Shown here: positions 1 through 14,703 of the stretch, piece after piece
How positions within the stretch are numbered: the first letter of the stretch is position 1
How the letters are laid out: the number at the start of each line of letters is the position of its first letter
Virus record (IMG/VR): IMGVR_UViG_2529292910_000005
Strand: one strand, 5' to 3'
From: a virus
Taxonomy: Duplodnaviria; Heunggongvirae; Uroviricota; Caudoviricetes
Length of the DNA stretch: 14,703 nt
Position numbers and translations under genes: made by a program
Notes under the pieces: generated by a model
What the model was told of the DNA's origin: nothing
Database searches by the model: none
What the model saw: only the letters and a program-made list of their open reading frames with translations

Positions 1-657
1 TTATTTGATTTCAATTTTGTCCCACTCCCTGCCTCTGTCATCACGATACTGTGATGCCATGGTGTCCGACTTATGCCCGAGAAGATGTTGAGCAAATTTA
101 TCGCTTATCTGCTTCTCATAGAGTCTTGCAGACAAACTGCGCAACTCGTGAAAGGTTGGCGGATCCCCTTCGAAGGAGAGACCTGATGCTTTTCGTGCGC
201 GCATAAAATACCTTGATACTGTGCCGGATGAAAGCGGTTCACGACGAGTAGATGCAATTATGGTTTCTCCGCCAAGAATCTTTTTGCATTTATCAAGTGT
301 TTCCTTCATTGATATCCCGAGAGCATCAACATGCAATGTTGTTGGGATGGCAATTTTTACGCCTGTTTTGCTTTGCTCGACATAAAGATATCCATCTACG
401 ATATCAGACCACTTCATTTCGCATAAATCACCAACTCGCTGCCCGGTAACAACAGCCAGTTCCATTGCAAGTCTAAGCCAACATGGTGATGATTCTGCTG
501 CTTGATAAATTTTCAGGTATTCGTCAGCCGTAAGTCTTGATCTCCTTACCTCTGATTTTGCAGCGCGAGTGGCTGCGACCGGGTTTGTTGTTATATGGCC
601 TTCAGCCATAGCCTCTCGGAATGCATCGCTCAGTGTTGATCTGATTAACTTGGCTGG
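1..657 (-). pseudogene. int: Lambda-type tyrosine integrase, 3' portion only (about 219 codons); N-terminal arm-binding and core-binding domains missing
   Basis: Minus-strand ORF 1..609 ends ...HLLGHKSDTMASQYRDDRGREWDKIEIK, which I recognise as the lambda Int C-terminus. Catalytic-domain motifs are present (VVTGQRVGDL, HELRSLSA, LLGHKSDTMASQY). In-frame similarity continues upstream to a TAG at 658-660. The ORF's ATG at 607-609 sits where lambda has Ile and is not the native start. Confidence 0.85.
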
Positions 658-1003
658 CTAACGTATGAAATTCTTCGTCTGTTTCTACTGGTATTGGCAC
701 AAACCTGATTCCAATTTGAGCAAGGCTATGTGCCATCTCGATAACCGGAGTAATGTCGCGTTCCGGCTGACGTTCTGCGGTGTATGCGGTATTTTCGACA
801 ATGCGCTCGGCTTCATCCTTGTCATAGATACCAGCAAATCCGAAGGCCAGACGGGCACACTGAATCATGGCTTTATGCCGTAACATCCGTTTGGGATGCG
901 ACTGCCACGGCCCCGTAATTTCTCTGCCTTCGCGGGTTTTGAATGGTTCGCGGCGGCATTCATCCATCCACTCGGTAACGCAGATCGGATGATTACCGGT
1001 TCG
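658..1003 (-). pseudogene. bet: Bet (Red-beta, RecT-family single-strand annealing protein) internal fragment, fused out of frame to int
   Basis: Minus-strand translation ...GNHPICVTEWMDECRREPFKTREGREITGPWQSHPKRMLRHKAMIQCARLAFGFAGIYDKDEAERIVENTAYTAERQPERDITPV matches the central part of lambda Bet as I recall it. A TAG at 1004-1006 lies immediately upstream and the N-terminal ~130 codons are absent. After ...DITPV the frame continues through about 90 nt of non-bet sequence (IEMAHSLAQIGIRFVPIPVETDEEFHT, possibly a diverged exo C-terminal remnant) and then into int DNA read in the wrong frame. Confidence 0.8.
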
Positions 1004-1153
1004 CTACCAGGGAAGAACGGGAAGGAAAGGTGAGCACGAATCTGATTTTCAAGGAGTGTCGCCAGAGTGCCGCGATGAAGCGGGTGTTGGCATTTTATCG
1101 CGGCAATTTTCAATAGACTATGTACATAAAAATATCATTTTTTTAATACATGT

Positions 1154-1345
1154 CTAATTATTGGACGAAATTGGTTTTTGCTTTGGTTTAGTTAGCCTAG
1201 CAATCAAGCCAGAGGCAATAATGATGATCCAAGCAATTTGATGCAATGCTACTCCAATATAAGAACCTTTATAGATAATAAAGGCATAGATCGCTAGAAA
1301 CGAAATAAATATCCATAACGAAAGTTGATAAATTTTGGCGCGCAT
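1154..1345 (-). CDS. Small hydrophobic protein (about 63 aa from the ATG, two predicted transmembrane helices, basic C-terminal tail); function unknown
   Basis: ORF track 1154..1360 (TTG at 1358-1360; first ATG gives MRAKIYQLSLWIFISFLAIYAFIIYKGSYIGVALHQIAWIIIIASGLIARLTKPKQKPISSNN). Two long hydrophobic stretches. Lies in an AT-rich block. No convincing Shine-Dalgarno seen, so coding status is uncertain. Confidence 0.35.
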   Translation of the reverse strand: MRAKIYQLSLWIFISFLAIYAFIIYKGSYIGVALHQIAWIIIIASGLIARLTKPKQKPISSNN

Positions 1346-1566
1346 ATTTAATCCAATCAATCAGAAAGACGAGTAATCATAGAGGTACTATCACCCGGGT
1401 AACTATTGCTATTATGAACGGATAGGATAGAGGCTTCAATAACATATGCATCAAGTATGATGGAATATGTAGGTGAAAATGACTTGTGTCAAATTTGTGG
1501 AAATGAGTACCATGTTTCTCTGAAATTGATGTCGTTAATGGCTAGTGATAGTGAACTTTTTTACTT

Positions 1567-1572
1567 TATAAT
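1567..1572 (+). promoter_or_regulatory. Consensus -10 hexamer TATAAT about 30 nt upstream of the lipoprotein start codon; putative promoter of the lipoprotein operon
   Basis: TATAAT at 1567-1572. The -35 region is poor (AGTGAT/GTGATA around 1544-1550). An AAGG Shine-Dalgarno sits at 1591-1594 before ATG 1602. Confidence 0.3.
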
Positions 1573-1604
1573 TCCTTTGGTTATAACAATAAGGTAAATT
1601 TATG

Positions 1605-1613
1605 AAGAAGATA
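1605..1613. repeat. Left copy of the 9-bp IS1 target-site duplication AAGAAGATA
   Basis: Identical 9-mer directly flanks both ends of IS1 copy 1 (1605-1613 and 2384-2392). Confidence 0.9.
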
Positions 1614-1668
1614 GGTGATGCTGCCAACTTACTGATTTAGTGTATGATGGTGTTTTTGAGGTGCTCCA

Positions 1669-1944
1669 GTGGCTTCTGTTTCTATCAGCTGTCCCTCCTG
1701 TTCAGCTACTGACGGGGTGGTGCGTAACGGCAAAAGCACTGCCGGACATCAGCGCTATCTCTGCTCTCACTGCCGTAAAACATGGCAACTGCAGTTCACT
1801 TACACCGCTTCTCAACCCGGTACGCACCAGAAAATCATTGATATGGCCATGAATGGCGTTGGATGCCGGGCAACCGCCCGCATTATGGGCGTTGGCCTCA
1901 ACACGATTTTCCGCCATTTAAAAAACTCAGGCCGCAGTCGGTAA
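1669..1944 (+). CDS. insA: IS1 InsA (transposition inhibitor / DNA-binding N-terminal part of the InsAB' transposase), 91 aa
   Basis: Translation [40 protein letters not shown]... is the IS1 InsA sequence as I recall it. The A6C frameshift motif (AAAAAAC) lies at 1920-1926 near its 3' end. Confidence 0.9.
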
Positions 1945-2368
1945 CCTCGCGCATACAGCCGGGCAGTGACGTCATCGTCTGCGCGGAAATGGACGAACAG
2001 TGGGGATACGTCGGGGCTAAATCGCGCCAGCGCTGGCTGTTTTACGCGTATGACAGGCTCCGGAAGACGGTTGTTGCGCACGTATTCGGTGAACGCACTA
2101 TGGCGACGCTGGGGCGTCTTATGAGCCTGCTGTCACCCTTTGACGTGGTGATATGGATGACGGATGGCTGGCCGCTGTATGAATCCCGCCTAGAAGGGAA
2201 AGCTGCGACGTAATCAGCAAGCGATATACGCAGCGAATTGAGCGGCATAACCTGAATCTGAGGCAGCACCTGGCACGGCTGGGACGGAAGTCGCTGTCGT
2301 TCTCAAAATCGGTGGAGCTGCATGACAAAGTCATCGGGCATTATCTGAACATAAAACACTATCAATAA
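1863..2368 (+). pseudogene. insB: IS1 insB reading frame, disrupted by two single-nucleotide insertions (extra A near 2192, extra G near 2207)
   Basis: The frame reads ...[16 protein letters not shown] then stop at 2214-2216. IS1 copy 2 in this window reads ...[30 protein letters not shown]...HYQ. Copy 1 has CGCCTAGAAGGG / GCTGCGACG where copy 2 has CGCCTGAAGGG / GCTGCACG. Confidence 0.8.
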
Positions 2369-2383
2369 GTTGGAGTCATTACC

Positions 2384-2392
2384 AAGAAGATA
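2384..2392. repeat. Right copy of the 9-bp IS1 target-site duplication AAGAAGATA
   Basis: See left copy at 1605-1613. Confidence 0.9.
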
Positions 2393-2937
2393 ATATTATT
2401 AGCCATGATTATTGGTTCTTTAACAGGTTGCGCTAGTGTGCCACCATTGAATTTTTCAACACCTAACGTGGGAGTTAGCCAGAAAAAAATAGATGCTGAA
2501 ATTAAGTCATTAACGGTATCACTTGCTCGTCCAGATGAGCAGAAAGGGGATATCACTGCTGGTATGGAGGCTATAACTCCAATTTGGCGTGAATCTTTGC
2601 AGGAAGCACTCGACCGAATGACTATTTTTCGTGATAGTTCACCAAATACGGTTAGCTTAAATGTTAAAGTGTTGGCTCTTGACGTTCCTGCTTTTGGTGT
2701 TTCAATGACAACTAAAGCAATTGCAAGGTATGAAATAATCAACCGTGCGAATGGTGATATTATATATACGCAGGATATTGAGTCTACCGGTACTGTTCCA
2801 GCCAGTTACGCATTCTACGGTATTGTTCGAGCACGCGAATCTGTTAATCGCGCGGTGCAAAACAACATAACGCAGTTCTTGCAAGCATTAGAAAGTGTTG
2901 ATCTTTCTCGTCCAATGTTTCCTGTTAGGGTAGCTAA

Positions 2938-3390
2938 ATGAAGCGATTATTCGTAATTGCTCCACTCTTAGTGTTGGTTGGATGCGCACAAAATATATCG
3001 CCAAATAGTTATTCTGTTGGCTCTGTGGGCATGGTTAATCGAACTATCGCTGGTACAGTTATTAGTGCTAGGGGGGTTGATATCAGTGGGACTTCCGCGT
3101 TAGGCGGGACTGCTGGGGCTGCCGTGGGGGCAACCGCTGGTTCTGCGCTTGGTGGGGGAGTTCGTTCTAATATCGTTGGTGCCGTTGGTGGTGCAGTCAT
3201 TGGTGGTATTGCCGGGGCAGCAATCGAATCTTCAGCAACAAAACAAACAGGCATGGAATATGTTGTCGAAACTGAGAATGGGAATTTAATGACCATTGTT
3301 CAAGGCAAAGATCCGTTATTTACTCAAGGAAGTAAGGTCCTTGTTTTATACGGAAACCCTTCTCGCATAATAACAGACCCGCGTCACTAA
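2938..3390 (+). CDS. Glycine-zipper outer-membrane-type lipoprotein (SlyB/Pcp-like architecture), 150 aa
   Basis: MKRLFVIAPLLVLVGC... has a signal peptide with lipobox L-V-G-C. The central segment is a long Gly/Ala-rich run with repeated GxxxG/AxxxG spacing (GGTAGAAVGATAGSALGGGVRSNIVGAVGGAVIGGIAGAAI). Its start overlaps the upstream stop (ATGA at 2938-2941), implying an operon. Confidence 0.7.
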   Translation: MKRLFVIAPLLVLVGCAQNISPNSYSVGSVGMVNRTIAGTVISARGVDISGTSALGGTAGAAVGATAGSALGGGVRSNIVGAVGGAVIGGIAGAAIESSATKQTGMEYVVETENGNLMTIVQGKDPLFTQGSKVLVLYGNPSRIITDPRH

Positions 3391-3482
3391 CATACCTTTT
3401 GATTTTGTAAAATCAATTCGTAATAATAAAGTCATCGGAGCTTGAACAACTCCGGTGACTTCTGCGCTAAACGGGGACGTTT

Positions 3483-3584
3483 ATGCGCACATACAATCCA
3501 AACTCTCTTCTCCCTTCACAGATGCAGAAATGCACCTGCGATTTTTTGCATCCAGCGTCTGACCTCTGCGGAGGTGAAGCGTGA
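3483..3584 (+). CDS. ylcH: Small Cys-containing peptide (33 aa), YlcH-like, overlapping the ybcN start
   Basis: ATG 3483 ... TGA 3582-3584 gives [33 protein letters not shown]. Its position immediately upstream of ybcN matches my memory of DLP12 ylcH. Below the ORF-track length cutoff. Confidence 0.4.
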
Positions 3585-4036
3585 ACCTACCACAAGATGG
3601 CATCAAACTGCATCGCGGTAACTTCACCGCTATCGGCCAGCAGATCCAGCCTTATCTGGAGGACGGAAAATGCTTTCGCATGGTGCTTAAACCGTGGCGT
3701 GAGAAACGCAGTCTTTCCCAGAATGCACTCAGCCACATGTGGTACAGCGAAATCAGTGAATACCTCATCAGCAGGGGGAAATCGTTCGCTACCGCAGCAT
3801 GGGTAAAAGATGCTCTCAAACACACATACCTCGGTTATGAAACCAAGGACCTGGTTGATGTCGTAACCGGCGAAATCACTACTATCCAGTCGTTACGCCA
3901 TACCTCCGATCTTGATACCGGAGAGATGTATATCTTCCTGTGTAAGGTTGAAGCCTGGGCGGTGAATATTGGCTGCCACCTGACTATTCCGCAGAGCTGC
4001 GAGTTCCAGCAGCTCCGCGACAAACAGGAGGCGTAA
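3581..4036 (+). CDS. ybcN: NinB-family protein (DLP12 YbcN-like), 151 aa, GTG start
   Basis: [54 protein letters not shown]... Recognised as YbcN/NinB family. GGAGG Shine-Dalgarno at 3570-3574. Confidence 0.85.
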
Positions 4037-4206
4037 TGGCTACACCGCTTATTCGTGTCATGAACGGACACATCTACAGAGTACCAAATCGTCGTAAGCG
4101 TAAACCGGAGCTGAAGCCTTCCGAAATACCAACACTGCTCGGATATACCGCCAGCCTGGTTGATAAAAAATGGTTGCGACTGGCAGCAAGGAGGAGTCAT
4201 GGCTGA
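4036..4206 (+). CDS. ninE: NinE-family small protein, 56 aa
   Basis: ATG 4036 overlaps the ybcN stop (TAATG); AGGAG at 4026-4030. Translation [56 protein letters not shown]. Below the ORF-track cutoff, so called by hand. Confidence 0.7.
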   Translation: MATPLIRVMNGHIYRVPNRRKRKPELKPSEIPTLLGYTASLVDKKWLRLAARRSHG

Positions 4207-4489
4207 TTTGAGAAAAGCAGCGCGTGGTCGGGAATGCCAGGTAAGAATCCCTGGCGTATGTAATGGCAACCCTGAAACGTCTGTACTGGCACATATCCGG
4301 CTGACTGGATTGTGCGGCACCGGTACGAAACCGCCAGACCTGATTGCCACCATTGCATGTTCTGCCTGCCACGACGAAATCGACCGCCGCACACATTTTG
4401 TCGATGCTGCATATGCAAAAGAATGCGCGCTGGAAGGTATGGCGAGAACACAGGTTATCTGGCTGAAAGAGGGGGTTATTAAGGCGTGA
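4199..4489 (+). CDS. ybcO: YbcO-family (DUF1364) Cys-rich putative nuclease, 96 aa
   Basis: Starts [35 protein letters not shown]... inside ORF 4160..4489. GGAG lies just before ATG 4199, overlapping the ninE 3' end. Confidence 0.8.
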
Positions 4490-4848
4490 ATACCTACAGC
4501 ATCACATTACCCTGGCCTCCGAGCAATAATCGCTATTACCGCCATAATCGCGGGCGCACACACATCAGCGCAGAAGGGCAGGCATACCGCGATAACGTCA
4601 CCCGAATCATTAAAAACGCAATGCTGGATATCGGCCTGGCTATGCCAGTGAAAATCCGTATTGAGTGCCACATGCCGGATCGCCGTCGCCGTGACCTGGA
4701 TAATCTGCAAAAAGCCGCTTTTGACGCACTCACCAAAGCAGGTTTCTGGCTGGATGATGCTCAGGTCGTTGATTACCGCGTTGTGAAGATGCCTGTTACC
4801 AAAGGTGGGAGGCTGGAACTGACCATCACCGAAATGGGGAATGAATGA
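4486..4848 (+). CDS. rusA: RusA Holliday-junction resolvase, 120 aa, GTG start
   Basis: [38 protein letters not shown]...[31 protein letters not shown] matches RusA as I recall it. Start overlaps the ybcO stop (GTGA). Confidence 0.9.
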
Positions 4849-4985
4849 TGTTTGAGTTTAATATGGCAGAACTTCTTCGCCACCGCTGGATGCGCCTGCG
4901 CTTATATCGTTTCCCCAGTTCTGTTTTGACCGATTACCGAATACTGAGGAATTACGCCAAAACCCTGACAGGAGCAGGAGTATGA
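4845..4985 (+). CDS. ylcG: YlcG-like small protein, 46 aa
   Basis: ATGATG at 4845-4850 overlaps the rusA stop. Translation [46 protein letters not shown]. Below the ORF-track cutoff. Confidence 0.5.
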
Positions 4986-5070
4986 AGTCAGAGATAACAA
5001 TCAACTAATACTGTTTTATTGATTTTTGCTTGTAATTGGCGTTCTGGTCTGATTTTTGTGGAGTAAGTTG

Positions 5071-5454
5071 ATGCGTGATATTCAGATGGTTCTTGAGCGT
5101 TGGGGAGCGTGGGCGGCTAATAATCATGAAGATGTGACCTGGTCGTCCATTGCCGCCGGTTTTAAGGGATTAATTACTTCAAAAGTAAAATCTCGCCCGC
5201 AATGTTGTGACGATGACGCGATGATCATTTGCGGGTGCATGGCCCGTCTGAAAAAGAACAACAGCGATTTGCACGATTTATTAGTAGATTATTATGTAGT
5301 CGGTATGACATTCATGTCACTGGCAGGTAAGCATTGCTGCTCTGATGGTTATATCGGGAAAAGGTTACAGAAGGCTGAGGGTATAATTGAAGGGATGTTA
5401 ATGGCATTAGATATCCGGTTAGAGATGGATATCGTTGTTAATAACTCTAATTAA
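5071..5454 (+). CDS. quuD: Late-gene antiterminator Q (phage 82/21 type, QuuD-like), 127 aa
   Basis: [62 protein letters not shown]... GGAG at 5059-5062 before ATG 5071. The ORF track's 5056 start is an upstream TTG. Confidence 0.85.
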
Positions 5455-5469
5455 TATGCCAATTGTTTA

Positions 5470-5506
5470 CTAAAAATTATTAAAAATGGGGCGTTGAGAC
5501 GCCCCC
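5470..5506 (-). terminator. Intrinsic terminator on the minus strand, downstream of the porin gene
   Basis: Perfect 7-bp GC-rich stem GGGGCGT / ACGCCCC (5488-5494 / 5499-5505) with loop TGAG. On the minus strand it is followed by ATTTTTAATAATTTTT. Confidence 0.6.
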
Positions 5507-5642
5507 AAAAATAAAGGGTAATATATAACAGAAGGTTTATATAGTTAGAAGCAAGGTTGTGCTCCTAAAGGAAGTGGCTTGAGGGAGCCACTTATATGTT
5601 GGGGAGGCAAAGCCTCCCGCAACATATCTTTTAGTAATCAAA
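5470..5642 (-). ncRNA. ipeX: Structured 3' region of the porin transcript; candidate IpeX-like small RNA
   Basis: Three consecutive hairpins directly after the porin stop codon on the minus strand: about 5594-5627 (ATATGTTGGGGAGGC...GCCTCCCGCAACATAT), 5572-5593 (AAGTGGCT...AGCCACTT), and the terminator at 5488-5505. From memory, IpeX is described as derived from the nmpC 3' region in DLP12. Boundaries here are guesses. Confidence 0.3.
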
Positions 5643-6725
5643 TTAGAACTGGTAAACCATACCTACAGCAACGATATCATCGGTAGCAACGCCAGATGCT
5701 TTCGTGAAATCGCTCTTATCAATCAGGTTGATTTTGTAATCAACAAAAGTGGACATATTTTTGTTGAAGTAATAGGTTGCACCTACATCAATATATTCAA
5801 CCAGGTCCTGATCACCCCACGCACCCAAGTCTTTTCCTTTAGATTGCAGGTAAGCAACGGACGGACGCAGACCGAAGTCGAACTGATATTGTGCAACTAC
5901 TTCGAAGTTTTGTGCTTTGTTGGCAATATGGTTATTACCAAAAACAGTCATGTTCTGGGTTTCAGAATAGGTGGTAGCCAGATAGATGTTGTTCGCATCA
6001 TATTTCAGACCAGCTGCCCATACTTCAGCATTTTGACCAGATGCATTCAGGCTGTTGTTACCGTAGATAACCTGATTATTAGTGCGGTCAGATTTAGCAT
6101 AGGTTGCACCTACACCGAATCCTTCATACTCATAAGTAGTGGAGAAACCGAAACCATCACCATTAGCTTCAGTTACGTCAGTGCGGTCATTTTTACCCTG
6201 ATACTGAGCAGCAAAGTTCAGACCATCAACCAGACCAAAGAAGTCATTGTTACGATAAGTTGCAACACCTGTGGTGCGACCAGTCATGAATACATCTGTT
6301 TGGGTCCAGGTATCGCCACCGAATTCTGGCAGAACGTCGGTCCATGCACCAATATCGTATGCTACACCGTAGTTACGGCCATAATCGATGGAGCCGTAGT
6401 CACCGAATTTCAGGCCAGCGAAGGCAAGACGGGTTTTATCTTTGGAGGAACCTTGAGATTCAGCGCGGTTGCCTTTGAATTCATATTCCCACTGACCGAA
6501 ACCAGTCAGTTGATCGTTGATTTGGGTTTCACCTTTGAAGCCAAGACGGGCATAAGTAGTATCACCATCATCTGCATCATTAGAGGAGAAGTAGTGCTTA
6601 GCATTAACTTTCCCGTACAGATCCAGCTTGTTACTGTCTTTATTATAAATTTCAGCTGCCTGAGCAGACATCGCCATCAGTACTGATGCAGCTACAGCAG
6701 AAATTGCCACTGTTAATTTTTTCAT
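5643..6725 (-). CDS. nmpC: OmpC/OmpF-family general porin (NmpC / Lc type), apparently intact, about 360 aa with signal peptide [23 protein letters not shown]
   Basis: ORF 5643..6785; the likely true start is the ATG at 6723-6725 (MKKLTV...) with AAGGG upstream. Porin hallmarks: AEIYNKD mature N-terminus and C-terminal ...VGMVYQF. Unlike K-12 nmpC as I recall it, there is no IS5 interruption here. Confidence 0.9.
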
Positions 6726-7151
6726 CGTGAGCCCTTTTTTTGAACTATTATTAAAAAATGATGTCACTGCGCGATAAATATTCATCTAATCAATGTGATT
6801 ATTTCAAGATGTAAGTTTTGGTTTCTCATTTGATTTGTGAAGTAGATCTCTATTTTTATCTGAACTTTTTCTATCGAATCCTATTCATGGCTCTTGGCTG
6901 AATAAAAATAAATCTATTAGCCAATTTATATTAATGGCTGTTATTTATAAGTGCTCTATAATTTGAAGATTCAATTTAAACCAGCTAAAAATAACGCTGG
7001 AAATTATTTGTTGGTTATTTGTTGAGATTTGCTTATGTATTTGTAGTGGTGTTTTCAATACTCGGTAGCATTCTCGCAAATATCATTTAGTGGTTTACGT
7101 ACGTAAAAAATTGGTTATGCTGTTAAGAGTGGTTACTTCGTCACACAGCTT

Positions 7152-7186
7152 AAACCCGCCGTCGAGCGGGTTTTTCCATTTTTTGA
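7152..7186 (+). terminator. Intrinsic terminator on the plus strand, about 130 nt upstream of the holin gene; candidate tR'-like late terminator
   Basis: Stem AAACCCGC / GCGGGTTT (7152-7159 / 7166-7173), loop CGTCGA, followed by TTCCATTTTTTG. Confidence 0.6.
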
Positions 7187-7312
7187 GTCTCGATATTAGC
7201 TGATAACCCAATACCTGAGTTATTCACTGACTCCGAGTCTGTTACGTTTCTGCTTTTTTGCGATACGTTGTATTCCCTCAATTTACACCCGCTTTGTCTG
7301 CGAGGTGGGGTT

Positions 7313-7528
7313 ATGAAATCCATGGATAAGTTAACAACGGGTGTCGCCTATGGCACCTCAGCAGGTAGTGCCGGTTACTGGTTTTTACAGCTGCTCGATA
7401 AAGTCACGCCCTCACAGTGGGCAGCAATAGGTGTGCTGGGTAGCCTGGTATTTGGCCTGCTGACGTACCTGACAAACCTTTATTTCAAGATTAAAGAAGA
7501 TAAGCGCAAGGCTGCGAGAGGTGAATAA
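7313..7528 (+). CDS. essD: Class II holin (S21-type pinholin) with dual-start motif MKSM, 71 aa
   Basis: [71 protein letters not shown]: two transmembrane domains and a charged C-terminus. GAGGTG before ATG 7313; a second in-frame ATG at codon 4. The ORF-track start at 7268 is a TTG. Confidence 0.9.
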
Positions 7529-8025
7529 TGCCTCCATCATTACGAAAAGCCGTTGCTGCTGCTATTGGTGGCGGAGCAATTGCTATAGCATCAGTGTTAA
7601 TTACTGGCCCAAGTGGTAACGATGGTCTGGAAGGTGTCAGCTACGTACCATACAAAGATATCGTTGGCGTATGGACTGTATGTCACGGACACACCGGAAA
7701 AGACATCATGCTCGGTAAAACGTATACCAAAGCAGAATGCAAAGCACTCTTGAATAAAGACCTTGCCACTGTCGCCAGACAAATTAACCCGTACATCAAA
7801 GTCGATATACCGGAAACAACGCGCGGCGCTCTTTACTCATTCGTTTACAACGTGGGTGCTGGCAATTTCAGAACATCGACGCTTCTTCGCAAAATAAACC
7901 AGGGCGATATCAAAGGCGCATGTGATCAGCTACGTCGCTGGACATATGCTGGCGGTAAGCAATGGAAAGGTCTCATGACTCGTCGTGAGATTGAGCGTGA
8001 AATCTGTTTGTGGGGTCAGCAATGA
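7528..8025 (+). CDS. rrrD: SAR (signal-anchor-release) endolysin, lysozyme family, 165 aa
   Basis: N-terminal Gly/Ala-rich weakly hydrophobic segment ([20 protein letters not shown]) followed by a T4-lysozyme-like catalytic region (...[24 protein letters not shown]...). Start overlaps the holin stop. Confidence 0.9.
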
Positions 8026-8483
8026 ACAGAGTAACCGCGATTATCTCCGCTCTGGTTATCTGCATCATCGTCTACCTGTCATGGGCTGTTAATCATTACC
8101 GTGATAACGCCATTACCTACAAAGCCCAGCGCGACAAAAATGCCAGAGAACTGAAGCTGGCGAACGCGGCAATTACTGACATGCAGATGCGTCAGCGTGA
8201 TGTTGCTGCGCTCGATGCAAAATACACGAAGGAGTTAGCTGATGCGAAAGCTGAAAATGATGCTCTGCGTGATGATGTTGCCGCTGGTCGTCGTCGGTTG
8301 CACATCAAAGCAGTCTGTCAGTCAGTGCGTGAAGCCACCACCGCCTCCGGCGTGGATAATGCAGCCTCCCCCCGACTGGCAGACACCGCTGAACGGGATT
8401 ATTTCACCCTCAGAGAGAGGCTGATCACTATGCAAAAACAACTGGAAGGAACCCAGAAGTATATTAATGAGCAGTGCAGATAG
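8022..8483 (+). CDS. rzpD: Rz i-spanin (inner-membrane spanin subunit), 153 aa
   Basis: [23 protein letters not shown]... has an N-terminal transmembrane domain and a coiled-coil-like periplasmic part ending ...YINEQCR. Matches lambda Rz as I recall it. ATG 8022 overlaps the endolysin stop. Confidence 0.85.
8242..8424 (+). CDS. rzoD: Rz1 o-spanin lipoprotein, embedded in the +1 frame of Rz, 60 aa
   Basis: [60 protein letters not shown]: lipobox V-V-G-C and proline-rich mature part. Entirely inside the Rz gene. Confidence 0.8.
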
Positions 8484-8508
8484 AGTTGCCCATATCGATG
8501 GGCAACTC
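8483..8508. terminator. Strong hairpin between convergent Rz and bor; putative bidirectional terminator
   Basis: Perfect 11-bp inverted repeat GAGTTGCCCAT / ATGGGCAACTC around a 4-nt loop (ATCG). Flanks are only moderately T-rich. Confidence 0.45.
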
Positions 8509-8514
8509 ATGCAA

Positions 8515-8808
8515 TTATTGTGAGCAATACACACGCGCTTCCAGCGGAGTATAAATGCCTAAAGTAATAAAACCGAGCAATCCATTTACGAATGTTTGCT
8601 GGGTTTCTGTTTTAACAACATTTTCTGCGCCGCCACAAATTTTGGCTGCATCGACAGTTTTCTTCTGCCCAATTCCAGAAACGAAGAAATGATGGGTGAT
8701 GGTTTCCTTTGGTGCTACTGCTGCCGGTTTGTTTTGAACAGTAAACGTCTGTTGAGCACATCCTGTAATAAGCAGGGCCAGCGCAGTAGCGAGTAGCATT
8801 TTTTTCAT
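8515..8808 (-). CDS. bor: Bor lipoprotein (serum-resistance, Iss family), 97 aa
   Basis: MKKMLLATALALLITGCAQQTFTVQNKPAAVAPKETITHHFFVSGIGQKKTVDAAKICGG... Lipobox I-T-G-C. Matches lambda Bor as I recall it. Confidence 0.9.
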   Translation of the reverse strand: MKKMLLATALALLITGCAQQTFTVQNKPAAVAPKETITHHFFVSGIGQKKTVDAAKICGGAENVVKTETQQTFVNGLLGFITLGIYTPLEARVYCSQ

Positions 8809-9098
8809 GGTGTTATTCCCGATGCTTTTTGAAGTTCGCAGAATCGTATGTGTAGAAAATTAAACAAACCCTAAACAATGAGTTGAAATTTCATATTGTT
8901 AATATTTATTAATGTATGTCAGGTGCGATGAATCGTCATTGTATTCCCGGATTAACTATGTCCACAGCCCTGACGGGGAACTTCTCTGCGGGAGTGTCCG
9001 GGAATAATTAAAAACGATGCACACAGGGTTTAGCGCGTACACGTATTGCATTATGCCAACGCCCCGGTGCTGACACGGAAGAAACCGGACGTTATGAT

Positions 9099-9509
9099 TT
9101 AGCGTGGAAAGATTTGTGTAGTGTTCTGAATGCTCTCAGTAAATAGTAATGAATTATCAAAGGTATAGTAATATCTTTTATGTTCATGGATATTTGTAAC
9201 CCATCGGAAAACTCCTGCTTTAGCAAGATTTTCCCTGTATTGCTGAAATGTGATTTCTCTTGATTTCAACCTATCATAGGACGTTTCTATAAGATGCGTG
9301 TTTCTTGAGAATTTAACATTTACAACCTTTTTAAGTCCTTTTATTAACACGGTGTTATCGTTTTCTAACACGATGTGAATATTATCTGTGGCTAGATAGT
9401 AAATATAATGTGAGACGTTGTGACGTTTTAGTTCAGAATAAAACAATTCACAGTTTAAATCTTTTCGCACTTGATCGAATATTTCTTTAAAAATGGCAAC
9501 CTGAGCCAT
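9099..9509 (-). CDS. ybcV: DUF1398-family protein YbcV-like (lambda right-arm accessory ORF), 136 aa from the ATG with a Shine-Dalgarno
   Basis: ORF 9099..9632. The internal ATG at 9507-9509 is preceded by GGAAGG ([31 protein letters not shown]...). Longer alternative starts at 9551 and 9632 lack an obvious Shine-Dalgarno. Confidence 0.75.
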
Positions 9510-9794
9510 TGGTAAAACCTTCCATGTGATACGAGGGCGCGTAGTTTGCATTATCGTTTTTATCGTTTCAATCTGGTCTGACCTCTTTGTGTTTTGTTGA
9601 TGATTTATGTCAAATATTAGGAATGTTTTCACTTAATAGTATTGGTTGCGTAACAAAGTGCGGTCCTGCTGGCATTCTGGAGGGAAATACAACCGACAGA
9701 TGTATGTAAGGCCAACGTGCTCAAATCTTCATACAGAAAGATTTGAAGTAATATTTTAACCGCTAGATGAAGAGCAAGCGCATGGAGCGACAAA

Positions 9795-10001
9795 ATGAAT
9801 AAAGAACAATCTGCTGATGATCCCTCCGTGGATCTGATTCGTGTAAAAAATATGCTTAATAGCACCATTTCTATGAGTTACCCTGATGTTGTAATTGCAT
9901 GTATAGAACATAAGGTGTCTCTGGAAGCATTCAGAGCAATTGAGGCAGCGTTGGTGAAGCACGATAATAATATGAAGGATTATTCCCTGGTGGTTGACTG
10001 A
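9795..10001 (+). CDS. ybcW: Small acidic protein YbcW-like, 68 aa
   Basis: [72 protein letters not shown] at 9782-9785. Divergent from ybcV. Confidence 0.65.
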
Positions 10002-10165
10002 TCACCATAACTGCTAATCATTCAAACTATTTAGCCTGTGACAGAGCCAACACGCAGTCTGTCACTGTCAGGAAAGTGGTAAAACTGCAACTCAATTACT
10101 GCAATGCCCTCGTAATTAAGTGAATTTACAATATCGTCCTGTTCGGAGGGAAGAACGCGGGATGT

Positions 10166-10360
10166 TCATTCTTCATCACTTTTAATTGATGTATATGCTC
10201 TCTTTTCTGACGTTAGTCTCCGACGGCAGGCTTCAATGACCCAGGCTGAGAAATTCCCGGCCCCTTTTTGCTCAAGAGCGATGTTAATTTGTTCAATCAT
10301 TTGGTTAGGAAAGCGGATGTTGCGGGTTGTTGTTCTGCGGGTTCTGTTCTTCGTTGACAT
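10166..10360 (-). CDS. ylcI: Small basic protein with ribbon-helix-helix-like N-terminal pattern (YlcI-like, DUF3950), 64 aa
   Basis: MSTKNRTRRTTTRNIRFPNQMIEQINIALEQKGAGNFSAWVIEACRRRLTSEKRAYTSIKSDEE. Arg-rich N-terminus then a beta-strand/helix pattern typical of RHH DNA-binding proteins. Last gene before cos. Confidence 0.65.
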   Translation of the reverse strand: MSTKNRTRRTTTRNIRFPNQMIEQINIALEQKGAGNFSAWVIEACRRRLTSEKRAYTSIKSDEE

Positions 10361-10547
10361 GAGGTTGCCCCGTATTCAGTGTCGCTGATTTGTATTGTCT
10401 GAAGTTGTTTTTACGTTAAGTTGATGCAGATCAATTAATACGATACCTGCGTCATAATTGATTATTTGACGTGGTTTGATGGCGTAGATGCACGTTGTGA
10501 CATGTAGATGATAATTATTATCATTTTGCGGGTCCTTTCCGGCGATC

Positions 10548-10575
10548 CGACAGGTTACGGGGCGGCGACCTCGCG
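10548..10575. other. cos: cosN: joined cohesive-end site; the 12-nt lambda cohesive-end sequence GGGCGGCGACCT is at 10560-10571
   Basis: Sequence ...CAGGTTACG|GGGCGGCGACCTCGCGGGTTTTCGCTATTTATGAAAATTTTCCGG... reads as the lambda right end joined to the left end, as I recall it. Confidence 0.85.
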
Positions 10576-10748
10576 GGTTTTCGCTATTTATGAAAATTTT
10601 CCGGTTTAAGGCGTTTCCGTTCTTCTTCGTCATAACTTAATGTTTTTATTTAAAATACCCTCTGAAAAGAAAGGAAGCGACAGGTGCTGAAAGCGAGCTT
10701 TTTGGCCTCTGTCGTTTCCTTTCTCTGTTTTTGTCCGTGGAATGAACA
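10576..10748 (+). promoter_or_regulatory. cosB region (terminase small-subunit binding sites and IHF site) between cosN and the Nu1 start
   Basis: Positional inference from the lambda cos layout. Individual R and I elements were not mapped. Confidence 0.55.
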
Positions 10749-11294
10749 ATGGAAGTCAACAAAAAGCAGCTGGCTGACATTTTCGGTGCGAGTATCCGTA
10801 CCATTCAGAACTGGCAGGAACAGGGAATGCCCGTTCTGCGAGGCGGTGGCAAGGGTAATGAGGTGCTTTATGACTCTGCCGCCGTCATAAAATGGTATGC
10901 CGAAAGGGATGCTGAAATTGAGAACGAAAAGCTGCGCCGGGAGGTTGAAGAACTGCGGCAGGCCAGCGAGGCAGATCTCCAGCCAGGGACTATTGAGTAC
11001 GAACGCCATCGACTTACGCGTGCGCAGGCCGACGCACAGGAACTGAAGAATGCCAGAGACTCCGCTGAAGTGGTGGAAACCGCATTCTGTACTTTCGTGT
11101 TGTCGCGGATCGCAGGTGAAATTGCCAGTATTCTCGACGGGATCCCCCTGTCGGTGCAGCGGCGTTTTCCGGAACTGGAAAACCGACATGTTGATTTCCT
11201 GAAACGGGATATCATCAAAGCCATGAACAAAGCAGCCGCGCTGGATGAACTGATACCGGGGTTGCTGAGTGAATATATCGAACAGTCAGGTTAA
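10749..11294 (+). CDS. nohD: Terminase small subunit Nu1 (NohD-like), 181 aa
   Basis: MEVNKKQLADIFGASIRTIQNWQEQGMPVLRGGGKGNEVLYDSAAVIKWYAERDAEIEN... includes the N-terminal winged helix-turn-helix region. Matches lambda Nu1 as I recall it. Confidence 0.9.
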   Translation: MEVNKKQLADIFGASIRTIQNWQEQGMPVLRGGGKGNEVLYDSAAVIKWYAERDAEIENEKLRREVEELRQASEADLQPGTIEYERHRLTRAQADAQELKNARDSAEVVETAFCTFVLSRIAGEIASILDGIPLSVQRRFPELENRHVDFLKRDIIKAMNKAAALDELIPGLLSEYIEQSG

Positions 11295-12330
11295 CAGGCT
11301 GCGGCATTTTGTCCGCGCCGGGCTTCGCTCACTGTTCAGGCCGGAGCCACAGACCGCCGTTGAATGGGCGGATGCTAATTACTATCTCCCGAAAGAATCC
11401 GCATACCAGGAAGGGCGCTGGGAAACACTGCCCTTTCAGCGGGCCATCATGAATGCGATGGGCAGCGACTACATCCGCGAGGTGAATGTGGTGAAGTCTG
11501 CCCGTGTTGGTTATTCCAAAATGCTGTTGGGTGTTTATGCCTACTTCATAGAGCATAAGCAGCGCAACACACTTATCTGGTTGCCGACGGATGGTGATGC
11601 CGAGAACTTTATGAAAACCCACGTTGAGCCGACCATCCGCGATATTCCGTTGCTGCTGGCGCTGGCTCCGTGGTATGGCAAAAAGCACCGGGATAACACG
11701 CTCACCATGAAGCGTTTTTCCAATGGTCGTGGCTTCTGGTGCCTGGGCGGTAAAGCGGCAAAAAACTACCGTGAAAAGTCGGTGGATGTGGCGGGTTATG
11801 ATGAACTTGCTGCCTTTGATGAGGATATTGAACAGGAAGGCTCTCCGACGTTCCTTGGCGACAAACGTATTGAAGGCTCGGTCTGGCCAAAGTCCATCCG
11901 TGGCTCCACCCCCAAAGTGAGAGGCACCTGCCAGATTGAGCGTGCAGCCAGTGAATCCCCGCATTTTATGCGTTTTCATGTTGCCTGTCCGCACTGCGGG
12001 GAGGAGCAGTACCTTAAATTTGGCGATAAAGAGACGTCGTTTGGCCTCAAATGGACGCCGGATGATCCCTCCAGCGTGTTTTATCTCTGCGAACATAATG
12101 CCTGCGTCATCCGCCAGCAGGAACTGGACTTCACTGATGCCCGTTATATCTGCGAAAAGACCGGGATCTGGACCCGTGATGGCATTCTCTGGTTTTCGTC
12201 ATCCGGTGAAGAGATTGAGCCGCCGGACAGCGTGACCTTTCACATCTGGACGGCGTACAGCCCGTTCACCACCTGGGTGCAGATTGTCAAAGACTGGATG
12301 AAAACGAAAGGGGATACCTTCTGCCCGTAA
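11269..12330 (+). pseudogene. A: Terminase large subunit gpA, N-terminal about 349 codons only (lambda gpA is 641 aa); truncated at a deletion junction
   Basis: MNISNSQVNRLRHFVRAGLRSLFRPEPQTAVEWADANYYLPKESAYQEGRWETLPF... follows lambda gpA up to ...[12 protein letters not shown], then diverges (FCP, stop at 12328-12330). Start overlaps the Nu1 3' end as in lambda. Confidence 0.85.
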
Positions 12331-12331
12331 G

Positions 12332-13516
12332 GTGAATGGTAAGGCGCTTTCAGCGGATATAACACTGACGCCGAAAGATATTGGTACGCTTAACTCAACA
12401 ACAATGTCATTCAGCGGTGGTGCTGGTTGGTTCAAATTAGCAACGGTAACCATGCCACAGGCGAGTTCTGTTGTTTCAATTACGTTGATTGGTGGCGCGG
12501 GATTTAACGTGGGGTCACCTCAACAGGCAGGTATATCTGAACTTGTTTTGCGTGCAGGTAATGGTAATCCGAAGGGGATTACTGGTGCTTTATGGCAGCG
12601 CACATCGACAGGGTTTACAAATTTTGCCTGGGTCAATACATCTGGTGATACTTACGATATTTACGTTGCAATCGGAAATTATGCGACTGGTGTAAATATT
12701 CAATGGGATTATACCAGTAATGCCAGCGTGACGATTCATACGTCACCAGCATATTCTGCTAATAAGCCGGAAGGGTTAACGGACGGTACAGTTTATTCAC
12801 TCTATACGCCATCAGAGCAGTTTTATCCGCCTGGCGCACCAATCCCGTGGCCATCAGATACCGTTCCGTCTGGCTATGCCCTGATGCAGGGGCAGACTTT
12901 TGACAAATCTGCATACCCGAAACTTGCAGCCGCTTATCCGTCAGCCGTGATCCCTGATATGCGTGGCTGGACGATTAAGGGCAAACCCGCCAGTGGTCGT
13001 GCCGTATTGTCTCAGGAACAGGACGGCATTAAATCGCACACCCACAGCGCCAGCGCATCCAGTACGGATTTGGGGACGAAAAACACATCGTCGTTTGATT
13101 ACGGAACCAAATCCACGAATAACACCGGGGCGCATACCCATAGTATTAGCGGGACTGCAAATAGTGCCGGTGCGCACCAACACAAGAGTTCCGGTGCATT
13201 TGGTGGCACGAACACGAGCATTTTCCCTAATGGTTATACCGCGATTTCAAATCTAAGCGCGGGGATTATGAGCACAACAAGCGGTAGTGGCCAGACTCGT
13301 AATGCAGGGAAGACATCATCAGATGGTGCTCATACCCACTCGCTGTCCGGCACTGCTGCAAGCGCAGGCGCACATGCACATACTGTCGGTATTGGTGCTC
13401 ATACGCACTCCGTTGCGATTGGCTCACACGGACACACCATCACCGTTAACGCTGCTGGTAACGCGGAAAACACCGTCAAAAACATCGCATTTAACTATAT
13501 TGTGAGGCTTGCATAA
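12332..13516 (+). pseudogene. stf: Side tail fibre protein, C-terminal portion only (394 codons open), with repeated His-x-His boxes; 5' end removed by the same deletion
   Basis: Open frame begins one nucleotide after the gpA-remnant stop with no native start context (GTG at 12332). Content is fibre-like (Ser/Thr/Gly/Asn-rich; repeated GAHTHS / GAHQHK / GAHAHT / GSHGHT motifs at about 13030-13450). Followed immediately by tfa. Confidence 0.75.
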
Positions 13517-14097
13517 TGGCATTCAGAATGAGTGAACAACCACGGACCATAAAAATTTATAATCTGCTGGCCGGAACTAATGAATTTATTGGTGAAGGTG
13601 ATGCATATATTCCGCCTCATACAGGTCTGCCAGCAAACAGTACCGATATTGCACCGCCAGATATTCCGGCTGGCTTCGTGGCTGTTTTCAACAGTGATGA
13701 GTCATCGTGGCATCTTGTTGAAGACCATCGGGGTAAAACAGTTTATGACGTGGCATCAGGGGACGCGTTATTTATTTCTGAACTCGGCTCATTACCGGAA
13801 AATGTTACCTGGTTATCCCCGGAAGGGGAGTTTCAGAAGTGGAACGGCACAGCCTGGGTGAAGGATACGGAAGCAGAAAAACTGTTCCGGATCCGGGAGG
13901 TGGAAGAAACAAAAAACAGCCTGATGCAGGTAGCCAGTGAGCATATAGCGCCGCTTCAGGATGCTGTGGATCTGGAAATCGCAACGGAGGAAGAAACCTT
14001 GTTGCTGGAAGCCTGGAAAAAGTATCGGGTATTGCTGAACCGTGTTGATACGTCAACTGCACAGGATATTGAATGGCCAGTAGCACCTATAGGGTAA
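13516..14097 (+). CDS. tfa: Tail fibre assembly protein (Tfa chaperone), 193 aa
   Basis: [59 protein letters not shown]... ATG 13516 overlaps the fibre stop (TAATG). Typical Tfa size and position. Confidence 0.8.
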
Positions 14098-14361
14098 ATT
14101 CGTAATGATTACCTAAATACGTTATTCTTTTGTTCAAAAAGTGATTTTGCTATAGATAGGGAGTATGTTCTTGGATTAAGAATAAAAATCGCCATGAAAG
14201 AGCTTCATGGCGAGTACATAAACGTACAAAATGTGATGAAAGTAGAGTGGCGTAAGCCACTATATTAAGATGTGACAATAGCGAAGAAAAGTAAATAACA
14301 TTTTATGGACGTTTAATTGTTAATTATAAAAACTAGAGTGCCCGATATTGTTTACCTTGCT

Positions 14362-14703
14362 GGTAATGACTCCAACTTATTGATAGTGTTTTATGTTCAG
14401 ATAATGCCCGATGACTTTGTCATGCAGCTCCACCGATTTTGAGAACGACAGCGACTTCCGTCCCAGCCGTGCCAGGTGCTGCCTCAGATTCAGGTTATGC
14501 CGCTCAATTCGCTGCGTATATCGCTTGCTGATTACGTGCAGCTTTCCCTTCAGGCGGGATTCATACAGCGGCCAGCCATCCGTCATCCATATCACCACGT
14601 CAAAGGGTGACAGCAGGCTCATAAGACGCCCCAGCGTCGCCATAGTGCGTTCACCGAATACGTGCGCAACAACCGTCTTCCGGAGCCTGTCATACGCGTA
14701 AAA
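14362..14703 (-). mobile_element. IS1: IS1, second copy, inverted relative to copy 1; only the insB-side 342 bp are inside the window
   Basis: 14362 begins GGTAATGACTCCAACTTATTGATAGTG (IS1 end). Minus-strand ORF 14377..14643 gives the intact InsB C-terminus (...[65 protein letters not shown]). insA and the other end lie beyond the window. Confidence 0.9.

Follow-up and report, generated by a model that had tools for sequence, protein, structure and literature searches.

A pair of adjacent lipoprotein genes, carried as accessory cargo in a heavily decayed lambdoid prophage adjoining ybhC, is probably (at about 0.7) a self-contained outer-membrane module that a lambdoid phage acquired as a moron and that is inactivated here by IS1. 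The window, meaning the whole stretch of DNA that was analysed, is 14,703 nt long, and all features given below are on its + strand. The IS1 (1614..2383) divides the first gene (gene 1, product P1) into an orphaned 5' end (1602..1613), consisting of the ATG and codons 2–4 (MKKI), and the rest of the gene without a start codon (codons 2–186 and the stop, 2384..2941), which encodes a predicted LptE/PqiC-fold outer-membrane lipoprotein. The second gene (gene 2, 2938..3390, product P2) is intact. When IS1 and one copy of the 9-bp target-site duplication were removed, joining 1602–1613 to 2393–2941, an open reading frame of 186 aa starting MKKIILLAMIIGSLTGC was recovered, confirming the restored in-frame lipoprotein start that a sequence-only reading of this DNA had proposed.

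The cargo slot lies between ren and ylcH/ybcN and extends from 1090 to 3396. Homology to renD of DLP12 ends at 1089 and DLP12 homology resumes at 3397, where the region upstream of ylcH (3397..3480) forms the right boundary. The slot begins with an AT-rich non-coding leader (1090..1601; 34–35% GC, compared with approximately 50% in the flanks) that is matched neither in K-12 DLP12 nor in the chromosomal copy of the cassette in Klebsiella oxytoca. In DLP12 of K-12 the same slot holds emrE-ylcJ-ybcK-ybcL-ybcM. The sequence-only reading had placed different genes at this position, correctly, and had described the lipoprotein genes as swapped cargo, which is accurate for the slot, but the cassette is not specific to phage. 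In its late region the prophage resembles DLP12, but the flank is ybhC, on the lambda attachment-site side, and not argU, and the prophage was therefore rejected as being DLP12 itself.

As an insert of deviating composition between conserved phage genes, at a position with other cargo in DLP12, the cassette has the placement and composition expected of a moron. Like the lambdoid morons bor, lom and cor and the emrE-ybcM cargo of DLP12, it lies in the early-right operon as AT-rich inserted DNA that carries a promoter-like site of its own, and it fills exactly the same slot as the DLP12 cargo. It differs from the lambdoid morons in its gene content, in being a two-gene module and in its wide distribution outside phage. 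The same prophage also includes bor. The stretch following gene 2 yielded no intrinsic terminator; there is a hairpin at approximately 3429–3460 that lacks a T-run, and the value of −25.3 kcal/mol applies to the whole folded stretch (3391–3480) rather than to the hairpin alone. Inspection of the upstream region by eye for a PhoP box revealed nothing convincing.

Gene 2 encodes a lipoprotein of 150 aa, is preceded at 7 nt by a Shine-Dalgarno sequence of its own (AGGG), and its start overlaps the stop of gene 1 in ATGA. P2 combines a lipobox (LVGC) with a predicted two-helix hairpin of the glycine-zipper type and with a beta domain. The lipobox region, read directly as MKRLFVIAPLLVLVG followed by C-A-Q, is that of a lipoprotein signal peptide, and Cys16 is invariant in the 56 homologues compared; by the +2 rule, P2 is predicted to be sorted to the outer membrane. 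A phmmer comparison with SlyB (PDB 7OJF) aligned the two proteins end to end (residues 2–149 with 3–155, 29% identity, E 1.3e-14), and 7OJF_A was the sole significant match in a Foldseek search (E 1.5e-8). The P2 model, of moderate confidence (pLDDT 74), consists of a strand, a helical hairpin (residues 55–101) and a beta domain. The profile searches that had been suggested for this protein gave scores below the Pfam gathering thresholds (21.1 bits against 24.2 for PF05433; 16.9 against 25 for PF13488), and precomputed matches to PF13488 or PF05433 are available for many close homologues. The earlier description of gene 2 as SlyB/Pcp-like was borne out by both homology and fold, and that of its ATGA overlap by the sequence. 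Sequence and model together identify P2 as a SlyB paralogue over its full length. It shares with SlyB (7OJF/7OJG) its length, lipobox, beta domain and, as predicted, a two-helix glycine-zipper hairpin. However, it belongs to a separate paralogue family that is additional to the host slyB, and its gene is preceded by a dedicated partner gene in 68 of 75 loci, which slyB is not.

P1 is a lipoprotein with Cys17 as the lipid-bearing position and Ala at +2. Its AlphaFold2 model (pLDDT 87.6) is a two-helix alpha/beta sandwich, and this confident model places P1 in the LptE/PqiC/PelC lipoprotein alpha/beta fold, as an uncharacterised family that has no Pfam model. When the reconstructed 186-aa protein was searched against profiles, as had been advised, only the lipobox was recovered and no family could be assigned; nothing past the lipobox was found in Pfam, NCBIfam, PADLOC or PDB sequences. 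Two motifs are invariant in the family, one that closely follows the lipid anchor (PPLNFSxPNVG) and one within the last helix (ARESxNRAVQNN). Although the modelled fold is shared with LptE, PqiC (DUF330, XCC0632), PelC and CsgG-type proteins, identity to them is 8–15%, P1 has no Pfam membership, and the invariant motifs are its own. Its partner also differs from those of LptE, PqiC and PelC, being SlyB-like and not LptD, PqiB or PelB; the genes lptD, pqiAB/mce and pelB were not found beside gene 1, where conservation of neighbours is limited to the SlyB-like gene. Some of the longer members of the P1 family are secreted proteins that are not lipoproteins. No P1-P2 fusions were found among these longer members, and their extensions are unrelated.

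The association between the two genes extends well beyond phage. In 68 of the 75 species loci carrying gene 1, a gene 2 homologue was found directly downstream on the same strand, while no detectable P2 was present nearby in the remaining seven. The two genes are usually abutting or overlapping. No third conserved neighbour was found in the 75 loci, and the other recurrent open reading frames were antisense shadows or specific to Stenotrophomonas. Chromosomal pairs outside prophages were found in K. oxytoca, Bordetella and Xanthomonas, and the pair is also present in the genomes of many other species. Its contexts in different species are unrelated and mostly non-prophage, and they cover many Proteobacteria, dozens of species and several phyla. 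P1 identity in distant taxa ranges from 46 to 84%. Nucleotide homology to the K. oxytoca copy is restricted to the two open reading frames and begins exactly at the ATG of gene 1. The sequence-only reading would have been contradicted if both proteins were well-characterised housekeeping lipoproteins found in the same operon outside prophages. The operon does occur outside prophages, but neither protein is well characterised. Searches of the literature on SlyB and prophages, YajG, PhiR30 and two WP accessions found no study of the cassette.

Alleles lacking IS1 were found in relatives, as the sequence-only reading had anticipated, and their neighbours are conserved. Uninterrupted alleles with 100% identity to the reconstructed sequence (1,422 bp) are carried by many complete E. 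coli genomes and by the complete genome of phage PhiR30_1. A survey of 5,426 complete E. coli genomes found both open reading frames in 280, in all cases chromosomal and at least 99% identical. The IS1-free alleles are located between ren and ylcH/ybcN throughout. Public contigs with the cassette number roughly 1,000 or more. Further lesions at the 5' end of gene 1 were seen in E. coli isolates, namely an IS5 in CUVET20-1573, a lost start codon, a premature stop and four different point mutations in the Shine-Dalgarno sequence. Where other isolates have point mutations in the AAGG, gene callers move the start to Met9.

In the mechanism that we propose, P1 and P2 would act as an obligate pair. 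By analogy, P2 would form a ring or nanodomain of the SlyB type, with P1 as a dedicated partner that binds lipid or LPS or organises the ring. SlyB itself, as its mechanism is summarised in bioRxiv 10.64898/2025.12.22.696046, forms rings or nanodomains, with 11- to 13-mer rings surrounding lipid and outer-membrane proteins under envelope stress. Extending a stress-protection role from SlyB to P2 would be an extrapolation. Since the module would be self-contained, it could work in any diderm host. A lambdoid phage would have captured both open reading frames and set them behind a local promoter, creating a lysogenic-conversion set comparable to bor. In the source strain, the module would be inactivated, with gene 1 knocked out and the promoter of gene 2 lost.

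Cor and Llp act on the receptor FhuA by masking or sequestering it. The cassette could similarly encode a superinfection- or surface-exclusion factor, with the lipoproteins masking or sequestering an outer-membrane receptor or forming a TraT-like ring, in which case the IS1 would have abolished immunity. The position in a lambdoid moron slot, beside other conversion genes (bor, porin), is consistent with this. TraT, the surface-exclusion and serum-resistance protein of IncF plasmids, is an outer-membrane lipoprotein that assembles into a lipid-plugged ring and whose chromosomal gene was co-opted by mobile elements (PMC12658005, PMC11733297). It combines an LptE-like core with two transmembrane helices and a beta-hairpin (PMC12658005), and P1 and P2, which were likewise captured by a mobile element, jointly supply these building blocks as separate proteins. 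However, the likeness to TraT is weak and common to every LptE-fold protein. Neither protein matched any PADLOC family, a result that lends superinfection exclusion no support, and the corresponding PHROGs (phrog_12521 and phrog_13877) are families of unknown function. The mostly chromosomal, non-prophage location of the pair in distant taxa also speaks against a function specific to an E. coli phage receptor. We therefore consider an exclusion function unlikely, if the best placed of the alternatives. A more speculative extension, which we regard as somewhat less likely again, is that P1 and P2 form a hetero-oligomeric outer-membrane ring, i.e. a TraT-like architecture split over two lipoproteins. 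The pair would then be a mobile, host-independent lysogenic-conversion module for envelope-stress or serum protection or surface exclusion, and the 5' lesions of gene 1 would reflect selection against expression of P1 and not neutral decay.

Inactivation of the module, as in the reading that we favour, depends on what the insertion removed. A Shine-Dalgarno sequence (AAGGT, 1591..1595) was read from the sequence 7 nt 5' of the ATG of gene 1, and further upstream is a sigma-70 promoter-like site (GTGATA-16-TATAAT, 1545..1572; 10 of 12 positions). The TATAAT that had been reported upstream was found at 1567–1572 as the −10 hexamer, 29 nt before the ATG, and the site is to be read as a consensus match only because seven such sites occur in the region against 4.7 expected from shuffled sequences. 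The IS1 now stands between this site and both genes. The reading frame of the orphaned 5' end continues into IS1 as MKKIGDAANLLI and then terminates. The signal peptide of gene 1 (KKIILLAMIIGSLTGC, 17 codons) was not lost in the same way. Because IS1 entered between codons 4 and 5 and codons 2–4 recur in the duplication, 16 of the 17 codons are downstream of the element. The proposal that IS1 had split gene 1 from both its signal peptide and its promoter was therefore right for the promoter and wrong for the signal peptide. What gene 1 has lost is its ATG, ribosome-binding site and promoter, and the sequence suggests that IS1 took all three away, the promoter as a promoter-like site.

Upstream of the remaining part of gene 1, the frame is closed from IS1 by an in-frame TAA (2366–2368) that is the stop codon of insB. 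The first possible start is the ATG of Met9 at 2405 (MIIGSLTGC...), which has no Shine-Dalgarno sequence and yields a product with no charged N-region and a hydrophobic core of five residues. As the insB stop closes the frame and Met9 has neither a ribosome-binding site nor a usable signal peptide, gene 1 in the source strain is, from its sequence, almost certainly a null allele. Transcription of gene 2 would now depend solely on read-through from IS1. On the sequence, some expression of gene 2 by this route, or of gene 1 from Met9 at a low level, is conceivable.

It could be argued that the operon was re-wired rather than knocked out, with read-through from IS1 or a hybrid promoter expressing gene 2 and a Met9-initiated P1. 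IS1 is in the same orientation as the genes, a promoter-like site was detected at its left end, gene 2 retains its own Shine-Dalgarno sequence and the 178-aa open reading frame from Met9 is intact. However, no promoter-like sites were found at the right end of IS1, where a search for outward or hybrid promoters found none to threshold and examination by hand revealed only ill-spaced hexamers. In addition, there is no Shine-Dalgarno sequence 5–10 nt before the ATG at 2405. Starting at Met9 would leave a pre-Cys peptide of eight residues with no positive charge, and export of a lipoprotein with so short and uncharged a peptide is very unlikely. Re-wiring in place of a knockout is accordingly doubtful.

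Public annotation offers a different account of gene 1, namely that it is a housekeeping homologue of the YajG family or an LpxA-type acyltransferase, so that the function of the cassette would already be known. WP_000720581.1 is labelled by PGAP as a 'YajG family lipoprotein' and older records use 'UDP-N-acetylglucosamine acyltransferase'. An hhalign comparison of the family profile with E. coli YajG gave a probability of 81.5% (E 1.1e-5) over 121 columns that include the signal peptide, which is compatible with membership of the same superfamily, not of the same family. However, when 64 members of the P1 family were searched against Pfam at E values up to 1, lipid-attachment motifs and scattered weak matches were recovered and YajG (PF03923) was unmatched. 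The NCBIfam model NF008637 scored 11.4 bits against a curated cutoff of 242, from the signal peptide alone, leaving the YajG-family label unsupported. The LpxA or UDP-GlcNAc acyltransferase label is also unsupported, as P1 has a lipoprotein signal peptide, no hexapeptide-repeat match in Pfam and a modelled alpha/beta lipoprotein fold that is not a left-handed beta-helix. In the literature found, no function is established for YajG itself. We consider this account improbable.

The IS1 coordinates and 9-bp duplication given in the sequence-only reading hold. The element is a full-length, IS1B-like copy (770 bp; 99.7% identity to IS1B) that is co-oriented with the lipoprotein genes and has canonical terminal inverted repeats (GGTGATGCTGCC... 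and ...GGAGTCATTACC). The target-site duplication AAGAAGATA was found at both ends, with the left copy (1605–1613) abutting the left end of IS1 and the right copy (2384..2392) forming codons 2–4 of gene 1 again. The copies are spaced 779 bp apart, as expected for 770 + 9, and the probability of an exact 9-mer at that very position by chance is approximately 4^-9. The gene insA (1669–1944) is intact and two single-nucleotide insertions, at 2192 and 2207, put insB out of frame, so the intact insA and insB needed for the InsAB' transposase are not both present. Neither insertion was seen among the approximately 70,000 IS1 copies that complete E. coli genomes contain; either both indels are private mutations or the consensus of the draft assembly is in error there. 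With its inverted repeats, 9-bp duplication and AT-rich target, the event resembles other IS1 insertional disruptions, and differs in the frameshifted insB and in a position near the 5' end at which the duplication keeps nearly all of the signal-peptide codons downstream. The same junction was absent from complete E. coli genomes. It was seen in a separate assembly of run SRR094136, where a contig ends within the right end of IS1 with an identical junction; this may or may not be the same strain. The flanks are otherwise free of mutations, indicating that the insertion is recent. That a repeat was misplaced in the contig is very improbable, even though the source is an E. coli draft assembly (GCA_000249675.2) and two indels that no other E. 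coli IS1 shares suggest problems with the repeat consensus, because a perfect 9-bp duplication stands right at both ends of IS1, misassembly does not produce target-site duplications and the SRR094136 assembly has the same right junction.

The IS1 event itself is a routine case of a gene becoming a pseudogene as a prophage decays, and its importance is for annotation only; gene 1 should be annotated here as a disrupted gene and not as a 178-aa protein. Of wider interest is the cassette, in which a SlyB paralogue is accompanied by a putatively obligate LptE-fold partner in dozens of species and has also been taken up by temperate phage. A picture is emerging of SlyB and YfgH as proteins that are induced by stress and stabilise the outer membrane by forming rings. 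The natural IS1 and IS5 knockouts, for which isogenic intact alleles of 100% identity are available, make the proposal directly testable. If P1 and P2 do form a complex, it would represent a form of the glycine-zipper nanodomain system built from two components, and a new kind of envelope function carried by prophages.

An IS1 element disrupts a conserved gene pair, encoding a lipoprotein of the LptE fold (gene 1, product P1) and a SlyB paralogue (gene 2, product P2), at the cargo slot of a lambdoid prophage. The IS, which is 770 bp, full length and 99.7% identical to IS1B, extends on the + strand from GGTGATGCTGCC at 1614 to GGAGTCATTACC at 2383. It was found after codon 4 of gene 1, downstream of the ATG (1602-1604) and the codons AAG AAG ATA (1605-1613), and a second copy of AAGAAGATA repeating codons 2-4 abuts its right end (2384-2392), giving a repeat spacing of 779 bp, equal to IS1 plus 9 bp. 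Removal of IS1 and one repeat copy produced a 186-aa ORF with the N-terminus MKKIILLAMIIGSLTGC, and the TGA that ends it shares bases with the ATG that opens a 150-aa ORF (2938-3390). The IS1 bounds, the 9-bp duplication, the restored in-frame start and the overlap of the two genes, all proposed in the sequence-only reading, were borne out. The insertion is an ordinary event of IS1. The insB gene of this copy is frameshifted by two 1-base insertions 15 nt apart, at 2192 and 2207, neither of which was found in approximately 70,000 IS1 copies of 5,426 complete E. coli genomes, and these represent either a defective copy peculiar to this genome or a mistake in the consensus of the draft assembly.

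When an IS1-free allele was sought in relatives, as the same reading had suggested, the reconstructed 1,422-bp sequence matched the uninterrupted alleles of many complete E. coli genomes at 100% identity, with conserved neighbours. The two ORFs alone were present in 280 of the 5,426 complete genomes, all at least 99% identical, all chromosomal and uninterrupted in 279, and the same cassette was found in the complete genome of the temperate phage PhiR30_1. In every case, ren was on one side and a 33-aa ylcH-like ORF with ybcN/ninB on the other. The IS1 junction was absent from the complete E. coli genomes. The window derives from a draft assembly (GCA_000249675.2, contig AIFZ01000005.1), and a separate assembly of run SRR094136, possibly from the same strain, stops inside the IS1 right end and has the same junction. 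The insertion is therefore real, strain-restricted and recent, the sequence being otherwise unchanged from the intact allele.

The sequence-only reading held that gene 1 had been split from its promoter and signal peptide. The first part stands, as gene 1 has lost its ATG, Shine-Dalgarno sequence (AAGG, 7 nt before the ATG) and promoter. The second does not; because IS1 lies after codon 4 and codons 2-4 are duplicated, the DNA 3' of IS1 still codes for KKIILLAMIIGSLTGC, nearly the whole signal peptide. The consensus TATAAT is present in a promoter-like site (GTGATA-16-TATAAT, 1545-1572, + strand), a consensus match only, from a scan that gave seven sites in the region where shuffled sequence led to an expectation of 4.7. 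The reading frame entering from IS1 is ended by the insB stop codon (TAA, 2366-2368), and the first usable start is the ATG at 2405 (Met9), corresponding to the 178-aa ORF reported by gene callers. Met9 lacks a suitably spaced Shine-Dalgarno sequence, and its product begins MIIGSLTGC, with eight residues before the lipobox Cys and no positive charge. A product with such a lipoprotein signal peptide should not be exported, and this is predicted for P1 started at Met9. For these reasons gene 1 is almost certainly a null allele. Gene 2 remains intact and keeps a Shine-Dalgarno sequence of its own (AGGG, 7 nt upstream). The promoter scan detected no promoter-like site at the IS1 right end, and gene 2 transcription probably now relies on read-through from IS1, which has the same orientation.

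Other lesions of gene 1 were also seen. At six loci in other E. coli isolates, independent point lesions affect the translation start, in positions equivalent to window 1591-1622 (ATG to ATA; codon 7 TTA to TAA; Shine-Dalgarno AAGG to AATG, AAGA, AAAG or ACGG); the look-up behind them selects for such alleles and is not evidence of enrichment, and intact P1 was found on at least 1,000 contigs. The complete genome of strain CUVET20-1573 (NZ_CP098858.1) has IS5 inside gene 1 at approximately nt 271, a second, independent IS knockout of P1 that likewise leaves gene 2 intact.

Gene 2 is a SlyB paralogue additional to the host's own slyB, because P2 matches E. coli SlyB end to end (7OJF, residues 2-149 against 3-155, E 1.3e-14, phmmer against PDB sequences) and SlyB is the sole significant PDB fold match (E 1.5e-8, 29% identity) of its AlphaFold2 model (pLDDT 74; a strand followed by a two-helix hairpin, residues 55-101, and a beta domain). 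This agrees with the SlyB/Pcp-like assignment first made. In the profile-HMM searches suggested for both proteins, P2 gave Pfam glycine-zipper matches just below gathering, with many close homologues passing, and no Pfam family was found for P1, 64 homologues or divergent members. P1 belongs to phrog_12521, a family without assigned function, and it is named inconsistently in public records ('UDP-N-acetylglucosamine acyltransferase', 'YajG family lipoprotein', 'hypothetical'). The first is wrong, given the lipobox and the confident model (pLDDT 87.6, pTM 0.81) of a two-helix, four-strand alpha/beta sandwich. The second is unsupported at family level (NF008637, 11.4 bits against a cutoff of 242); the YajG Pfam model matched neither P1 nor its 64 homologues, and the P1 profile matched E. 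coli YajG at a probability of only 81.5%. The model places P1 with outer-membrane lipoproteins of the LptE fold, with structural match scores of 13.3 for XCC0632/DUF330 (PqiC-like), 10.4 for PelC, 9.8 for LptE, 9.4 for PqiC, 9.0 for CsgG and 7.1 for TraT. The family is unusually conserved (mean column identity 63% across phyla), and PPLNFSxPNVG, directly following the lipid anchor, and ARESxNRAVQNN, within the last helix, are among its invariant motifs. An exhaustive profile search with an E limit of 1e-3 recovered 977 representative clusters. Some distant homologues have no lipobox Cys and look secreted rather than lipid-anchored, and some also have long, unrelated C-terminal extensions that resemble coiled coils.

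When one genome was scanned for each species, 75 P1 loci were recovered, in Xanthomonadales, Burkholderiales, Enterobacterales and many Alphaproteobacteria as well as Chthoniobacteraceae, Solibacter, Nitrospinales and Desulfobulbaceae. A P2 homologue lies directly 3' on the same strand in 68 of them, and no other neighbour of the pair is conserved in the 75. The contexts are unrelated and mostly non-prophage: the Xanthomonas pair adjoins pgaABCD, that of Bordetella is found among toxin-antitoxin genes, and that of K. oxytoca is flanked on one side by a SRAP-domain gene, itself just 3' of umuDC-like genes, and on the other by cold-shock and CsbD genes. At the nucleotide level, the copy in the E. 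coli phage is homologous to the chromosomal one of K. oxytoca from the gene 1 ATG to near the gene 2 stop. Because of the 68/75 pairing, the lack of other conserved neighbours and the restriction of homology to the ORFs, the conserved unit is the two coupled ORFs, with each host's own promoter in front, and the pair is a module that is not phage-specific. The sequence-only reading had named the same operon outside prophages as counting against it, if both proteins matched well-characterised housekeeping lipoproteins; such operons were found (Xanthomonas, Bordetella, K. oxytoca), and neither protein is well characterised.

The window consists essentially of a single decayed lambdoid prophage. 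It starts at a truncated integrase directly adjoining ybhC, the flank of the lambda attachment site, and its nin/Q/lysis region is 97% identical to K-12 DLP12. Homology to DLP12 is lost at 1089 and regained at 3397, seven bases beyond the stop codon of gene 2, and the leader (1090-1601) is AT-rich (34-35% GC). The description of the cassette as swapped cargo was right, but the prophage is not DLP12 itself, which sits at argU, not ybhC, and holds emrE-ylcJ-ybcK-ybcL-ybcM in this slot. The left arm (1-1113) is nearly gone, retaining a RecT/DUF1382 fusion ORF (602-967, -) and a ren remnant ending near 1089. The prophage of NCTC9104 is nearly identical, and by comparison with it the window has further deletions at about 656 and 743. 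A strong hairpin without a T-run (GTCATCGGAG...CTCCGGTGAC, 3429-3460), just 3' of gene 2, is shared with DLP12, where it lies upstream of ylcH. At 11269-13516 a truncated terminase large-subunit gene runs straight into a fragment of a tail-fibre gene, and all of the region for head and tail morphogenesis is deleted, as in NCTC9104. An Rfam match to IS009 (RF02111; 218 bits, gathering 117) was found at 13859-14057 (+) in the region of the tail-fibre assembly gene, after which a second IS1 in opposite orientation (14360-14703) runs off the window end. The NCTC9104 prophage has IS1 in ybcV instead, equivalent to 9161-9169. Several envelope-modifying cargo genes outlasted the decay, as an intact NmpC/OmpD-type porin gene (5643-6785, -) and the serum-resistance lipoprotein gene bor (8515-8808, -) are retained.

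We place the event and the protein identities at a probability of about 0.9. The functional model is tentative, somewhat short of an even chance. Both proteins would be sorted to the outer membrane, as position +2 is not Asp in either. A preprint (bioRxiv 10.64898/2025.12.22.696046, citing Janssens et al.) summarises the formation of SlyB rings of ~11-13 subunits around phospholipid and outer-membrane proteins under outer-membrane stress. By analogy, P2 may form a SlyB-type ring or nanodomain, with P1 as a dedicated partner that binds lipid/LPS or organises the ring, and the phage may use the pair as a lysogenic-conversion function. The main rival is an exclusion system acting by receptor masking or a TraT-like ring, for which TraT offers a suggestive analogy, combining an LptE-like core, two transmembrane helices and a beta-hairpin in one chain (PMC12658005), unlike the two separate lipoproteins of the cassette. 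However, the structural matches of P1 to TraT are weak, neither cassette protein had a PADLOC match, and the broad non-phage distribution argues against receptor specificity. Literature searches found no study of the cassette, an uncharacterised variation, with two components, on the glycine-zipper lipoproteins of the outer membrane. It is testable, as natural null alleles occur alongside isogenic intact ones.

Follow-up and report, generated by a model that had tools for sequence, protein, structure and literature searches.

An intact porin gene with an IpeX-type 3′ region between quuD and a late promoter homologue in a DLP12-type prophage remnant

The closest described counterparts of the locus considered here are the porin gene nmpC of the DLP12 (qsr′) prophage of Escherichia coli K-12 and the gene lc of phage PA-2. 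These represent the same gene in the same place and in the same orientation, between the late antiterminator gene Q and the lysis genes, and the PA-2 record of 1986 (J02580.1) already shows lc opposite to the R and Rz genes. The RNA termed IpeX comes from the same locus and has nearly the same sequence as the element described below, with no structural difference (Castillo-Keller, Vuong and Misra, 2006). In a later account, IpeX is a 167-nt RNA of DLP12 that forms part of the porin transcript and is released from it by processing (PMC12197685). Secondary accounts also report that it is made from the porin promoter and that it lowers OmpC and OmpF.

With respect to the late-gene switch, the nearest relative is the PR′–tR′ cassette of phage 933W and of the Sakai prophages Sp5 and Sp15, which is the source of StxS RNA and whose Q is ∼80% identical to QuuD of the present locus. 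The −35 element, spacer, −10 element, start region and first hairpin terminator of the 933W/Sp5 cassette are homologous to those found here. The layouts differ. In 933W, PR′ overlaps the end of a 144-amino-acid Q, whereas the present locus encodes a Q of 127 amino acids, and the cargo puts 1.64 kb between this gene and the promoter homologue. Stx phages carry their cargo (tRNAs, stx) downstream of PR′, where it is co-transcribed with the late genes; nmpC, unlike the late-operon cargo stx, is found ahead of PR′ and on the other strand. The Q21 system involves the same protein family as QuuD (PF06530), and the same mechanism is expected. Q loads at a binding element beside a sigma-dependent pause, and terminators are then read through. 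The binding element of Q21 is a direct repeat with two 8-bp subsites, whereas the candidate in the present locus is a conserved inverted repeat.

The best explanation of the locus, to which a probability of about 0.85 is assigned, is that positions ∼5433–7085 represent lysogenic-conversion cargo (a ‘moron’) of a DLP12/PA-2-type prophage, inserted between quuD and its late promoter PR′. The cargo would be a self-contained leftward unit consisting of the nmpC regulatory region, the porin gene, a structured 3′ untranslated region (IpeX) and its own terminator.

Prophage context and the porin gene

The window, which denotes the whole stretch of 14,703 nucleotides that was analysed, is a remnant of a DLP12-type lambdoid prophage and comes from an E. 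coli other than K-12. The 2.6 kb portion at positions 5000–7600 is found as a 100% identical stretch in many E. coli chromosomes and is covered over at least 80% of its length in 2,393 of 5,426 complete E. coli genomes. Phage records match this portion as well: there are 36 at 92–99% identity and at least 80% coverage, among them 434B, ev243 and mEp332. In E. coli A14, which has the identical stretch, the RefSeq annotation gives the order ybcN, ninE, ybcO, rusA, ylcG, quuD, the porin gene on the opposite strand, essD, rrrD and rzpD. This is followed by bor, ybcV, ybcW, ylcI, nohD and a truncated terminase gene that is fused to a tail-fibre fragment. In the left part a fragment of recT is joined to one of ren; the fusion indicates that the region encoding N, cI, cro, O and P is missing, and the annotation of the identical stretch in A14 displays none of these genes. 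As the prophage is a remnant without N, cI, cro, O and P and with a truncated terminase, the porin module now behaves as a host gene.

The gene quuD (5071–5454, plus strand) encodes a Q protein of 127 amino acids, an antiterminator for the late genes that belongs to the Q21/Q933W family. Its product matches Pfam family PF06530 with an E-value of 3.5e-53 and is 78–81% identical to Q of the 933W-type Stx phages. Against the Q21 structures 6P18 and 6JNX the E-value is 8e-7, from only a 32-bit match over 80 residues. The lysis cassette (7313–8483, plus strand) consists of essD (7313–7528), rrrD (7528–8025) and rzpD (8022–8483), with rzoD (8242–8424, plus strand) embedded in it. The assignment comes from the open reading frame list, RefSeq and Pfam, the Pfam matches being to P21 holin, Phage_lysozyme and Phage_lysis.

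The porin gene nmpC, annotated as ‘porin OmpC/OmpD’, is found at 5643–6725 on the minus strand and encodes a general porin of 360 amino acids with a signal peptide. A sequence-only reading of the window had proposed an intact antisense porin between Q and the lysis cassette, and both the open reading frames and the RefSeq annotation of A14 confirm these coordinates. That reading also described the gene as uninterrupted, unlike that of K-12, and the comparison bears this out. In K-12 MG1655 an IS5 element is found in nmpC 58 nt ahead of the stop codon, whereas the copy in the window is a single open reading frame without IS5, as in most E. coli sampled. The nmpC gene of the sequenced isolate of phage 434B is also interrupted by IS5, at the same distance from the stop codon. 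Among E. coli matches sampled at even intervals, the porin is annotated as intact almost always, and the K-12 lineage is the exception.

The translated sequence of nmpC aligns with Pfam Porin_1 over positions 1–337 of 337 (E = 3e-153). It ends in VYQF, an aromatic end such as that found in outer-membrane barrels. Over their full length, NmpC and the PA-2 porin Lc are 90% identical; the first 60 residues, which include the signal sequence, are identical, and the residues that differ are clustered in a few stretches. By these features NmpC can be classed as a general porin of the OmpC/OmpF/PhoE family, in the NmpC/Lc/OmpD branch. An open reading frame of 280 amino acids on the plus strand within nmpC (5844–6686) is taken to be a shadow of the porin frame.

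The AT-rich upstream regulatory region of nmpC (6726–7085, minus strand) makes up the right part of the cargo. It displays a CRP-like site, ATTTGTGAAGTAGATCTCTAT, at 6833–6853, which is annotated in the PA-2 lc record J02580.1 and was mapped from there onto the window. A candidate rightward promoter of the sigma-E type is also found in this region (6742–6774, plus strand). The motif, read from the sequence beside a probable start at ∼6774, consists of GAACTA at 6742–6747, 16 nt and TCACT at 6764–6768. One report, which follows Rueggeberg 2015 with respect to RpoE control, states that its DLP12 promoter amplicon extends from −121 to +650 (PMC7918800). The forward primer of this amplicon starts at window position 6653 and places +1 near 6774, and the reverse primer places it at ∼6788; from this we infer a sigma-E-type start near 6774. 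According to the literature, a rightward sigma-E-type promoter feeds the lysis genes too.

The structured 3′ region

The 3′ untranslated region of nmpC (5481–5647, minus strand) comprises ∼165–167 nt from the stop codon to the U-tract, the ends being predicted ones. The minus strand of 5455–5645 folds at −69.2 kcal/mol. Dinucleotide shuffles of the same stretch average −35.5 kcal/mol (z = −8.6), and none of 200 shuffles folds as well. A terminator scan of the minus strand detects a terminator at 5505–5482 that consists of GGGGCGUCUCAACGCCCC followed by AUUUUU, with the stem at 5488–5505 and the U-run at 5482–5486. Other local helices of the predicted fold are found at 5594–5627, 5572–5593 and 5545–5568, and a weak helix of A-U pairs only is at 5522–5543, all on the minus strand. 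The region had been read as three hairpins ending in a U-tract terminator. The strong structure and the terminator stand, but the predicted fold contains five local helices.

The suggestion of an IpeX-type element agrees with the comparison to described copies, as an alignment of 191 nt gives 97.4% identity of the 3′ region with K-12, with PA-2 lc and with phage 434B. Of 5,426 complete E. coli genomes, 2,510 carry the stretch, which is also present in PA-2 lc. By this similarity the element is identified as the IpeX locus, directly 3′ of the nmpC stop codon in a DLP12/PA-2-type prophage. The gene ipeX is not listed in the MG1655 RefSeq annotation, and the locus was therefore matched by sequence. 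The predicted distance of 165–167 nt from the stop codon to the U-tract fits the reported length of 167 nt. Covariation in favour of the fold was sought in eight variants, in which the changes fall mostly in loops or create G-U pairs; the stretch, with a mean column identity of 96%, is too conserved to provide such support.

Two other candidates were considered and set aside. A 9-bp inverted repeat that brackets the IpeX element might have marked the border of a mobile element; this repeat is imperfect in K-12 and in PA-2. The prophage small RNA svsR was considered as a relative of IpeX and is unrelated, based on comparison with the paper that describes it.

The late promoter homologue and the slot behind Q

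A homologue of PR′, with a promoter of the sigma-70 type, is found at 7094–7128 on the plus strand. It displays a −35 element, TTTACG (7094–7099), a 16-nt spacer and a −10 element, TATGCT (7116–7121), and alignment with Sp5 predicts a start at A7128. The initial transcribed region (7128–7148, plus strand) has the conserved sequence AGTGGTTACTTCGTCACACAG. A first intrinsic terminator of the tR′ type, proximal to PR′, was detected by terminator scan at 7152–7180 on the plus strand, with the stem at 7152–7173 and a T-run that extends to ∼7180. Two elements might be recognized by QuuD. An inverted repeat, TTTACGTACGTAAA (7094–7107; TTTACG-N2-CGTAAA), spans the −35 element and part of the spacer and is a candidate Q-binding element; a conserved block that begins with AGTGGTTAC, at +1 to +21 of the PR′ transcript, is a candidate Q-binding or pause element. 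A sub-threshold Rfam match to Trp_leader at 7057–7179 (E = 0.5) is regarded as a chance hit on the PR′ terminator.

The assignment is based on homology. The stretch 7093–7175 is 77–78% identical to that directly after Q in 933W and in Sakai Sp5, and the 933W record annotates the homologous stretch as putative pR′ and tR′. The TTTACG-16 nt-TATGCT of the window aligns with the TTTACG-16 nt-TATCAT of Sp5 and 933W. In Sp5, the Stx2a prophage of Sakai, the PR′ start has been mapped by dRNA-seq, and the transcript of 258 nt is cut by RNase E in a GU/AUU motif at +173 (PMC7547250). If the Sp5 start is placed 7 nt after TATCAT, +173 falls between GU and AUU and +258 is the last U of the terminator; the published coordinates are both offset by the same 142 nt relative to the current RefSeq record. 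The Sp5 transcript extends to a second terminator, which is absent from the window along with the 3′ part of StxS. As a transcript of 258 nt implies that polymerase passes the first hairpin at least sometimes, the hairpin at 7152–7180 may be leaky. The start of PR′, the efficiency of the terminator and the ends of IpeX are predictions.

Instead of following Q directly, the PR′ homologue begins 1,640 nt beyond the stop codon of Q. The sequence-only reading had offered two placements for the late promoter, and the one at 7000–7150, with Q 1.6 kb away, is that which agrees with the only homologue of the PR′ block, at 7093–7180 next to essD. The block is single-copy in the window, with its sole match at 7093–7136. 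Since the promoter is displaced from Q, the cassette, split by cargo, represents a variant of layout and not a different system.

The two junctions of the cargo can be placed by comparison. In C-terminal alignments the Q variants agree up to residue 120 (LEMD, ∼5430–5433) and diverge beyond it, which places the left junction there. A porin-less relative in E. coli/Shigella matches the window to ∼5432 and again from ∼7070–7085, and thus shows both junctions. The insertion between them, ∼1.64 kb in length (∼5433–7085), comprises IpeX, nmpC and the nmpC regulatory region. In phage PhiR40_1 the slot that lies between Q and PR′ is occupied by another leftward gene, beyond which the same PR′ block is found. 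No full PR′ block lies within 3 kb of Q in phage 1H12, whose Q is 84% identical; only a homologue of the −35, spacer and −10 is found, 1.9 kb downstream of Q, with a different transcribed region.

The slot was also surveyed more broadly. A scan of viral contigs with Q gave 80 loci, all with identical Q and hence no diversity, and genome contigs were used instead. An nhmmer profile of the PR′ block, built from three copies, was run on Q loci in these contigs with one genome per species. The 64 loci come from Citrobacter, Pantoea, Yersinia, Xenorhabdus, Photorhabdus, Proteus, Providencia, Erwinia and others, and in 47 of them the profile detects a PR′ block that lies downstream of the Q homologue and in the same orientation. 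Of these 47, 36 have a block that begins at −20 to +40 nt relative to the Q stop codon, and in the other 11 it is displaced from Q by 132–2,848 nt. Nine displaced loci outside E. coli were examined and have unrelated cargo, except for one (132 nt) without an open reading frame. Leftward contents of the slot include open reading frames of unknown function, DUF6731 and NYN-domain proteins (in Citrobacter, Xenorhabdus, Buttiauxella and others), and rightward open reading frames are found in Yersinia (with a Bro-N domain), Izhakiella and Erwinia. The −35, −10 and start region are conserved among the PR′ blocks. In 40 of 45 distinct blocks, a hairpin that begins at +22 to +49 is followed by a U-rich tail with at least 4 U in 7 nt; the stem of this hairpin varies between genera yet stays self-complementary. 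A conserved promoter followed by a varying self-complementary hairpin is the signature of a Q21-type Q cassette.

If the cargo reading is correct, RNA polymerase would start near position 7128 and halt at the 7152–7180 terminator unless QuuD is loaded, and QuuD-loaded polymerase would then read into essD-rrrD-rzpD. In the lysogen the porin mRNA would be made from its own promoter, and its 3′ untranslated region would be released as IpeX, which, according to the literature, lowers OmpC and OmpF. With PR′ situated beyond the porin gene, Q-modified polymerase should not cross nmpC. A distance of 1.64 kb between quuD and the site of action of its product would be nothing unusual, as the protein is diffusible.

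What is observed is the slot itself and the variety of genes that it contains. A broader proposal is that the junction of Q and PR′ in prophages of the Q933W family across Enterobacterales represents a recurrent slot for host-facing, mostly leftward cargo that is shielded from late transcription and convergent with Q, and that interference between porin/IpeX and Q ties the conversion gene to the level of the late switch. The IpeX terminator ends ∼27 nt from the Q stop codon, and the 3′ ends of the porin/IpeX and Q transcripts could therefore overlap and interfere. Such an interplay of transcripts is speculative, and the proposal as a whole is judged to be quite improbable.

Alternative readings and significance

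The most likely alternative concerns transcription from the early side; it adds to the cargo reading and does not replace it. Read-through beyond the Q message could still yield antisense transcripts of nmpC, which would then be early ones and not Q-dependent late ones. In lambda, N-antiterminated pR transcription continues past Q. By analogy, N-modified polymerase might disregard the terminators beyond Q and collide with porin transcription during lytic growth of intact relatives, and functional phages do carry the same porin module. On the plus strand, the sole terminator-like feature after Q is the hairpin at 5594–5627 followed by CUUUUAG, which has a weak U-tract and is not called by the terminator scan. 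The early region with N, cI, cro, O and P is deleted in the window, however, and N-modified transcription is thus impossible here. Antisense transcription of nmpC from this source is regarded as possible, with the odds somewhat against it.

The 3′ element might alternatively be only the 3′ untranslated region and terminator of nmpC, which would stabilize and terminate the porin mRNA without a native regulatory role, the effect of IpeX then being one of overexpression. The conservation of the 191-nt stretch, 92–100%, does not exceed that of the genes on either side, so that no extra constraint is visible. No Rfam family matches the element, either at the gathering score in a search of the window or at E-values up to 10 in a search of 5000–7600; the lack of a match does not argue against its identity as IpeX. 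In one account, IpeX was found as a multicopy suppressor that acts without clear or simple complementarity to ompC (PMC12197685), which makes its effect at native levels uncertain, and work on clinical isolates reports that OmpC levels are not explained by ipeX levels. Against a passive role, the five helices over ∼165 nt far exceed what a terminator needs, and reviews and citations of the primary paper describe IpeX as a repressor of ompC and ompF that is linked to Hfq. Lysogeny by PA-2 is said to lower OmpC, which also counts against a passive 3′ untranslated region. A purely passive element is considered unlikely.

The weakest alternative, a late promoter directly after quuD (5455–5640) from which antisense crossing of the porin would couple its shut-off to late expression, follows the canonical layout of Q cassettes (lambda, 82, 933W), agrees with the adjacency of PR′ and Q in 36 of 47 related loci and could draw on the highly structured plus strand of 5455–5660 (z = −5.7), but it is extremely improbable, as 5455–5640 has neither a match to the PR′ block of QuuD's Q family nor a sigma-70-like site in the promoter scan, the sole copy of the block is at 7093–7136, the Q homology that breaks at residue 120 resumes at ∼7070–7090 directly at this block, and the plus-strand structure is simply the complement of the IpeX hairpins. 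For the idea of an antisense crossing of the porin gene by Q-modified polymerase, put forward in the sequence-only reading, 5455–5640 offers no promoter-like sequence of the QuuD family. With Q-modified polymerase starting beyond the porin, a coupling of porin shut-off to late transcription is unsupported.

Under the preferred reading of nmpC and IpeX as cargo between quuD and PR′, much of the locus is already known, since nmpC and its IpeX tail were described from 1985 to 2006 (IpeX in 2006). What is added is small: homology places PR′, and a slot for cargo between Q and PR′ recurs. The finding matters little beyond correct annotation, of a module that is nevertheless present in nearly half of sequenced E. 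coli. Placing PR′ at 7094–7128 provides a guide for studies of the DLP12 lysis genes and of the biofilm and vesicle phenotypes. As the porin is intact in most E. coli, K-12 is exceptional with respect to the biology of NmpC and IpeX. The presence of unrelated genes between Q and its promoter in several genera represents a modest addition to what is known of prophage cargo sites.

The annotated distal CRP site and the late promoter

The 1986 GenBank record of lc, the nmpC counterpart in phage PA-2, annotates a distal CRP-binding site that is exactly AGTGGTTACTTCGTCACACAG (window 7128-7148). This sequence coincides with positions +1 to +21 of the transcript predicted to start at the late promoter PR' (7094-7128). 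The block is a GTG-N10-CAC inverted repeat in which internal changes are paired, and it is kept beside the antiterminator gene Q in relatives of other genera that have no porin. The annotated site is probably part of the late-promoter cassette and does not belong to porin regulation.

A second inverted repeat, TTTACG-N2-CGTAAA (7094-7107), spans the PR' -35 and spacer. Different palindromes, e.g., TTGTGTAATTACAA, AACGCGTACGC and ATCGCGGTCCGC, take its place where Q is only 45-55% identical (loci compared: L135, L136, L138, L139, L140, L142 and L149). The exchange of palindromes where Q diverges fits a candidate Q-binding element that changes along with Q, as judged from sequence.

Q homologues are also found on short metagenomic contigs binned as Candidatus Nanosynbacter and Bacillus sp. 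(L132 and L142), and L142 has the PR' block as well. Both are probably mis-binned fragments of enterobacterial prophages.

Terminators and gene order in related phages

Only the first hairpin downstream of PR' is present in the window (tR', 7152-7180), whereas Sakai prophage Sp5 has both a first hairpin (L005 869-896) and a second terminator (L005 1075-1103). The first hairpin of Sp5 (+24 to +51, with 7 U in a row) has the appearance of a strong terminator, but the published Sp5 PR' transcript is 258 nt long, with its 3' end at the second terminator. A leaky first hairpin would explain this, as would a ∼50 nt product that went undetected.

Phage 1H12, whose Q is 84% identical, displays a terminator resembling the second tR' of Sp5 ∼100 nt past Q (L007 3477-3500). 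This is followed by a leftward lipocalin gene, a rightward ybgA-like gene and then a PR'-like promoter (L007 5256-5283) consisting of TTTACA, a 16 nt spacer and TATGAT. The transcribed region is unrelated.

Prophage decay and a repeat around IpeX

Only a remnant of the prophage is left in the window. At ∼1773, recT survives as a fragment fused straight to a ren fragment, and the N, cI, cro, O and P genes are absent. Truncation has left the large terminase gene fused to a tail-fibre fragment at ∼12314-12318, so that all head genes and most tail genes are missing. A full-length match to Rfam IS009 (218 bits; gathering score 117) is found at 13859-14057 on the plus strand, within a tail-fibre-assembly open reading frame (13516-14097).

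A perfect 9 bp inverted repeat, TTACTAAAA and TTTTAGTAA (5467-5475 and 5629-5637), flanks IpeX, the structured 3' untranslated region of nmpC. As a possible mobile-element border it was rejected; it is probably due to chance, because K-12 and PA-2 carry only imperfect versions.

A sigma-E-like motif facing the lysis genes

A sigma-E-like promoter candidate, identified as a sequence motif (GAACTA, 16 nt, TCACT), lies on the plus strand at 6742-6774. It precedes the nmpC start codon by 17-43 nt and is directed away from nmpC, toward the lysis genes. PMC7918800 describes a DLP12 promoter fragment whose -121 end agrees with this placement. Transcription starting at this motif would run antisense to the nmpC 5' region and would traverse PR' and the PR' terminator.
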